From assembly GCA_001983555.1 (NCBI GenBank), contig LJHE01000074.1:17384-81383 (forward strand): DNA of 64,000 nucleotides. Reading direction: 5' to 3'. The translations under genes were made by a program, and so were the position numbers. Positions 1 to 64,000 of this stretch are shown here, piece by piece. How positions within the stretch are numbered: the first letter of the stretch is position 1; every line of letters starts with the position of its first letter. The stretch comes from Candidatus Epulonipiscioides gigas (GTDB lineage Bacteria > Bacillota > Clostridia > Lachnospirales > Cellulosilyticaceae). The notes beneath the pieces are model-generated. The model saw nothing but the letters and a program-made list of their open reading frames with translations, was not told where the DNA came from and searched no databases.

Positions 1-323
1 AATCTTTTATAGAAGCCAAAAATAATTTAGTAGTAGAAAATATTTTAAAAATAGTATGTTTTACAATAATAGGTGTAATTGCTATACTTATTGCAAGTCC
101 ATTTTTAAATCCTTATCTAACACAATTAGCAGACCCAATTGTTAATATTGAAGTTGGAATTAATCCAAAATCTAATAATGATATTATAATGGACATTATA
201 AATAATGAAAGTGATTTTGCTATACCTATAATATTAGTAACAATTAATTTTTTAGGTTTTATTTATGATTACGCTTTAACGCTTCTTATAAGTGGATATT
301 ATAAATATTTCAAAAAAATGTAA
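1..323 (+). CDS. 3' end of a CDS that starts upstream of the window. The product is a hydrophobic C-terminal segment of a membrane protein (...AIPIILVTINFLGFIYDYALTLLISGYYKYFKKM*).
   Basis: The frame is open from position 3 to the TAA at 321-323 and has no start codon in the window. The translation is hydrophobic and TM-like. Confidence 0.4.
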   Translation, partial: SFIEAKNNLVVENILKIVCFTIIGVIAILIASPFLNPYLTQLADPIVNIEVGINPKSNNDIIMDIINNESDFAIPIILVTINFLGFIYDYALTLLISGYYKYFKKM

Positions 324-394
324 CTTTCGGATGTTTTTTTCATATAATATATTAGACATTGAAATTGACACTTCAAGAATGAGGCGACGGACGT

Positions 395-595
395 ATGATT
401 ACTACAGATTTAAAATCTATCACAAATTTAAAGAAAACTTTATCACGCTTAATTATTAACGAAAACTATGACCTTTCATCACAAGAGGTTATTAATCTTA
501 GTCAAGAATTGGATTCACAAATGTTGCCTATACTCAAGCAACAACTTGACTTTTATAATTTATATCTTAAAATTTATCAAAAGAATCCTATATAA
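395..595 (+). CDS. Spo0E-like sporulation regulatory protein (aspartyl-phosphate phosphatase family)
   Basis: 66-aa helical protein carrying the SQELD motif typical of the Spo0E family (..INLSQELDSQM..). GAGG lies just upstream of the ATG. Confidence 0.5.
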   Translation: MITTDLKSITNLKKTLSRLIINENYDLSSQEVINLSQELDSQMLPILKQQLDFYNLYLKIYQKNPI

Positions 596-647
596 AAAAG
601 AAGTCGAAACAATTATTCGGCCTCTTTTTATGTAAGCTTCTATAGTT

Positions 648-1367
648 TTAATAGTTCATATAATCTTGAGAAGACTTATCTTTTTTATTAAATAAATTTT
701 TCCATATTGATTTTTTATTCTTATTTTGCTCATTTAAATTCGATATTTCTTTTTTTAAAGTTTGCATTTCTCTAACAGCTTCATCAACTTTTTTATAATA
801 TTCTTCAGTTTTTTCAGCACGTAAACTATCATCTTGTTTGATTTTTTCCATATGTGTGTCAACATATGTAACAAGATTAGTTTCTATATCCGCTTTTAAT
901 TCTGCTCCTAATTCTGCCATTATTTCATCTTTAATTCTTGCTTTAGCAATTTGTTGACTAGTAATAAGGGAAGTCTGAATAGTCTGTTGAATTAATTGTA
1001 AAAAAGCATTTTTTTTATTTTCAATTTCACTTAGCTCTTCATTTTGTGAAGCTTCAACAGGAGCTTCTGGTGGTGTAACAACTAACATTCCTTTTCCCAT
1101 TTCGAGAATACCAAGTTCTTCTAACACGGCTAAAGAACTACATACATTGTCACCTATTTTAGCTTTGATAGCTTTTAATTCTATTCCACTATCTCTAAGC
1201 ATTCTAATTTTTTCAATAACATCTATATTTTCTTGTGTAAATACACGATGTTTTTGAGAATTTCTAAAAATATTAAGATTTAGCTCTTTTTCATAATATC
1301 TGAGAACATAAGGTTCAATATTTAAAACAGTGGAAGCTTCTTTTATAGTATAAAATTTTTTATCCAT
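648..1367 (-). CDS. MerR-family transcriptional regulator with a C-terminal coiled-coil extension
   Basis: N-terminal MerR-type HTH (YTIKEASTVLNIEPYVLRYYEKELNL..RNSQKHRVFTQENIDVI..) followed by a long charged, helical C-terminus. Confidence 0.6.
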   Translation of the reverse strand: MDKKFYTIKEASTVLNIEPYVLRYYEKELNLNIFRNSQKHRVFTQENIDVIEKIRMLRDSGIELKAIKAKIGDNVCSSLAVLEELGILEMGKGMLVVTPPEAPVEASQNEELSEIENKKNAFLQLIQQTIQTSLITSQQIAKARIKDEIMAELGAELKADIETNLVTYVDTHMEKIKQDDSLRAEKTEEYYKKVDEAVREMQTLKKEISNLNEQNKNKKSIWKNLFNKKDKSSQDYMNY

Positions 1368-1478
1368 TTTGTAGTCACTCCAATTCTAGTTTTGATAAAT
1401 TTTTAGTCATTTGTATATTCATCTAAATCTATACATTTTCACAAGGGGAAATACAAAATTTCCCCACTATAATAAACT

Positions 1479-3284
1479 TTAATTCTCACTAAATAATGCT
1501 TTTGCAAAATCTTCGGGATTAAATTCTTGTAAGTCGTCTAATTTTTCACCCACTCCAACAAATTTAACTGGAATATTTAGACTTTGACAAATTCCAACTA
1601 CTGCTCCACCTTTTGCAGTACCATCAAGTTTAGTCAAGATTATTCCATCAACCTTTACAACTTCATTAAACAATCTAACTTGAGAAATAGCATTTTGACC
1701 AGTTGTTGCATCTAGTACTATTATAACCTGTTTGTAAGCATTTGAATACTCCTTTTCTATAATTCGTCCTATTTTTTCTAATTCTTTCATAAGATTAACT
1801 TTATTTTGTAATCTACCTGCTGTATCACAAATAAGTATATCTGCTTTTCTTGCTTTTGCAGCTGCAATTGCGTCATATACTACAGAGGCTGGATCAACCC
1901 CTTCTTTGTTTTTAATTATGTCTACTCCTGCTCTTTGAGACCATATTTCAAGTTGTTCTATTGCAGCAGCTCTAAAAGTATCTGCAGCAGCTAAAATAAC
2001 TTTTTTACCATCTGATTTAAATCTATGAGCAAGTTTTGCAATGCTTGTAGTTTTCCCAGCTCCATTTACTCCTATAACTAAAATTACATTAGGTTGCCCT
2101 TCAACTATAAGTGGAGCTGTTTCTTCTTTGGATGTTAAAATGTCAGTTATAATTTCTTTTAAAGCCATTTTTAAATCGTTTGGGTCACTGATTTTTCTAT
2201 CTTTAACCACTTCTCTTAGCTTATCTAAAATATTTTCTGTAGTTTCAACTCCAAAATCAGCCATTACTAAAACTTCTTCTAATTCTTCATAAAGTTCTTC
2301 ATCTATCTTTTTAAAACTCTTTAAAACATTTTCAACTCCGCCTAATATATTCTCTCTTGTTTTAGTGAGTCCTTTCCATAATCTTTTAAATATACCTTTT
2401 GTTTTTTCAGCTACTACTTCTTTAAGCTCTTCTTTAAATTCTTCTTTAAGTTCTTCCTTAAGCTCTTCCTTAAGTTCTTCTTTAAGTTCTTCTTTTAGTT
2501 CTGTACTTAAATTATTTTCAGTTTCTTTCTCATTATTTTCTGAAAACTCTTCATCAAAATCAAGTTTTATATCTGGAGCATCTTTGTTTTGCTCAAAATG
2601 TACTTCAATTGGTTTAATTTCTTCGATAATTACTTCAGGTTCTATTTTGGTTGGTTTAACTTTTTTATTAGTTGCTTCTGGTTTTATTTTGGTTGGTTTA
2701 ACTTTTTTATTAGTTGCTTCTGATTTTATTTTAGTTGGTTTAACTTCTTCAATAATTACTTCAGGTTCTATTTTGATTGGTTTAACTTCTTCAATAATTA
2801 CTTCAGGTTCTATTTTGGTTGGTTTAACTTCTTCGATAATTACTTCAGGTTCTATTTTGGTTGGTTTAACTTTTTTATTAGTTGCTTCTGGTTTTATTTT
2901 GGTTGGTTTAATTTTTTTATTAGTTGCTTCTGATTTTATTTTAGTTGGGTTAACTTCTTCAATAATTACTTCAGGTTCTATTTTGGTTAGTTTAACTTCT
3001 TCGATAATTAGTTCGGGTTCTACTTCAACGGGTTTAACTTCTTCAATAATTACTTTTGGTTCTTCTGGTATCTGAAGTTCTTCTCTAATTGCTCTAATCT
3101 TTTCTTCAATTGTCTCCTCTTCAATTATCTCCTCCTCAATTTTTTCTTCATCTTCAACTAATTCAAGCTCTTTAGATATTTTAATTTCTTCTTTTATGAT
3201 AGGTGATGTTTTTAAATTTTTATCCTCTTGAATATTTTTATTTTTCTTACCAAATAATTTTTTTATTCCATCAAATAAAGCCAT
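1479..3284 (-). CDS. ftsY: Signal recognition particle receptor FtsY with a long repetitive acidic N-terminal A-domain
   Basis: C-terminal NG domain with the GVNGAGKTTSIAKLA P-loop and the DTAGR and TKLDGTAKGG motifs. N-terminal ~400 aa consist of E/K/P-rich tandem repeats (EPEVIIEEVKPTKI..; ELKEE x5). The gene lies directly downstream of smc. Confidence 0.9.
   Translation of the reverse strand: MALFDGIKKLFGKKNKNIQEDKNLKTSPIIKEEIKISKELELVEDEEKIEEEIIEEETIEEKIRAIREELQIPEEPKVIIEEVKPVEVEPELIIEEVKLTKIEPEVIIEEVNPTKIKSEATNKKIKPTKIKPEATNKKVKPTKIEPEVIIEEVKPTKIEPEVIIEEVKPIKIEPEVIIEEVKPTKIKSEATNKKVKPTKIKPEATNKKVKPTKIEPEVIIEEIKPIEVHFEQNKDAPDIKLDFDEEFSENNEKETENNLSTELKEELKEELKEELKEELKEEFKEELKEVVAEKTKGIFKRLWKGLTKTRENILGGVENVLKSFKKIDEELYEELEEVLVMADFGVETTENILDKLREVVKDRKISDPNDLKMALKEIITDILTSKEETAPLIVEGQPNVILVIGVNGAGKTTSIAKLAHRFKSDGKKVILAAADTFRAAAIEQLEIWSQRAGVDIIKNKEGVDPASVVYDAIAAAKARKADILICDTAGRLQNKVNLMKELEKIGRIIEKEYSNAYKQVIIVLDATTGQNAISQVRLFNEVVKVDGIILTKLDGTAKGGAVVGICQSLNIPVKFVGVGEKLDDLQEFNPEDFAKALFSEN
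2395..3060. repeat. Coding tandem-repeat tract inside the ftsY A-domain. It has a 15-nt ELKEE unit x5, ~42-nt units (EPEVIIEEVKPTKI) and a 210-bp higher-order duplication (about 2636-2770 versus 2846-2980).
   Basis: Near-identical DNA blocks ('ggttctattttggttggtttaacttttttattagttgcttctg...') recur with a 42-nt and a 210-nt period. The opposite-strand ORF 2365..3075 is an artefact of this tract. Confidence 0.8.
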
Positions 3285-3287
3285 TTT

Positions 3288-6200
3288 TTATTTCCTTTCT
3301 GTAACATAATTTTTAGCATCACTCAATTTAATTGAAAGTAAAGTCGATACTCCTTTTTCTTGTTGAGTAATGCCATATAAGGTATTAGCGTTTTCCATTG
3401 TGCCTTTTCTATGGGTTATTACGATAAATTGTGTATTATTAGATAAACTTTTTAAATATTTAATAAACCTTAATACATTGGCTTCATCTAAAGCTGCTTC
3501 TATTTCATCTAATATACAAAATGGGGACGGTTTAAGTTTCAAAATTGAAAATAATAAGGCAATTGCTGTTAAAGTTCGTTCACCTCCAGATAATAAGCTT
3601 AAATTTTGTAGTTTCTTACCAGGAGGCTGTATAATTATTTCTATTCCAGATTCTAAGATATTTTTTTCATCAGTTAATTTTAATTTAGCTACTCCACCAC
3701 CAAAAAGCTCTTTAAATATAGTTTCAAAATTATTTGCAATATTCTTAAATTCTTTAATAAAAATAATATTCATTTCCATAGTAAGTTTTTCGATTAGTTT
3801 TTCTAAAGTGTTTTGAGCTTTTAAAATATCTTCTTTTTGAGCACTCAAAAAGTTATATCTATTAGAAGTTTCATGAAACTCATTAATTGCATTAGTATTT
3901 ATAGTTCCAATGGTTTTCATCTGAGATTTAAATGTGTTTTGTTGTTTTTTTAAATCTATTTTTTTTAAATCTATATTAGAAAGTTGATTTTTAATGATAT
4001 GCTCATTTGGATCTAAATTATATTCTTCCAATATATATTTATTAAGATTTTTTATTTCTTTGTTTAAATTTTCTATTTGTATTTCTTGTCTAATTATTTC
4101 TTTTTCAAGATTTGAAATTGTATCTGAAATATTTTGTGAGCTCTTTTTAAAAGAAGTTTCCATTTTTAAAAAATTTTTTCTTTCTGTTTCAAGTAATATT
4201 CTATTTTGTTCAATTTCTTTGAGATTAGACTTAATAATTTCTTTTTCTTTAGTTTTTGAGATAATCTCTTTTTCATAATTGGCTTTTTCTAAACTTAATA
4301 TATTAAGTTTATTTTTTAAAAAGTCCATTTTTGAGTTAATTTGTTCAATTTGAGCTTTATTCATAGTAATCTCTTTTTTTATATTACTTATATCTTGCTC
4401 TATTGTATAAAGTTTCATGGAATATTCAGATAAGTTTTCTACATGTTTAAAAGAAATCTGTTCTAGCTCTAATAATTCATTTTCTAATTTATTTGTTGGA
4501 GCAATTGAATTATTATTTTCACTTTTTTTGTGTTCTAATTTTTTTAATTTATTTTCATACTTTAACTTTATTTGTGAAAGTTCTTTTTCAAGCTTTGAAA
4601 CTTCTAAATTAGCAATATTCTTTTGTAAGTTTAAATTTTTTTCAATTTCTAATTTTTGTATCCCATCAAATTGCAGAAGTTCTCTTTCTATATTATCCTT
4701 CTCAGCTTGTATTCTGTCAAGTACACTTAATTTATCTTGAAATTTCTTAGAAATGCTTATATATTTTTGCTGAGATATTTTTATTTTTTTATCTATTTCA
4801 ACTAATATTTTTTTATTTTCGGCAATTTCACGACTTCTATTAAAAATATTGGTTTGTATATTATTTTGAGCTCCTCCAGTAAGTGATCCTCCTACATTAA
4901 ATATCTCTCCATCTAATGTTATAATACGCAACTTATAATCAAATATTCTTGCAATATTGCTTGCATTTTTCATATTATCGGCAATTATAATTCTTCCAAG
5001 TAAAAATGAAAATATAGCTAAATCTTCAGCTTTACAATTAATAATATCTGTAGCTATAGACAAAAAACCTGGTTGTGATACTAATTGTTCTTTTATTTTA
5101 GGGTCAATAGGATTTTTTTTAATAGTATCTCGTGGCAAAAAAGTTACTCTACTAATCTTTTGTTGCTTCATAAGAGTAATAATATTTTGTGCATCTTTAT
5201 GAGTATTAGTAATAATATTTTGTAATGCTCCACCAAGAGCAGTTGCAATTGCTACTTCATATTCTGCTGGTACTTCAATAGTGTTAGCAACAACTTCAAT
5301 TCCCTTAAAGTTATCTTTACTAATTTTTAAAACTTCTTTAACGCTATTATAAAAACCTTCATGATTTTCTTTAAGAGAAATTAACCAATTTTGCTTACGA
5401 TTTAATTGTTCGTAATCATTGTTATATTTATTAATTTGTTCCTCATTTTCTTTATAAATTTTACTTAAATTTTCTTTTTCAGCTAGAGCAACAACAAATT
5501 CTTTTTTTATAGTTACGCTCTTAGCATCTAAAGCTTTCTTATTTTCTTTTAAATACTTAATTTTAATATTTGATTTTTCTAAATCTGTTTCTAATTCTGC
5601 TAATGATTGAAGATGTTTAGTAAGTCTATTTACCAGATTAATTTTTATTTCTTCTATCGATTTTAATTCTACTTCTATAATACTAATATCTTTTTCTAAT
5701 TTATTGGTTTTATCCTTTATTTTACTAACTTCTTTAGCTTTTACTTTTTTTTCTTTATCTACTAAATTTTTTTGCTTATTTAGAGATATGTTTATTGCTT
5801 CTAAACTTTCTTTTTCTGTATTTTTAGTTTTTATATCTATATTTAAAGTATTTAATTTTTGTTTTAAATCTTTGATATAAATTAAGTTATCTTCTTGCTC
5901 TTTTTTATTATCTTTTATTTGCTTATCTATCAAATTTATTTTTTCTGTTATAAGATTTATTTCACTTATTATATTTGCATTTTGTTTTTCTAAATTTATT
6001 GATGTTTTCACATTATCATTTACGTTAGATTGAAAAAGATTTTGTTGTTGTAATAAGTCTTTTTCTTGCTTAATTAAAAGTTTTTTATTTTGTTTTTCAT
6101 CTTCTAATTGAAGTGTAGAAATTTCTAGTCTATTTTCTAATTGCTCTAAAGTTTTATTAATATTATTAGTTTGTTCTAAAAATAAAGCAATATCAACTTG

Positions 6201-6866
6201 CTTTAAATCTTCTTTAAGCTTAAAATATTGCTTTGCCTTTTCTGCTTCTTTTTCTAACGGAACAAGATGAGATTTAATTTCCAAAAGTATATCATCTACT
6301 CTTAGCATATTTTCTTTTTCTTTATCGAGCTTTTTATTAGCTTCTTGTTTTTTTATTTTATATTTATAAATGCCTGTTGCTTCTTCAAAAAGACTTCTTC
6401 TATCTTCTGGTTTAGAGCTTAATATTTTATCAATTTGACCCTGTCCAATAATTGAATATCCTTCTTTTCCAATGCCAGTATCCATAAAGATTTCTTGAAT
6501 ATCTTTTAATCTGCAACCAGCTTTATTTATAAAGTATTCACTTTCTCCTGAGCGATATACTCTTCTTTTGACTTCAATTTCATTAAAACTTATTTTTAAG
6601 TCATTTTCATTTTTTATAAGCAATGAAACTTCTGCATAACCTAAAGGTTTTCTTTTATCCGTACCTGCAAAAATTATATCTTCCATTTTGGAGCCTCTAA
6701 GTGTTTTTGCGCTTTGTTCTCCTAAAACCCATCTTATTGCATCGGCAACATTACTTTTACCGCTTCCATTTGGACCTATGACGGCAGTTATTCCAGGTGG
6801 AACTAAAATTTTTACGGAATCTCCAAAAGATTTAAATCCAGAAATTTCTATTTTTTCTAAATACAT
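3288..6866 (-). CDS. smc: Chromosome partition protein SMC
   Basis: 1192 aa with an N-terminal Walker A (GPNGSGKSN), long coiled-coil arms, a hinge, the C-terminal LSGGE signature and a Walker B (ILDEIEAALD). Conserved rnc-smc-ftsY gene order. Confidence 0.92.
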   Translation of the reverse strand: MYLEKIEISGFKSFGDSVKILVPPGITAVIGPNGSGKSNVADAIRWVLGEQSAKTLRGSKMEDIIFAGTDKRKPLGYAEVSLLIKNENDLKISFNEIEVKRRVYRSGESEYFINKAGCRLKDIQEIFMDTGIGKEGYSIIGQGQIDKILSSKPEDRRSLFEEATGIYKYKIKKQEANKKLDKEKENMLRVDDILLEIKSHLVPLEKEAEKAKQYFKLKEDLKQVDIALFLEQTNNINKTLEQLENRLEISTLQLEDEKQNKKLLIKQEKDLLQQQNLFQSNVNDNVKTSINLEKQNANIISEINLITEKINLIDKQIKDNKKEQEDNLIYIKDLKQKLNTLNIDIKTKNTEKESLEAINISLNKQKNLVDKEKKVKAKEVSKIKDKTNKLEKDISIIEVELKSIEEIKINLVNRLTKHLQSLAELETDLEKSNIKIKYLKENKKALDAKSVTIKKEFVVALAEKENLSKIYKENEEQINKYNNDYEQLNRKQNWLISLKENHEGFYNSVKEVLKISKDNFKGIEVVANTIEVPAEYEVAIATALGGALQNIITNTHKDAQNIITLMKQQKISRVTFLPRDTIKKNPIDPKIKEQLVSQPGFLSIATDIINCKAEDLAIFSFLLGRIIIADNMKNASNIARIFDYKLRIITLDGEIFNVGGSLTGGAQNNIQTNIFNRSREIAENKKILVEIDKKIKISQQKYISISKKFQDKLSVLDRIQAEKDNIERELLQFDGIQKLEIEKNLNLQKNIANLEVSKLEKELSQIKLKYENKLKKLEHKKSENNNSIAPTNKLENELLELEQISFKHVENLSEYSMKLYTIEQDISNIKKEITMNKAQIEQINSKMDFLKNKLNILSLEKANYEKEIISKTKEKEIIKSNLKEIEQNRILLETERKNFLKMETSFKKSSQNISDTISNLEKEIIRQEIQIENLNKEIKNLNKYILEEYNLDPNEHIIKNQLSNIDLKKIDLKKQQNTFKSQMKTIGTINTNAINEFHETSNRYNFLSAQKEDILKAQNTLEKLIEKLTMEMNIIFIKEFKNIANNFETIFKELFGGGVAKLKLTDEKNILESGIEIIIQPPGKKLQNLSLLSGGERTLTAIALLFSILKLKPSPFCILDEIEAALDEANVLRFIKYLKSLSNNTQFIVITHRKGTMENANTLYGITQQEKGVSTLLSIKLSDAKNYVTERK

Positions 6867-6875
6867 CTCAGTTAC

Positions 6876-7616
6876 CTATTTTTTGTAGTGATATCTATTA
6901 ATTAAACCATTATGGGCAGCCATTTGCTCTGCTTCTCGTTTGGTTTTTCCATGCCCAGTGCCAATTACTTTTCCGTTTTGTGCAACTTCTACTTCAAATT
7001 CTTTTTCATGATCAGGACCTTTTTCTTTGATAACCGTATAAGAAAGTACTGTGTCAATTATTTTTTGAGATTCAACTTGTAAAAGTGTTTTATAATCTTT
7101 ATAAAGTTGATTAGCAGAAGTATTTTTAATTGATTCTATTAGAGTATTTGTCAAAAAAGTTTTAACCTGTTCATATGAGCTATCTACTAGCATAGCTCCT
7201 GTAACAGCTTCAAACGCATCAGCTATAATTGAGTCGCGACTTCGACCACCGCCCATTTCTTCGCCATGACCTAACAAAATATATTTTCCTAAATCCAATT
7301 GTTTACCTGCTTTTGCCAAAGATTCTTCACATACAATACTTGCTCTAAATTTAGATAAGTCACCTTCTTGTGATGTTGAATATTTTTTAAATAAATATTC
7401 ACTTACAATTAAATCCAAAATAGCATCTCCTAAAAATTCAAGACGTTCATTATCTTTGACATTTTGCTCACGATGTTCATTGGCATATGAGCTATGAGTA
7501 AGAGCTTGCTCTAAAAATTCCTTTTTTTCAAAGCTATAATTGATTATAGTTTCAAATTGTTTTAACATTTCTTTTCTATTAAGTGACATATACATATTTT
7601 TATTTCTCCATTTCAT
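6876..7616 (-). CDS. rnc: Ribonuclease III
   Basis: RNase III signature ERLEFLGDAILDL plus a C-terminal dsRBD. The gene sits upstream of smc as in other Firmicutes. Confidence 0.9.
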   Translation of the reverse strand: MKWRNKNMYMSLNRKEMLKQFETIINYSFEKKEFLEQALTHSSYANEHREQNVKDNERLEFLGDAILDLIVSEYLFKKYSTSQEGDLSKFRASIVCEESLAKAGKQLDLGKYILLGHGEEMGGGRSRDSIIADAFEAVTGAMLVDSSYEQVKTFLTNTLIESIKNTSANQLYKDYKTLLQVESQKIIDTVLSYTVIKEKGPDHEKEFEVEVAQNGKVIGTGHGKTKREAEQMAAHNGLINRYHYKK

Positions 7617-7760
7617 ATAGTATTTATATATATTTTGTACAATTGTTTTACAAATTATAACATAGAGTTTGAATTAATACTATTATTTACCTCTATACAA
7701 TTTTAGGGCTATGGGGTATAATATAGTTAGCAGTAAGTTGCCGACAATCTACGTAGGGGG

Positions 7761-8015
7761 GTGCAATTTGTGTACAAGGGGGATAATAATATAAAAAAAT
7801 GTAACTGTTGCGGACGTAATATAGATGAAGTTTCTAAAATCTCAGGACATAATGATTTTTTATTAGTTAGAAAAGAATGGGGGTACTTTTCTAATAAAGA
7901 TATGACAGAGCATAGATTTAATATATGTGAAAATTGTTATGATAAATGGATAGAATCATTTAAACTTCCCATTGAAGAATTTATAACAACAGAGCTTTTT
8001 AAGGGAATTAGTTAA
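7761..8015 (+). CDS. Small zinc-ribbon protein (CxCC...CxxC) of unknown function. The start is GTG at 7761 or, more likely, GTG at 7770.
   Basis: 84-aa ORF with two Cys pairs (CNCCG and CENC). The G-rich SD 'taggggggtg' ends 6-7 nt before GTG 7770. A rho-independent terminator follows immediately. Confidence 0.45.
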   Translation: MQFVYKGDNNIKKCNCCGRNIDEVSKISGHNDFLLVRKEWGYFSNKDMTEHRFNICENCYDKWIESFKLPIEEFITTELFKGIS

Positions 8016-8027
8016 TATGATCACAGT

Positions 8028-8064
8028 CTAGTTGAGCCGATGAGGAACAACTAGGCTTTTTTTA
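8028..8064 (+). terminator. Rho-independent terminator after the Zn-ribbon gene
   Basis: 7-bp stem ctagttg/caactag with a 13-nt loop, followed by GC and TTTTTTTA. Confidence 0.6.
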
Positions 8065-8115
8065 TTGAAAAAAATTAAAATTTATGAGATAATTATTTTT
8101 ATAGGGGGGAAAAAA

Positions 8116-10368
8116 ATGCCACATTCACACTTAAATAAATTAACAGACTATTATACCAGCAATAGACAAGAAGGATTTATATATAGAATTCATGGAAAAA
8201 ATAAGTATATTGAAAAATTTTTAGCGGATTATTATGAACAAGTTAAAAGTTATGGGTTGCTTATAGAAGTTAAAATACCAACTCCAACTGAAGATAATAT
8301 AAGATTTTATAAAGATGTTTTAACTGATCAATTTATATTATCCTACGAATTTATAGAAAATAATTTAGAAAAATGGCTCACTGTTGCAACAAAATCTACA
8401 AGAGAAATGTTTGCAAAACATTTGTACAAAACCTTATCACAACACAAGTCATCAGGCAAAAATACAAACATTCTAAAAAATACTTATATAAAATTTATGT
8501 GCTGGGCATATTTTCGTTTTCAACGAGTATTAAATTTTACACCTGTTAATAATAATAGTACAAAAATTTTGTATATTGGAGAATTGTCCAAACATGAATT
8601 AGAATTTTTATCCATTTTAGCTTTTTGTGGTGCGGATGTGTTAATTGTTTCTCGTACAGATGAGGTAAAATACAAAATACTAGATCCAAAAGATGAGCTT
8701 TCTTATATATATAAAGAACCGACAATGATACCGTTTGGAGCTGAATATAGAGCAGCTTATATACAAGAAATTATTAATAAAAAAATTCAAGCTGAAAAGG
8801 AGAGAAATATTATAAAAAGTTATAGCAATGAATGGGTAAATGATGATGCATTTTTAGGACTTATTACTAAAACTAAAGTTCGTAACGCAAAACCTGGTTA
8901 TTTTAACAATATTTTTGTATGTTTTAAAGGAGCAGATGACACAACTTCTTTTGCCAAAAAATTAAATAATCTTTATCAAAACATATTAGAGACAAATCGT
9001 CCATATGTAATAGAAAATCAAATACCTGTTCTCTGGCCAAATGAAATTTCAATCGTAAAAAGAAAATTAATTACCAGTGAAGACGATATGTGTGATGATT
9101 TAAAAAGAAATATAGAAAAAATACCTAATAGAATTTTTTTGGAATCAGCTCAAGAAACTTTTGTAAAAATTGCAAAAGAGATAAATTTTAAAGAAAAAAG
9201 TTTACAAAAATCAACTAATAAATTAGTACAAATGCTTGCTCTATATAAACGATATGAAAATACTTTGTTTGAAAAATCGAGCGAATACCCTCCCATATTT
9301 ATTTTATTTGGTCATACAAAAAATGATATAGAAGTAAACTTTTTAAAATTTTTGGCAAGACTATATGTGGATGTTGTAATTATTCTTAAAGATCCTAATG
9401 AGCAAGTGAATAATGACCCTAATTTATGTATAGTTGAATATGACAATAAGTTAAAGCTAGATGAATTTCCAAAAACTCTTGATAGTATTGTAGCTACAAC
9501 TACTGCATATAATGCTGAACAAGATTTAGAAAATTTAATTTATACTGATACAGGGCTATATAAACAGCATCAAATTGGCAAAGCAAGCAGTTTAACATTA
9601 CGTACAACTTGTGAAGAACTAGATATTTTATGGAAAGAAGAGCTAAAGTTTAGACCGAATTTTAATGTTGAAAACAATAATGTTATAATGCCAGTAATTT
9701 TTGCTAAAATTTCGGGAGTTAAAAATGATAACATAAAAGAATATTATAAAAGAGTTCAAAATTTTGTAATACCTAAAAATACTTTGGTCAAAGTTGCTCC
9801 ACCTTTTATTAATAGAGAAGTTAAATATATGGATTCTACTTCTGCTTCTCATTTTTTAAAAAATGGTCGTCTTTTAAAAGAAGATATTAAAAAGCATCGA
9901 GATTATAAGTTTGGTCATTTAAGACGAGAAATGCAAGATCATCTTTTGGATAAAATAGAGTTATTAATAAATCTCCGATTAATCGAAGGAACGGGTAAAA
10001 ATGGCGTAGAATATTTAATTTTACAATCATTATTAAATCTTGATGATAACTTTTTAAAACAAATGCAAAAATTTGATTTTACTAAACAAAATCCTAAAGT
10101 TGTTGTAATTCATACAAAAGAGCGACAGCATTCAATTGAAGATGCAATATTTTTAGTGTATTCAAATTTAGTTGGTTGTGATATAATTATTATTTCACCT
10201 ACTGGTTATAGAAGTTTTGAAAGATTTTATTCTAAGGACATAATACAAGAACATCAAGATGGAGAATATCGTTACGATTTAACCGCTAACGAGATATTAA
10301 CTCAGCAAAAATTAATTCCAAAAGCTAAAAATATTATAGAAAAAATGATTAATAAATGGAATAACTAG
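8116..10368 (+). CDS. Large (~750 aa) soluble protein of unknown function, possibly YceG-like, immediately upstream of telA.
   Basis: The start is placed at ATG 8116, which has a strong SD (aggggggg) 5 nt upstream. The TTG at 8065 reported by the ORF finder lies in the terminator T-tract. No recognisable catalytic motif. Four recurring beta-alpha-beta-like segments (ILYIGELS..ADVLIVS; IFVCFKGADD; IFILFGHT..VDVVIIL; VVVIHTKE..CDIIIIS). It sits 29 nt upstream of telA, the position yceG occupies relative to yceH/telA in the Bacillus yceCDEFGH operon. Confidence 0.6.
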   Translation: MPHSHLNKLTDYYTSNRQEGFIYRIHGKNKYIEKFLADYYEQVKSYGLLIEVKIPTPTEDNIRFYKDVLTDQFILSYEFIENNLEKWLTVATKSTREMFAKHLYKTLSQHKSSGKNTNILKNTYIKFMCWAYFRFQRVLNFTPVNNNSTKILYIGELSKHELEFLSILAFCGADVLIVSRTDEVKYKILDPKDELSYIYKEPTMIPFGAEYRAAYIQEIINKKIQAEKERNIIKSYSNEWVNDDAFLGLITKTKVRNAKPGYFNNIFVCFKGADDTTSFAKKLNNLYQNILETNRPYVIENQIPVLWPNEISIVKRKLITSEDDMCDDLKRNIEKIPNRIFLESAQETFVKIAKEINFKEKSLQKSTNKLVQMLALYKRYENTLFEKSSEYPPIFILFGHTKNDIEVNFLKFLARLYVDVVIILKDPNEQVNNDPNLCIVEYDNKLKLDEFPKTLDSIVATTTAYNAEQDLENLIYTDTGLYKQHQIGKASSLTLRTTCEELDILWKEELKFRPNFNVENNNVIMPVIFAKISGVKNDNIKEYYKRVQNFVIPKNTLVKVAPPFINREVKYMDSTSASHFLKNGRLLKEDIKKHRDYKFGHLRREMQDHLLDKIELLINLRLIEGTGKNGVEYLILQSLLNLDDNFLKQMQKFDFTKQNPKVVVIHTKERQHSIEDAIFLVYSNLVGCDIIIISPTGYRSFERFYSKDIIQEHQDGEYRYDLTANEILTQQKLIPKAKNIIEKMINKWNN

Positions 10369-10397
10369 AAATAATATATAGAAAGGATGTTTAATAA

Positions 10398-11531
10398 ATG
10401 GCAATAAATATGGGGGCTAAAGACAATTCAATGCTACAAAAATCGATCTCAGATAATAATGAATTTGCCGTATCTGAATATAATATTCAAGAAGATGTCG
10501 ATAAATTTGTACAAAATTTGCAAGGCTCACAGGTTATTGAAGATTTAACAGCTCTGATAGATATTGGAAATCCTGAAACAATTGTAACTTTTGGTAATGA
10601 AGTTGCAACTGAACTTTCAAAGACTTCTGATACAGTTTTAAACAATATGAGCATAGATAAAATCAATGAATCAAGTCAAATGTTAGAAATACTTGGTAAT
10701 ATTATGGATCAATTTAATATTGATGAAATTCAAGCAACAGAAAATCAAAATTTATTTTCTAAATTTTTAAATAATGGTCAAAAAAAACTTGAGCAAATCT
10801 TAAATAAATACAATACTATAGGTAGCGAAGTTGATAAAGTGTACATTCAACTTAAAGAATATGAAAAAGAAATTCATGAATCTAATAAGAATTTAGAAAA
10901 AATATTTCAAAGTAATGTTAATTTTTATCATAATCTTTTAGAATATATCGTCGCAGGTGAACAAGGTGTTAAAGAAATAGAAGATTATATTGCTCAAAGA
11001 AGAGCAGAATTTGAGAAAACTGGAGATACATCTATCCATTTTGAAATTGCAAATTTAGAGCAAGCTTCTCAAATGTTAGCGCAACGTACTCTAGATCTTA
11101 GAATTGCGGAAAATGTGGCATTACAATCTATACCAATGCTTAAAACAATGCAATTTAGTAATTTAAATCTTATTAGAAAAATTAATTCAGCTTTTATAAT
11201 TACTTTACCTATTTTCAAGCAATCTCTTGCACAGGCTATTATGTTAAAGCGCCAAAAAATACAATCTGAAGCTATGTCTGCACTTGACAAAAAAACAAAT
11301 GAAATGCTCTTAAAAAATGCTCAAAATACAGTAGAGCAAGCTAAATTAATATCTAAACTTGCATCTTCTAGCTCTATAAAAGTGGATACATTAGAACAGA
11401 CTTGGCAAATAATAAAAGATGGAATAGAAGAAACTAAACAAATACAAAAAGAAGTCTTATCAGAACGACAATCAGATATAAAACGTTTAAGTACTATAAA
11501 AGAAGATTTAAAAAATTCTTTTGTTAAATAA
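10398..11531 (+). CDS. telA: TelA-family toxic-anion-resistance protein (KlaA/TelA/YceH-like)
   Basis: 377-aa all-helical protein with TelA-like length and composition. It is tightly linked to two TerD genes. The family assignment rests on recognition of the family plus gene context. Confidence 0.65.
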   Translation: MAINMGAKDNSMLQKSISDNNEFAVSEYNIQEDVDKFVQNLQGSQVIEDLTALIDIGNPETIVTFGNEVATELSKTSDTVLNNMSIDKINESSQMLEILGNIMDQFNIDEIQATENQNLFSKFLNNGQKKLEQILNKYNTIGSEVDKVYIQLKEYEKEIHESNKNLEKIFQSNVNFYHNLLEYIVAGEQGVKEIEDYIAQRRAEFEKTGDTSIHFEIANLEQASQMLAQRTLDLRIAENVALQSIPMLKTMQFSNLNLIRKINSAFIITLPIFKQSLAQAIMLKRQKIQSEAMSALDKKTNEMLLKNAQNTVEQAKLISKLASSSSIKVDTLEQTWQIIKDGIEETKQIQKEVLSERQSDIKRLSTIKEDLKNSFVK

Positions 11532-11564
11532 ATTGAATTTGAAAAATAAAAAGGAGACATAACG

Positions 11565-12143
11565 ATGGCAATCAATCTTCAAAAAGGACAAAAAGTAAAT
11601 CTTACAAAATCATATAAATCAATTTCAAAACTTTTAATAGGTCTTGGATGGGATATTAATTCTTATGATGGCAACTTTGAGTTTGATTTAGACACTAGTA
11701 TTTTTATGATTGGACAAAATGACAAAGTTATGAAAGATAGTGATTTCATTTTCTATGGTAATCTAAAACATGATAGTGATTCTGTAGAACATATGGGTGA
11801 CAACAGAACTGGCGAAGGAGATGGTGACGATGAAGTTATAAAAATAGATTTGACTAAAGTTCCATCTGAAATTAAAAAAATTGTTTTTACCACCACAATT
11901 TATGACGCTGTAGAAAGAAATCAAAATTTTGGGCAAATTTCAAATGCTTTTATTAGAATAGTTGATGCAACAAGTAATACTGAACTATTAAAATATAATC
12001 TTGGAGAAGATTTTTCTATTGAAACAGCCCTTGTCGTCGGAGAAATATACCGTTATGATAATGATTGGAAGTTTGCTGCTATAGGAAGTGGATATAGCGG
12101 TGGGCTGAAAATGCTTTGCCAAGTTTATGGAGTGGATGTTTAA
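11565..12143 (+). CDS. TerD-family stress protein (paralog 1)
   Basis: 192 aa with the canonical TerD N-terminus MAINLQKGQKVNLTK, the GDNRTGEGDGDDEVI Ca-binding-type motif and a C-terminal FAAIGSGYSGGL. AAAGGAG SD. Confidence 0.85.
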   Translation: MAINLQKGQKVNLTKSYKSISKLLIGLGWDINSYDGNFEFDLDTSIFMIGQNDKVMKDSDFIFYGNLKHDSDSVEHMGDNRTGEGDGDDEVIKIDLTKVPSEIKKIVFTTTIYDAVERNQNFGQISNAFIRIVDATSNTELLKYNLGEDFSIETALVVGEIYRYDNDWKFAAIGSGYSGGLKMLCQVYGVDV

Positions 12144-12232
12144 CTGTCAACAAATCCATTGAAATGGTATATACTTGTGAAAACAAGTATATTGACATGC
12201 ATGACTATAAGTATTAAAAGGAGAGATAAGAA

Positions 12233-12814
12233 ATGGCAGTCAATTTATCTAAAGGTCAAAAAGTTAGTTTAACTAAAGACAGAGCATCTTTATCAAAAAT
12301 ATCAGTAGGTCTTGGATGGGATACTAAACGTTTTGATGGAGGTTCAGATTTCGATTTAGATAGTGTAATTTTTTTAGTTACTGGAAATGGTAGTGTTAAA
12401 GACCAAGATGATTTTATATTTTATGGTAATTTAACTCATAAAACAGGTTCTGTTCAACACATGGGTGATAATAAAACTGGTATTGGTGATGGTGATGATG
12501 AAGTTATAAATATTACCCTTAAGGATATTCCACCTTATGTTGAGCGTATAATTATAGCTGCTACAATTTATGAAGCTGAACAACGAAATCAAAACTTTGG
12601 TCAAGTAGAAAATGCTTATATAAAAATTTATGATCAACTAAAAAATGAAACTATATTGCAATATGACTTAAATGAAGATTTTTCTATAGAAACATCTATG
12701 GTTTTTGGAGAAATTTATAGAAATAATGATGAATGGAAATTTAATGCCATAGGAAGTGGATTTTTCGGAGGACTTGCTGCTCTTTGTGCAACTTATGGAT
12801 TAGACGCTAATTAA
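12233..12814 (+). CDS. TerD-family stress protein (paralog 2)
   Basis: 193 aa carrying MAVNLSKGQKVSLTK, GDNKTGIGDGDDEVI and FNAIGSGFFGGL. Clear paralog of the preceding gene. AAAGGAG SD. Confidence 0.85.
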   Translation: MAVNLSKGQKVSLTKDRASLSKISVGLGWDTKRFDGGSDFDLDSVIFLVTGNGSVKDQDDFIFYGNLTHKTGSVQHMGDNKTGIGDGDDEVINITLKDIPPYVERIIIAATIYEAEQRNQNFGQVENAYIKIYDQLKNETILQYDLNEDFSIETSMVFGEIYRNNDEWKFNAIGSGFFGGLAALCATYGLDAN

Positions 12815-12844
12815 TTAAATTAAGAAACGGAGAATAGAAATAAT

Positions 12845-13216
12845 ATGAAAATTCATACAAATAATGCTCCAGCTGCAATTGGACCATATTCACAAGCTAT
12901 AACACATCAAAATTTAATCTTTACTTCAGGTCAAATTCCGTTAAACCCAGAAACTGGTGAGATAGTTGGAGACACAATTACAGAGCAGACAGAACAAGTT
13001 TTAAAAAATTTAGGAGAAGTATTAAAAGAAGGCAATTCTAGTTTTGAAAATGCTATTAAATGTACTTGCTTTTTAACTGATATGAGAGATTTTGCCGCTT
13101 TTAATGAAGTATACACAAAGTATTTTACGAGCGATCCTGCACGCTCTTGTATTGCGGTTAAAACTCTTCCAAGAAACGTCTTAGTAGAAGTTGAATGTGT
13201 TGCTCATATTAACTAG
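12845..13216 (+). CDS. ridA: RidA/YjgF-family reactive-intermediate (enamine/imine) deaminase
   Basis: 123 aa with PAAIGPYSQA.., ..FTSGQIP.. and a C-terminal ..RSCIAV..LP..VLVEVE.. typical of the YjgF/RidA family. Confidence 0.8.
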   Translation: MKIHTNNAPAAIGPYSQAITHQNLIFTSGQIPLNPETGEIVGDTITEQTEQVLKNLGEVLKEGNSSFENAIKCTCFLTDMRDFAAFNEVYTKYFTSDPARSCIAVKTLPRNVLVEVECVAHIN

Positions 13217-13247
13217 GTTTTTAGGGATTAAATAAATAAAAATTATG

Positions 13248-13290
13248 AGCTAGGAGTAAAAAATAAAAGCTCCTAGTTTACTATTTTAAT
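13248..13290 (+). terminator. Rho-independent terminator after ridA
   Basis: Stem gctaggag/ctcctag(t) with an A-rich loop, followed by tttactatttt. Confidence 0.55.
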
Positions 13291-13435
13291 TATTTATTAC
13301 ATATTTTTTGTGCGCAAGAATAAACTAAATAAAGAAGAATATATAGATTAGTTAGGCTGTTTTAATTTAATAAAAAAGGGGGGAACTGCTCGATAATGGG
13401 TCATAATGTTCGGTATGGGTCTTTAGATAGCAGTA

Positions 13436-14818
13436 GTGCAAATGGAGAATACAACAAATAAAATCAATCTTGGAGAAGGAAATGTAGGAAAACTTATTTT
13501 TAAATTAGCAATTCCTACAGTTGCATCTCAAATTGTAAATATGTTATATAATATTGTTGATAGAATGTATATAGGAAATATGGAAGGAGATGGAGTATTA
13601 GCTCTTACGGGTCTTGGTTTATGCTTTCCAATAATTATGATTGTTTCAGCATTTGCTGCATTATTTGGAATGGGTGGAGCTCCAAAAGCAGCTATTGAAA
13701 TGGGTAAGGGCGACAATAATAAAGCAGAGCTCATTCTTGGTAACTGTTTAATAAGTTTACTAATTTTTGGTATTGGTTTAATGATTATTCTCTTATTATT
13801 TGGAGAGCGACTTTTATATATGTTTGGAGCAAGTGATAATACAATTGTTTTTGCTATGGATTATTTGAGGATTTATACCATTGGAACACTTTTTGTGCAA
13901 ATTGCTCTTGGTCTTAATCTGTTTATAACAACTCAAGGTTTTACAAAATATAGTATGTTAACTGTTGTTATAGGAGCAACATTAAATATTATACTAGACC
14001 CCATTTTCATATTTGGCTTTGATATGGGTGTTAAAGGAGCAGCTCTTGCAACAATAATTTCTCAAGCTGTATCTGCTACATGGGTTTTATGTTTTTTGGT
14101 TGGAAAAAAATCTAAATTAAAAATTAGAGTCAAAAATTTTAAAATTAAATCATCAATTATTTTACCTGTTATGGCACTGGGAATTTCACCTTTTATTATG
14201 CAATCAACAGAAAGTATTTTAAATATTTCATTTAATGTATCTTTATCCAAATATGGCGGGGACTTAGCTGTTGGAGCTATGACTATAATTAGTAGCATAA
14301 TGTCTTTAACGCTTATGCCTTTGCAAGGAATTACACAAGGAGCTCAGCCTGTTATAAGTTTTAATTTTGGTGCACAAAATTTTGATAGAGTAAAACAAGC
14401 TATACGCATACAAATCTTAGTTTGTGTAACATTTTCTATAGTTTGTTGGTTATTACTAGAAATATTTTCTACACTATTTATATCAATCTTTAATGACGAA
14501 GCTGAGCTTTTAGAAATTACAACTTGGTGCATGAGAGTTTATATGTTTGGAATATGTTCCCTTGGACTTCAAATTGCTTGCCAATATTCGTTCATTGCTT
14601 TAGGATATGCAAAAATTTCATTATTACTTGCATGCCTTAGAAAAATAATTCTTTTAATACCACTAATATTTATTTTGCCTAACTTTTTTGAAAATAAAGT
14701 TTTTGCAGTATTTGTTGCAGAACCAATAGCAGATATTACAGCAAGCATTATTACAGCTATTACATTTTTTACTGTATTTTGGAATAGACCTGAGTTTAAA
14801 AAAATAAAAGAAAAATAA
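13436..14818 (+). CDS. MATE-family efflux transporter
   Basis: About 12 TM segments and an N-terminal KLIFKLAIPTVASQIVNMLYNIVDRMYIG, typical of MATE/NorM proteins. The start is GTG 13436 or ATG 13442 with a weak SD. Confidence 0.8.
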   Translation: MQMENTTNKINLGEGNVGKLIFKLAIPTVASQIVNMLYNIVDRMYIGNMEGDGVLALTGLGLCFPIIMIVSAFAALFGMGGAPKAAIEMGKGDNNKAELILGNCLISLLIFGIGLMIILLLFGERLLYMFGASDNTIVFAMDYLRIYTIGTLFVQIALGLNLFITTQGFTKYSMLTVVIGATLNIILDPIFIFGFDMGVKGAALATIISQAVSATWVLCFLVGKKSKLKIRVKNFKIKSSIILPVMALGISPFIMQSTESILNISFNVSLSKYGGDLAVGAMTIISSIMSLTLMPLQGITQGAQPVISFNFGAQNFDRVKQAIRIQILVCVTFSIVCWLLLEIFSTLFISIFNDEAELLEITTWCMRVYMFGICSLGLQIACQYSFIALGYAKISLLLACLRKIILLIPLIFILPNFFENKVFAVFVAEPIADITASIITAITFFTVFWNRPEFKKIKEK

Positions 14819-14819
14819 T

Positions 14820-14885
14820 AATTAGCAATCATCACATTATGTTACAATTTAATTACTTTTGTGACATAATGATTGCCAAAATCAT
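14820..14885 (+). terminator. Imperfect long hairpin after the MATE gene (gcaatcat(cacat)tatgt...acataatgattgc), probable terminator
   Basis: 13-bp interrupted palindrome followed by a T-rich stretch. An extended -10 (TGaTATAAT) for the next gene follows at about 14893-14901. Confidence 0.4.
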
Positions 14886-14933
14886 GTTTGTTTGATATAA
14901 TATAAAAGTAAAAAATAATGAGGAGGATTTAGC

Positions 14934-16151
14934 ATGAAATTATTAAAGAAAAAATCGATTTGGATTGCAGCTACAGTTGCTCTAGCTGTGACTATTCCAG
15001 TTTTTGCGGCTGGAAATTTTCAAACCCTAGAAGCATATTATAATAATATTAGGGTTACCGTAAATGATGAATATAAAACACTCAAACATGAGCCATTTAT
15101 TGTTGATGGAGTTACATATGTAGGTGTACGTGATATTGGCAGTTTGTTTAATATATCTGCAAATTGGAATGTTATGACTCAAACGGTCGAACTTACCGGT
15201 GGATTATCATCACAAGAAGCTCTTATGTATACTCAGCAAATAACTGCACTACAAGCTGAACTAGAAGATGTGACTAATAAGTTGACACAATATCAACAAT
15301 CTTCATCAGGTAATTATAATTCTAATTCTAATAGTCAATCTAGTAATCCATGGAATAATTCATCTAGTAACACCTGGAATAGTAATCAGTCGTCTAGTAA
15401 TACCCAATATGATACAAATGGATTTTTGCTAGTTGATGTAGATGACATTGAAGATATGTTACATGATGAATATGAAGATTATGAAGATGTAGAATGGACA
15501 TTCAGTCTTTCTCCAAAATCAAGCTATATAAAATTTGATATTGAATTTGATGGAGATGATTATTTAGATGATTATGAAGATATTAGTTCTTCAAAACTTG
15601 AAAGATTTATAGAAGATATGTGCGATGATATTATGGCAGAGCTTGAAGGGTCAATATATGAACGTCATGATATAGAAGGTGATATACATGATGCAGATAA
15701 TGATGAAGATTTATGGTCATTTGAGTATACAGACGGGGATATAGAAGCAGAAGAAAATGAAGCATTCCCTAACCTTGACGAGTTAGAAGATTTGATTTTA
15801 GATGATATCATTACAGATGACTATGATGATGTTTTTGAAATAGATCCACCTAATAGTGATGATGACATTGAAATTGATATTGATGATGTGACGTTAGAGG
15901 TAAATGATGATGAAGATGCTGTTATATTTACAGTTGATATAGATTTTGATAGTGGTGAACAAACTCATTGGGATGAACTATTTGATTTATTAGATAAAAT
16001 ACCAGAAGCAGAAGATCTTATGGAAGATATTGAAAAAGAGATAGAAGATGAATATAATATTGACCGTACAGATGATGAAATAATAGGATATCTTAAAGAC
16101 GGTAGTACTACACTTATAGAATATGACGATAAAGGATTTGATTATAAATAA
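14934..16151 (+). CDS. Secreted protein with a copper-amine-oxidase N-terminal-like (stalk) domain, an S/N-rich linker and a hyper-acidic D/E-rich C-terminal half
   Basis: Signal peptide (MKLLKKKSIWIAATVALAVTIPVFAAG). The CuAO-N-like segment is YNNIRVTVNDEYKTLKHEPFIVDGVTYVGVRDIGSLFNISANW. The last ~250 aa are roughly 40% D+E. GGAGG SD. Confidence 0.6.
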   Translation: MKLLKKKSIWIAATVALAVTIPVFAAGNFQTLEAYYNNIRVTVNDEYKTLKHEPFIVDGVTYVGVRDIGSLFNISANWNVMTQTVELTGGLSSQEALMYTQQITALQAELEDVTNKLTQYQQSSSGNYNSNSNSQSSNPWNNSSSNTWNSNQSSSNTQYDTNGFLLVDVDDIEDMLHDEYEDYEDVEWTFSLSPKSSYIKFDIEFDGDDYLDDYEDISSSKLERFIEDMCDDIMAELEGSIYERHDIEGDIHDADNDEDLWSFEYTDGDIEAEENEAFPNLDELEDLILDDIITDDYDDVFEIDPPNSDDDIEIDIDDVTLEVNDDEDAVIFTVDIDFDSGEQTHWDELFDLLDKIPEAEDLMEDIEKEIEDEYNIDRTDDEIIGYLKDGSTTLIEYDDKGFDYK

Positions 16152-16157
16152 AATAAC

Positions 16158-16190
16158 GGGGCTGTTGTCATAACAGCCCCTATTTGCTAT
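16158..16190 (+). terminator. Rho-independent terminator
   Basis: 9-bp GC-rich stem ggggctgtt/aacagcccc with a 5-nt loop, then tatttgctatagtttttt. Confidence 0.7.
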
Positions 16191-16195
16191 AGTTT

Positions 16196-16406
16196 TTTAT
16201 TGCAAGCTTAGCTCAGTGAACTACCCCCACTTATAGAAGTGTGGGTTTCTTGCGTAAGCCGAACTAATGTTCAGTAATTTAGCAAGCTCTACGGGTCGTC
16301 CCAACCCTGAACTATAAACTGATTATATTATATTTAGTTTATAAAGTCAAGAGATTTTTAGCAATTAATCCCGCCACCTATAGAGGTGGGAGAATTCTTG
16401 CTAGTT
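16196..16406 (+). repeat. Non-coding repeat element, copy A. It holds two 'cccac-N-gtggg' hairpins, each followed by TTCTTG, plus a ~75-nt core shared in inverted orientation with the element at about 54.46-54.53 kb.
   Basis: cccccacttatagaagtgtgggtttcttgcgtaagccgaactaatgttcagta...ctacgggtcgtcccaaccctgaact is about 85% identical to the reverse complement of 54461-54530. A second hairpin is cccgccacctatagaggtgggagaattcttg. Confidence 0.5.
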
Positions 16407-16949
16407 TTAGTTAAAGTCTAAAACAATATCTACTTCATCCCCTTCAAGAGGCTTATAATTTATGATAGCTCCATATCCATTTGGACTGGTAGTGCTATAC
16501 CAAAATAGTTCTTTTTTTAATTTTTCATCGAGCATTTCAAAAGTCATAGTTTGATTCCAATAAATTTTGTTATCATGATCTCTATTGTTATCTACGTATG
16601 TAATTGTATTCTCGTTAATATCTGTAATAAATATTGTGTGATCTGTAACATCGCTATTTCTATATCGTACCATATCTCCAATAGATAAATTTTCAATTTG
16701 AGAATCAGTAGCAGTTGCTCCAAATATTTCATAGCCTTCATTATGACCATTTTTGCTTTCAACGTCGTAAATTTCACCAGTTAAAAATCTTGCTAGACCA
16801 TGACATTCCCATCCAAGTACTAAACCATTGTATGAAAATTCATATTGTTCAGTACCATCAGGATATTCTAACTGAAGTTCTTCAATTTTAGTATTAAATT
16901 CATTCATGGTAATAGATGTATGAGCAAAGATAGGTATCTTAAACGACAT
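16407..16949 (-). CDS. NlpC/P60-CHAP-like papain-fold cysteine peptidase (probable cell-wall hydrolase). It is probably secreted and its true start may lie upstream at a non-canonical codon.
   Basis: Cys/His pair in GWECHGLARF ... DHTIFITDI. The in-frame upstream extension (..ILRFLILSIII-MSFKIPIFAHTSIT) looks like a signal peptide. An AGGAGG SD sits at 16990-16995, but only ATA/ATT codons lie between it and the ATG. Confidence 0.5.
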   Translation of the reverse strand: MSFKIPIFAHTSITMNEFNTKIEELQLEYPDGTEQYEFSYNGLVLGWECHGLARFLTGEIYDVESKNGHNEGYEIFGATATDSQIENLSIGDMVRYRNSDVTDHTIFITDINENTITYVDNNRDHDNKIYWNQTMTFEMLDEKLKKELFWYSTTSPNGYGAIINYKPLEGDEVDIVLDFN

Positions 16950-17119
16950 TATAATTATACTTAAAATTAAAAATCGTAATATATAATTTCCTCCTATTTA
17001 TTATTTTTAAAAAATATATAAAAGTATATCACTTTAAATTATTAATGTCAATAAATTATATTATAATATTTTTATTATTATACAATAGTATATATTTTCT
17101 TTTATATGTTTCTATATGT

Positions 17120-17163
17120 ATAAAGTATGCAAGAAGCTCCCTCATCTTAAAGCATAAGGGAGC
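17120..17163 (-). terminator. Probable terminator of the PFK gene
   Basis: 7-bp stem gctccct/agggagc on the minus strand downstream of the stop at 17176, followed by a U-rich stretch. Confidence 0.4.
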
Positions 17164-17175
17164 AGTTTACTTGTA

Positions 17176-18354
17176 TTAAATTTTCTCTTTTCTTAATCCT
17201 AAATTAAAATCCGTAAATACTGTGAGCTCATCTCCAATTAAAGGTCTGACCCATTCAATAAATTCTTGTGTTACATCATTTCCTTTTGAATTTATAAATT
17301 CATCAGGCATAATTTTTTCACCCATCATAACTTCTTTAATAGGAATTAAAATAATTTCACATTTATAAGGGTTATTTGAAATACGTTTTACACCAACCAT
17401 CATTCCAGTTTTACCTTCTAATACAGCTTTAAGAGCTGCTCTACCAGCTTCAACTGCTTCTTGCACATCAACTGGAGATTGATTCATAATAGATGCACGA
17501 CCAGCTATTCCAGGCTTTTCACTACGAGCTTTAATTCTCAGCTCTTTAATTACAAGCGTTGCAAGATGAGTTCCTACATCTCCAAAATATGTTGCTCGCT
17601 CAGTTTTAAATATCGGAGCTGCTACTGGGTTACCCTGCTCATCTTTAAGTCCTTCGCTCACTGCAACAACAACTCCACCATGTTTTTCATGAAGTTTTTT
17701 TACATCTTCTAAAAATTCTTTTTCATTAAATGGTCTTTCTGGCAAATAAATTAAATGTGGAGCATCTCCCTCTTTCTGCCTGGCTAATGCAGAAGCCGCA
17801 GTAATCCAGCCTGCATTTCTACCCATAGCCTCTACAACAGACACATGTATTGGAAGAGATTTTACATCCTCACCAATTTCTCTAACTGTTTGAGCAATAA
17901 ATCTTGCAGCGCTTCCAAATCCTGGAGCATGATCAGTTATAAAAATATCATTATCAATTGTTTTTGGAATACCAATAACACCAATACCTTTATCTTTTGC
18001 TACTTCAAAAATTTTTCCACAAGTATCCATCGAACCATTGCCACCATTAAATAACACCCATTTTATATCATATTTTTCAAATACTTGAAGCATTCTTTCA
18101 TATTCTTTTTCATAAAGTGGAAATCTTGATGTTCCAAGTGCTGATGCTGGAGTTTTAAGTAATTTTTCTATTTCATCTTCTGGAACTTCTTTTAAATTGA
18201 TAAAGTTTTCATCTAAAATACCACTACTTCCACCAATTGCTCCATAAATTTTGTCTATTTCTGGATACTTTTTTGCTTCTGTAATTGCTCCATAAAGTGA
18301 TGCATTTATTACTGCTGTCGGACCGCCACCATGTGCTATTAATAAATTTGCCAA
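17176..18354 (-). CDS. 6-phosphofructokinase-family enzyme (ATP- versus PPi-dependence undetermined)
   Basis: PFK fold motifs are present (GGNGS in place of GGDGS; PKTIDNDI; MGR). 392 aa. Confidence 0.8.
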   Translation of the reverse strand: MANLLIAHGGGPTAVINASLYGAITEAKKYPEIDKIYGAIGGSSGILDENFINLKEVPEDEIEKLLKTPASALGTSRFPLYEKEYERMLQVFEKYDIKWVLFNGGNGSMDTCGKIFEVAKDKGIGVIGIPKTIDNDIFITDHAPGFGSAARFIAQTVREIGEDVKSLPIHVSVVEAMGRNAGWITAASALARQKEGDAPHLIYLPERPFNEKEFLEDVKKLHEKHGGVVVAVSEGLKDEQGNPVAAPIFKTERATYFGDVGTHLATLVIKELRIKARSEKPGIAGRASIMNQSPVDVQEAVEAGRAALKAVLEGKTGMMVGVKRISNNPYKCEIILIPIKEVMMGEKIMPDEFINSKGNDVTQEFIEWVRPLIGDELTVFTDFNLGLRKEKI

Positions 18355-18425
18355 ATTTAAAACCTCCCTAATTTATAATGATTGTATATTAACACAAAAA
18401 TATGTTGAAGTTCAAGGGGAGATTA

Positions 18426-18746
18426 TTAAGCTTGTGTTGTTAATTTTTCAAAGTGTGTTTTAGCAAGATTTTCTTGTTCTTGTTTTAGCATGGCTTGAAT
18501 CATTTGTAGTTCTTTTTGATATTTAAGAGCTGATTTAAAATCAAAATTATCCAGAGCTTCTTGAATTTTTCCTTCTAAATATTTAATTTGAGTTTCAGCA
18601 TCTACATAGTCGGGAATTTGCTCGAATTGTTCTTTGGTATTTTCTACTTCTTTTTTTTCATCAAGTTTATTCTCTATAAATTTGTTGCTGTTAATATTTG
18701 AATTTTTAGTAAAAATATAATGATTATTGATTGAATTAATGTTCAT
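18426..18746 (-). CDS. Small coiled-coil protein with a UVR-like motif (paralog B)
   Basis: 106 aa. The C-terminal ..IKYLEGKIQEALDNFDFKSALKYQKELQMIQAMLKQEQE resembles a UvrB/UvrC-type UVR helix hairpin. GAGG SD. Confidence 0.45.
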   Translation of the reverse strand: MNINSINNHYIFTKNSNINSNKFIENKLDEKKEVENTKEQFEQIPDYVDAETQIKYLEGKIQEALDNFDFKSALKYQKELQMIQAMLKQEQENLAKTHFEKLTTQA

Positions 18747-18795
18747 AATAAAATAACCTCATCTTTCTAATTTACACTTTTGAACACTGGTGATT

Positions 18796-19092
18796 TTATT
18801 GGATTGCAGCTGATAGTTTATCATAAAGAGCATCCGAAGTTTCTTCTTGTTTTTCTAATGATTTTAAAATCATTTGTAGTTTAAATAGCTTATCTAAATC
18901 TTTATTATTTTTACATTCTTCAATTTGTTCTTTTATTTTTTCTATTTGTTTTTTTAGATCATCTTTTTGAACTTGCTCTATAATAACAGTGTTTTTTGGA
19001 GCTACTTTTTGTTTAGGTGGTGTAGTAACTTTATCAGATTTAGTTGTGTGAACAATTGAATTTTGATTTTGTCCAACAGGATTAGTTGTCAT
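18796..19092 (-). CDS. Small coiled-coil protein with a UVR-like motif (paralog A)
   Basis: 98 aa. ..LKKQIEKIKEQIEECKNNKDLDKLFKLQMILKSLEKQEE aligns with the downstream paralog. GGAG SD. Confidence 0.45.
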   Translation of the reverse strand: MTTNPVGQNQNSIVHTTKSDKVTTPPKQKVAPKNTVIIEQVQKDDLKKQIEKIKEQIEECKNNKDLDKLFKLQMILKSLEKQEETSDALYDKLSAAIQ

Positions 19093-19274
19093 ATTGTATC
19101 TCCTTGTCTTAAATTTTCTAAAACATTATATAATATTCCTACCACTGTCTTTGTATTACTTTAATTTTATATATCCAATAATTGTTTATTGACAAATAAA
19201 ATAATCATTAGTATAATAACTGTATCGATATTTAGAATACACTTTGTACTTTGAGTACAAAAAGGATGGAATAA

Positions 19275-20045
19275 ATGAAATCTATATTAAAAGTTCAAAA
19301 TTTAACAAAAATATATAAAAATCAATCTGTTCCAAGTTTAAATAATATTTCGTTTGAAATAGAGCAAGGTGAATTTATAGGACTTATGGGCGCATCTGGA
19401 AGCGGTAAAACAACTTTACTGAATGTATCTTCAACAATAGATAAGCCTTCAAAAGGTAGAGTAATTATTGATAATATAGAAATACAAAACTTTAATTCTT
19501 ATAAAGCCTCTAATTTTAGAAAAGATAAATTAGGATTTGTGTTTCAAGAATATTTTTTATTGGACAGTCTAACTGCTTACGAAAATATTGCTGTTCCTCT
19601 TACATTATTAAAAACAGCTCCAAAAAAAATTGAGCTAGAAATTATAAAACTAGCTAAAATATTAGGAATATCTGAAATACTTAACAAATATCCAAAAGAT
19701 ATGTCAGGAGGACAACGCCAACGAGTGGCAATAGCTCGTGCTATTATAAAACAGCCACCTCTTATTTTTGCAGATGAACCTACAGGAGCGTTAGATTCTG
19801 CCTCTAGCACTGAGGTGCTAAAAACATTACAAAATGCAATACATCAACTTAATACAACAATTTTAATGGTTACACATGATCCATACTCAGCAAGTTATAC
19901 AAATAGAATTTTTTATTTTAGAGATGGAAAGATTATTAGTGAATTAAATAGAAATGGAAAAAATAGAAATGAATTTTATAATATGATAATGAACGAGTTT
20001 TTAAAACAAGATCTTAATAGAGAGGATGTACAAAATGTTATTTAA
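19275..20045 (+). CDS. ABC transporter ATP-binding protein (BceA/peptide-resistance type)
   Basis: Walker A GASGSGKTT, the ABC signature LSGGQRQRVAIARA and a Walker B LIFADEPTGALD. Confidence 0.85.
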   Translation: MKSILKVQNLTKIYKNQSVPSLNNISFEIEQGEFIGLMGASGSGKTTLLNVSSTIDKPSKGRVIIDNIEIQNFNSYKASNFRKDKLGFVFQEYFLLDSLTAYENIAVPLTLLKTAPKKIELEIIKLAKILGISEILNKYPKDMSGGQRQRVAIARAIIKQPPLIFADEPTGALDSASSTEVLKTLQNAIHQLNTTILMVTHDPYSASYTNRIFYFRDGKIISELNRNGKNRNEFYNMIMNEFLKQDLNREDVQNVI

Positions 20046-21999
20046 TATAGCTTGGAAAAATTTAAAAAATAATTTTGGATTTTACTCCTTATATTTCGGG
20101 TCAGTATCTTTAGTAATATCCATTTTCTTTTGTTTAATGTCATTTTCAAAAAACCATGCTATTTCAAATAAAATTTCTTCAAGCAGCAGAGTTGAGCTTA
20201 TGTGTAATGTAGTAGCAATATTTGTTATAGCATTTGTTATTTTTTATATGACTTATTCAAATAAATTTTTTGTAGAGCGTAGAATGAAAGAACTAGGGAT
20301 TTATTTGTTGTTAGGATATTCTAAACCTGCTATATTTTTATTGCTCATAATAGAAAATATTTTTATTGGAGCTATATCATTAATTATAGGGGTTATTTGT
20401 GGTACAATTTTGCACAAGGGTATAGTAATGCTCATTGTATATTTCATGGGCTTATCAATAGACGTGTCAAGTATAATATTTATTAATAATGAAGTTGTAC
20501 TTATAACAGCTATTTTTATTACTCTAGTAACTTTATTTGTAAATTTATCTAATGTGTTTATTCTTGCTAAAGTTTCATTACTTGATTTAGTACGTATAGA
20601 AAAAAAATTTGATAAAATAGTAACTCCAAGATTACTAACTGGTATTATAGGATTTACTTTTTTAACTCTAGGATATATGCTTGCTTTGAATATGACACAG
20701 GGCAAGAATTCTTTATGGTCAACAATAGGATTTTCACCAATGGCACTTTTAACAATATTTTTAGTAATCTCAGGAACTATTTTAGGGGTATATTCTTTTA
20801 TACCTATGTGCTTAAAATTTATTAAAAATAAATCTAAGATATTTTTTAGAGAAATAACCATTATTATCGTTCCTAAGTTTTTACAAAAAGTAAGATTAAA
20901 CTCTAAAGCTCTAATTATTTTAATTTTATTATCAGCTGGAACACTTACAATTTGTGAAGTTAGTACTTTAACTTATTGGTATCCTATTGCTAGTGTAGAT
21001 AGAATTATTGCATCAGCAATTGAATTTAAAGCTCAAAATATTGCTCAAAAAGATTTAGTTACAAATGAGTTATTAAAATATATGAATGAAAATGAATTTG
21101 AAGTTATTGATACTCATATTGTAAGAGCAACAGCGAGTTCTGAAAACTTACCTATAGAATATAGTGTTGCTCAAGATAAAGGACGTATTCCATCATTTGA
21201 ATGTATTTCTTATCAGTCTTATATAAATCTTCTTCAATCACAAGGTAAAGAAGGTAAAGAAATCTTAAATTCTAGTCTAAATGATAATGAAGTTATTTTA
21301 ATAAAATATAGAGGAGATGTAGAAAATAAAGATTTAGGTGCTATGTATTTACTAAATGGAGCTCATAATGTTAAAGTGATTGAAACAAGTCTTAATAACC
21401 CGATTGGTTTTAATACTAGTATAGGTACATTAGTTGTATCAGATAGTTTATTTGAGCAACTTACAAAAACTAATAATGAAATATTTTCAGTTATCAGTAT
21501 TAACGGAGAAAATCTAAGGAATAGTGAAATAGTTTATAATGTAATAAATGATTTATTATCAGATGATATTTATTTGGGTAGTGCTTATAAAAGAGTAAAT
21601 GACATACAAAATGAGAATAGTGTTACATTTTTACTAGTGATTTTTGCAACTGTTATTTTTCTTATTGCAATAGGAAGTATATTATATTTTCAAAATTTAT
21701 CTTCTATTATTTATAGTAAAAATGATTTTGATATTCTTGCTAAAGTGGGTTATAGTGAAGCAAAGCTTAAACATATTATTAGAAAACAAATAAGATTATA
21801 TTTTAGTATTCCTTATATAATAGGTGCTCTGCATAGTCTATTTGCAGTTATTGTTTTTAAATATGCTCTTATTAACGATATATTAGGAAATACTAATATA
21901 GTAATTATTCCTATTCTAATTGGAATAATTATTTTTTCAATAGTTTATTTTATATATTATCAAATAACAAAGTTTTCATGTTATAAAGTTATTAGCTAA
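20026..21999 (+). CDS. FtsX-like ABC permease (BceB-type, 10 TM with a large extracellular loop)
   Basis: 657 aa. Hydrophobic segment blocks at both ends flank a soluble ~200-aa insert. The start overlaps the preceding ATPase gene (translationally coupled). Confidence 0.8.
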   Translation: MYKMLFNIAWKNLKNNFGFYSLYFGSVSLVISIFFCLMSFSKNHAISNKISSSSRVELMCNVVAIFVIAFVIFYMTYSNKFFVERRMKELGIYLLLGYSKPAIFLLLIIENIFIGAISLIIGVICGTILHKGIVMLIVYFMGLSIDVSSIIFINNEVVLITAIFITLVTLFVNLSNVFILAKVSLLDLVRIEKKFDKIVTPRLLTGIIGFTFLTLGYMLALNMTQGKNSLWSTIGFSPMALLTIFLVISGTILGVYSFIPMCLKFIKNKSKIFFREITIIIVPKFLQKVRLNSKALIILILLSAGTLTICEVSTLTYWYPIASVDRIIASAIEFKAQNIAQKDLVTNELLKYMNENEFEVIDTHIVRATASSENLPIEYSVAQDKGRIPSFECISYQSYINLLQSQGKEGKEILNSSLNDNEVILIKYRGDVENKDLGAMYLLNGAHNVKVIETSLNNPIGFNTSIGTLVVSDSLFEQLTKTNNEIFSVISINGENLRNSEIVYNVINDLLSDDIYLGSAYKRVNDIQNENSVTFLLVIFATVIFLIAIGSILYFQNLSSIIYSKNDFDILAKVGYSEAKLKHIIRKQIRLYFSIPYIIGALHSLFAVIVFKYALINDILGNTNIVIIPILIGIIIFSIVYFIYYQITKFSCYKVIS

Positions 22000-22023
22000 G
22001 TTTTTTTACTTAAGTCTTGAGAA

Positions 22024-22057
22024 GCTCCTTTTTATCATAAAAAAGGAGTTTTTTAAT
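22024..22057 (+). terminator. Rho-independent terminator of the ABC operon
   Basis: ctccttttt/aaaaaggag stem, followed by ttttttaat. Confidence 0.6.
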
Positions 22058-22091
22058 AAAAAAACACTTACCCTTTAATCGGATAAGTGTT
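22050..22091 (-). terminator. groEL terminator
   Basis: 11-bp stem (one mismatch) aacacttaccc/ggataagtgtt. On the minus strand a U-run follows. Confidence 0.5.
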
Positions 22092-22105
22092 AATAGAAAA
22101 AGATT

Positions 22106-24058
<1,953 letters not shown>

Positions 24059-24071
24059 CTAATTTTTTTTG

Positions 24072-24098
24072 TTAGCAATCTCATATCATGAGTGCTAA
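24072..24098. promoter_or_regulatory. CIRCE operator (HrcA binding site)
   Basis: TTAGCAATC-N9-GAGTGCTAA matches the consensus TTAGCACTC-N9-GAGTGCTAA with one mismatch. It lies between the promoter and groES. Confidence 0.85.
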
Positions 24099-24108
24099 TT
24101 ACCATTGT

Positions 24109-24136
24109 ATTATAATATAACTATTATAAATGTCAA
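24109..24136 (-). promoter_or_regulatory. SigA-type promoter of groESL
   Basis: On the minus strand, TTGACA (complement of 24131-24136), a 16-nt spacer and TATAAT (complement of 24109-24114). The CIRCE operator lies immediately downstream. The promoter overlaps the 3' end of the ogg gene. Confidence 0.6.
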
Positions 24137-25002
24137 GCTGTTTTATTATTTTTTTTAAATAAATTATTTTCTCTTGCGTAAAAAAATAAATATTGTTGTG
24201 CAAACCCTGCTAAATCTTTAAATGTTGTTTTAGCAAATTTATCAATCTCTTCTAATTTAGTTTCTTTTCCATCAAAATAACAACCTTCTATTATTCGTTT
24301 AATCCATACATCAGTTGGAAAAACATCAGTCTTATAATATGCAAAAAGCAAAACACAATTAGCAATTTTTGGACCTACGCCTTTAATTTTTTCTAACTGA
24401 GCTCGAGCTTCGTTAGTTTCCATATTAATTAGACTTAATAAATCAACTTCATTAGAACTTAGTTTATCTATTGCATCTTTTATATAAGGAGCTCTAAAGC
24501 CTACTTTACATTCTTTCAAATCTTCTATAGTTGCTTTTTGAAGCTCCTCTAAAGTAGGAAATGCAAAATAAGTTTCAGATGATATATTTTGTTCAATAAT
24601 CTTACCAAAACGGGTAGAAATATTTTGAATACATTGCTTTATATGTGGAATAGATTTATTTTGAGATATTATAAATGAAATAAGCATTTCAAATGGATCT
24701 TGTCTTAAAATTCTAATTCCCGAACCAAAATTAATGGCATTATTCATATTTATATCTATTTGTTTTAATTCACTTTTTATATTGCTATAGTCAGTATTTA
24801 AATCTAAATAATTTCTCCAAAATGAATTAAATTCGTTTGGAGAAGTATTGTTAATTGTGATCACATTTTCTTTCTGAGCAATATTAATTAATTTATTATT
24901 AGCTATTACATTAAAATTATCTTTTGCAATTTTATAAAATCTAAAAATTTGTCCACATTCAAGAATTTGAGAAATATTGAAATCTGTAACTTGTATATCC
25001 AT
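24133..25002 (-). CDS. 8-oxoguanine DNA glycosylase/AP lyase (Ogg, HhH-GPD superfamily)
   Basis: HhH-GPD motif (LEKIKGVGPKIANCVLLFAY...D) and Ogg-like length. Confidence 0.7.
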   Translation of the reverse strand: MDIQVTDFNISQILECGQIFRFYKIAKDNFNVIANNKLINIAQKENVITINNTSPNEFNSFWRNYLDLNTDYSNIKSELKQIDINMNNAINFGSGIRILRQDPFEMLISFIISQNKSIPHIKQCIQNISTRFGKIIEQNISSETYFAFPTLEELQKATIEDLKECKVGFRAPYIKDAIDKLSSNEVDLLSLINMETNEARAQLEKIKGVGPKIANCVLLFAYYKTDVFPTDVWIKRIIEGCYFDGKETKLEEIDKFAKTTFKDLAGFAQQYLFFYARENNLFKKNNKTA

Positions 25003-25062
25003 ATTTTTTCCTTTGAATTTATTTCTAAAGAAAGTATTACCAGTTAATTTTAATTTTAAACA

Positions 25063-25689
25063 TTATTCAAAAATTTTATCATATGTCCCATTTATAAAAT
25101 TTGTCAGTATAATATAAAACTTAATATCCATTTTGATAGAGTTTTTTAAAATGTCTTGAGCTGTCTGTTTATTCACAAGATAAGGAGTAATGTCTTCATC
25201 AGGTTCTAAATTATCTATAGAAAGTTCTCCTTCACAAGTACAAAATACTAAAGCTACTGATTCGTCTGTCATCCCAGGACTTAAATATAATTTATCATGT
25301 GTAATATTTTCTAATAAATTAAGCATATTAAGCCCTGTTTCTTCTTTTAATTCTCTTTTAGTTGTAGTAAAAATATTTTCATTTTCATCTATAAGACCTG
25401 CTGGAAGCTCATATATATATTCATTAACAGGAACTCTAAATTGCTTAATAACAACTAGACTTTTAGTTGCTAAATGAAATGCAACCACAACTACTGCATC
25501 AGCTGAATCCATTTTTTTATTAAAGAAAATTTCATTTAGTTCATTTTCATTTTTTCTAGTAGAAAGCATCCAACTTTTTTTGTTTCCTTTTTTATTTTCA
25601 TAAATAATATTATACATATTTAAATACTGTGTTTGTACTAAGGATTTTAATTCTAAAATTTTCATTATAATGCTCCTTCTAATTTTCAA
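25063..25689 (-). CDS. NUDIX hydrolase (ADP-ribose pyrophosphatase-like)
   Basis: Nudix box ...TTKRELKEETGL... Confidence 0.75.
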   Translation of the reverse strand: MKIRRSIIMKILELKSLVQTQYLNMYNIIYENKKGNKKSWMLSTRKNENELNEIFFNKKMDSADAVVVVAFHLATKSLVVIKQFRVPVNEYIYELPAGLIDENENIFTTTKRELKEETGLNMLNLLENITHDKLYLSPGMTDESVALVFCTCEGELSIDNLEPDEDITPYLVNKQTAQDILKNSIKMDIKFYIILTNFINGTYDKIFE

Positions 25690-25725
25690 AAAGATAACAG
25701 ATATAAAATATCTGTCCCCAAACTA

Positions 25726-27468
25726 TCATTTATTTTTTAGAAATTCTTTTACCTCTTCAACTGTATAATGAGGGTGTTTAGCATGAATAATTGCATTACA
25801 ATTATGACAAACGGGTATGAGATCTTTTTCAGGATTAACATTTAAATTATCCCAATTTTTTTCTTTAGCCTTTGTATTATATACATCCATAAGATTTTCA
25901 AACTTATCTCCATACGTATATCCATAATCTGTACCACAAATTTCACAACTTGCTCCATAATATTCAAGACACTCTTGTTTTAATTCTTCCCATTTAATTT
26001 TTGCCTCTGCTTCTTTTTTTTGTGCTAAGTCACTAGATTTATTTGAAGTTTTAATTTCAAAAGGTTTGCGTTGCATTGTTTGAATAGCTGAAGGAGGAGG
26101 TGCAGTATTATATGAGTTTGAAAGCATACGTTCGAGCTCAATTCTTGCCAAATCTTCCATACTAGGCTCTTTTTCAAATTCAATCTCATTATCATCATCT
26201 GCAAAAAAATCATCTATAAAAGCGTCTAATTTTTCATCATCATCTAAATCATCATCATGAAAATCTTTTTTTGGAGGTTGTTCCGCTACATTATTTTTTT
26301 TACTTTTAACTAATGTAAAAGGAGAAGCATTAAAATGTGATTCTCTGTCTAAATGATTGTCTATATGACCTATTGCTCCGATTTCATGTCTATGAGACAT
26401 TGCAATATTTTTTTCTGAGGGACTGAAATAAATTGCATTATTTTTAACTACATTTAGTTTATTTGAGATATTTTTATTTGTACTTATCTCTTCATTAATA
26501 TTTTTAATTGGCTCTTTATTATATTGGTTTTCTATTTCATCTAACTTAAGCATATTCTCTATGGTTTTTACTTCTTCTTGTTCTTTTAGTTCTTCATTTA
26601 CTTCTTGTTCTTTTGGCTCTTCTTTTGCTTCTTCTATTTTAACTGTATCTATATCTTCTTGTAACATATTTGCATCTTTATCTATATTATTTTCTGAAGT
26701 ATTTAATTTTTCAGGGGCTAATATTTCACTAATAGCATCATATAAATTAGGATTTAAAACTAAATTAAAATGTTGATTATCTTGAAAATTTCCTAAAAAT
26801 AATATATTCCACCATAAGGCTTCATCTCTTTCAGAAATTGGAACTTCAATTTTAGTTTGATTTTTAATTTTTTTTGCAAGCATCGTAATTATTTCTTTAT
26901 AGGCGAATTTTACTTCTTTTAATGCCTCATTAGTAATAGCTGTTTTACCTAAATTATACATTTTTAATATCAATTCTTTATTTTTTAAAGTAAATATTTT
27001 ATCATTTAAAAATAATTCTTTCCATTGCTGTTTAGAAATATTAACAAGTTCAGTGTAATATACGTTATCAGGACTTTCTTTTTTTATTGGCATATTTTCA
27101 CTTCCTTTTTCAACTATATCAACTACAAATTCTTGTGATGGTGGTGACTCTTGTATAATTTCGCGTGGTTTATAATTGTATTCATTTAAGCGTCTAGTAC
27201 AAAAGTTAATAACATCAGGTGCTATAATTGACCTATACTTTTCATTTAATAATAGTACTTCTATGGACAAATCAAGTCGTCCCGCCTCCCAAAGAGCGGA
27301 AAAATCATTAGTGTATGATGGGGTATAAATATATTTAAGAGCTGCTTGATATCCACCATACTCATTGATATATTTAAGTAAATTTTGAGATTTGTACTTT
27401 ATTTGTTTACTTATTTGTTTATACAATATAAGCATTTCCTTACTAAATAATTCTTTTAACTTATCCAT
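25726..27468 (-). CDS. Large protein of unknown function with a C-terminal HNH-like double-CxxC zinc finger whose catalytic His-His is replaced; central acidic low-complexity region
   Basis: The start is moved to ATG 27468 (MDKLKELF..), which has AAAGGAG 5 nt upstream. C-terminus: CEICG-x32-NLNVNPEKDLIPVCHNCNAIIH, HNH-like but with 'DVYN' where 'HHI' is expected. The middle holds DDDLDDDEKLDAFIDDFFADDDNE. No match recognised for the N-terminal 250 aa. Confidence 0.55.
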   Translation of the reverse strand: MDKLKELFSKEMLILYKQISKQIKYKSQNLLKYINEYGGYQAALKYIYTPSYTNDFSALWEAGRLDLSIEVLLLNEKYRSIIAPDVINFCTRRLNEYNYKPREIIQESPPSQEFVVDIVEKGSENMPIKKESPDNVYYTELVNISKQQWKELFLNDKIFTLKNKELILKMYNLGKTAITNEALKEVKFAYKEIITMLAKKIKNQTKIEVPISERDEALWWNILFLGNFQDNQHFNLVLNPNLYDAISEILAPEKLNTSENNIDKDANMLQEDIDTVKIEEAKEEPKEQEVNEELKEQEEVKTIENMLKLDEIENQYNKEPIKNINEEISTNKNISNKLNVVKNNAIYFSPSEKNIAMSHRHEIGAIGHIDNHLDRESHFNASPFTLVKSKKNNVAEQPPKKDFHDDDLDDDEKLDAFIDDFFADDDNEIEFEKEPSMEDLARIELERMLSNSYNTAPPPSAIQTMQRKPFEIKTSNKSSDLAQKKEAEAKIKWEELKQECLEYYGASCEICGTDYGYTYGDKFENLMDVYNTKAKEKNWDNLNVNPEKDLIPVCHNCNAIIHAKHPHYTVEEVKEFLKNK

Positions 27469-27616
27469 CTTTACTCCTTTAGCTTTATTTCTATTAATAT
27501 TATAATACAATTTACTAAAAAAATGCGTAAATTTAGTGTAATTGCTTTAATTTCCAATATTTCATTTTCTATTTCTGAAAAAGAAAGCTACCAAAATATT
27601 ATTGGTAGCTTTGATA

Positions 27617-27922
27617 TTACTCTTCATCATCATTATCTTCAAAATCTTTAATTTCTAGATATTCTACGTCTAAATCGTCGTCATCTGATAAATCTTCATA
27701 AATGTCATCGTCATCATCTAAGTCGTCATCAAAGTACTCATAATATTCTTCTATATCTTCATCTTGTTTAGATTTAATATAAAGAACAAGAGCAATTAGA
27801 CCAGCAAGAACTGTGACACCTAAAAAAATAAAGTTATATTTACTACAATTTTTTTCTTTAGGATGAGCTCCTAACTTATCCTTAACTTCTTTTACGATTT
27901 TGTCCATTTCTCGTTTACTCAT
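27617..27922 (-). CDS. Small single-pass membrane protein with a poly-acidic C-terminal tail
   Basis: 101 aa with one TM (FIFLGVTVLAGLIALVLYI), then 45 aa that are about 65% D/E. The gene is upstream of, and co-oriented with, the HNH-like gene. Confidence 0.5.
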   Translation of the reverse strand: MSKREMDKIVKEVKDKLGAHPKEKNCSKYNFIFLGVTVLAGLIALVLYIKSKQDEDIEEYYEYFDDDLDDDDDIYEDLSDDDDLDVEYLEIKDFEDNDDEE

Positions 27923-28045
27923 ATGGTAGCTCCTTCAAAAAATATTTATTAATAGTGTTACTTTTTTTATAAAAAATATACATCGTGTAATTTAACTAAG
28001 AATATCATTTATAAAATAAATGTGCAAGTAGTTCGCTCGATTTTT

Positions 28046-29509
<1,464 letters not shown>

Positions 29510-29525
29510 TTACATATTCCTCCAA

Positions 29526-30002
29526 TTAAATTTCTATTTTAAGCACTTTATACCTATCTATACCTACTGTAGTTTCAACATCTACAATATCGCCTTCTTT
29601 TTTTCCAAGAATAGCAGCTCCAACAGGAGATTCATTTGATATTTTTCCATTTAATGGGTCTGCTTCTGTCGAACCTACTATCAGATATTCAACTTCCTCT
29701 TCAAAAGCTTCGTCCCATAAAGTCACTCTATGACCTGGTTTTATAATGTCAGTTCTTTCGTCATCTGCATCAATTACAGTAACATTTTTAAGCATTTTTT
29801 CAATTTCCACTATTCTAGTTTCAATTTCTGCTTGTCTATCTTTTGCAGCATCATATTCTGCATTTTCTGATAAATCACCTTGTGCTCTTGCCTCTTTTAA
29901 ATCTTCTGCAACTTTATTTCTTTCAACAGTTTTTAATGTTTCTAATTCGCTTTCTAAATTTAAAACGCCTTCTTTTGTAAGGAGTACTTGTTTTTGTGCC
30001 AT
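29526..30002 (-). CDS. greA: Transcription elongation factor GreA
   Basis: 158 aa with an N-terminal coiled coil and a C-terminal FKBP-like domain. Lies upstream of lysS as in many Firmicutes. Confidence 0.9.
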   Translation of the reverse strand: MAQKQVLLTKEGVLNLESELETLKTVERNKVAEDLKEARAQGDLSENAEYDAAKDRQAEIETRIVEIEKMLKNVTVIDADDERTDIIKPGHRVTLWDEAFEEEVEYLIVGSTEADPLNGKISNESPVGAAILGKKEGDIVDVETTVGIDRYKVLKIEI

Positions 30003-30214
30003 TTAAATCCTTCCCTTCTTAGACAAATTCTATACAATAATTGATAAATTTTTATAAATATCTCGGTTCAAACCTAGATATTTATAAAGTATAAACTAGC
30101 ACATATTACTTGTCAACTTCAAGAATTATTAATAAGATAGAAAATATATTAAAAAATTAATAACAGAAAACCCTGAATTTTTGGGGTAAAAATAATTAAT
30201 TATATTGTCAATAA

Positions 30215-30256
30215 AAAGTACATTAAATAAAAGGGACACTTTAAATCGCGTCCCTT
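30215..30256 (-). terminator. Terminator of the hydrolase gene
   Basis: agggac...gtccct stem. On the minus strand a U-rich tract follows. Confidence 0.45.
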
Positions 30257-30282
30257 AAAAAACAGTATATTTTTCTGTATAA

Positions 30283-31653
30283 TTAATTTACGTTTTCACT
30301 TACAAAAAGAGCTATATCATCTATAACTTGCTCGCTAACAGAGCTTTTTGCTTGATAATCTGTAATGTCTTTTGCTCCTGAAGTAGGCATCATCAAATGA
30401 TTTAAATTATCATATAAATTAAATGTGACATTTTCTTTATCTTTTAAAACTTCTTTCCATAATTTAAAATCAGTATCTGATTTAATCTGAAAATCTGCAC
30501 TACCTTGTAAAACTAATATAGGAACATCTACATCATTAATAAAATTTATTCCTGCTAATTCTTTTGCAGACTTCTGATAACCTGCATGGATACCAAGTAA
30601 TATTTCGTCATTAGGCACATCACTAAAATCAGCTCTTAAAATTTCTATATCTTTCTCAACTTGTTTCATTTGAGCTTTAAATTGATTTTCTATGGATTCT
30701 TCTAGCTCTATTGTTTCAATATATGTTTCCATATCTTTATTTTGAGCATAAGATACTTCATACACAGGCTCCAATGTACCAGCTATAGAAATGATTCCTG
30801 CAATACCTTGATTTTCAACTGCAATAACTGGAGTAAGACCTCCACCAAGAGAGTGACCAAGTATAAATATAGAAGAAGGATTAATTCTTGTATCATTTTT
30901 TAACAAATCTATTGCTAAAGTTACATCGTCTAAAACTTCTTCTCGTATTGTCACATCAGCTCCTAATTCTGCCATTTCATTTGGATACACAAATGTCCTT
31001 TTGTCGTATCTTAATGTAGCAATTCCTTCTGAGGCAAGCCCATGAGCAATATCTTTAAAAGGAGCATTTTGATATACTGTAGAATTTTTATCATTTGGCC
31101 CTGAGCCATGCACCATTAAAACAACAGGTGGATTAGAAATATCTTTAGGCAAAGTCAATATAGCATCAAGTGGCATTGTATCTCCAATCTTAACACTGAC
31201 TTCTTCAAATAATTCATTTGAAGCTAAAGTTTGATTTATAGGAACATAATTTAAATAAAGTCCTGATATTTCTTTTTTGTTATTAAAAGCTATTGTAACT
31301 ATAAGACCATTGTTTTCATATTCATGAACAATCTCAGCTACATAATTTTGATCTACAATATTATCTACTTCTGAGTAAAATCCTATATGCTTACCAAGAG
31401 AACCAGTTATGCTCTCAACTGTTGTTTTTAAAGTTGCTTCATCAAATCCTTTTTTCATTTCTGGAGTAAATAATTTCACAACTTCATTATAGTTACCAGT
31501 TAACAAATTTTCTGTTTGCTCTTTAGCAATAATTGATAATTCCTCTTCATTAAGTTCTACAATTGTAGTGTTAATATCATTGTCACTATGCTTATTACAA
31601 CCGATAAGCGTAACAGACAAAATACAAAAAATAACTCCTATAAAGTTTTTCAT
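30283..31653 (-). CDS. Secreted lipoprotein of the alpha/beta-hydrolase fold
   Basis: Lipobox (..VTLIGC), a GHSLGG nucleophile elbow and a C-terminal Asp/His. Confidence 0.7.
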   Translation of the reverse strand: MKNFIGVIFCILSVTLIGCNKHSDNDINTTIVELNEEELSIIAKEQTENLLTGNYNEVVKLFTPEMKKGFDEATLKTTVESITGSLGKHIGFYSEVDNIVDQNYVAEIVHEYENNGLIVTIAFNNKKEISGLYLNYVPINQTLASNELFEEVSVKIGDTMPLDAILTLPKDISNPPVVLMVHGSGPNDKNSTVYQNAPFKDIAHGLASEGIATLRYDKRTFVYPNEMAELGADVTIREEVLDDVTLAIDLLKNDTRINPSSIFILGHSLGGGLTPVIAVENQGIAGIISIAGTLEPVYEVSYAQNKDMETYIETIELEESIENQFKAQMKQVEKDIEILRADFSDVPNDEILLGIHAGYQKSAKELAGINFINDVDVPILVLQGSADFQIKSDTDFKLWKEVLKDKENVTFNLYDNLNHLMMPTSGAKDITDYQAKSSVSEQVIDDIALFVSENVN

Positions 31654-31680
31654 TTATATGTCCCTTTTCTAGTTAAAATA

Positions 31681-32523
31681 TTAGTTTTCTTTCTTTGCAA
31701 ACACATAGTGAATTAGATAGTATAAAGTTCCAATTATAAATCCACCCAAAATATTGCCGAGCATTACAGGAACACCATTATGAACTAAAAAATCCATCCA
31801 ATTTATATGATCTAGTTTTTCTTGTGTAATACCAGCCGCCATTGCTAATTCAACAAGTTCTGGTTTAGTTTTTGCAAAAATAGCAACAGGAATATAATAC
31901 ATGTTAGCTACTATATGCTCTGAAGCACTAATTGCAAATGCACTAATTGAGAAAAATCCAGCAAGAACTCTTCCTGCCACATCTTTTGCTCCATACATCA
32001 TAATCATTCCAGAGCATACAAAAAGATTACAAATAATTCCTAAATAAAAAGCTTCTGTAAAATGTAGAGAAGTTTTTCCAGCTGCAGTTTTGAATACATA
32101 GTAAGCAAATTTATCACTCATAGCAAATAAGCCGGAATTTGCTTGTAAAAACGCTATAAAAACAGCTCCAATAAAGTTTCCACATAATACAATAGTGAGA
32201 TTTATAACAAGATTTACAACAGTTGTCTTTTTTTCGTATACGCTCATTAAGACTAAACAGTTACCTGTAAATAGGTCTGCTCCATTTATAACAACAAACA
32301 TTAATCCTACCGGAAATACAAGACCTGTTACAAGTTTGACCATTCCAACATTTGATAAGCCATGAGCTGCAGTTGATGATGCAAGTGCTCCCATAGCAAT
32401 ATAAATTCCAGCTAATATAGCCATAGTAAAAATTTCTAAAAATGGACGTTTTACTTTTGCTATACCTGCTTCAATAGTATAAGCTGAAATCTCTTTCGAC
32501 GTTAAATAATTTTTTTCTGCCAA
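31681..32523 (-). CDS. Formate/nitrite transporter (FNT) family channel
   Basis: 280 aa with 6 TM and FNT signatures (..INGADLFTGN.. / ..ANMYYIP..). Confidence 0.8.
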   Translation of the reverse strand: MAEKNYLTSKEISAYTIEAGIAKVKRPFLEIFTMAILAGIYIAMGALASSTAAHGLSNVGMVKLVTGLVFPVGLMFVVINGADLFTGNCLVLMSVYEKKTTVVNLVINLTIVLCGNFIGAVFIAFLQANSGLFAMSDKFAYYVFKTAAGKTSLHFTEAFYLGIICNLFVCSGMIMMYGAKDVAGRVLAGFFSISAFAISASEHIVANMYYIPVAIFAKTKPELVELAMAAGITQEKLDHINWMDFLVHNGVPVMLGNILGGFIIGTLYYLIHYVFAKKEN

Positions 32524-32541
32524 CTTTTACAACTCCTTAAT

Positions 32542-34677
32542 TTATAAATTTTTCATTGATAAACCAATTTTTTTAGTTTTAGTATCTACAGTTATTACGC
32601 ATACATCTACAATATCTCCAACTTTTACGACATCAAGAGGGTGTTTAATATAACGGTTTGCCAATTGAGATAAATGCACAAGACCATCATGATGGACTCC
32701 AATATCAACAAAAGCTCCGAAGTCAACTATATTTCTAATAGTTCCTTTTAGTTTCATGCCAATTTTTAAATCCTCTATTTCTAACACTTCACTGTGTAGA
32801 ATGGGACTTGGCATATCTTCACGTGGATCACGACCGGGTTTTTCAAGCTCTGTTATTATATCTATTAAAGTCATCTCACCAATTTGAAGTTTATCTGCAA
32901 GTTCTTTCGTGTCTACGACTTTATTTTTTATTCCTTGAAAAGATAAAGCTGTTTTATCAAAGCCGAGCATTTCTATTAATTTTGTTGCAACCGTATATGA
33001 TTCTGGATGAACACCAGTTTTATCTAGGAAATTTGCTCCATCTGTAATTCGTAAAAATCCAGCACATTGTTCAAACATCTTTGGTCCTAGACCTTTAACT
33101 TTTTTTATTTCAGAGCGTGTTTTAAATGCACCATTTTCTTCACGATATACTATTATGTTTTCTGACACACTTTTTTTAATTCCAGCTACATATTGTAAAA
33201 GGGAGGGTGATGCTGTATTTATATCTACGCCAACTTCATTAACAGAACTTTCAACGACACCTTCAAGACTCTCTTCAAGCTTTTTTTGATTCATATCATG
33301 TTGATATTGTCCAACACCTATTGCTCTAGGCTCAATCTTTACAAGTTCAGCAAGTGGGTCTTGTAATCGTCTTGCAATTGATACAGCACTTCTTGTACCA
33401 ACATCATCGTTTGGAAATTCATGTGTAGCAAGTTTTGATGCAGAATATACAGATGCTCCAGCTTCATTTACAATTACGTAACTGATTTTTAAAGAATTTT
33501 CTTTTATCATATCAGCAACAACTTTTTCTGTTTCACGTGAAGCTGTACCATTTCCTATTGCTATCAATGTAATATTATGTTCTTTTATAAGTTTTAGAAG
33601 TATTTTTTTAGTTTTTTCTATTTCATTTTTAGGAATAGTTGGATATACAACTGTATTATCAAGCTTTTTCCCAGTTTTATCAATAACTGCAACTTTACAA
33701 CCTGTTCTAAATCCAGGATCAAGACCTAATACAGTGTGCCCTTTAATAGGTTTAATCATGAGCAATTGATACAAATTTTTCTTGAATACATCAATAGCTC
33801 CTTCTTGTGCTACATCTGTAAGAGCATTTCTTATATCTCGCTCAATTGATGGAGATATAAGACGTTTATAGCTATCCTGTATAGCATTTTGTAAAATTTC
33901 TCTTGTAGTACTATTCTCTAATATAATTTGTTTATATAAATAATTTAAAATCAAATCTGTGTCAATTTCAATTTTTACAGAAAGAACTTTTTCATTTTCA
34001 CCTCTGTTAAGAGCAAGCACTCTATGAGATGGAATTTTCTTAACTTCTTCCTCATAATCATAATACATTGTAAAAATTTCTTTTTCATCTTTAGTAACAT
34101 CTTTAACTTTAGTAACAATTTTTCCTTCATTAAAAGTAATATCTCTTATATATCCCCTATAAGTGGCATTGTCACTTATAAATTCAGCTATTATATCACT
34201 TGCTCCGTTCAATGCATCTTTTGGTGTTTCTACACCTTTTTCAGGGTCAACATAATTAATTGCAACTTCATCTATATTTGTTGTTTCTCCTAATAGAATA
34301 ATACCTGCTAATTCTTCAAGACCTTTTTCTTTTGCTATTGTTGCACGCGTTCGCTTTTTAGACTTATAAGGCATATATAAATCCTCGACAATAGTCAGAG
34401 TAGTGGCATTTTCAATTTCTTTTTGTAATTCTAATGTTAATTTTCCCTGTTCTTCTATTAGTCTTATAACTTGCTCTTTTCTACTTGCTAAATTTCTAAG
34501 ATAATTAAGCCTTTCATCAAAATTACGTAATATTTCGTCATCTAACCCACCAGTAAGTTCTTTTCGATATCGTGCGATAAATGGAATAGTGTTATCTTCA
34601 TCAATTAATTTAATTGTATTTTCAACTTGTTCCTTCCTTATGTTCAATTCATCGCTTAGTATTTCAATTATATTCAT
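32542..34677 (-). CDS. tex: Transcription accessory protein Tex (YqgF/HhH/S1 domains)
   Basis: 711 aa with a C-terminal S1 domain (..GMKLKGTIRNIVDFGAFVDIGVHHDGLVHLSQL..). Confidence 0.85.
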   Translation of the reverse strand: MNIIEILSDELNIRKEQVENTIKLIDEDNTIPFIARYRKELTGGLDDEILRNFDERLNYLRNLASRKEQVIRLIEEQGKLTLELQKEIENATTLTIVEDLYMPYKSKKRTRATIAKEKGLEELAGIILLGETTNIDEVAINYVDPEKGVETPKDALNGASDIIAEFISDNATYRGYIRDITFNEGKIVTKVKDVTKDEKEIFTMYYDYEEEVKKIPSHRVLALNRGENEKVLSVKIEIDTDLILNYLYKQIILENSTTREILQNAIQDSYKRLISPSIERDIRNALTDVAQEGAIDVFKKNLYQLLMIKPIKGHTVLGLDPGFRTGCKVAVIDKTGKKLDNTVVYPTIPKNEIEKTKKILLKLIKEHNITLIAIGNGTASRETEKVVADMIKENSLKISYVIVNEAGASVYSASKLATHEFPNDDVGTRSAVSIARRLQDPLAELVKIEPRAIGVGQYQHDMNQKKLEESLEGVVESSVNEVGVDINTASPSLLQYVAGIKKSVSENIIVYREENGAFKTRSEIKKVKGLGPKMFEQCAGFLRITDGANFLDKTGVHPESYTVATKLIEMLGFDKTALSFQGIKNKVVDTKELADKLQIGEMTLIDIITELEKPGRDPREDMPSPILHSEVLEIEDLKIGMKLKGTIRNIVDFGAFVDIGVHHDGLVHLSQLANRYIKHPLDVVKVGDIVDVCVITVDTKTKKIGLSMKNL

Positions 34678-34697
34678 ATTTTCTCCTTAATTAACTT

Positions 34698-34841
34698 TTA
34701 AAAATTTGCAAAAAATGCTCCCATTGAACCAAATATACTTAGTAACATAGATAGTACGAGCACAAGACTAACAAATGCTTGGATTTTTGGTCTGCGTTTA
34801 TTCATTCTTTCGTGGAAATTTAAATTACTATTCTTTTTCAT
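34698..34841 (-). CDS. Small 47-aa membrane protein missing from the ORF track (below its size cut-off)
   Basis: Strong SD GAGGAGGG 5 nt upstream of the ATG. Translation is MKKNSNLNFHERMNKRRPKIQAFVSLVLVLSMLLSIFGSMGAFFANF. The ORF overlaps the helicase stop. Confidence 0.4.
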   Translation of the reverse strand: MKKNSNLNFHERMNKRRPKIQAFVSLVLVLSMLLSIFGSMGAFFANF

Positions 34842-36837
34842 GGTTACCCTCCTCAAATTTAATTAACTTCTTTCTTAAACAAAATAAATAGTCGATATTT
34901 CTTACACCTAAAGAGAAAAAATTAACATAAGCTAAATTATCTTTTACATTTTCTATTATACCACTTCCATAGCGTTTATGTCTAATTTTATCACCAATAT
35001 TTATGGTAATTTCTTCACTTTCTATTTCTTCCAAGAAGGGGGAGGGTTTAACCTTCTTTTTGCTCATAATTTTAGGCACATAAATAGAAAGATGATTTTT
35101 TGCTCTAGTAAGAGCAACATACAATAACCGTCTTTCTTCTTCAATTTGTTCACGAGAGCTATTTTGCTCGTTTGGAATAACTTCGTCTACAGCATTTATT
35201 ATATATACATGCTCAAATTCAAGACCTTTTGCACTGTGCATAGTTGATAATGTTATGCCATCGTGAAATCCTTGATTTTGTTTTTCCTTGACTTTATCAG
35301 AAAAATTTTTAAGATTTTCTTCCCATTGCAAATAGTCATCAATATCTTTTGCATCATGGATTAGCTCTTCTAAAATATCATAAAAACTATCGGGCTTAAC
35401 TGTTAAATAAACAGTTGCATATGTTGTTAAATATTCTTCATATCCAATTACCTTTTTTATATATTCAATACCTTGAGCTACATTTTTATTTTTTAATTGA
35501 TTTAAATTATAATCTAATTTAACAAGTTTTTCTTGCTGCCAATCAGCTAATTCATTTTTTTTCATAAATTCTAAAAAAGAAATATTATCTTTTTTGATTT
35601 GCTCTATAATACTTTTCGATATATATCTATTAGGTTTATTTGCTATTCTTTTAAAAGATATTACATCTGATTTATCATAAGCTAGTTTAAAATAAGCTAA
35701 TATATCTTTTGTTATCCAATGATTGTACAAATCAGACATATTATTTCTCATTTTAAACGGAATATTTAAATTTAGAAATTGTTCAACATATGGTCTTGAT
35801 TCTTCATTATTTCTATAAATAATGGCAATATCAGAAAAATATGCTCCTTTATTTTTAATTAATTTTATGTCATTTATAATAGTTTTTACTTGTTCATTGC
35901 TATCTTTACAATAAATTACTTTTGGCAAAATTTTTTGAGTATTATTCGCTTTCATAACTTTGTTAAATCGATTATTATTATGCTTAATGAGATTGTTACT
36001 AATTTTTATAATTTCCATATTAGAACGATAATTAACATCTAATACTATTGTTTGTGTTCTTGGAAAATACTTTTTAAAATCAAGTAAAAATTTAGGATTT
36101 GCTCCTCTAAAAGCATAAATGCTCTGATCATCATCTCCAACTACAAATATTTCATCATTTTGTTGCTTGAGCAATAATAAAGCTTCAAATTGTGCAATAT
36201 TTATATCCTGAAATTCATCCACTAAAATATGAGTATATATTTTAGAAAAATATTCTCTTGCTTCTGGAGAATTTTTTAAAAGATAATAACACTCTACAAG
36301 CATATCATCGAAATCAAACAAATTTTGATTTTCTTTATAATTTTCATATTGTATAGCAATCTTTTCAAATATTTCTTTTGGAATTGTACTAGGATTATAT
36401 TTTTTAATACTGACAAGTACATTTTTCATTAGAGAATATTCACTCAAAAATAGTTCTACAAAATCCTCTATTTTTTCAGAATTTTGATTTTTATAAATTT
36501 TTTCTACAATCTTTTTTTTCTCAATTTCATCTAGTAAATTTGAGAGATTATATTTTATATTATCAAATGTTCTAAGCATTTTATAAAATATAGAATGAAA
36601 TGTTCCAAATGTAACTTGAGAATTATTATACTTTTTATTAAATCGAGAAGACATTTCAGTTGCTGCAGCTTTTGTAAATGTAATTACAAGAATATTTTTA
36701 GGATTAATATTAAGACTGTTAATCATATAATTTATTCTCTCAACAATTACAAATGTTTTTCCAGAACCAGGACCTGCAACAACCATAATTGGTCCATTAG
36801 GACTTGTTACCGCTAATTTTTGATTTTCATTTAACAT
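34828..36837 (-). CDS. UvrD/Rep/PcrA-family ATP-dependent DNA helicase
   Basis: Walker A AGPGSGKT and SF1 motifs (DEFQD, TFHS, VALTRAK). C-terminal extension. Confidence 0.8.
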   Translation of the reverse strand: MLNENQKLAVTSPNGPIMVVAGPGSGKTFVIVERINYMINSLNINPKNILVITFTKAAATEMSSRFNKKYNNSQVTFGTFHSIFYKMLRTFDNIKYNLSNLLDEIEKKKIVEKIYKNQNSEKIEDFVELFLSEYSLMKNVLVSIKKYNPSTIPKEIFEKIAIQYENYKENQNLFDFDDMLVECYYLLKNSPEAREYFSKIYTHILVDEFQDINIAQFEALLLLKQQNDEIFVVGDDDQSIYAFRGANPKFLLDFKKYFPRTQTIVLDVNYRSNMEIIKISNNLIKHNNNRFNKVMKANNTQKILPKVIYCKDSNEQVKTIINDIKLIKNKGAYFSDIAIIYRNNEESRPYVEQFLNLNIPFKMRNNMSDLYNHWITKDILAYFKLAYDKSDVISFKRIANKPNRYISKSIIEQIKKDNISFLEFMKKNELADWQQEKLVKLDYNLNQLKNKNVAQGIEYIKKVIGYEEYLTTYATVYLTVKPDSFYDILEELIHDAKDIDDYLQWEENLKNFSDKVKEKQNQGFHDGITLSTMHSAKGLEFEHVYIINAVDEVIPNEQNSSREQIEEERRLLYVALTRAKNHLSIYVPKIMSKKKVKPSPFLEEIESEEITINIGDKIRHKRYGSGIIENVKDNLAYVNFFSLGVRNIDYLFCLRKKLIKFEEGNHEKE

Positions 36838-36845
36838 TTTTCACC

Positions 36846-37523
36846 TTATTTTGTTTCATCAGGAAGATTTTTATATAAATTTAAAATTTCATATGGACAG
36901 CTTGTAATAAACATACATTGTTTACACTTTGGATTTCTTGCTGTACAAATATTTCTTCCATGAGCAATTACTTGCGTATTATATCTAATCCAATGATCTT
37001 TTGGCAAAAGATTCATTAAATCATATTCTATTTTTGTAGGGTCTTCATTTTTAGTAAGACCCCATCTATTGCTTATTCTTTTAACATGTGTATCAACTAC
37101 TATACTTGGAATTTTGTATATATTTCCAAGTATTACATTGGCTGTTTTTCGTCCGACTCCAGCTAATCTTATTAAATCCTCTATTTTATCTGGAACTTGA
37201 CCATTATATTCATTTACTATCATATTTGCTGTTTTTATAATATTTTGAGCTTTATTTTTATGAAAGCCTATGATTTTTATATCTTGTTGAAGCTCTTCTA
37301 AATCAGCATTTGCAAAACTTACTGTATCAGTATATTTTTTAAATAATGACTCTGTTACAACATTTACCCTATCATCTTTACATTGAGCACTTAAAATGGT
37401 TGCCACCAAAAGCTCAAAAGGAGTTGTGTAATTTAGATAGCATTTTATGTCTTTAGGATAAGAGATATCTAATATTTTTAAAATTTGTTTGGTATGTTCT
37501 TTAAGAGTCATAAATTTAACCAC
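36846..37523 (-). CDS. nth: Endonuclease III (Nth), HhH-GPD with a 4Fe-4S cluster
   Basis: LAGVGRKTANVIL...D and a C-terminal CxxxxxxCxxCxxxxxC (CTARNPKCKQCMFITSC). Confidence 0.85.
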   Translation of the reverse strand: MVKFMTLKEHTKQILKILDISYPKDIKCYLNYTTPFELLVATILSAQCKDDRVNVVTESLFKKYTDTVSFANADLEELQQDIKIIGFHKNKAQNIIKTANMIVNEYNGQVPDKIEDLIRLAGVGRKTANVILGNIYKIPSIVVDTHVKRISNRWGLTKNEDPTKIEYDLMNLLPKDHWIRYNTQVIAHGRNICTARNPKCKQCMFITSCPYEILNLYKNLPDETK

Positions 37524-39196
37524 CTTGCTTTATTTTTACCATATTCATAAAAAAAGACTATTGGAGCAGGTTCATCCAACAATTTTAAATTTTGAGCTAC
37601 ATTATATTTAAAATATTCAACTCGCATTATTCTATGACGTTGCTTTAAACTTAAGCATTCAACATTTAATTTTCGAGCTATTTCAACATCGTTTAATATT
37701 TGAACTATTTCTTCTTTAAAATTACTTTGGGTTATTGTAGAAAAGAGGGTAATATCTCCTTTTATATTTTCATGCAAGAGCCAATCAAATTTTATAAGTT
37801 CTTTTATTAAGTCTGAATTTATATTTTCATTTTGCAATGTAAATTTTAGCAATATAAAATAATAGTTTTCTTTTTTATGACTAATATTTGTATAATCATT
37901 TTGTTCCCAAAATTGAGCAAATTGCTCAAAAAAATCAAACGGAGAACTATATATATTAAATAAATAATTGAGTGTATTTTCAAATCGATTAGTATTATAA
38001 TACCTCTCTACTAGCTCACAAATTGTGTGTAAAATTAAAATGTCATTATAAGACATATAATTAGTTGATAATACTTCATATGGTGGACTAGATTTATATA
38101 TAATACCAAATTTTGTCGCATCTTTTTCCATTTGAGAGCCTTTTAAAACTTTTAAAAAGCCAACTTGCAGTTGCTCTGGTTTTAATAAAATAACATCATT
38201 AAAAGACATACCGAAAGAATTGTAATTTTCATATGGTAATCCTACAATCAAATCTAAATGCAAGTGTATATTGTTTAATTCTTTAATAGCTTTAACCACT
38301 TCACTTATTTTTTCAAATGACATTGGTCGATTAATAGCTTGTAATGTTTCTTTATTAGTAGTTTGTACACCTATTTCAAATTGCATAAGTCCAGCTCTTG
38401 CAGATTTTAAGAGCGTTAACATTTTATTAGTAATAAGCTCTGCTGCTATTTCAAAGTGAAAATTGGTTATATTATTATCATATTCTATAATATGTTTCCA
38501 AATTTCAAAAGCAAAATTTTTATTAGCATTAAATGTTCTATCAACAAATTTTACTTGTCTTATACCTTGTAATAAAAAATAATCTAAATCTTGAATTACT
38601 CTTTCAATAGGTAAAAAACGTATACCCTTTTCTATACTAGAAATACAATATGAGCAATTAAAAGGACATCCTCTACTTGCTTCATAATATATAATTTTGT
38701 GTTGAAATGGAGCAATTGTTTTGTAAACAAAAGGTAAGTTGGCAAGCTTTAACAATTCTTTTTTAGGATTCTTAATAATTTGATTATTTTCTTTATAAAT
38801 GATACCGCCTATTTCTGATAAATTTGTACCACCTAAATATTTTTTCCAAGTGAGTTCTCCTTCTCCTTCCATAATCATATCAATAGGGAGCACATCCAAC
38901 AAATATTCAGAGTTAAAACTAACTTCTGGCCCACCTAAAATAATTTTTATATTAGGTAAAATCTTTTTTATAGTTGGTATAATATTTTTAATATAACTTA
39001 TATTCCATATATAGCAAGAAAAGCCTATAATATCTGGGCTTTCCTTGTATATTTGATTAATTATTTGATTTTCTTCTTGATTTATACTAAATTCTAAAGT
39101 TTTTATGTTTGAATCATTGCAGTATTCTTTTATATAGTGTATTGCTAAATTTGAGTGAATATATTTTGCATTAATTGCAATTAATAGAGTTTTCAT
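37508..39196 (-). CDS. Class-B radical SAM protein with an N-terminal cobalamin-binding domain and a ~200-aa C-terminal extension (DUF4080-like); function unknown
   Basis: B12-binding-like N-terminus (..IIGFSCYIWN..ILGGPE..) and a radical SAM CPFNCSYC. Confidence 0.8.
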   Translation of the reverse strand: MKTLLIAINAKYIHSNLAIHYIKEYCNDSNIKTLEFSINQEENQIINQIYKESPDIIGFSCYIWNISYIKNIIPTIKKILPNIKIILGGPEVSFNSEYLLDVLPIDMIMEGEGELTWKKYLGGTNLSEIGGIIYKENNQIIKNPKKELLKLANLPFVYKTIAPFQHKIIYYEASRGCPFNCSYCISSIEKGIRFLPIERVIQDLDYFLLQGIRQVKFVDRTFNANKNFAFEIWKHIIEYDNNITNFHFEIAAELITNKMLTLLKSARAGLMQFEIGVQTTNKETLQAINRPMSFEKISEVVKAIKELNNIHLHLDLIVGLPYENYNSFGMSFNDVILLKPEQLQVGFLKVLKGSQMEKDATKFGIIYKSSPPYEVLSTNYMSYNDILILHTICELVERYYNTNRFENTLNYLFNIYSSPFDFFEQFAQFWEQNDYTNISHKKENYYFILLKFTLQNENINSDLIKELIKFDWLLHENIKGDITLFSTITQSNFKEEIVQILNDVEIARKLNVECLSLKQRHRIMRVEYFKYNVAQNLKLLDEPAPIVFFYEYGKNKARWLNL

Positions 39197-40457
39197 ATAT
39201 TATTTTTCCATTTACTAAAGTTTTTTCTATTACACCAAAGACTTCCATTCCATTAAAAGGCGTATTTTTTCCTTTAGATACAAAGTCTTTACTGTCTATT
39301 GTGTATTTTTTATTGACGTCTACGATTACAATATCAGCAATTTTTCCAACATCAATGTTTCCTTTGTCTATCTTAATTATATTAGCAGGTTTAGTTGACA
39401 TTTTTTCTATCAACTCAAGTGGTGATAAAATTCCAGTTTTTACGAGATATGTGTAACTTAAAGCAAAACTTGTTTCAAGTCCAACAATTCCAAATGGAGC
39501 AGCTTCAATAGGTTGTCTTTTTTCATCATAATGATGAGGAGCATGGTCAGTTGCTATATTATCTATTATTCCATTTTTTAGAGCCATTTTTATAGCTTCT
39601 ACATCATCTTTAGTTCTAAGTGGCGGGTTCATTTTTTTATTAGAATCATAATCAAAAAGTATACTATCATCTAATATAAAATAATGCGGAGCAGTTTCTG
39701 CTGTAATATTTATTCCAAAAGTTTTGCCAAAGCCAATTAATTCAACTCCACCTCTTGTACTAACATGACATATATGAATATGAGATTTTGTATATCTTGC
39801 AAGTATCATATCTCGAGCTATTATAATTTCTTCTGCCTCGCGCCCTAGTCCTTTTACACCAAATAATGTTGCATTTTCGCCAGCATTCATAGTTCCACCA
39901 ATTAAGTTCATATCTTCTGCATGCGAAAAAATTGGTAAATCAAAATCATTTGCATATATCATGGCTTTTTTCATTACAGATGAATTCATAACAGTTTTGC
40001 CATCATCACTTATAGCACAAATTCCTGCTTGTTTCATATTACCGATACTTGCTAATTCTTCACCTTTTTGACCTTTGGTAATTGCTCCAATTGGAATAAC
40101 ATTTACACCATTTGCACGTTTGGTCATAGTATTAACATATTCGACTATACATTCATTATCAATAACTGGTTCTGTATTTGGCATAGGGCAAATTGTCGTA
40201 ACACCACCTTTAGCTGCTGCCAGACAACCAGTTTCAATAGTTTCTTTATGTGTAAATCCAGGTTCTCTAAGATGTACATGAATATCAACTAATCCAGGCA
40301 TAACCCACTTTCCACTTGCATCAATTATTTCATAGCCTGAACTATCTTTTTCGCCAATAAATTCTACCTGTCCATTTTCTATATATAAATTTGTAATTTC
40401 TTCTAAATTAGTAGCAGGATTTAATACTAAACCACCTTGTATACATATTTTCATCAA
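39171..40457 (-). CDS. pyrC: Dihydroorotase
   Basis: DIHVHLREPG metal-binding motif. Lies next to pyrB. Confidence 0.85.
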   Translation of the reverse strand: MMKICIQGGLVLNPATNLEEITNLYIENGQVEFIGEKDSSGYEIIDASGKWVMPGLVDIHVHLREPGFTHKETIETGCLAAAKGGVTTICPMPNTEPVIDNECIVEYVNTMTKRANGVNVIPIGAITKGQKGEELASIGNMKQAGICAISDDGKTVMNSSVMKKAMIYANDFDLPIFSHAEDMNLIGGTMNAGENATLFGVKGLGREAEEIIIARDMILARYTKSHIHICHVSTRGGVELIGFGKTFGINITAETAPHYFILDDSILFDYDSNKKMNPPLRTKDDVEAIKMALKNGIIDNIATDHAPHHYDEKRQPIEAAPFGIVGLETSFALSYTYLVKTGILSPLELIEKMSTKPANIIKIDKGNIDVGKIADIVIVDVNKKYTIDSKDFVSKGKNTPFNGMEVFGVIEKTLVNGKIIYENSINCN

Positions 40458-41365
40458 AAACCTCCAAATTGTAATAATTCTAATATTGCCATTCGAACAG
40501 CAACACCATTGGTCACTTGATCATTAATTACACTGGCAGAGCTATCAACAAGCTCTGATGTAAGTTCTACTCCACGATTTACAGGAGCTGGATGCATAAG
40601 AATTGCCTCTTTTTGAGCAAGAGTAAACAAATCTGATGATATGCCATAAATATTAGCATATTCTCTTAAAGATGGAAACATCCCACTTTGACGCTCTAAT
40701 TGTACTCTAAGTCCCATAATTACATCTGCATTTCTAATAGCATCTTTTAAATCATATGAAACTTTTGCTCCCAAAACTTCCATTCCTTTTGATAAAAGAG
40801 TTGTTGGACCTGAAAAAGTAACATTTGCTCCAAGTTTCTTTAAACCTATAACATTAGAACGAGCAACTCTGCTATTATTAATATCGCCAATAATTGTAAC
40901 ATTTAAGCCTTTAAATGAAGATTTTTTTTCATAAATTGTAAAAAAGTCTAAAAGAGCTTGTGTGGGATGCTCATTTGATCCATCTCCTGCATTGATAACA
41001 CTTGCTTTAACGTATTTTGAAATAAGATGAGGAGCTCCTGTTTGTTGGTGACGAAGTATTATATAATTAATACCCATCTGATCCAATGTAACAGCAGTAT
41101 CAATAAGCGATTCTCCTTTTTGCACACTACTAGTTGCAACATCTAAATCAGATACATTCATACCTGTATATTGACCAGCAACTGAAAATGATATTTTTGT
41201 ACGTGTACTATTTTCATAAAAAAGAGTTACTAAAGTTTTATCTTTCAAAATTTTTTTTCTAAAAGAATTATTAAATATCTCTTGCTTCTTTTGTTTTGCA
41301 AGCTCTATTATAGTCATAATAGCATTTTTATCTAAATCCTTAATCCCCAAAAAATCTTTTGACAT
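40454..41365 (-). CDS. pyrB: Aspartate carbamoyltransferase catalytic subunit
   Basis: STRTR and HPxP (LMHPAPVNRG) motifs. Confidence 0.9.
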   Translation of the reverse strand: MSKDFLGIKDLDKNAIMTIIELAKQKKQEIFNNSFRKKILKDKTLVTLFYENSTRTKISFSVAGQYTGMNVSDLDVATSSVQKGESLIDTAVTLDQMGINYIILRHQQTGAPHLISKYVKASVINAGDGSNEHPTQALLDFFTIYEKKSSFKGLNVTIIGDINNSRVARSNVIGLKKLGANVTFSGPTTLLSKGMEVLGAKVSYDLKDAIRNADVIMGLRVQLERQSGMFPSLREYANIYGISSDLFTLAQKEAILMHPAPVNRGVELTSELVDSSASVINDQVTNGVAVRMAILELLQFGGF

Positions 41366-41429
41366 ATATGAAACTCCTTTATAATATTTTAATTTAATTA
41401 TATGGCAAATTTGCGTAAATTACAAGTCA

Positions 41430-41462
41430 AGCAAAAAAATTTGGGGCTATATAATTAGCCCC
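41430..41462 (-). terminator. Terminator of the flotillin gene
   Basis: ggggcta...tagcccc stem. On the minus strand TTTTTTT follows. Confidence 0.5.
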
Positions 41463-41472
41463 AAAAATATTC

Positions 41473-42921
41473 TTAAACATCTGTATTTACTTCAGTATAA
41501 TTTTTTACTATTTGAGCAAGGTCTATACCAGTCAAACTTTCAACTACTTCTGGTACTTGTGCAATTATATTAGTAATTCCTTTAGTCAACTTTGCACTAC
41601 CTCCACTTGAGTTTTCGCTACCATTATCAATTATAATCATTTTATCAGTTTGAGCTAATGGTTTAGCAATATTTTCTGCTATAGCTGGCAAATTATTTGC
41701 CAATATCTCTAATATTACAGCATTGCCATATTCTTTATAAACGTTTGCTTTTTCTTTAAGAGCTTGCGCTTCTGCTTTTAATGCATCGGCTTGTGCTTCA
41801 CCTTTAGCTCTAATTGCATTTGCCTCTGCTTTTCCGATTTCTTCTATTTCTAACGCTTTAGCTTTAGCTTCTAATTCTATGGCAGTAGCTTTAGCAGCTG
41901 CTTCTAACTCAATCTTTTTTTGCTCAGCGAAGGCTTTTTGTTCTTCTATGTAGCGTTGAGCTTCTGCATTTTTTTCAGATTGATATTTTTCAGCATCAGC
42001 TTGTTTTTTGATATTTACATCAAGCTCTTGTTCCTTTCTAAGAGCATCTTGTTTTGTAACTTCTGTTTGTTTAATTGCTTCTAATAATTTTGCTGATTGT
42101 TCAGTTTCAATTACTTGTTTTTGTACTATATTGGTTTCTATATCATAGGCTTTATCAGCATTAGCTTGAGCTTTAAACTGTTCTTGTTTATATAATTGCA
42201 ACTTTAATTCTTTGTCTTTTTCTGCTTCAGCAATTTGAGTTTCTGCTAATAATTGAGCTTGTTTTCCAAGACGATTACTTTCAGCTGTTTGTTCTAACTC
42301 TTCACGTTTTGCTTCAGCCTTTGCAATTTCTGCATTTTTGTGAACTTCAGCAATTCTTTTTGCACCTAAAGCTTGCAAATAACCATTTTTATCTGTTATA
42401 TCTCGGAGTGTAAAAGTAATTAATTCTAATCCCATTTTTGCGAGCTCTGTACTGGCTACATTTTCAACTTCGCTTGTAAATTGTTCTCTATCTTTATAAA
42501 TATCTTCAAGAGTCATTTTTGAAACTATTTCTCTTAATTTACCTTCCAATACATCTTTGGAAGTGCTTTTAATATTATCAATTGTAGTTTGTAATTTGCC
42601 AGTATTAAACTGCTCTACTGCTATTAATATACTTTGCTTGTCATTTTTAATTTTTATTATTGCAACGCCATCTGTTGATAGAGGAACTCCTGTAATGTCT
42701 AATGAATCTTTTGTATTTACATCTAAATTCATATCTTCTAGTGATATTTTATCAACTTGTTCAAGTACAGGAATTACAATAGTTCCCTTTCCACTAATTA
42801 CTCGTCTTTTTAGACCTGTAATTACAAATGCTTTATCTATAGGTGCTTTTTTCCACATAAAAAGCACTAATATTAATATAACGATAACACATATAGATAC
42901 TTGTATAGCCATATAATTCAC
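41473..42921 (-). CDS. Flotillin-like SPFH/band-7 protein (FloT/YuaG-type)
   Basis: N-terminal TM, an SPFH domain, then a long A/E/K-rich coiled coil. Confidence 0.8.
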   Translation of the reverse strand: MNYMAIQVSICVIVILILVLFMWKKAPIDKAFVITGLKRRVISGKGTIVIPVLEQVDKISLEDMNLDVNTKDSLDITGVPLSTDGVAIIKIKNDKQSILIAVEQFNTGKLQTTIDNIKSTSKDVLEGKLREIVSKMTLEDIYKDREQFTSEVENVASTELAKMGLELITFTLRDITDKNGYLQALGAKRIAEVHKNAEIAKAEAKREELEQTAESNRLGKQAQLLAETQIAEAEKDKELKLQLYKQEQFKAQANADKAYDIETNIVQKQVIETEQSAKLLEAIKQTEVTKQDALRKEQELDVNIKKQADAEKYQSEKNAEAQRYIEEQKAFAEQKKIELEAAAKATAIELEAKAKALEIEEIGKAEANAIRAKGEAQADALKAEAQALKEKANVYKEYGNAVILEILANNLPAIAENIAKPLAQTDKMIIIDNGSENSSGGSAKLTKGITNIIAQVPEVVESLTGIDLAQIVKNYTEVNTDV

Positions 42922-43118
42922 TCCTTTTTAATTTTATTACAAATATATTATATTGTTTACAACTGGATTTTATGCAAAAAACAAAAGTTGAAAGTATTGT
43001 CATAGTAACATTTTTTGAAGAATAACTTTCTATGATACTGTTAAAAAAACGTTAAATGACCTCTTGACAACTACCAATATAATCCAGTAAACTAATACGC
43101 ACTGGAGGAAAAAATCAT

Positions 43119-44366
43119 ATGTTTTATAAAGCTATTGTTATTGGTGCAGGGCCTGCTGGTCTTTTTGCAGCTTATAATTTATCAGAAAATGGAGTGAGTA
43201 CACTTGTAATTGAAAAAAATAAACAACTTGGGCGAAAATTATTAGTGTCTGGAAATGGTCAATGCAATTTTACAAATGCAAGTAAATTAGAGACATTTAC
43301 AAACAAATATGGCGATAATTTTAGCTTTATAAAACATGCTTTAAATACATTTACAAACAAAGACTCTATGAATTTTTTTAACAGCTGTGGAATTGAACTT
43401 GAAATTGCTAATAGTAATAAAGTATTTCCCAAATCAAGAAACAGCGAAGATATACTTGGAGCATTAGTTAAATCAAGTAAGTTAAATGGAACGCAAATAA
43501 AAGCTGGAATTATAATAGATAAAATCATAGAATATGATGGAATATTTCAAATTTCTACTATTGAAAGTGGTGAAAATGAAAGTTTTACTACTGAAAATCT
43601 TATAATTGCAACAGGTGGTTCATCTTATTCACATCTTGGAACAGATGGTTTTGGATATGAAGTTGCCAAACAATTTGGTCATAAAATCATGCCTATACGC
43701 TCATCACTTACAAATATAATTGCTAATGAAGATATATATTTTTCTTTAAGCGGTGTATCTTTTAAAAATGTAGAATTAATAATTTGGCGTAATGGAAAGA
43801 AAATAAAAGAAAAAACTGATGATCTAATATTTACTCACACTGGAATATCAGGTCCAGTAATTCTAAATAGTTCTCGATGGATACAAGAAAATGATTTGTT
43901 GACTTTTAATCTAATAAATAAACCATATGAAATTTTACAAAAGGAATTAGAGATAGGCTTAAACAAATATGGAAAAGAACAAATAGGAACGTATTTAAAA
44001 AGATTTGAGTTCCCTAAAAGTTTTATAGGAATATTATTATCTATTTTAGATATAGCTCCAGATTTAAAATGTGCAAATATAAGTAAACAAGAGCGTAAAC
44101 AAATAGCTATGTATATAACCAAAATGCCTATTACTGTCAAAAAGGTAGGAGATTTAAAAAATGCTATGGTAACTGCAGGTGGTGTTAGTTTAAAAGAAGT
44201 AAACCCTACTACATTTGAAAGCAGAAAACAAAAAGGATTATATTTTGTAGGTGAAGTTTTAGATATAGATGCCGACACTGGAGGATATAATATACAAGCT
44301 GCTATGTCTATGGGCTGTGTTTGTGCAAATAATATAGTTAGAAAGGAAAAATTAAATGTCCATTAA
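43119..44366 (+). CDS. FAD-dependent oxidoreductase of the HI0933/BaiN-like flavoprotein family
   Basis: N-terminal GAGPAGLFAA dinucleotide-binding motif. 415 aa. Confidence 0.7.
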   Translation: MFYKAIVIGAGPAGLFAAYNLSENGVSTLVIEKNKQLGRKLLVSGNGQCNFTNASKLETFTNKYGDNFSFIKHALNTFTNKDSMNFFNSCGIELEIANSNKVFPKSRNSEDILGALVKSSKLNGTQIKAGIIIDKIIEYDGIFQISTIESGENESFTTENLIIATGGSSYSHLGTDGFGYEVAKQFGHKIMPIRSSLTNIIANEDIYFSLSGVSFKNVELIIWRNGKKIKEKTDDLIFTHTGISGPVILNSSRWIQENDLLTFNLINKPYEILQKELEIGLNKYGKEQIGTYLKRFEFPKSFIGILLSILDIAPDLKCANISKQERKQIAMYITKMPITVKKVGDLKNAMVTAGGVSLKEVNPTTFESRKQKGLYFVGEVLDIDADTGGYNIQAAMSMGCVCANNIVRKEKLNVH

Positions 44367-45591
44367 TGCATTAAAAGGAACAAAAGATATTTATGGAGCT
44401 GAAATTGAAAATTTACAAAAAGTGGAAAGTATAATTAGAGAAGTTTGTAAAAATTTTAATATTGGAGAAATAAGAACGCCAATTTTTGAGCTCACTCAGT
44501 TATTTCAAAGAGGGGTTGGAAGTACAACAGATATTGTTCAAAAAGAAATGTATTCCTTTATAGACAAAGGAGAAAATAATATTACACTAAAGCCCGAAAG
44601 CACTGCCCCAGTAGTTAGAGCATACTTAGAACATAATATGGGAGAAAATACTCAACCTACAAAATTATACTATATTTCTCCAACTTTTAGATATGAACGC
44701 CCTGAAGCAGGAAGACTTAGACAATTTCATCAGTTTGGCATAGAAGTATTTGGAAGTTCATTAGCCATTGCAGATGCTGAAGTTATTGCTGTTGCAGATG
44801 CTGTTTTAAAGCGATTAAATATAACAAATGTTAAATTGCATATCAATTCACTTGGTGGTCCAAAATGTCGTGAAAACTATAATAAAAAATTGATAGAATT
44901 TCTTGATACAAAAAAAGATAGTCTTTGCTCACTTTGTAATGAGAGAAGAACAAAAAATCCACTTCGTGTATTAGATTGTAAAAATGAAGAGTGTCAAAAA
45001 TTATTTGTTAATGCTCCAACAACACTTGATGCATTAGATGTTGAATGTAAAGCTCATTTTGAAATGCTTAAAACTTTACTAACTCAAATGGAAATTTCAT
45101 ATGTAGTAGATCCAAAAATTGTACGTGGTTTAGATTATTATACAAAGACTGTATTTGAATTTATTCTAAGTTCACCAGATTACTCGGGTACAATTTGTGG
45201 TGGAGGGAGATATGATAAATTAGTTGAAGAAATAGGTGGCAAATCTGTCCCAGCAGTTGGATTTGGCACAGGAATGGAAAGACTTTTAATTGCATATAAA
45301 AATAAAAATTTAACTAAAAGAGATATATTTATTGGATATAGAGGTGAACAAGCTATGATAAAAGCTACACTTCTTGTTAATGCTCTAAGGAGCAAAGGTC
45401 TAAATGCTGATACCGATTTACTTGGTAGAAGTGTAAAAGCTCAAATGAAATATGCAAACAAAATAAATGTTAAATATGCTGTCATAATAGGTGATACAGA
45501 GCTAGAAACAGGATGGCTTCTTATTAAAGATATGGAAACTTCTCAAGAGCATAAAATAAATATAGATAATATAGCACAATTTCTCCTTTAA
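44356..45591 (+). CDS. hisS: Histidyl-tRNA synthetase
   Basis: Class-II motifs, including ..FRYERPEAGRLRQFHQFG... The start overlaps the preceding gene. Confidence 0.9.
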   Translation: MSINALKGTKDIYGAEIENLQKVESIIREVCKNFNIGEIRTPIFELTQLFQRGVGSTTDIVQKEMYSFIDKGENNITLKPESTAPVVRAYLEHNMGENTQPTKLYYISPTFRYERPEAGRLRQFHQFGIEVFGSSLAIADAEVIAVADAVLKRLNITNVKLHINSLGGPKCRENYNKKLIEFLDTKKDSLCSLCNERRTKNPLRVLDCKNEECQKLFVNAPTTLDALDVECKAHFEMLKTLLTQMEISYVVDPKIVRGLDYYTKTVFEFILSSPDYSGTICGGGRYDKLVEEIGGKSVPAVGFGTGMERLLIAYKNKNLTKRDIFIGYRGEQAMIKATLLVNALRSKGLNADTDLLGRSVKAQMKYANKINVKYAVIIGDTELETGWLLIKDMETSQEHKINIDNIAQFLL

Positions 45592-45612
45592 AAATAAGGA
45601 GATTTTTTTTAT
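45582..45612 (+). terminator. Rho-independent terminator of hisS
   Basis: tctcctt/aaggaga stem spanning the stop codon, then TTTTTTTTA. Confidence 0.6.
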
Positions 45613-45645
45613 TGAAAAACTGTAATATCTTAGTTATTTGTACAT

Positions 45646-45668
45646 ATATTTAAATGTACCCATACATT
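45646..45668 (+). promoter_or_regulatory. Possible sigma-E-type forespore/mother-cell promoter upstream of spoIVA
   Basis: ATATT...CATACATT resembles the SigE consensus (ATATT / CATACA-T), but the spacer is shorter than canonical. About 46 nt upstream of the ATG. Confidence 0.3.
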
Positions 45669-45714
45669 ATTTAATTATTATGAGTCTTGTATTATTTTTA
45701 AGGAGGATTTGTGA

Positions 45715-47208
45715 ATGGAAAATTATGACAAAAATTATGATGTTTATCGAGATATTAAAGAAAGAACATCCGGTGATATTTACTTGGGGATAGTGGGACC
45801 TGTAAGAACAGGAAAATCTACTTTTATCAAAAGATTTATGGAATCTTTAGTTATTCCTAATATTCAAAATGATTATAGCAAAGAAAGAGCTCAAGATGAA
45901 TTGCCTCAAAGTGGCGGAGGAACAATGATTACAACAACTGAGCCTAAATTTATACCAAATGAAGCTGTAAATATTACTATTGGCGGAGATTTTTCTGTTA
46001 ATGTAAGATTAATTGATTGTGTTGGCTATGTTATACCAGATGCAGAAGGTTATTTATATAGCGATAATACTCCACGAATGGTAAAAACACCTTGGTATAG
46101 TGAAGAAATTCCATTTACCCAAGCAGCAGAAATTGGCACTAAAAAGGTAATTAATGATCATTCAACAATTGGAATAGTTGTAACAACAGATGGAACTGTG
46201 ACAGATATTCCACGTAATAGTTACGTAGAGGCTGAACACAGAGTAATTGCAGAGCTAAAAAAACTTGGCAAGCCATTTATAGTAGTTTATAATACAAAGA
46301 GACCTTTTGAATTAGAAGTAATTAATCAAGCAAATCAATTATCAAAAGAATATGATGTACCAGTTATTCCTCTTGATGTTGCTCAAATGAAAATTGATGA
46401 TATAAATCAAATATTAGAGCGTATACTATATGAATTCCCTCTTAATGAAATTCAATTTATATTACCGAAATGGGCAGAAACTCTTGATAATGACCATTGG
46501 TTTAAAACACAATGGATTAATAATATTAAAGAACATATTTTCCCTCTTGAGAATATTAGACAAGTAAAAGAAGTTATTGATAAATTTAAAGAAATAGAAA
46601 ATGTTGATAATATATATTTAGAAAAAATTGAATTAGGTGAAGGTATTATAAAAGTGTTAGTTCATACTAATGAGGAATTGTTCTACAAAATTTTATCTGA
46701 AACTACAGGTATGGAAATAAATGGTGATCATGAGCTTATGAGTTTGATTAAAGATCTTTCAGCTACTAAGAAAGAATATGATAAAGTAGCCATGGCTCTT
46801 GAGGATGTCAAACGAAAAGGATATGGAGTTGTTAATCCAAGGAAAGAAGATCTTACTCTTGAGAAACCTGAAATGGTTACCCAAAATAATCGTTTTGGTG
46901 TAAAACTACGTGCGAGCGCTCCTAGTTATCATATTATACGAGCTGACATTCAGACAGAAGTTTCTCCTTTAATTGGAACAGAAAAACAAAGTGAAGATTT
47001 AATAAATTATTTAACTAGTGAATTTGAAAATTCTCCAGAAACTATGTGGGAATCTAATATATTTGGACGTTCTTTATATGATATTATAAATGAAGGATTA
47101 CAAACTAAATTATATAAAATGCCAGAAGATGCTCAAGAAAAATTACAAGAAACATTACAAAAAATTATTAATGAAGGTACTGGCGGTTTAATTTGTATAA
47201 TACTTTAA
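45715..47208 (+). CDS. spoIVA: Stage IV sporulation protein A (spore-coat morphogenetic ATPase)
   Basis: N-terminus ..RTSGDIYLGIVGPVRTGKSTFIKRFME.. matches the SpoIVA Walker-A region. 497 aa. Confidence 0.9.
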   Translation: MENYDKNYDVYRDIKERTSGDIYLGIVGPVRTGKSTFIKRFMESLVIPNIQNDYSKERAQDELPQSGGGTMITTTEPKFIPNEAVNITIGGDFSVNVRLIDCVGYVIPDAEGYLYSDNTPRMVKTPWYSEEIPFTQAAEIGTKKVINDHSTIGIVVTTDGTVTDIPRNSYVEAEHRVIAELKKLGKPFIVVYNTKRPFELEVINQANQLSKEYDVPVIPLDVAQMKIDDINQILERILYEFPLNEIQFILPKWAETLDNDHWFKTQWINNIKEHIFPLENIRQVKEVIDKFKEIENVDNIYLEKIELGEGIIKVLVHTNEELFYKILSETTGMEINGDHELMSLIKDLSATKKEYDKVAMALEDVKRKGYGVVNPRKEDLTLEKPEMVTQNNRFGVKLRASAPSYHIIRADIQTEVSPLIGTEKQSEDLINYLTSEFENSPETMWESNIFGRSLYDIINEGLQTKLYKMPEDAQEKLQETLQKIINEGTGGLICIIL

Positions 47209-47285
47209 TCTTTAATTTCTTGAAGCGAGGGGAAGTTTTCTCTTCGTCTTTTTTTTTTAAATTTATTCTAATAGGAGCTAATAAT

Positions 47286-48206
47286 ATGATTGATTTTCAC
47301 GCTGATACAGCATACGAGCTTATTAAATATAAATCATCTATTTTAAAAAATAATGGACATGTAGACCTAGAAAAGCTTAAAGAAGGGGGCTATTTAGCTC
47401 AATGGTTTGCTATGTTTATTAACCTGAAAAAGTTAAATGATATACCTATATTTGACTGTTTTAATGATATGTATAATTATTTTGTAGAAGAAGTTGAAAA
47501 AAATAGGGGCAAAATAGAAATAGTATCAACATATAGCGAATATCAAAGAGCAATAAAAGCTCATAAAATAGCAGCATTTTTATCATTAGAAGAAGGTGAA
47601 GTTGTAAAAGATGGACTTCATATGATTGATAAACTAGAAGATATGAAAATTAGATTAATGACTATAACTTGGAATTTAAAAAATTCGCTCGGTTCACCGC
47701 ACACATTTCCAAATGAAGGCTTAACTGACTATGGAAAAGAAGTAGTAAATTATCTTAATACAAAAAATATTTTAGTGGATGTATCTCATTTATCAGACAA
47801 AGGAATTGATGAAATTTTAAGTATATCTAAAAAACCTGTAATTGCATCTCATTCAAATGCCCGAGCAAAATGGAATCACACAAGAAATTTATCAGATGAG
47901 CATATAAAACAAATTGCTAATACAGGGGGAATTATAGGCGTAAATTTTTATAATGATTTTTTATCAGCAAGTAAAATAAGTAAAATATATGATATTGTAC
48001 AAATGACAAAGTATCTAGTAAATGTTGCAGGAGAAGATAATATTGGAATTGGCTCAGATTTTGATGGTATAGATTGTCCTTTAGAAATAAAAAATGCATC
48101 TTTTATAAATTTACTAAAAGATGCACTTAGAAAAGAATTTACTTCTAATCAAATAGATAAATTAACATTTAAAAATGCCGAAAGAATTATTCAAATATTA
48201 AGCTAA
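47286..48206 (+). CDS. Membrane dipeptidase (peptidase family M19)
   Basis: The start is placed at MIDFHADTAYE (M19 HxD motif). The upstream 47193 start would overlap spoIVA and adds a non-homologous leader. Confidence 0.75.
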   Translation: MIDFHADTAYELIKYKSSILKNNGHVDLEKLKEGGYLAQWFAMFINLKKLNDIPIFDCFNDMYNYFVEEVEKNRGKIEIVSTYSEYQRAIKAHKIAAFLSLEEGEVVKDGLHMIDKLEDMKIRLMTITWNLKNSLGSPHTFPNEGLTDYGKEVVNYLNTKNILVDVSHLSDKGIDEILSISKKPVIASHSNARAKWNHTRNLSDEHIKQIANTGGIIGVNFYNDFLSASKISKIYDIVQMTKYLVNVAGEDNIGIGSDFDGIDCPLEIKNASFINLLKDALRKEFTSNQIDKLTFKNAERIIQILS

Positions 48207-50276
48207 TTTTGCATACTGAGTGTTTTTAACTGCATTAACTAGAGCTTCAACTTCTTTATCAGAGATAAATGCACCTTGTATACGAATTGGCTTAACTTCA
48301 CCCATAGGACAGAAGAGCATATCGCCTTTTCCGAGAAGCTTTTCTGCTCCTACACTATCTAAAATAGTTCTTGAGTCTATTCCAGAAGATACCGCAAACG
48401 CTAACCTAGAAGGAATATTTGCTTTAATGACTCCTGTAATTACATCAACAGATGGTCTTTGTGTCGCTATAACAAGATGTATTCCAGCTGCTCGTGCCAT
48501 CTGCGCTAGTCTACATATAGAATCTTCAACTTCTTTTGCCGCTGTCATCATAAGATCTGAAAGCTCATCTATAATTACAACCATATGTGGCATTTTATCA
48601 TACTTATCTACTTTTTTATTATATCCTGATATATCACGTACCATATTATCAGCAAATAGTTTATATCTGTTAGTCATTTCTGTAACAACACCACTAAGAG
48701 CTTTTGCAGCCTCTTTTGGATCTGTTACAACAGGCATAAGTAAATGCGGTATTCCATTATATACATTAAGTTCAACCACTTTTGGATCAATCATAATAAG
48801 TTGAACCTCATCTGGAGTTGCTTTATATAAAATGCTTGCAATCAACGTATTAATGCACACACTTTTTCCAGAACCAGTTGCTCCTGCAATAAGCATATGT
48901 GGCATTTTCGTAATATCATATACAACAGGAGCTCCAGAAATATCTTTTCCTATTGCAAAAGCTAATTTAGACGAAAAATCATCAAAAATATCTGTATCAA
49001 TTATATCTCTTAAAAATATAGTTTCAGCCTTTTCATTTGGTATTTCTATCCCAACTAGTGATTTACCAGGAATAGGAGCTTCTATTCTAATACATTTTGC
49101 CGCAAGGCTTAATGCTATATCATCTGATAAATTAAGTATTTTACTAACCTTAATGCCTTGTTTTGGGGCAATTTCATATCTTGTTACAGATGGACCTTTA
49201 TAAACTTGCACAACTCTTGCTTCAATTCCAAAGCATAAAAGAGTATCTTCTAGTTTCATGGCCATCTTTTGTAAATTGCGTGTATCTTGATTTGAATTTG
49301 CATTAGATTGCTTATTTAACAAATTGATATCTGGAAATTGATACCATCTATTATCAGATTTTTTCTTTTGAGTTCTTGGTTGATTTTGTTCCATCATATA
49401 AATTTGTGGTTTTTCGTATATCATTTCTTGAACTGGTTGTTGATCCAAATTTTTTTTTGTTGATTTAGGCTTAGAAACTGCTGTTTCTGTTTTAATTGGC
49501 ATATCTCTATTAACTGTAGATTTTGTGTAAGTTCTCTTTGGAGCTTCAGGAGCTTGTGTTTGTTGACTAACTTTATTTTGTATGTTAGCTTGTTTATAAG
49601 ATCTTTTTTGTGGTTGAACTTGTTGAGTTACTTTGCTTGGAGCTTCTATTTTTGTGCCAATATTTTTTTGTGGCTCAATCTTTTTATAAACTTTTCTTTT
49701 TTGGTACGGTTTCTTTGTATTATAGCTAGAATAGCCTAATTGTGGAAACTTTATTTGTACAGGAATTGATCTAAGCCATGTAATAAATGAAAAATTACAT
49801 GATAAGAAAAGCCATAGTAACATAAATGCTCCTACTAAAATATATGTACCATACAACCCTAAAAACTTTAATAGTGTATTTGTAATTACACCTCCTACAA
49901 GACCTCCATTGATATAACTTGCCTCATAAAAATACGAAGTAGTATAAATTGCTGTCATTGTTTGGGTTTTAGATGCGTTTAATTGAACTAGAAGAATTAA
50001 AAATATAAAAGTTGGTATCATTTTTATAATGTTTCTTAAAACAAATTCTTGACCATTTCTTATATACATTACTCCTAAAAATAACATATAAAAAGGTAAA
50101 GCATACCCTCCTATTCCAAGCAAACCAACTGTTACACTTTTTATAAAATTTCCAACAATACCTGTTTGCTCAGTAAATATACTGGCTATTATTAAAACAC
50201 AACATCCTATAATACTAACGCCTACAACTTCGGGCATTTTATTGATTTGGTTCTTTTTTTTTCTTTTCTTTTTCAT
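48198..50276 (-). CDS. ftsK: DNA translocase FtsK/SpoIIIE
   Basis: N-terminal TM segments, a Q/P-rich linker and a motor domain with Walker A GATGSGKS. Confidence 0.88.
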   Translation of the reverse strand: MKKKRKKKNQINKMPEVVGVSIIGCCVLIIASIFTEQTGIVGNFIKSVTVGLLGIGGYALPFYMLFLGVMYIRNGQEFVLRNIIKMIPTFIFLILLVQLNASKTQTMTAIYTTSYFYEASYINGGLVGGVITNTLLKFLGLYGTYILVGAFMLLWLFLSCNFSFITWLRSIPVQIKFPQLGYSSYNTKKPYQKRKVYKKIEPQKNIGTKIEAPSKVTQQVQPQKRSYKQANIQNKVSQQTQAPEAPKRTYTKSTVNRDMPIKTETAVSKPKSTKKNLDQQPVQEMIYEKPQIYMMEQNQPRTQKKKSDNRWYQFPDINLLNKQSNANSNQDTRNLQKMAMKLEDTLLCFGIEARVVQVYKGPSVTRYEIAPKQGIKVSKILNLSDDIALSLAAKCIRIEAPIPGKSLVGIEIPNEKAETIFLRDIIDTDIFDDFSSKLAFAIGKDISGAPVVYDITKMPHMLIAGATGSGKSVCINTLIASILYKATPDEVQLIMIDPKVVELNVYNGIPHLLMPVVTDPKEAAKALSGVVTEMTNRYKLFADNMVRDISGYNKKVDKYDKMPHMVVIIDELSDLMMTAAKEVEDSICRLAQMARAAGIHLVIATQRPSVDVITGVIKANIPSRLAFAVSSGIDSRTILDSVGAEKLLGKGDMLFCPMGEVKPIRIQGAFISDKEVEALVNAVKNTQYAKLA

Positions 50277-50411
50277 AAGTACCCCCTGTGATCGAATTTG
50301 TCTTATTATAGCATATATTTACAAAAAATAGAAGCTTAAAATAAAAAGATTATGTCAAAATAAAGGTTATAGCTCTACATTAATTAGAACTACAACCTAT
50401 CTTGTTTATTG

Positions 50412-50620
50412 CACTGTTGTTAAGTCTACAATTTGACTTTGTGTTACTTCTCCGTCTATGAGCATCTCAATTTTTAAGTTGGTTCTACCAGCTATATCAG
50501 ATGGAAATAGTCTTATTGTATAAGGTGATTGTGTTATATCCATTATAAATATATCATCTATCCAGTATCTAATTACGATTTCTTCGGGTCCATTAGCATT
50601 AGGATAATATGCTCCAACAC
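50412..50620 (-). pseudogene. Open frame with no start codon (..YPNANGPEEIVIRYWIDD...TTVQ*) directly downstream of, and frame-shifted relative to, the 50621..50968 gene. Possible frameshift-disrupted 3' half.
   Basis: Protein-like translation of ~70 aa with no start codon until near its end. It abuts the stop of the upstream ORF in another frame. Confidence 0.25.
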
Positions 50621-50968
50621 TTAATTCGGTTGCTCATTACTGATATTATTATATAAACCATGTGTGGTTACATTTCTATAACTAATAGGTGATGTTTGCC
50701 CATATCCTCTAAGAAATAGAGCATTACTTGTCAATTGATTATATATCTCTAGTGTTCTAGGATTAGTATATAAGCCGTATTCATGCGGACTTTCATTACT
50801 ACTATTATTAAAATAACAAATTGCTTTTACCTGTGGATAAGTATAAAATAATTCTGTATAAGTTTTATGTACCAGATTTTCAGCCCAAGATGCAGCATAT
50901 GTACTATTGCTAGATAAGATGTTCAGAGCAAATAAAATACTAATTCCAATTAACTTAAATTTTTTCAT
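50621..50968 (-). CDS. Small secreted hypothetical protein (possibly the 5' part of a frameshifted gene)
   Basis: Signal peptide MKKFKLIGISILFALNILSSNSTYA. Confidence 0.45.
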   Translation of the reverse strand: MKKFKLIGISILFALNILSSNSTYAASWAENLVHKTYTELFYTYPQVKAICYFNNSSNESPHEYGLYTNPRTLEIYNQLTSNALFLRGYGQTSPISYRNVTTHGLYNNISNEQPN

Positions 50969-51261
50969 TTATAACCTCAAAAAAAAACATATATTAAACT
51001 ATATTATACTGAAATATTAAAGTTATGTAAAGATAAATTTCAGGACAAACTCACAAAAATTTATGTAATATTTGATTTTTTAAATGTTCTGATTATCTCT
51101 TTCTTTTTTAATAACTATATTTTAAAATACTTAATTTAGTTATGTTTTTTCCTTATTTTGGGCATTATAATTAGTGAGGTGATATCCTGGAAGAAGAAAC
51201 TAATTTATTTATAACAGTACAACCTGAGCGGTCTAAAATTCATCCCTAACAAAATAACAGT

Positions 51262-52161
51262 TTGTTTAAAAAAATCTATCAAAATAAGCAAGCTCTAATA
51301 AGTTTATGTAAAGGATTAAAGGGCATTAAAAATATTAAAGAAGAAGATATACAGATTACAACTTTAAGTGAAAGTAATGCTCTTTATGTGCAAATACGAA
51401 ATGACTTATCATTTATAATTGGAACTAACATATTTTTATTTGAGCAACAAAGTGATATAAATCCTAATATGCCTGTAAGACATGCTAGTTACTTTTTTAA
51501 CACTTTATCAGAGCTATTTGGAAATTTAACATTTCACTCTAAAACTTTACAGAAAATTCCAAGATCTATATTAATAACTTTTACCAATGGTAATCCAAAA
51601 AATATAACTCATGAAGTCCTTAAACTATCGGATATGTTTCAAGAAAGTACCAAATCAGAAGAAGCTCATAGTAAAATTAAAATAAATGGTAGAAATCAAA
51701 ACTATATTGAAGTTTATGTTGAAGTAATTTATTTAAATCATCCAGATAATAAAGAATTGTTGGATAAAATTCCAACATTAAAAGGTTTTGCTTTTTTTAC
51801 ACAATCATTAAAAAAATATCGAAAAGAAAACTATAGTAAAAACACATCTGTAGAAAAAGCTATAGAAGATACAATTAATCAAAATCTTTTAGTAGATTTA
51901 TTAGTTAAGGAAAGAGAAAAAATTAAAAGTTTGATAATGTCGCAAATAACTCAAGAAGAATGGAATACCTTTAAACATAATGAGGGTTTTAATGAAGGTA
52001 TTAAACAAGGAATATCTCAAGGTATCGAACAAGGTGTTGAACAAGGTCTAATTAGAGCAGCTATATCTTTATTAGATATATTAGATGATAAAACAATTTC
52101 AGAAAAAATCAATTTATCAATTGATGAAGTTATAAAACTGAGACAACAGTATAATAAATAA
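51262..52161 (+). CDS. Rpn-family recombination-promoting nuclease / putative transposase (YhgA-like, PD-(D/E)XK)
   Basis: C-terminal GFNEGIKQGISQGIEQGVEQG repeat typical of the family. Only a TTG start is available. The N-terminus is short relative to family members. Confidence 0.55.
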   Translation: MFKKIYQNKQALISLCKGLKGIKNIKEEDIQITTLSESNALYVQIRNDLSFIIGTNIFLFEQQSDINPNMPVRHASYFFNTLSELFGNLTFHSKTLQKIPRSILITFTNGNPKNITHEVLKLSDMFQESTKSEEAHSKIKINGRNQNYIEVYVEVIYLNHPDNKELLDKIPTLKGFAFFTQSLKKYRKENYSKNTSVEKAIEDTINQNLLVDLLVKEREKIKSLIMSQITQEEWNTFKHNEGFNEGIKQGISQGIEQGVEQGLIRAAISLLDILDDKTISEKINLSIDEVIKLRQQYNK

Positions 52162-52194
52162 GCTTTATTTTTATTATAATTTAAATGATATTTA

Positions 52195-52450
52195 GGAATG
52201 GAACAGCCCAAAGAGCTTGCTCAAGTACCTAGAAGTTGTAGGAAGTACGCAAGAAGCTCCATCTTCTAAGCATTAGCGTATAAAGGATTAGTTCACCAAA
52301 TTAAAGCAAGGAAATCAAACTATTCATTGCATTTTGATTTATTCAAATCTTTATTATTTAACTATATTTTTACCTCAATAGGCGTAAAGCCCACTCCTTT
52401 AGTGGTGGGAGTTTCAGTTCAACTACGAAATCACTTAAAGTAATTAAAAT
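52195..52450 (+). repeat. Non-coding repeat element, copy B (cccactcctttagtggtgggagTTTCAG hairpin; GCAAGAAGCTCC motif)
   Basis: Shares the cccac/gtggg hairpin + TTYCWG tail with 16.2 kb. The GCAAGAAGCTCCnTCnTCTTAAGCAT segment also occurs at 17127-17160. Confidence 0.4.
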
Positions 52451-52490
52451 TTTCAATTAAAGTACTGACATTATCTAAAAATTGTTATAT

Positions 52491-52540
52491 AAGAGACACT
52501 TCTGCAAATTTATTATGTCATAGGAGATGTCTCTTTTTTT
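52491..52540 (+). terminator. Terminator-like hairpin in the MCP leader
   Basis: agagaca...tgtctct stem, followed by TTTTTTTG. Confidence 0.35.
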
Positions 52541-52682
52541 GTGTTATACTTTTCCTAAAATAATTTTATGCTATCGTTTTTAGCTATAATTATTATTTGA
52601 AAAAAATTTTTTTCACTTGTAATTTCTCTTTTTTTTTTGTATAATTTTTTTGTATAAAATTTTAGAAAAGGAGCGTTAAGAA

Positions 52683-54353
52683 ATGAATACAATTAAAAAT
52701 TTATCTGTTTGGAAAAAATGGATACTGTCTAACGGGCTAATTGCAATTATTTCTTTGATTATTATTTGGTCATTAATTTGGGGATTAGACGTTGCAAAAG
52801 TACATGTTGAAGATTTCATACATAATTCTTATCAACTTGAAAATGAAATTAGAGAACAAGCGAGCCAAGTTTTACTTATTGCTAAGGACATTAGAGATTT
52901 ACAGATTAATCCTACAGATACGCAATCTAAAATCAGTCAGCTTTCCGTTGATATTTCTGATTTTACAGAGCGGGTAATTCAACTAGAAAAAGATTTAAAA
53001 AGTTATGACAACATCAATGCAAATGTATATAAAGAACAAATTGAAGACTGGTTTATAATAGGTGGCAATATTCTAAATCTAATTTCTGCCGACAAATTAG
53101 ATGAATCTGAAGAATTAATTATTAATAGTTGTACTCCGGCTGTTGCAGAAGTTATAAAACTTGCAGATGAACTTACAAATAAATTAAGTACAACAGCACA
53201 AACGGATATAGAAAGTACTATTGATATGACTGTTGCAATTAGATATAGTGCAATTATAATCGTTATACTTGTTAATGTGATAACTATAATAATTGCTCGT
53301 GTGCTTGGTAATTCAATTGTAAGTCCTCTTAAACAAATTCAAAGTACAATATCAGAGCTTGAAAAAAGTAATTATGATGTTTGGATAGATTATACGTCAA
53401 GTGATGAACTTGGAGCAGTAGCCAATAATTTAAGAAATATGATTAAAAATACTGCTAACCTTTTAAATGATGTTTCAGATAATCTTGAATCCATTGCAAA
53501 TGGAGATTTAACTAATAAGCCTAAAATAACTTATCCTGGAATTTTTAATGTTATGGAAAGCTCTATAAATAAAATTAATTTACAAATGGGCACAGTTATT
53601 AAACAAATTCAATATAGTACTAAAGAGCTTAATATAAATGCTACTCAAATTTTAAACGATGCCGAACTGATTTCACGTAAAGTTGAAGAGCAAGAGCAAA
53701 TTATATCTGATTTTATTAATGCTACCGATAAAATTACAGAAAATACAAATAATAATGTTCTACATGTTGAAAAAACATCTAAAGCCTCAATAGAAACGAA
53801 AGTTAAAGTCGAATACAGCTCTAAAATGATGGAAAGTATGCTTATTTCTATGAAAGATATTAGTGCATCTAGTAATAATGTATCTCAAATTACTAAAATT
53901 ATACAAGATATTGCATCTCAAACCAATTTGCTGGCGTTAAACGCTGCAATTGAAGCTGCACGAGCTGGAGAATCTGGAAAAGGATTTGCAGTTGTTGCAA
54001 ATGAAATACGAGATCTTGCAACAAAAAGTTCTGAAACAGTAAGTCAGATAGATGAAGTAATTAAACATAGTTTACACAGTGTCCAAAAAGGTGAAACTAA
54101 TGCTCAAGAAACTGCAAAAGTCTTAGAAGAAATTACTACAAGTATGGATGAAAGTACTAAACTTACTCAAGAACAACAAGAAAATACAAATGTACAAAAA
54201 AAACTTTTAGGTAATCTTATAAAACAAACAGATGTATTAAAATCTGCAATAGCAGATAATGCTGAGATATTTAAAAATACTGCTACAGTTGGTCGTGGTC
54301 TTGCTTCTCAGTCTGAACAATTAGATGAGCAAGTTGAAAAATTTAAGATATAA
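52683..54353 (+). CDS. Methyl-accepting chemotaxis protein
   Basis: N-terminal TM, a sensor region, a second TM, HAMP and the conserved MCP signalling domain ([32 protein letters not shown]). AAAGGAG SD. Confidence 0.88.
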
Positions 54354-54370
54354 CTTATAATTTCAACAAC

Positions 54371-54408
54371 GACTATAGATATTTTATTTTAACTATAGTC
54401 TTTTTTTA
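54371..54408 (+). terminator. Rho-independent terminator of the MCP gene
   Basis: gactatag/ctatagtc stem with a 14-nt loop, then TTTTTTT. Confidence 0.6.
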
Positions 54409-54454
54409 GTTTTACTAAACTTAACTATATTCGACAATTTAGATAAAAATTTAA

Positions 54455-54720
54455 AGTTCAAGGTCTGGACGATCCGTAGTACTGAACATTGGTTCGGCTT
54501 ACACAAGAAGCCCACATTATATACGAATTAAAATCTGTCCAATAAATCGGGTTCCGTTCAACCTCCTCTGAACCATTCCGTCAGCTTGCGTTGCCTCATT
54601 TTAGTTGCCTCATTTTAATAGAAGAAATCACCAAAGGTGCAGGTTGGTTTAGGGTGAGAATTTCTTGATATCAAAAGACTTTTTCAGTGGCTTCGTTATA
54701 TGTACCAAGCAACAAATACT
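54455..54720. repeat. Non-coding repeat element, copy C. It contains the inverted ~75-nt core shared with 16.2 kb, a tandem 14-nt duplication (TTGCCTCATTTTA x2) and a second gtgag-AATTTCTTG motif in the opposite orientation.
   Basis: The reverse complement of 54461-54530 aligns with 16237-16310. The tandem duplication is at 54603-54630 and ggtgagaatttcttg at about 54651-54668. Confidence 0.45.
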
Positions 54721-54813
54721 TTATAATTAAATAAAAAATCTCCTTGGCTAGAGGAGAAGTTGTTAAGATGAAATATTCTAATATCAATGAGCTTGCTCTA
54801 TAAACTGATGTGC

Positions 54814-56064
54814 TTAATATCTATTTACAACTTTCATTGCAATATCTGCCCATTTAGTAAGTTTTGATGGATCACGTCTAAGTGTAGATACATCTTTTAA
54901 TAAAAATTCAACATTTAATCCATTACTTTTTGCAATTTCACATGTTTCTATAAGATCTTTTTCAATTTCCCTTTCGTCAAAATATTCTGTTGCTAAAAAT
55001 GCCGGAGATGGCTTATTTGACATAATCAATTTAGGGTCTAAATTTTGAGCAAAATTCTCTTTATTGCTCCAAGGACTGCAAGACACTTTGCGTAAATTAG
55101 GAATTTTCTGTACTATATCTAATCTATCATCTAATCTTTCACAACAGCCATAATAAAATGAACCAAACTGCTCTGCAATTTTAGAAATATAAGGTATCTC
55201 AAATTCAGCAGTTATTTCTGGAGCAACTCCTGTAAACAGTTGTGCCATCCCACACATCCAAGCATTTTTTGAAATACCCATCTTTTGAGATATAAAATCT
55301 GGCAATAAATCATCTGTATAAATCGGTGAGCAATGGCAATAATTGTCTGATACTGCAAATAATTTCAATTCATTCATTTGCTTTATTCCAGATAGTGCAG
55401 AATTAGTTAATTTATCCATAAGAGCATGCAAAAACTCTGGTCTATCAATTAATTCATAGTATATATCTTCAACGCTCATTCGCTCTGCTAAAAAATCCCA
55501 AAATGCACATCTTACATTTGTCCCTCCTTCTTGGTGTATAGGAATAATATTACCTAACATATCTTCCATCATTTCTTTTCTTTGAGCTGATAATTTATCA
55601 TCTAAAGTAATTTTTATTTCTTTTATTTTTTCTACATCATCCCATTCTTCTAATTGATTTATAAACGCATGTGAACGTATATTATTTTGAAAGTCACTAG
55701 ATAATGTATTTTCTTGAACTTTGATGCCATATCCAGTATTTTGAACTGAAAAAGGAATTTTTAAGCATGGTTCAAGTACCATATCCACTTGATAATTATG
55801 CCATCTATATATTTCTTGTCTAAAAAATATCTCTATATTTCTTAAAAATTTATCTTTACACAAAGGTCTTAAAAATTCATCTACTTCGAGTTCATGCCAA
55901 GGAAGCTGAAAAATAGTTACAATAGGGCGTACTTTATCACCTCTATTAAATGCCTTAATTAATTCTAATTTTTCTTGCTGAATTGGTAGCGTGGCAAGCT
56001 CCATATATTGATTAGCCAATTTACGCAAAATTTCTTTTTCCATAATAATCTCCTTTTTAATCAA
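54814..56064 (-). CDS. Hypothetical protein, possibly a URO-D/MtaA-like TIM-barrel family member
   Basis: 416 aa. Only a weak resemblance to the uroporphyrinogen-decarboxylase-like family, with no decisive motif. Confidence 0.3.
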   Translation of the reverse strand: MIKKEIIMEKEILRKLANQYMELATLPIQQEKLELIKAFNRGDKVRPIVTIFQLPWHELEVDEFLRPLCKDKFLRNIEIFFRQEIYRWHNYQVDMVLEPCLKIPFSVQNTGYGIKVQENTLSSDFQNNIRSHAFINQLEEWDDVEKIKEIKITLDDKLSAQRKEMMEDMLGNIIPIHQEGGTNVRCAFWDFLAERMSVEDIYYELIDRPEFLHALMDKLTNSALSGIKQMNELKLFAVSDNYCHCSPIYTDDLLPDFISQKMGISKNAWMCGMAQLFTGVAPEITAEFEIPYISKIAEQFGSFYYGCCERLDDRLDIVQKIPNLRKVSCSPWSNKENFAQNLDPKLIMSNKPSPAFLATEYFDEREIEKDLIETCEIAKSNGLNVEFLLKDVSTLRRDPSKLTKWADIAMKVVNRY

Positions 56065-56072
56065 TAAATAAA

Positions 56073-57290
56073 TTAATTTTTAATATCGATAATTTTATGT
56101 GATAGAGCATACGCAATATCCTTTCCGATAGCATATGTTAGTTGATTGTCAGATAAATTAAAGCCCCAAATCTTATAGCCAGTTGATTGTGATTGTGATA
56201 TCTCCAGTATTTTATTTGTTGTATGAGCATTAATATCATAGGCCATTATGCTATATGGAGTATTATAATACAAGTAGTTATCTTTGCCTGCAAAACCTGT
56301 AAATTGCTCCGAGTAATAGTAATTTTTTTGAGAAGCTGGCCACGTAATATCTTTCAGTGCATCATATACTAAAGTAGATTTACCTGTAGAAGTATCAATT
56401 GAATAAATATTACCATTGGTCATATAATAAACTTTATCTCCCATAAAAACAAAAGGTGTTTTAGTTTGTGAAAAAATATTTTCATATTGAACATCATTTG
56501 CTACATGTGGTATTGTTTTAGTCCAATCATCCGGAGCTTTATTTAATTTTATCTTTTTTGTGTTACTTGTCATAAAGTTATCATGATGTGCACTGCCCAA
56601 TATATCTTTACCATTAGTTAATGGATCTGACCAAGTGAAATCAATGTTATACCATTTATCTTGATATTTAACCATATTCCAAGTGTGAATAATATTTTTT
56701 GAAGATACAATTATATTTGGAATATTTAGCTCATCTAAAATAAATTTAGCAAAATTAGTATATGATTGACATACGCCTTTTTTCTTCTCTACAAACCGAG
56801 CAACATCACTTATTCTTAAAGAAGAGTCATATTTATAATTTGTTGCTAAATAATCATTTAATATTAACATTTTATCAAGATTTGTAGCTCCTTTTTCTGT
56901 TAAAGCTAAAACTTTTTCTATTTCATTTGTTATTAGGCTACCAAAATAATTATAATTATTTTTTAAATATGTATCATATTTGGGTTTTAATTCAAAAATA
57001 ATTCCATCAGTATTAAAAGTGAATTCCCAATTATGAGCTACATGAAATAATAAAGGGTCATTTTCAAGTAATTTAAAATAAAATTCTTCAAGCTCATTTC
57101 TATTTATACCTAGATCTTGTAAATTAATAGCTCTAGCCCCATTTAATAGCTCTGGTTTTACTATTTTAGCAAATTTATTATATAGAGGATCATATTCATT
57201 TTCATTCGGCAACTGCTCTGCATAAGCATAACCAGTAAATGATAGTAATAATGTAGCAATAATAATTAAAAGATTAATTTTTTTTCTCAT
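56073..57290 (-). CDS. Secreted transglutaminase-like cysteine protease-fold protein
   Basis: Signal peptide. Cys-His-Asp core: KKGVCQSYTNFAKFIL ... IHTWNMV ... WYNIDFTW. C-terminal beta-rich region. Confidence 0.55.
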   Translation of the reverse strand: MRKKINLLIIIATLLLSFTGYAYAEQLPNENEYDPLYNKFAKIVKPELLNGARAINLQDLGINRNELEEFYFKLLENDPLLFHVAHNWEFTFNTDGIIFELKPKYDTYLKNNYNYFGSLITNEIEKVLALTEKGATNLDKMLILNDYLATNYKYDSSLRISDVARFVEKKKGVCQSYTNFAKFILDELNIPNIIVSSKNIIHTWNMVKYQDKWYNIDFTWSDPLTNGKDILGSAHHDNFMTSNTKKIKLNKAPDDWTKTIPHVANDVQYENIFSQTKTPFVFMGDKVYYMTNGNIYSIDTSTGKSTLVYDALKDITWPASQKNYYYSEQFTGFAGKDNYLYYNTPYSIMAYDINAHTTNKILEISQSQSTGYKIWGFNLSDNQLTYAIGKDIAYALSHKIIDIKN

Positions 57291-57498
57291 AATATATTCT
57301 CCTTATTATTTTAAAACTTTATACCAGTGTATCATATGACGTATCGTTTGTGAAGCACTATAATAAGAGCATTATTTTTATAATTTTTATAGATTATTTT
57401 TAACAATTATGGTATGATTTCATTTGTAGACAAAATTTTGTTTGCCAATTATATCGAAAGGTGGTGCAAGCTCTTAGTTTTTAGAGCTGAAATTTATT

Positions 57499-59991
57499 AT
57501 GATTAATTTTAACAATGATTGGAAATTTGAGTTAGTTGAAGATTTAGTAAATGGACATTTATTCGAATATGACGAAACTAGAATGAGAAAGATTAATGTT
57601 CCTCATGACTACAGTGTAGAGCAACCTCTTGATTTTGAAAATAGCGATGGTTGCGTGGGATATTCTCAAGGTGGAGTTGCTTGGTATAGAAAACACATCA
57701 ACGTTACACCTGACATGTTAGATAAGAAAATATTTATCAATTTTGATGGTATCTATAATAGAGCTCATATTTATTTTAATGAAGAGCTGGTAAAGTTTCA
57801 TCCTTATGGATATTCTCCTTGTCTTATTGATGTTACAAAATATTTAAAAGAAGGCGATAATCTTCTTTCAGTTCATGTAGACCACTCAAGAGAATGTGAT
57901 AGTCGTTGGTATACAGGCTCTGGTATTTATAGAAAAGTATCTATGTATGTACTACCAAAATGTTATATTCCAGTTTGGGGCACAAGGATTACCACTGACT
58001 GTGATAGTGATAAATCTGCAGTAGTAAACGTAACTACAGAAGTTATAAATGAAAGTGGAGCTAGTAAGACTGTTAAGGTTGTAACATCTTTTGTATCACC
58101 TAATGGCGAAAATGTTGGTGAAGTTTCTACAGTTTTAACAGTAGAAGATAAACTAGAATTTACTGAAAACTATGAAATCACTAATCCTATACTTTGGGGA
58201 ATTTTTAAAGGAAACCGTTATAAAGCTATTACAAAAATATATGATGGCGAAGAATGTATTCAAACTAAGGAAACTATATTTGGTATTAGATATTTCAATT
58301 TTGATGTAAATGAAGGTTTCTTTTTAAATGGTAAAAATGAATTAATTAAAGGAGTATGTCTGCACCACGACGCTGGTTTAGTTGGTTCTGCAATCCCTAA
58401 TGATGTTATGAGAAGAAGATTAAAAGTATTAATGGAAGCTGGAACAAATGCTATTAGAACAGCTCACAATCCTTATTCGAGCGATTTCTTTGATTTATGT
58501 GATGAATATGGAATATTAGTACAAGAAGAGTTTTATGATGAATGGGATTTTCCAAAAGGAAAGAAATTCAATCAAAAAGAAAAGCTCTTTGATTATAAAT
58601 TCCACGGTCATGACGAGTTTTTCAGAGAATATGCAAAAGACGATTTACAAAATGTGATTCGTCGTGACTTTAACCACCCTTGTATAATTCAGTGGAGCAT
58701 AGGCAATGAAATTGAATGGACTTATCCAAAATACAATAATGCAACTGGATATTGGTCAGCTAACGCAAATGGTGGATATTTCTTTAGTGAACCTCCTTAT
58801 TCTGTAGAACAAATTAGAGAAATCTGTCGTAAGCTTCCAAAAGAAGAAATTGAAGTAGGTAAAACTGCTAAAATGCTTGCTGATTGGACACGTGAAATAG
58901 ACACTACAAGACCAGTTATTGCAAACTGTATTTTGCCATCTGCAAGTTATGAGAGCGGATATGTTGATGCTCTTGATATGGTTGGATTTAGTTATCGTAG
59001 AGTAATGTATGACCGTTCTCATAAGCACTATCCAGATAAGCCTATTATGGGCACAGAAAATGTTGCTCAATGGCACGAATGGAAAGCAGTTCTTGATAGA
59101 CCATTTATAAGTGGTATATTTATCTGGGTTGGTATAGACTATGTAGGAGAATGTGGTGGTAAACGTGGAGACACTGGAGCGAGAGTAACTCCATCTGGAT
59201 TTATTGATGCTGCTGGATTTGATAAACCATCATTCCATATGATGAAAGCTCTATGGAATGATGAACCTGAGTTATTTATTGCTACTAACACTATTGAAGG
59301 GTCTGTATATGATTTAAAAGATGGAAAATTAGTTCAAAAAACAATGCTCAATGGTCAAAGACTTAGTCCTTGGGATAAAAGACTTTGGGTATGGCAGGAT
59401 ATGAATACTCACTTTAACTATAAACAAGGCGAAGATGTAGTTATTGAAGTATATTCTAATTGTGAACAAGTTTCTTTCTATCAAAACGATGAGCTTATAT
59501 GTACTCAAGTTGAATCAGATAATGTAGATAGAATTTATAAATGTGCAATTAAATATCAAGGTGGCGAAATTAAAGTAGTTGGTATTAAAGATGGCAAAGA
59601 AATTGTTTCTGTTATAAAAGAAGCAACTGAAGCAACTAATATTGTTCTAACAGTTGATAAAACAGAAATTACAACTGATTTTGATAGTGTAGCTCATATT
59701 ACTGCACAACTGAAAGATAAAGACGGAAATGATGTTAAGTTTCAAGAAGAAGAAATTGAATTTATGACAAAAGGTGATGTAATTTTCTTAGGAGTTGACA
59801 ATGGAGATAGCTATTACCCTGCAACGTATAAAGACCCTAAAATTATCACTAAAAGAGGGCGAGCTTTAATGATAGTAGGTGCAGATATTCCTGGTGAAAT
59901 TAAAGTAAGTGCAAAACTAATTGCTAAACATTCAAGAGCAATTGATTATAATGATGTTGATTCTAATATAATTACTATTACAGCGAAATAA
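57499..59991 (+). CDS. Glycoside hydrolase family 2 (beta-galactosidase/glucuronidase/mannosidase-like), intracellular
   Basis: GH2 sugar-binding, Ig-like and TIM-barrel regions (..NAIRTAHNPYSSDFFDLCDEYGILVQEE.., ..WSIGNE..). No signal peptide. Confidence 0.8.
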   Translation: MINFNNDWKFELVEDLVNGHLFEYDETRMRKINVPHDYSVEQPLDFENSDGCVGYSQGGVAWYRKHINVTPDMLDKKIFINFDGIYNRAHIYFNEELVKFHPYGYSPCLIDVTKYLKEGDNLLSVHVDHSRECDSRWYTGSGIYRKVSMYVLPKCYIPVWGTRITTDCDSDKSAVVNVTTEVINESGASKTVKVVTSFVSPNGENVGEVSTVLTVEDKLEFTENYEITNPILWGIFKGNRYKAITKIYDGEECIQTKETIFGIRYFNFDVNEGFFLNGKNELIKGVCLHHDAGLVGSAIPNDVMRRRLKVLMEAGTNAIRTAHNPYSSDFFDLCDEYGILVQEEFYDEWDFPKGKKFNQKEKLFDYKFHGHDEFFREYAKDDLQNVIRRDFNHPCIIQWSIGNEIEWTYPKYNNATGYWSANANGGYFFSEPPYSVEQIREICRKLPKEEIEVGKTAKMLADWTREIDTTRPVIANCILPSASYESGYVDALDMVGFSYRRVMYDRSHKHYPDKPIMGTENVAQWHEWKAVLDRPFISGIFIWVGIDYVGECGGKRGDTGARVTPSGFIDAAGFDKPSFHMMKALWNDEPELFIATNTIEGSVYDLKDGKLVQKTMLNGQRLSPWDKRLWVWQDMNTHFNYKQGEDVVIEVYSNCEQVSFYQNDELICTQVESDNVDRIYKCAIKYQGGEIKVVGIKDGKEIVSVIKEATEATNIVLTVDKTEITTDFDSVAHITAQLKDKDGNDVKFQEEEIEFMTKGDVIFLGVDNGDSYYPATYKDPKIITKRGRALMIVGADIPGEIKVSAKLIAKHSRAIDYNDVDSNIITITAK

Positions 59992-60025
59992 TATAGATAT
60001 CGTGTGTTGGTGTCTTAAACTTTAA

Positions 60026-60090
60026 AAACAGGGGCGGTCACTTGTAGGAAAAAATATTCCTAGGTGATGCCCTGTTTTATTTTTTTTGAA
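60026..60090. terminator. Bidirectional compound terminator between the convergent GH2 and sulfatase genes
   Basis: aacaggg...ccctgtt outer stem with an inner tagga/tccta hairpin. T-runs lie on both sides. Confidence 0.55.
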
Positions 60091-60092
60091 AT

Positions 60093-61628
60093 TTAATAAT
60101 TTTTTTTAAAAAATGTTTCCCCTTCGCTCCAATATTTTCCGTAATGACAAACAAATTCATCTTCTCTTTCTTGCATAAAAGCTGTATAATCAGCATCTAA
60201 ACCATTTTTACGCAAGTTTTCTCTAATTTTTTCTGAACCTAATGGTGTTGCCAACGGAGCTACTTCCTTATAGTTATAATACTTTTCATCAAGACCGTTG
60301 TGTACAGATGGCACTGTGTCATGACCTTCTAAATATACTTCACCTTTAGCCATTACAACAAAGTCTATAATATCACATAATAATTTTATTCTGAGCTCTT
60401 GAAATTCTGGCTTATATGTTAAGTCTTCTCTTTCATTATCAATTTTAAATAATTCATGTTGACCACTAAATGGATAATATGCAAGTCGATATTCTTTTGT
60501 AGAGACTAATTTCATAGAATCACAAAATTCTGTAAATATTACATTACGTTGTATTTTCGGATTGTTATACATTTCTGGAATAGAACGTGAAAATCCAAGA
60601 GGTTTATCATCTCCTGCAACTTTTAGAGCAGTTCCTGCAATATCCAGATTACTAACTAACATATCGCTCTTTACACCTTTGGGTAAATCATAATGATTTG
60701 TTACTATCATAGGAATTTCTAGCTGAGCTTTATATGGTATAGCTCCTTTTCCAAACATACTATAATCGCCTAACATACATCCATGATCTGTGGAAAATAA
60801 AATAACTGTATCATCATATATACCTAATTCTTTTAATTTGCTTACAATACGACCAACTTGAATATCAATAAGTTGAATACGCTCTGCATATGCTACAAGT
60901 TTTTTTCTATAAGCTTCAATACCTGTAATTTCTGGAGTATTTAAATTTGAACCACGTCTATAAAGTGGAACATCACATTTTGGCAAAAATTTGGGATTTG
61001 CTGGATCTGGAGGAGTTACAGGATAAGTTATTCCATTATCTTTTGGTATATCATATGGTGGATGTGGACCTTGGAATGAAATCCAAGCAAACACTGGTTT
61101 ATCTTTTTCATTTTCTATAAAGTTCATTGCTGTTTCTGCTATCCAAACATCATAATGCTCAGTAATATCACCTGAGAACTTACCCTCTTTATTATGATTG
61201 TATAAATTCTTAATATCAGGATAACGCTGTACTATAAATTGGTAAAAATCATCATCTTGTCCTAGTCGATTTTCCTCCATTTGAAAAGCAACATCAAATC
61301 CTTTAGAGTCTTTACCCGGCATGTGATGGAGCTTACCAAATGCACCAGTTGCATATCCATTTTCACCCATACGACTAGGTAAATATTCAAGACCTTCTCT
61401 AAATGGAACTTCATTAGTCCAAACACCATGGTCCGATAAATACCTTCCTGTCATCATACAAGCGCGCCCCGGAGCACATACTGGAGACACTGTTGTTGCA
61501 TGCTCAAATAAAACACCATCTTCAGCAAGTTTATCAATGTTTGGTGTATTTATAAAATCACTACCATAACATGATAAGTAATCAGTTCTTAATTGGTCAC
61601 ATAAAATTACTACAACATTTTTTTTCAC
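60093..61628 (-). CDS. Cys-type sulfatase (formylglycine-dependent arylsulfatase family)
   Basis: Sulfatase signature C-x-P-x-R (SPVCAPGRACMMTGRY). Alkaline-phosphatase-like fold. No signal peptide. Confidence 0.8.
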   Translation of the reverse strand: MKKNVVVILCDQLRTDYLSCYGSDFINTPNIDKLAEDGVLFEHATTVSPVCAPGRACMMTGRYLSDHGVWTNEVPFREGLEYLPSRMGENGYATGAFGKLHHMPGKDSKGFDVAFQMEENRLGQDDDFYQFIVQRYPDIKNLYNHNKEGKFSGDITEHYDVWIAETAMNFIENEKDKPVFAWISFQGPHPPYDIPKDNGITYPVTPPDPANPKFLPKCDVPLYRRGSNLNTPEITGIEAYRKKLVAYAERIQLIDIQVGRIVSKLKELGIYDDTVILFSTDHGCMLGDYSMFGKGAIPYKAQLEIPMIVTNHYDLPKGVKSDMLVSNLDIAGTALKVAGDDKPLGFSRSIPEMYNNPKIQRNVIFTEFCDSMKLVSTKEYRLAYYPFSGQHELFKIDNEREDLTYKPEFQELRIKLLCDIIDFVVMAKGEVYLEGHDTVPSVHNGLDEKYYNYKEVAPLATPLGSEKIRENLRKNGLDADYTAFMQEREDEFVCHYGKYWSEGETFFKKNY

Positions 61629-61782
61629 TTTATCACCTCAAAATTAATTATAACATTTTTTAAAAATTATACAAGATATAAGAAAAATAATTTATTATTT
61701 ACTAAATAATTCCATCAAAGCAGCCGATATAATTTAAGTATGGAATATCTATACAAATTTATAAATAAATGGAGGGATAATT

Positions 61783-62550
61783 ATGACTATTGGTGCAAGT
61801 TCTGGTGTTGGATTTTCAATGCAAGATTATTATAAAGAAAGTTTAGAAAAAGCTCGTGAGAAGGAACGACAAGAAAGATCTGAAGAGCTATCAACAGGTA
61901 AGAAGATTAATGATGCAGCAGATAATCCCGCTACAATGGCTATTGCAACTCAAATGGTAGCTAACTATATTGGTTTAAACGCTGAAACAACTAATATAGA
62001 AAGTGAAATGAGTCGTTCTAATGTAGCAGATGGAGCTTTAAGTGATTCACAAGCTACATTATCTCGTATGCAAGAGCTTACTATGCAAGCTCAAAATGGA
62101 ATTTTAACAGATACTGATAGATCTTATATTCAGGCAGAAATGGATGAACTTAGTAAACACTTAGGCTCTATTTCAGGTAATACTGAATTTAATACTAAAG
62201 AAGTATTTGATGGTGAAGGTATGGATTTAAATGAAGAAACTCTAGGTTCATTTAAAGTTGATGTTAATGACCCAGATGCTCTTAGTAAAATTCAAGGTAT
62301 GTCAGCTGCTGTTAGTCAATTGCAAGCAGAAGAAGGTGCAGAGTATAATGGTCTTGAATCACAAGCAAGTGTTAATCAAACTGCAGCAGACAATATGCTA
62401 ACTTCTGCAAGCCAAATGCAAGATACAAATTATGCAGAGTCTACTAGTGCATTAATTAAAAATAATTTATTAGATCAATATAGAATGCAAATGCAAGGAC
62501 AGATGCAAACTCAGATGATGACTCAAATGTCTAATTTACTTATGATTTAA
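61783..62550 (+). CDS. Short flagellin-family protein (D0/D1 only)
   Basis: N-terminal flagellin segment (LSTGKKINDAADNPATMAIATQM) and a C-terminal flagellin segment (..MQDTNYAESTSALIKNNLL..QM..). GGAGGG SD. 255 aa. The first 20 aa are atypical. Confidence 0.6.
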   Translation: MTIGASSGVGFSMQDYYKESLEKAREKERQERSEELSTGKKINDAADNPATMAIATQMVANYIGLNAETTNIESEMSRSNVADGALSDSQATLSRMQELTMQAQNGILTDTDRSYIQAEMDELSKHLGSISGNTEFNTKEVFDGEGMDLNEETLGSFKVDVNDPDALSKIQGMSAAVSQLQAEEGAEYNGLESQASVNQTAADNMLTSASQMQDTNYAESTSALIKNNLLDQYRMQMQGQMQTQMMTQMSNLLMI

Positions 62551-62590
62551 AGTTGCAATATTTTATTATACTTATAAGGAGTTATTAATT

Positions 62591-63565
62591 ATGTTAAAAG
62601 AGTTACTTTTATTAAGTTCTATGTCATTAGGACTAGGAAGTGCTTGTAGTTGTTGTAACCAAATGATAGAGCATACAAATGCAGAACCAACATCTATATC
62701 AAATGAAAAAATATCAGAATATGCTCATCCTGAATCTTTTATAACTCATAACGAATTATTTAATTTAATGAATGATAAATCAAATGATGTTATAGTTATA
62801 GGTACTTTAGACCCAGCAGTAAAAGCTGAGCCAATAAAGGGCTCATTTACTATGTGGCGAGATGACTATTCAGCCCAATCAGGTACATTTGAATTTGAAG
62901 GAATGTCAAATAGTCAAGCTGAAATGGAAAGAATATTATCAAGCTATGGAGCAACACCATATTCTACAATTGTAGTCTATGCTTTTAATGATCAACATGA
63001 CGCTGGTCGTTTATGGTGGCAAATTAAGATGTTAGGTCATCAAGATGTTCGTTATTTAGATGGTGGATTAAATGCTTGGCAAGCCGCTGGATTACCAACA
63101 GGAGATGCAAATCCGATTGTAGAAGCTACAAATTATGTTGCTCCAAATCCTTCATCAGATATAGCGGCAGATATAGATATTGTTATCGATGCTTTAGATG
63201 AACCAAACACAGTTATCATTGATACACGTGCAACTGCTGAAGAAACAGGAGAAATCACTTTAGAAGGTGCTTTTGGACCTGGAAAGATAAAAGATTCTAT
63301 ATGGATAGATTGGGATGTAACGTTAAATAAAGATACAACTATGAAAACTGTAGATGAATTAGAAGAAATTTATGCAAACTTTCAAGATAAAGATATAATT
63401 ACTTACTGTCAGTCAGGAGTACGTAGCGCGCATACATTATTTGTGTTAACACAAGCTCTAGGATATGAAAATGTACAAAATTATGATGGTTCTTGGATCG
63501 AATGGTCACATGAATATTATGAAAATTCTAATCCTAAAACATTAATAGAAAATGGCAATAAATAA
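62591..63565 (+). CDS. Rhodanese-domain sulfurtransferase lipoprotein (tandem rhodanese domains)
   Basis: Lipobox LGLGSAC and the active-site loop CQSGVRSAH. AAGGAG SD. Confidence 0.75.
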   Translation: MLKELLLLSSMSLGLGSACSCCNQMIEHTNAEPTSISNEKISEYAHPESFITHNELFNLMNDKSNDVIVIGTLDPAVKAEPIKGSFTMWRDDYSAQSGTFEFEGMSNSQAEMERILSSYGATPYSTIVVYAFNDQHDAGRLWWQIKMLGHQDVRYLDGGLNAWQAAGLPTGDANPIVEATNYVAPNPSSDIAADIDIVIDALDEPNTVIIDTRATAEETGEITLEGAFGPGKIKDSIWIDWDVTLNKDTTMKTVDELEEIYANFQDKDIITYCQSGVRSAHTLFVLTQALGYENVQNYDGSWIEWSHEYYENSNPKTLIENGNK

Positions 63566-63573
63566 AATCTATT

Positions 63574-63610
63574 AGCTCGTTCTATTTTTTCTAGAACGAG
63601 CTGTTCCTTT
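63574..63610 (+). terminator. Rho-independent terminator after the rhodanese gene
   Basis: 11-bp stem agctcgttcta/tagaacgagct with a TTTTTTC loop and a T-rich tail. Confidence 0.55.
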
Positions 63611-63779
63611 ATATCTTTAACAGATATTTTCTTATATTATTAAAAAACTTTAATTAGAAAATATATAACCGCTGTATCTTACTTGTATGTGATACAAAAA
63701 TATTGCTCCAAATTCAATTTTTTTACACTGAATGTTTAATTTAATTTGAAAATGGATATCATATGTATAGTATACGCAG

Positions 63780-64000
63780 TTATAAATTAGCCGCAATTAC
63801 GTCTACTATATCCTCTGTTGTATTAGGCAAAATTTTTTTCAGTCTTCTTTTTAAAGTAGCCCAGTATTTCTCAATTGGATTTAGTTCTGGTGAGTATGGT
63901 TGTAAAAATATTAATTTTAATGCCTTATGTCTGTATTTATCACAAATATTTTGTAACTTAACCTTGTTATGAAAACTAGCATTATCCATTACTATTGTTT
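63780..64000 (-). mobile_element. 3' part of an IS630/Tc1-mariner-family DDE transposase gene. The ORF continues past the window edge.
   Basis: ..DNASFHNK...LQPYSPELNPIEKYWATLKRRL.. is the characteristic C-terminal DDE region of IS630 transposases. Confidence 0.6.

Follow-up and report, generated by a model that had tools for sequence, protein, structure and literature searches.

A chromosomal YceG-TelA-TerD-TerD stress-response operon of the Bacillus yceGH/ter type in Candidatus Epulonipiscioides gigas

One of the closest known systems is the Bacillus yceCDEFGH operon, which encodes three TerD proteins, TerC, YceG and TelA (YceH) and was compared here in the copy carried by plasmid pLUSID2 of B. 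thuringiensis. In B. subtilis, the yce operon is controlled by sigma-W, sigma-B and sigma-M, and yceGH mutants of B. anthracis are sensitive to tellurite, H2O2 and cathelicidin. In Listeria, telA is regulated by LiaRS and required for nisin resistance. The Lactococcus cremoris plasmid pFI430 carries a cluster in the order yceG-telA-terD-terD-terD, with a biosynthetic module before it and a gene for a DUF475 membrane protein after it; its YceG, of 534 aa, is of the two-domain type. Lachnospiraceae loci (L003-L080) encode a three-domain YceG of about 755 aa in the order yceG-telA-terD, usually with three terD genes and without TerC. In most of them, genes for a C-C bond lyase, PRTase_2/TRSP, StiP-PELOTA, a YceG-domain-trypsin protein and a rhomboid protease lie upstream, and genes for a P2-type cation ATPase and a HAD hydrolase downstream. 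The Ter "biosynthetic module" (PRTase, C-C bond lyase, StiP, HAD), linked to a nucleoside-like metabolite, reportedly goes back to the work of Anantharaman et al. in 2012.

In the window, i.e., the 64-kb stretch of DNA analyzed here, five co-oriented ORFs were verified on the plus strand, encoding a Zn-ribbon protein, YceG, TelA and two TerD proteins. As originally predicted, the block is flanked by rnc, smc and ftsY, which lie upstream on the minus strand, and by ridA downstream. Its base composition is inconspicuous relative to the flanking sequence. The profile searches proposed with the original prediction were run, and PF14266, PF05816 and PF02342 were all matched by the expected products. 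The gene telA (10398-11531), for a YceH-like toxic anion resistance protein of 377 aa, matched PF05816 at 1.5e-89 (300.9 bits, cut-off 30; model positions 1-329 of 332). The two terD genes (11565-12143, 192 aa; 12233-12814, 193 aa) matched PF02342 at 8.7e-82 (273.6 bits) and 1.5e-77 (259.8 bits), respectively, which confirmed the predicted combination of TelA with two TerD proteins. The locus belongs to the Bacillus yceGH/ter type: it is a YceG-TelA-TerD-TerD stress-response operon that resides on the chromosome and is inherited vertically, and as such an ordinary, pared-down version of a known stress-response cluster in a giant gut bacterium.

The locus shares with the Bacillus operon the yceG-telA pair, several terD paralogues and the same three Pfam families. 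Compared to the B. thuringiensis proteins, YceG is 29% identical, TelA 38% and the TerD proteins 36-43%. The systems differ in that the terD genes precede yceG-telA in Bacillus and follow it here, that Bacillus possesses TerC (YceF) and the window does not, and that YceG of Bacillus comprises two domains in 543 aa, whereas three domains in 750 aa are found here. With the Lachnospiraceae loci, the locus shares gene order, lack of TerC and the three-domain YceG (35-38% identity), but it contains two instead of three terD genes, and none of the accompanying upstream or downstream genes of those loci is present in the window. The gene order on pFI430 is the same as here. In Candidatus Epulonipiscium viviparus (CP117982.1), the synteny is identical from rnc-smc through the Zn-ribbon gene and its terminator, yceG (747 aa, 66% identity) and telA to the two terD genes, except that two genes for GGDEF diguanylate cyclases are inserted between telA and terD. 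While yceG and telA are 29 nt apart in the window, these ORFs overlap by 10 nt in E. viviparus and in the Epulopiscium locus L001, and by 29 nt in the Epulopiscium metagenome-assembled genome (MAG) L002. This overlap in the relatives suggests coupled translation.

Transcription of the yceG operon probably starts at a promoter of its own, includes ridA and stops at a terminator near position 13280; these boundaries are predicted. A promoter-like site on the plus strand (TTGAAA-17-GATAAT with extended TG, 8065-8093; 10/12 consensus matches) lies directly 3' of the Zn-ribbon terminator and 23 nt before the ATG of yceG at 8116. Since the promoter scan was not enriched over shuffled sequence (46 sites as compared to 39.6 expected), the promoter calls are to be read as consensus matches only. 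Downstream, ridA (plus strand, 12845-13216), for a Rid family deaminase (PF01042 at 4e-43, TIGR00004 at 1.2e-50), follows the second terD gene after 30 nt and is probably co-transcribed as the last gene. It stands outside the widely conserved module: ridA also follows terD in L002 and is adjacent in none of the Lachnospiraceae loci. A terminator-like hairpin (plus strand, 13246-13280) with a 12-bp stem and a U-rich tail (-17.7 kcal/mol, z = -5.0) is likely the end of the operon. The hairpin between the two terD genes was not significant (z = -1.9), and an Rfam scan of positions 7000-13600 at E <= 1 revealed no riboswitch or leader.

The gene yceG (plus strand, 8116-10368) is preceded by a GGGGGG ribosome-binding site, and its 750-aa product is 100% identical to NCBI AN641_08550. 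Originally taken to be an uncharacterised protein, it scored 254.1 bits (2e-75; gathering cut-off 25) against the YceG_bac profile PF14266, with three matched stretches, and this assigns it to the YceG family; its gene lies, as originally noted, in the slot upstream of telA that yceG takes up in Bacillus. Taken separately, the three thirds of the protein also matched PF14266: domain 1 (about aa 1-232, 8116-8811) at 3.6e-12 (46.9 bits), domain 2 (about aa 233-463, 8812-9504) at 2.4e-20 (73.7 bits) and, after a disordered linker (aa 464-485), domain 3 (aa 486-722, 9571-10281) at 1.2e-47 (163.1 bits). Domains 1 and 2 were aligned with each other by hhalign with a probability of 98.6%, and an AF2 model of the protein had a pLDDT of 84.9. 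By BLASTP, residues 393-722 aligned with B. thuringiensis YceG over 343 columns (29% identity, E = 6e-32). Thus, the protein is a standard Lachnospirales-type YceG with three homologous domains, where Bacilli have two.

Nor is this YceG unusually long, as had been considered, since a length of about 750 aa is found most often in the family and is normal for Lachnospirales. The YceG length classes follow domain copy number, i.e., two or three copies of one domain of about 230 aa, and the extra length here is due to a third copy. Two different two-domain forms exist. The Bacillus-type YceG was reached by tblastn against plasmids; a homologue search with a profile of the two-domain form returned only further Lachnospiraceae proteins of about 756 aa, and a cluster look-up of ten family members of about 510-565 aa yielded Blautia, Fusobacteriaceae and Succinimonas among the members and no Bacillus names.

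The linkage of the large protein to telA and terD held throughout: in 80 out of 80 related loci, yceG is directly followed by telA, and then by one to three terD genes wherever the contig extends far enough. The same gene order occurs in hundreds of Lachnospirales species, and the yceG-telA pair is also present on B. thuringiensis and Aneurinibacillus plasmids. The only invariant neighbors are yceG, telA and terD, which define a minimal core, and the Epulopiscium locus represents this core. Relatives add to it a P2-type cation ATPase, the biosynthetic module for a nucleoside-like metabolite, a rhomboid protease and a YceG-domain protease. As predicted, TerC and the biosynthetic genes are locally absent: tblastn with B. 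thuringiensis TerC gave no match at E <= 1, either in the window or in any of the 80 related loci, and tblastn with the Lachnospiraceae versions of PRTase, C-C bond lyase, StiP and HAD gave no match in the window at E <= 1e-3. The module genes were likewise not found by tblastn in L001 and L002, and TerB was not among the genes Pfam-scanned between positions 648 and 18354 of the window. The large protein does not, however, stand in place of the biosynthetic genes as had been proposed, since they co-occur with YceG in 35-53 of the 80 related loci and on pFI430.

As the best overall explanation, we slightly favor a stress operon in which TerD senses Ca2+, TelA acts as effector and YceG serves as scaffold. 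All products would be soluble cytoplasmic proteins; no convincing transmembrane segment was found in their sequences. The two TerD proteins may act as Ca2+-binding sensors or buffers. Both matched TerD of K. pneumoniae (2kxt; 1.2e-65 for copy 1 and 1.4e-62 for copy 2), and in these alignments all published Ca2+-ligand positions (D-L-D, GDN.TG.GDGDDE) are kept, so that both copies have intact predicted Ca2+-binding sites. A P2-type cation ATPase adjoins the cluster in 67 of the 80 relatives, and on the B. thuringiensis plasmid one is located beside telA; as a frequent neighbor, it strengthens the Ca2+ hypothesis for TerD. The evidence for this putative link consists of conserved motifs and gene neighborhood, the ATPase itself being absent from the window. 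YceG would be a non-enzymatic scaffold that binds a ligand or partner and is the obligate partner of TelA, which in turn may guard the envelope or membrane under stress. Acting together, the proteins would make the cell more tolerant of agents that damage the envelope or cause oxidative stress, e.g., antimicrobial peptides, peroxide and oxyanions.

No close relative of the YceG domain was found among solved structures. Neither the YceG profile nor TelA matched any PDB sequence, and Foldseek with YceG gave no significant structural match. The domain appears to resemble the AAA+ initiator-clade ATPase cores (DnaA, Cdc6/ORC, TnsC, Hda) only remotely, at the level of the fold and with 4-12% sequence identity, and it is not classed as a member. 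Walker A and Walker B are missing: a regular-expression search of the 750 aa found neither GxxxxGK[ST] nor GK[ST], and the family consensus after strand beta-1 reads RI.GY, R..GVEDK or AK.SGVK.G. The domains may be alpha/beta units of a degenerate P-loop/AAA+-like type that carry a helical insert and lack Walker A. The remote AAA+ likeness without a P-loop points to an adaptor rather than an enzymatic role, and its fusion with a trypsin-like protease, encoded in 52 of the 80 relatives, is likewise what would be expected of an adaptor domain.

Alternatively, YceG could be an enzyme of the Ter biosynthetic module that makes or modifies the postulated nucleoside-like metabolite, with TelA and TerD responding to the product. 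In Lachnospiraceae and Lactococcus, yceG directly follows the C-C lyase, PRTase_2/TRSP, StiP and HAD genes (PMC11994780). Domain 3 contains the invariant polar residues E501, R513, K531, K613, D654, K661, D689 and T696; judged from the sequence, these charged and polar positions would also fit a catalytic site, which counts against the scaffold reading. However, YceG lacks Walker A, GK[ST] and any other recognizable catalytic motif, the invariant neighbor of yceG is telA and not the biosynthetic genes, and yceG-telA is kept without nearby biosynthetic genes in this window, in L001 and L002 and on the B. thuringiensis and Aneurinibacillus plasmids. An enzymatic role is considered unlikely. Similarly doubtful is a bolder form of the scaffold reading. 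According to it, YceG, TelA and TerD would make up a minimal Ter core that suffices by itself, without TerC, TerB and metabolite-synthesis genes, as exemplified by the Epulopiscium locus. The YceG domain would be a hitherto unrecognized, catalytically dead AAA+/P-loop derivative, and its two or three copies per chain would constitute a covalent pseudo-oligomer. The ligand sensed by this assembly would be either Ca2+-loaded TerD or a nucleotide-like signal, and its target would be TelA at the membrane, which it would control.

Ter operons are historically associated with a phage-inhibition phenotype. A role of the block as an anti-phage or abortive-infection defense island is quite improbable, even though yceG-telA-terD clusters occur on plasmids. 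None of the PADLOC-DB 2.0 models matched YceG, TelA or either TerD, and the sole match, of the Zn-ribbon protein to Cas8b (E = 0.0017), was marginal and due to chance. The conserved synteny from rnc-smc to terD across Epulopiscium species and the inconspicuous base composition argue against an island as well, and a cluster of constant order in hundreds of species is what one expects of a housekeeping stress operon rather than a mobile defense island.

A further possibility, that the Zn-ribbon protein specifically regulates the yceG-telA-terD module or forms part of it, is given equally little credence. Its gene (plus strand, 7770-8015) more likely starts at GTG 7770, which gives 81 aa as in the NCBI annotation, than at GTG 7761 (84 aa). 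The product is a predicted Zn-ribbon protein with two conserved pairs of Cys at the spacing of knuckles; its cysteines CxCC (C11, C13, C14) and CxxC (C53, C56) do not vary among the four homologues, and it matched no Pfam or other curated family. It lies directly upstream of yceG and is co-oriented with it in E. gigas, E. viviparus and, by locus tags, E. saccharophilum, and it is better conserved than YceG (73-83% versus 56-66% identity). A promoter-like site is located upstream of the gene (TATACA-17-TATAAT, plus strand, 7694-7722; 10/12 matches), in a region that is conserved in E. viviparus. Against a role in the module, the gene has its own intrinsic terminator (plus strand, 8025-8064; 10-bp G+C-rich stem followed by U7, -18.2 kcal/mol, z = -3.66), as had been predicted, and thus forms a transcription unit separate from yceG; an equivalent hairpin with a T-run is kept in E. 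viviparus. Homologues were found only in four Epulopiscium-group genomes (73-99% identity), and none of the 80 related yceG loci contains the gene, even with the threshold relaxed to E <= 10. In Epulopiscium sp. Nuni2H_MBin003, moreover, it and yceG are located on separate contigs, and yceG is preceded there by sialic-acid-type biosynthesis genes. The Zn-ribbon gene is an independent, Epulopiscium-lineage-specific neighbor outside the conserved Ter module.

Finally, the suggestion in the original prediction that the 750-aa protein might be a new TelA/TerD partner unrelated to YceG has practically no chance of being correct: nothing in its favor came to light, it is ruled out by the Pfam, per-domain and B. 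thuringiensis matches, and NCBI already names the E. viviparus orthologue "YceG family protein".

The YceG-TelA-TerD-TerD stress operon of E. gigas carries little weight as a discovery, being a recognizable member of the YceG/TelA/TerD stress clusters with an orthologue already so labeled in public databases. The observations on domain count, minimal core and adaptor role could guide experiments on the YceG family.

The 750-aa protein encoded at 8116–10368 is 100% identical to a Candidatus Epulonipiscioides gigas "hypothetical protein", and its orthologue from Candidatus Epulonipiscium viviparus (747 aa, 66% identical) already carries the name "YceG family protein". The original prediction had seen no recognisable catalytic motif in it and had proposed a new TelA/TerD partner, should it not be YceG-like. 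The HMM check gave a match to PF14266 (YceG_bac) at 2e-75 and 254 bits (cut-off 25), in three matched stretches, and a 250-position model of the YceG domain matched each third of the protein separately (3.6e-12, 2.4e-20 and 1.2e-47). In profile–profile comparisons with 40 homologues, domain 1 (about aa 1–232) matched domain 2 (aa 233–463) with a probability of 98.6% (E = 6e-16) and domain 3 (aa 486–722) with a probability of 78.8%, which confirms at the profile level that the three segments are homologous to one another. The Bacillus-type YceG of the B. thuringiensis plasmid pLUSID2, where the cluster has the classical order of three terD genes, terC, yceG and telA, comprises 543 aa with two YceG domains and aligned to residues 393–722 (29% identity, E = 6e-32). 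Since three such domains are present here and two in the plasmid protein, the about 210 extra residues are, as judged from sequence, one further copy of the YceG domain itself and no new module. Thus, the PF14266 score and the homology to B. thuringiensis YceG identify the protein as YceG and replace the proposal of a new partner.

Its length is also usual for the family, although it had been taken for exceptional. In the first homologue search, 63 of 65 proteins had 720–775 aa. When one genome was scanned for each species, at least 522 stretches were confirmed, and the 80 best all matched approximately residues 3–725. The C-terminal domain was the query of an exhaustive HMMER search, which returned 626 representative clusters; among the best 150 of these, 79 had lengths of 700–799 aa, 27 of at least 800 aa and 18 of 450–639 aa. 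The three-domain form is typical of Lachnospirales. Two-domain forms differ in the domain that is absent: a metagenomic homologue aligned to aa 237–738 and is devoid of domain 1, and a homologue from a Blautia MAG aligned to aa 3–238 plus 406–747 and is devoid of domain 2. These differing architectures imply that domains were lost or gained independently within the family.

The AlphaFold2 model of the full protein, built on a 40-sequence alignment, reached a pLDDT of 84.9 and a pTM of 0.55; the low pTM is consistent with flexibly linked domains, and residues 464–485 appeared as a disordered linker. The model of domain 3 reached a pLDDT of 89.3 and a pTM of 0.90. Each domain is predicted to have a beta-alpha-beta, helical insert, beta-alpha-beta(-beta) layout, and every repeat conserves a Gly that follows strand beta-1 and an Asp opening beta-4. 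Foldseek returned no significant structural match (best E = 0.088), and neither a Walker A nor a GK[ST] motif was found in YceG. Therefore, the modelled fold is cautiously described as remotely AAA+/P-loop-like, probably not that of an NTPase, and is not filed in that superfamily. Most of the invariant polar residues of YceG sit in domain 3, so a site for ligand binding, or even for catalysis, may lie there.

All five ORFs of the block were found where predicted. The small Cys-rich Zn-ribbon ORF (7761–8015) more likely starts at GTG 7770, giving 81 aa as annotated by NCBI, and for yceG the biologically plausible start is ATG 8116, which has GGGGGG in front of it. The yceG gene is followed by telA (10398–11531; Pfam TelA, 1.5e-89) and two terD copies (11565–12143 and 12233–12814; Pfam TerD, 8.7e-82 and 1.5e-77). 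A strong intrinsic terminator lies 3' of the Zn-ribbon gene (8025–8064; 10-bp stem and U7, z = -3.7), and a terminator-like hairpin lies 3' of ridA (13246–13280; 12-bp stem, U-rich tail, z = -5.0). Because of these, two transcription units are likely: the Zn-ribbon gene alone and yceG-telA-terD-terD-ridA. The ridA gene (RidA by Pfam and NCBIfam) starts at 12845, 30 nt past the second terD, and the first strong terminator-like hairpin follows it; this makes ridA the probable final gene of the predicted operon. It also lies downstream of terD in an Epulopiscium MAG locus (Nuni2H_MBin001), but not in Lachnospiraceae. The 89-nt gap between the terD genes holds a perfect 10-bp A+T-rich hairpin (12169–12192, UAUAUACUUG-UGAAAA-CAAGUAUAUA), which is not followed by a T-run and has a folding z-score of only -1.9. 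No Rfam family matched within 7000–13600. Upstream of the block, rnc (RNase III), smc and ftsY lie on the opposite strand. FtsY (1479–3284, minus strand) has 601 aa, and its SRP54 N and GTPase domains start only at about residue 316; the roughly 315 aa before them form an unusually long N-terminal extension, which had no Pfam match.

The linkage of yceG to telA and terD held throughout the relatives, contrary to the lack of conserved linkage that the original prediction had named as refuting it. In tblastn searches with the window proteins, telA was found directly 3' of yceG in 80/80 related loci, with one to three terD genes after it in every locus whose contig extends further. The Lactococcus plasmid pFI430 has the same yceG-telA-terD order. 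Overlapping yceG and telA ORFs, as seen in Epulopiscium relatives, suggest that the expression of the two genes is coupled. The locus of E. viviparus (CP117982.1) is otherwise syntenic, but telA is separated there from the terD pair by two inserted GGDEF diguanylate-cyclase genes (10674–13472 of the locus; one product has 465 aa, the other 462 aa and a GAF domain), which hints at a tie of c-di-GMP to the Ter module in this species. In the Nuni2H_MBin001 locus, a single terD lies downstream of telA, and two extra terD genes (4078–5259) are located upstream of yceG at a distance of about 3 kb; in between are genes for a methyl-accepting chemotaxis protein, which has a zinc-binding CZB domain, and for a Mem_trans transporter.

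For the neighbour survey, flanking ORFs from the 80 loci were clustered and scanned with Pfam. Most Lachnospiraceae clusters carry upstream genes for a C-C bond lyase, PRTase_2/TRSP, StiP-PELOTA, a YceG-trypsin protein and a rhomboid protein, and, downstream of terD, genes for a P2-type cation ATPase (67/80 loci) and a HAD hydrolase (53/80). In one such locus (L003), the ATPase (Cation_ATPase_N/C, E1-E2) and HAD genes follow the terD genes at 13437–16922, and a 520-aa protein encoded at 6066–7628 joins an N-terminal YceG domain (PF14266, 2e-11) to a C-terminal trypsin-like peptidase (Trypsin_2, 4e-24). This fusion gene lies just upstream of yceG and has equivalents in 52/80 loci, often with a small rhomboid protease gene in between (38/80). 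In pLUSID2, a P-type ATPase gene adjoins telA. None of the lyase, PRTase_2/TRSP, StiP, YceG-trypsin, rhomboid, ATPase and HAD genes had a tblastn match within the 64 kb of the window or at either of the two Epulopiscium MAG loci, and TerC was found neither in the window nor in the 80 loci. The predicted lack of TerC and biosynthetic genes was thus borne out within the window, and the Epulopiscium locus appears to be a pared-down core of a Ter-type cluster. YceG is no stand-in for the biosynthetic genes, as had been supposed, because the clusters of most Lachnospiraceae carry both.

Homologues of the Zn-ribbon protein were found in only four Epulopiscium-group genomes (73–99% identity, CxCC and CxxC invariant), and none in the 80 related loci, even at E ≤ 10. 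The gene adjoins yceG in E. gigas, E. viviparus and, by locus tag, E. saccharophilum; in Nuni2H_MBin003 the two are on different contigs, with NeuB and cytidylyltransferase genes preceding yceG. Since its own terminator (8025–8064) is conserved, the best interpretation is that of a small lineage-specific gene that stands on its own; the original prediction had already taken it for a separate gene. Marginal matches of its product to Cas8b/TM1802-type CRISPR large-subunit models (E about 2e-3 to 4e-3) are almost certainly due to chance in the Cys-knuckle region.

A defence island is an unlikely explanation of the block, since PADLOC defence models gave no match in it apart from the marginal Cas8b one of the Zn-ribbon protein, the locus is syntenic and its base composition is unremarkable. 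Of the readings considered, a cytoplasmic, Ca2+-linked module for envelope and oxidative stress has the best support. In sequence alignment, both TerD copies retain all residues at the Ca2+-ligand positions published for K. pneumoniae TerD, the P2-type cation ATPase is the most frequent additional neighbour among relatives, and no convincing transmembrane segments were found in the cluster products. Sensitivity to tellurite, to peroxide and to cathelicidin has been described for B. anthracis yceGH mutants; sigma-W, sigma-B and sigma-M control the yce operon of B. subtilis; and in Listeria, telA is regulated by LiaRS and contributes to resistance against nisin. In such a module, TerD would serve as a Ca2+ sensor or buffer, TelA as the protective effector and YceG as an obligate multi-domain adaptor of TelA; an adaptor role agrees with the protease-fused YceG domain seen in relatives.

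Of the earlier interpretation, a TelA cluster with two TerD copies and without TerC and biosynthetic genes stands, while the new partner, the unusual length and the replacement do not. The locus is a reduced YceG-TelA-TerD cluster of recognised type, with the three-domain YceG of Lachnospirales. What the comparison adds is a definition of the minimal conserved core of these clusters and an initial, tentative assignment of a fold to the YceG domain.

What the first reader, a model, noticed from the sequence alone, without database searches (positions are those of the whole stretch)
16196..16406. Family of non-coding repeat elements built on a 'cccac-loop-gtggg + TTCTTG' hairpin, with copies in three long intergenic spacers
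Three unusually long spacers each carry a short hairpin whose stem is cccac/gtggg, followed by (A)TTTCTTG or TTTCAG. They are 255 nt between convergent genes at 16.2 kb, 520 nt at 52.2 kb and 460 nt between convergent genes at 54.5 kb. The 16.2 kb copy has two such hairpins (cccccacttatagaagtgtgggTTTCTTG and cccgccacctatagaggtgggagAATTCTTG). A ~75-nt core at 16237-16310 is about 85% identical to the reverse complement of 54461-54530, except for an 11-nt insertion. This is not coding. The elements follow the ordinary terminators of the flanking genes and sit between convergent genes, where no leader is needed. They look like a small dispersed element: a MITE or REP-like repeat, an sRNA gene family, or integrase attachment-site remnants.
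Basis: seen in the sequence. Interest (0 to 1): 0.55.

Follow-up and report, generated by a model that had tools for sequence, protein, structure and literature searches.

The report
Gene-less IS200/IS605 mini-transposon and relics
The repeated hairpin sequence is the two ends of a common bacterial jumping gene (IS200/IS605 family) that has lost its genes, plus a few decayed copies of one end, so it is a real but ordinary mobile-element remnant.

Summary
The repeat is real. Window 16216-16409 (minus strand, 194 nt) is an internally deleted, gene-less derivative (a PATE, the MITE type of this family) of an IS200/IS605 insertion sequence. Its left part matches the left end (LE) and its right part the right end (RE) of a full-length element in a related Epulopiscium-associated metagenome contig (L012). 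That element carries tnpA (Y1 transposase) and tnpB (RNA-guided nuclease). The mini-element abuts the family's target motif TTTAAC on the left and ends in GTTCAC, like every relative examined. These hairpins are the kind the transposase binds. The 97-nt RE also holds three further helices with compensatory changes across relatives, at the position of the TnpB guide-RNA (omega RNA) scaffold. The LE keeps the tnpA promoter, which now points straight into that scaffold. The 52.2 kb and 54.5 kb copies, and probably a piece at 17.1 kb, are decayed solo RE relics. The window has no tnpA or tnpB. No Rfam family or tRNA matches. Gene-less IS200/IS605 derivatives that carry omega RNAs are already described, so this is a new member of a known kind and of low interest.

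The parts
16410..16415 (-). Target/transposon-adjacent motif TTTAAC, directly 5' of the left end. It forms the last two sense codons (TTT AAC) of ORF 16407..16949.
   Evidence: site 16410-16415, minus strand. The same hexamer abuts the LE in L013-L034, and GTTAAC does so in L012.
16320..16409 (-). Left end (LE) of the mini-element. It contains an imperfect palindrome at 16359-16403 (the inferred TnpA-binding hairpin, preceded by GCAAGAA) and the retained tnpA promoter TTGACT-17-TATAAT at 16350..16322. The first three bases (TAA, 16409..16407) now serve as the stop codon of the 180-aa ORF.
   Evidence: 87% identical to L012 1827-1917, upstream of tnpA. LE covariance model R2 scores 82.7 bits, E 7e-17, and is the only LE in the window. 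Hairpin fold; pair counts; promoter.
16216..16319 (-). Right end (RE), which corresponds to the 3' omega-RNA scaffold. Helices: Pa 16293-16307; Pc 16249-16253 paired with 16282-16286; Pb 16259-16274; subterminal hairpin Pd 16224-16245. It ends in GTTCAC at 16216.
   Evidence: 96-97% identical to L012 3445-3542 (just 3' of tnpB), L013 9534-9636 and L011 113-215. R1 scores 105.8 bits, E 1e-22. Covariation.
16200..16215 (-). The 16 nt flanking the RE (TGAGCTAAGCTTGCAA), at the position from which a TnpB omega RNA takes its guide. Together with TTTAAC it would specify the empty (excised) donor site.
   Evidence: Position relative to the RE boundary. No second match in the window. The function is inferred from the published TnpB mechanism (PMC10055086).
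16158..16180 (.). Host bidirectional terminator hairpin shared by the convergent genes. It is not part of the element, but it is the likely stop for a transcript leaving the mini-element.
   Evidence: terminator-like on both strands.
52190..52296 (+). Diverged, decayed solo right end. Pc and Pb can still form; Pa and the subterminal hairpin are broken. It ends in AGTTCAC. There is no LE upstream.
   Evidence: R1 scores 39.9 bits, E 2e-7. blastn gives 67% over 78 nt, E 2e-6. No LE match.
52390..52423 (+). Hairpin CCCAC..GTGGG followed by AGTTTCAGTTCAAC. It may be a relic of another right-end hairpin, or simply a terminator.
   Evidence: It is one of only two CCCAC-N-GTGGG sites in the window, with 0.01 expected. 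The simple scan calls it terminator-like. It is not significant with R1 (E 6.8) and is not listed among the R2 matches.
54456..54561 (+). Decayed solo right end. 54456-54516 is clearly homologous but lacks 12 nt (the 5' strand of Pc). The 3' arm of the subterminal hairpin is lost or displaced, so 54517-54561 is uncertain.
   Evidence: I3. 97% identity to L012 3481-3517. Alignment. R1 scores only 15.7 bits, E 0.09.
17129..17170 (+). Possible right-end hairpin relic of the 52.2 kb subtype: GCAAGAA + GCTCCCT..AGGGAGC + AGTTTAC. It sits 5 nt from the stop codon of pfk (17176..18354, minus strand) and may act as that gene's terminator.
   Evidence: 84% over 31 nt to 52237-52267, E 0.001. R1 scores 17.4 bits, E 0.03, carried mostly by the 3' ~45 nt. 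Sequence.

Best explanation
Window 16216-16409 (minus strand) is a 194-nt non-autonomous IS200/IS605-family element (a PATE, the family's MITE type). It arose by deletion of about 1.5 kb (tnpA, tnpB and 31 nt after the tnpB stop) from an IS605-type insertion sequence.

Shown here:
- Both halves are homologous to the LE and RE of a full element that encodes a Y1 (HUH) TnpA and a TnpB.
- The element starts directly after TTTAAC and ends in GTTCAC, like all relatives examined.
- Each end carries a subterminal imperfect hairpin on the same strand, preceded by CAAGAA.
- The RE contains three further helices with compensatory substitutions.
- The LE keeps a conserved sigma-70-type tnpA promoter, now about 10 nt upstream of the RE.

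Inferred from the established mechanism of the family:
- TnpA supplied in trans by an autonomous copy elsewhere in the genome binds the two hairpins on single-stranded DNA. It excises the element as a circle ('peel and paste') and inserts it 3' of TTTAAC without a target duplication.
- The RE is transcribed, here from the LE promoter, into an omega-RNA-like molecule. Its scaffold is bound by TnpB in trans and its guide is the 16 nt flanking the RE.
- TnpB then cuts the empty donor joint (TTTAAC + TGAGCTAAGCTTGCAA) after excision, so that recombination with a sister genome copy restores the element.

The copies at 52190-52296 and 54456-54561, and probably 17129-17170, are decayed solo right ends of the same family. 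They have broken helices and no LE, and are very likely inert.
For: - Homology of 16216-16319 (96-97%) and 16313-16403 (87%) to the RE and LE of L012.
- L012 1940-2335 is Y1_Tnp (E 2e-44). L012 2346-3413 carries OrfB_IS605, the Cas12f1-like TNB domain and the HTH. Both pass the NCBIfam cut-offs: IS200_TnpB 510 bits against 425, transpos_IS200 147.7 against 55.
- The element boundaries are conserved. TTTAAC sits before the LE and GTTCAC ends the RE in more than 12 loci with unrelated flanks.
- Copies of the same ends lie in different contexts: L011, L013, L012 and the window.
- The end models find 16216-16312 at E 1e-22 and 16351-16415 at E 7e-17.
- RE helices: 94.4% of cells pair against 76.8% when shuffled and 32-48% when slid, and 11 pairs change on both sides.
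- LE palindrome: 91.9% of cells pair.
- A TTGACT-17-TATAAT promoter lies in the window LE, and similar -35/-10 hexamers can be read in the LE of L012, L014 and L028.
- PATEs that encode omega RNAs used in trans are described by Meers et al. (PMC10055086). A comparable 271-nt PATE-like element is described in PMC7290912.
Against: - No tnpA or tnpB lies in the 64-kb window, so a trans-acting source in this genome is assumed, not shown.
- No empty site was found. The orthologous locus in GCA_001983465.1 carries the identical element, so recent mobility at this site is unproven.
- In characterised TnpB systems the omega-RNA scaffold starts inside the tnpB 3' end. The mini-element lacks that part, so its RNA may be incomplete.
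- Transcription was not measured. Promoter-like hexamers are common in this AT-rich DNA: 7 found against 8.5 expected.
- The covariation counts were made on an alignment fitted to the model.
Confidence: 0.9

Rival explanations
1. This is a family of host trans-acting small RNA genes, unrelated to transposition. Each has its own promoter and a terminator-like hairpin.
For: A strong promoter-like site (11 of 12 matches) lies upstream of the structured 97-nt region on the minus strand, and a terminator lies downstream. The helices covary. The element is conserved at the same site in a sister genome.
Against: - Both halves are the ends of an IS with tnpA and tnpB.
- The unit is bounded by the family's TTTAAC and GTTCAC motifs.
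- The other window copies have broken helices and no promoter.
- The absence of mismatches in the sister genome is shared by a 1.5-kb low-divergence block and is not specific to the element.
- No Rfam match.
Confidence: 0.04
2. These are REP/BIME-type repeats mobilised by a REP-associated tyrosine transposase (RAYT).
For: The short GC-rich palindromes sit in intergenic spacers after terminators. The associated transposase is of the Y1 (HUH) class, like RAYTs (weak hit of 30 bits).
Against: - The RAYT model is below its cut-off (30 against 80 bits), whereas the IS200 transposase model scores 147.7 against 55.
- The unit is 194 nt with distinct LE and RE, not a 20-40-nt palindrome.
- tnpB is present in the full element.
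- Only one intact unit occurs in 64 kb.
Confidence: 0.02
3. These are ordinary rho-independent terminators, or chance hairpins, that resemble one another only by convergence.
For: The 52390 hairpin is scored terminator-like. The 17.1 kb hairpin sits 5 nt after the pfk stop codon. The 54.65 kb hairpin matches no model.
Against: - The similarity extends far beyond the hairpins: 104 nt at 96% to other loci, and 39.9 bits for the 52.2 kb copy.
- The T-tracts are poor.
- Chance expectation for the motif is 0.01 per window.
This rival can hold only for the outlying hairpins at 52390 and 54650, not for the family.
Confidence: 0.03
4. These are integrase attachment-site remnants or tRNA gene fragments.
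For: On the plus strand, 16202-16222 (GCAAGCTTAGCTCAGTGAACT) superficially resembles a tRNA acceptor and D arm.
Against: ARAGORN finds no tRNA or tmRNA in the window. No Rfam tRNA hit appears even at E up to 10. That stretch straddles the RE boundary (flank plus the last bases of the element), so it is not a single unit. No integrase was noticed next to any copy (only some neighbours were scanned).
Confidence: 0.01

Closest known systems
PATEs (palindrome-associated transposable elements), the ends-only derivatives of IS200/IS605. They were named in Haloquadratum walsbyi (PMC3119063). Examples are the ISGst PATE-like elements of Geobacillus stearothermophilus (PMC10055086) and the 271-nt PATE-like element of Halanaerobium hydrogeniformans (PMC7290912).
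   Same: No protein-coding gene. LE and RE with subterminal hairpins retained. Homologous autonomous IS with tnpA and tnpB. A fixed motif at the LE side and no inverted terminal repeats. The RE region that corresponds to the omega RNA is retained.
   Different: The deletion here is more complete than in the Halanaerobium example, which keeps the last 58 nt of tnpB. Here nothing of tnpB remains, not even the 31 nt after its stop. The deletion also places the tnpA promoter about 10 nt from the RE scaffold. The host is an Epulopiscium lineage, for which a full-text search found no paper mentioning IS200.
IS605-group insertion sequences (IS608 of Helicobacter pylori, ISDra2 of Deinococcus radiodurans) and their TnpB omega/reRNA
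   Same: Gene order tnpA then tnpB. Y1 transposase. Hairpins at both ends on one strand. Target motif 5' of the LE (TTAC in IS608, TTGAT in ISDra2; these two from my own knowledge). A structured RNA at the 3' end of tnpB that runs to the RE boundary.
   Different: The target motif is TTTAAC. TTTAA-type TAMs are reported for TnpB relatives of the Enterococcus TldRs (bioRxiv 10.1101/2023.11.30.569447). The end sequences are unrelated to IS608 and ISDra2. No Rfam model covers this RE. The window copy has no genes.
REP/BIME elements with RAYT transposases
   Same: Intergenic palindromes handled by an HUH Y1 enzyme related to IS200 TnpA.
   Different: REPs are much shorter and highly repeated, they flank the RAYT gene, and they have no TnpB or guide RNA. 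The RAYT model is not met here.

Membership tests
IS200/IS605-family non-autonomous element (PATE/MITE) | Both ends are homologous to the LE and RE of an autonomous element that encodes a Y1 (HUH) TnpA transposase | tested here: met
   Window 16313-16403 matches L012 1827-1917 (87%), and 16215-16312 matches L012 3445-3542 (97%). L012 TnpA hits Y1_Tnp at E 2e-44 and transpos_IS200 at 147.7 bits against a cut-off of 55.
IS200/IS605-family non-autonomous element (PATE/MITE) | Subterminal imperfect palindromes at both ends on the same strand, and no terminal inverted repeats | tested here: met
   The DNA fold shows the LE hairpin at 16359-16403 and the RE hairpin at 16224-16245, both on the minus-strand sense. 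91.9% of LE pairs are kept across 9 relatives. The termini TAAAAC... and ...GTTCAC are not inverted repeats.
IS200/IS605-family non-autonomous element (PATE/MITE) | Insertion 3' of a fixed short target motif abutting the LE, a conserved motif at the RE tip, and no target-site duplication | tested here: met
   TTTAAC (GTTAAC in L012) precedes the LE and GTTCAC ends the RE in the window and in L012-L034, whose flanks are unrelated. The window flanks are TTTAAC| and |TGAGCT, so there is no duplication.
IS200/IS605-family non-autonomous element (PATE/MITE) | No transposase gene inside the element | tested here: met
   The element is 194 nt. tblastn of TnpA and TnpB against the whole window finds nothing better than E 1.4.
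IS200/IS605-family non-autonomous element (PATE/MITE) | Evidence of mobility: the same unit at different sites, and empty sites | tested here: inconclusive
   The same ends occur in four different contexts (window, L011, L013, L012). The exact 194-nt unit was seen only at this one locus. The only orthologous locus recovered (L036, GCA_001983465.1) is also occupied, so no empty site was found.
IS200/IS605-family non-autonomous element (PATE/MITE) | Excision and integration by TnpA supplied in trans | not testable with these tools
   This needs an excision or transposition assay, and the complete genome to locate a tnpA source.
TnpB omega RNA (reRNA) | Encoded at the 3' end of tnpB, ending exactly at the RE boundary so that the flank supplies the guide | tested here: met
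   In L012-L034 the structured block starts 9-37 nt after the tnpB stop and ends at GTTCAC, after which the flanks diverge. The window RE is its homologue.
TnpB omega RNA (reRNA) | Conserved secondary structure with covariation beyond the TnpA-bound hairpin | tested here: met
   Helices Pa, Pb and Pc have 10 of 16 pairs with changes on both sides. Overall 94.4% of cells pair, against 76.8% shuffled and 32-48% slid. RNAalifold independently predicts Pa and Pb. Caveat: alignment A4 was fitted to the model.
TnpB omega RNA (reRNA) | A complete scaffold, including the 5' part that overlaps the tnpB 3' end in characterised systems | tested here: inconclusive
   The mini-element keeps only the last 97-104 nt. 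Whether this family needs upstream sequence cannot be decided from sequence alone.
TnpB omega RNA (reRNA) | Transcribed, processed and bound by TnpB, and guiding TAM-dependent DNA cleavage | not testable with these tools
   No expression or biochemical data are available. The only support is a promoter-like site and a downstream terminator.
REP/BIME with RAYT | Associated transposase belongs to the RAYT family, and the repeats are 20-40-nt palindromes in high copy | tested here: not met
   REP_Tyr_transpos scores 30 bits against a cut-off of 80, whereas the IS200 model passes. The unit is 194 nt, and there is one intact copy per 64 kb.
Any curated Rfam RNA family, or a tRNA/tmRNA | Match at the family's gathering score, or ARAGORN detection | tested here: not met
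   There are no gathering-score hits in the window or in 8 related loci. Permissive scans give only E above 1. No tRNA or tmRNA.

The most novel reading that the evidence does not exclude
The 194-nt unit may not be mere debris. It could be a maintained, self-contained 'solo guide-RNA gene': the conserved tnpA promoter fused about 10 nt upstream of a compact 97-nt omega-RNA scaffold, fixed at the same site in two Epulopiscium lineages. It would be used in trans by a TnpB (or a nuclease-dead TnpB-like repressor) encoded elsewhere. Its role could be to preserve the element across the genome copies of this bacterium, which I recall to be extremely polyploid, or to regulate a host target. A corollary is that this TnpB clade would need only a 97-nt scaffold lying wholly outside the tnpB reading frame.
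Probability: 0.12. Interest if true: 0.5.

Novelty: new member of a known kind. Interest (0 to 1): 0.18.

Why it matters
- It explains three 'unusually long' spacers as transposon insertions and their decay products, so they need not be annotated as unknown regulatory RNAs.
- It gives exact boundaries (TTTAAC | LE ... RE GTTCAC |) and two covariance models that could annotate this IS605 lineage and its gene-less derivatives in Epulopiscium and other Clostridia genomes.
- It adds one natural example of a PATE in which a promoter is joined directly to the TnpB guide-RNA scaffold. That could interest people studying minimal omega RNAs, or TnpB-driven transposon retention in a highly polyploid bacterium.
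- Beyond this, the finding is ordinary.

Tried and rejected
- **Rfam:** gathering scan of the window, permissive scans of two spacers and of the L012 RE, and gathering scan of 8 related loci. No family matched.
- **tRNA/tmRNA scan**: none found.
- **Exact-pattern scan of GTDB representative genomes**: 8 hits, of which 7 look like chance matches in unrelated phyla. Only the Epulopiscium MAG contig was relevant.
- **Viral contigs**: no match.
- **Plasmid collection**, queried with the mini-element and with the 54.5 kb spacer: no match.
- **Small-ORF reading of the core:** a 27-codon TTG frame in the 16.2 kb copy is interrupted in the 54.5 kb copy, so it was rejected (by eye).
- **Group II intron, IStron and retron ideas:** dropped once the tnpA-tnpB context appeared and Rfam gave no intron hit.
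- **Empty-site search:** exact look-ups of the 405-aa and 180-aa flanking proteins failed. The one orthologous locus found (L036) is also occupied.
- **Selective conservation:** the zero mismatches in the spacer between the window and L036 belong to a 1.5-kb low-divergence block, so they are not evidence of selection on the element.
- **LE model on the 52.39 kb and 54.65 kb hairpins:** not significant.
- **Off-site target for the 16-nt guide-equivalent:** none in the window.

Full report
**Observation.** The three spacers exist with the stated lengths: 16152-16406, 52162-52682 and 54354-54813. The two hairpins quoted for the 16.2 kb spacer are there. The repeat is not chance:
- 16240-16276 is 92% complementary to 54480-54516 (I3; blastn E about 1e-8).
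- The alignment continues for another 25 nt across a 12-nt indel.
- A third, more diverged copy lies at 52190-52296 in the same orientation as the 54.5 kb copy (67% over 78 nt, E 2e-6).
- The literal motif CCCAC-N3-14-GTGGG occurs only at 16226-16245 and 52390-52409, against 0.01 expected.

The claim that every spacer carries an intact cccac/gtggg hairpin followed by TTCTTG is only partly true. The 54.5 kb copy retains one arm. The 54.65 kb and 52.39 kb hairpins are not significant matches to either end model.

**What it is not.** No Rfam family reaches its gathering score anywhere in the window, and permissive scans of the spacers give only E above 1. ARAGORN finds no tRNA or tmRNA. A short TTG frame in the 16.2 kb copy is interrupted in the 54.5 kb copy, so the core is non-coding.

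**Where the sequence recurs.** Exact-pattern scans of public collections hit contigs from Epulopiscium-associated assemblies: L008/L013 (Epulopiscium sp. Nele67-Bin005), L011 and L012.
- Window 16216-16319 is 96-97% identical to a 104-nt block in each of them, in different flanking contexts.
- The neighbouring window segment 16313-16417 matches a second block in L012 and L013.
- In L012 the two blocks are 1.5 kb apart and enclose two genes. One is a 131-aa Y1_Tnp transposase (E 2e-44). The other is a 355-aa TnpB with HTH_OrfB_IS605, OrfB_IS605 and the Cas12f1-like TNB domain. Both are above the NCBIfam cut-offs for IS200/IS605 TnpA and TnpB.
- The 104-nt block begins 31 nt after the tnpB stop codon.

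The window segment is therefore LE plus RE of an IS605-type insertion sequence with everything in between deleted. The junction corresponds to L012 1917|3445. The window itself has no tnpA or tnpB (tblastn).

**Boundaries.** I fetched contigs for 8 TnpB relatives of 64-80% identity. In every locus the LE is preceded by TTTAAC (GTTAAC in L012) and the RE ends in GTTCAC, after which the flanks are unrelated.

In the window the motif TTTAAC is at 16415..16410. The first LE base is 16409 and the last RE base is 16216, which gives 194 nt. There is no target duplication.

One side observation follows. The insertion lies exactly at the stop codon of the 180-aa ORF (...GAC TTT AAC | TAA). The TAA is the first three bases of the LE, and the pre-insertion sequence would have read ...AAC TGA from the present RE flank, so the protein is unchanged. 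Without the element the spacer would be about 60 nt and hold just the bidirectional terminator 16158-16180. That explains why the spacer looked unusually long.

**Anatomy.**
- *Shared motif.* On the element's sense (window minus) strand, both ends read CAAGAA followed by an imperfect hairpin. The LE reads GCAAGAATTCTCCCACCTCTATAGGTGGCGGG. The RE reads GCAAGAAACCCACACTTCTATAAGTGGGGG followed by TAGTTCAC.
- *LE.* The LE palindrome is kept across 9 relatives: 91.9% of cells pair, with compensatory changes at 4 pairs. It folds as DNA.
- *RE.* The RE has, besides its subterminal hairpin (Pd), three helices. Pa is GGGTYG-GGA-CRACCC. Pc (CTTGC/GCAAG here; CTTGG/CCAAG, CTTGA/TCAAG or CCTAG/CTAGG elsewhere) encloses Pb, a hairpin with a 4-nt loop.
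- *RE covariation.* RNAalifold predicts Pa and Pb on an unfitted alignment, with 8 pairs changed on both sides. On the model-fitted alignment 94.4% of cells pair, against 76.8% in shuffles and 32-48% when partners are slid, and 11 pairs change on both sides.
- *Interpretation of the RE.* By the IS608 model (my own knowledge), TnpA needs only the subterminal hairpin and the cleavage motifs. Covarying helices between the tnpB stop and that hairpin therefore indicate an RNA, at the position described for the TnpB omega/reRNA, whose guide is the DNA just outside the RE (PMC10055086). That is an inference; no expression data exist.
- *Promoter.* The LE carries TTGACT-17-TATAAT (16350..16322, 11 of 12 matches). 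The same kind of promoter can be read in front of tnpA in L012, L014 and L028. In the mini-element it ends about 10 nt before the RE. A minus-strand transcript would therefore consist of the scaffold, the 16-nt flank TGAGCTAAGCTTGCAA and the host terminator.

**Other copies in the window.** The RE model finds:
- 16216-16312 at 105.8 bits;
- 52190-52296 at 39.9 bits (E 2e-7). Pb and Pc can still form, Pa and Pd are broken, and it ends in AGTTCAC;
- 17074-17170 at 17.4 bits (E 0.03). Only the last ~45 nt are convincing. They form a GCAAGAA-hairpin-AGTTTAC unit that is 84% similar to the 52.2 kb copy and lies 5 nt from the pfk stop codon;
- 54456-54561 at 15.7 bits (E 0.09). This copy is clearly homologous by blastn but lacks the 5' strand of Pc and the 3' arm of Pd.

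The LE model finds only 16351-16415. So the window holds one structurally intact mini-element and two to three decayed solo right ends. The 52390 hairpin may be a further relic or a terminator. The 54.65 kb hairpin is unassigned.

**Organism and conservation.** The 180-aa ORF is 100% identical to a hypothetical protein of Epulopiscium sp. SCG-B10WGA-EpuloA2. Contig LJHF01000001.1 (GCA_001983465.1; L036) is 97.8% identical to the window over 5.3 kb and carries the identical mini-element at the same site. The insertion therefore predates the divergence of these two genomes, and no empty site was recovered. The absence of mismatches in the spacer is not specific to the element: 15418-16949 as a whole has only 2 differences.

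**Mechanism.**
- *Shown:* homology to IS ends, conserved boundaries, hairpins, covarying RE helices, retained promoter, absence of genes.
- *Inferred from the established IS200/IS605 'peel-and-paste' pathway and the TnpB literature:* TnpA made by an autonomous copy binds the LE and RE hairpins on single-stranded DNA, excises the unit and reinserts it 3' of TTTAAC. The RE transcript acts as an omega RNA for TnpB in trans and directs cleavage of the excised donor joint (TTTAAC + flank), so that recombination restores the element.
- *Uncertain:* whether the 97-nt scaffold is complete, because in characterised systems the scaffold begins inside tnpB, and whether this genome still has tnpA and tnpB.

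**Comparison with known elements, and novelty.** Ends-only IS200/IS605 derivatives (PATEs) are documented (PMC3119063; PMC7290912). Meers et al. state that such elements often encode omega RNAs that must be used in trans. TTTAA-type TAMs are known for related TnpBs. TnpB homologues of this clade are very abundant: all 8000 scored candidates were at E no greater than 1e-30. The finding is thus a new member of a known kind.

**Verdict.** Interest is low. The only mildly unusual points are the direct promoter-to-scaffold fusion and the host.

Noticed in passing
window 16407-16415: The mini-element inserted exactly at the stop codon of the 180-aa ORF. The present TAA stop is the first three bases of the left end. 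The pre-insertion stop would have been TGA from the current right-end flank (TGAGCT...), so the protein is unchanged.
   Followed up: partly
L013 9534-9906 (minus strand) and L011 1-215: The Epulopiscium sp. Nele67 MAG carries a longer gene-less variant with the same LE start and RE but about 270 nt of unrelated, structured-looking internal sequence. It occurs in at least two copies with different right flanks.
   Followed up: partly
window 54562-54700: This stretch is richer in G+C than its surroundings and has no assigned origin. It lies downstream of the right-end relic and includes a 14-nt tandem duplication (GTTGCCTCATTTTA at 54590-54603 and 54604-54617) and a hairpin tcacc...ggtga followed by ATTTCTTG. 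It has no match in the plasmid collection or in Rfam.
   Followed up: partly
window 17137-17163: The hairpin of the possible right-end relic sits 5-13 nt downstream of the pfk stop codon on the minus strand. It may have been co-opted as the pfk terminator. Two of the eight differences from GCA_001983465.1 in this spacer fall in or next to it (17133, 17144).
   Followed up: no
window 15418-16949 compared with L036: This 1.5-kb block has only 2 differences from GCA_001983465.1, against 1.4-4.4% divergence in the flanking genes. There is also a 27-nt indel at about 15338 in the 405-aa ORF. A recent recombination tract is one possible cause.
   Followed up: no
window 2525-3112: About ten tandem copies of a 42-nt unit (14 codons) lie inside the 601-aa minus-strand ORF 1479..3284 (D1/D2). 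This looks like a repeat-containing protein.
   Followed up: no
window 51262-52161: This 299-aa ORF starts at TTG and has no Pfam family. It has a C-terminal EGIKQGISQGIEQGVEQG repeat and only sub-threshold FliH-like hits. From memory, the C-terminus resembles Rpn/PD-(D/E)XK 'putative transposase' proteins. An in-frame stop just upstream suggests N-terminal truncation. It lies directly upstream of the 52.2 kb right-end relic.
   Followed up: partly
window 11565-12143 and 12233-12814: Two adjacent ORFs of 192 and 193 aa share a 121-nt segment at 72% identity (D3). They are probably tandem paralogues.
   Followed up: no
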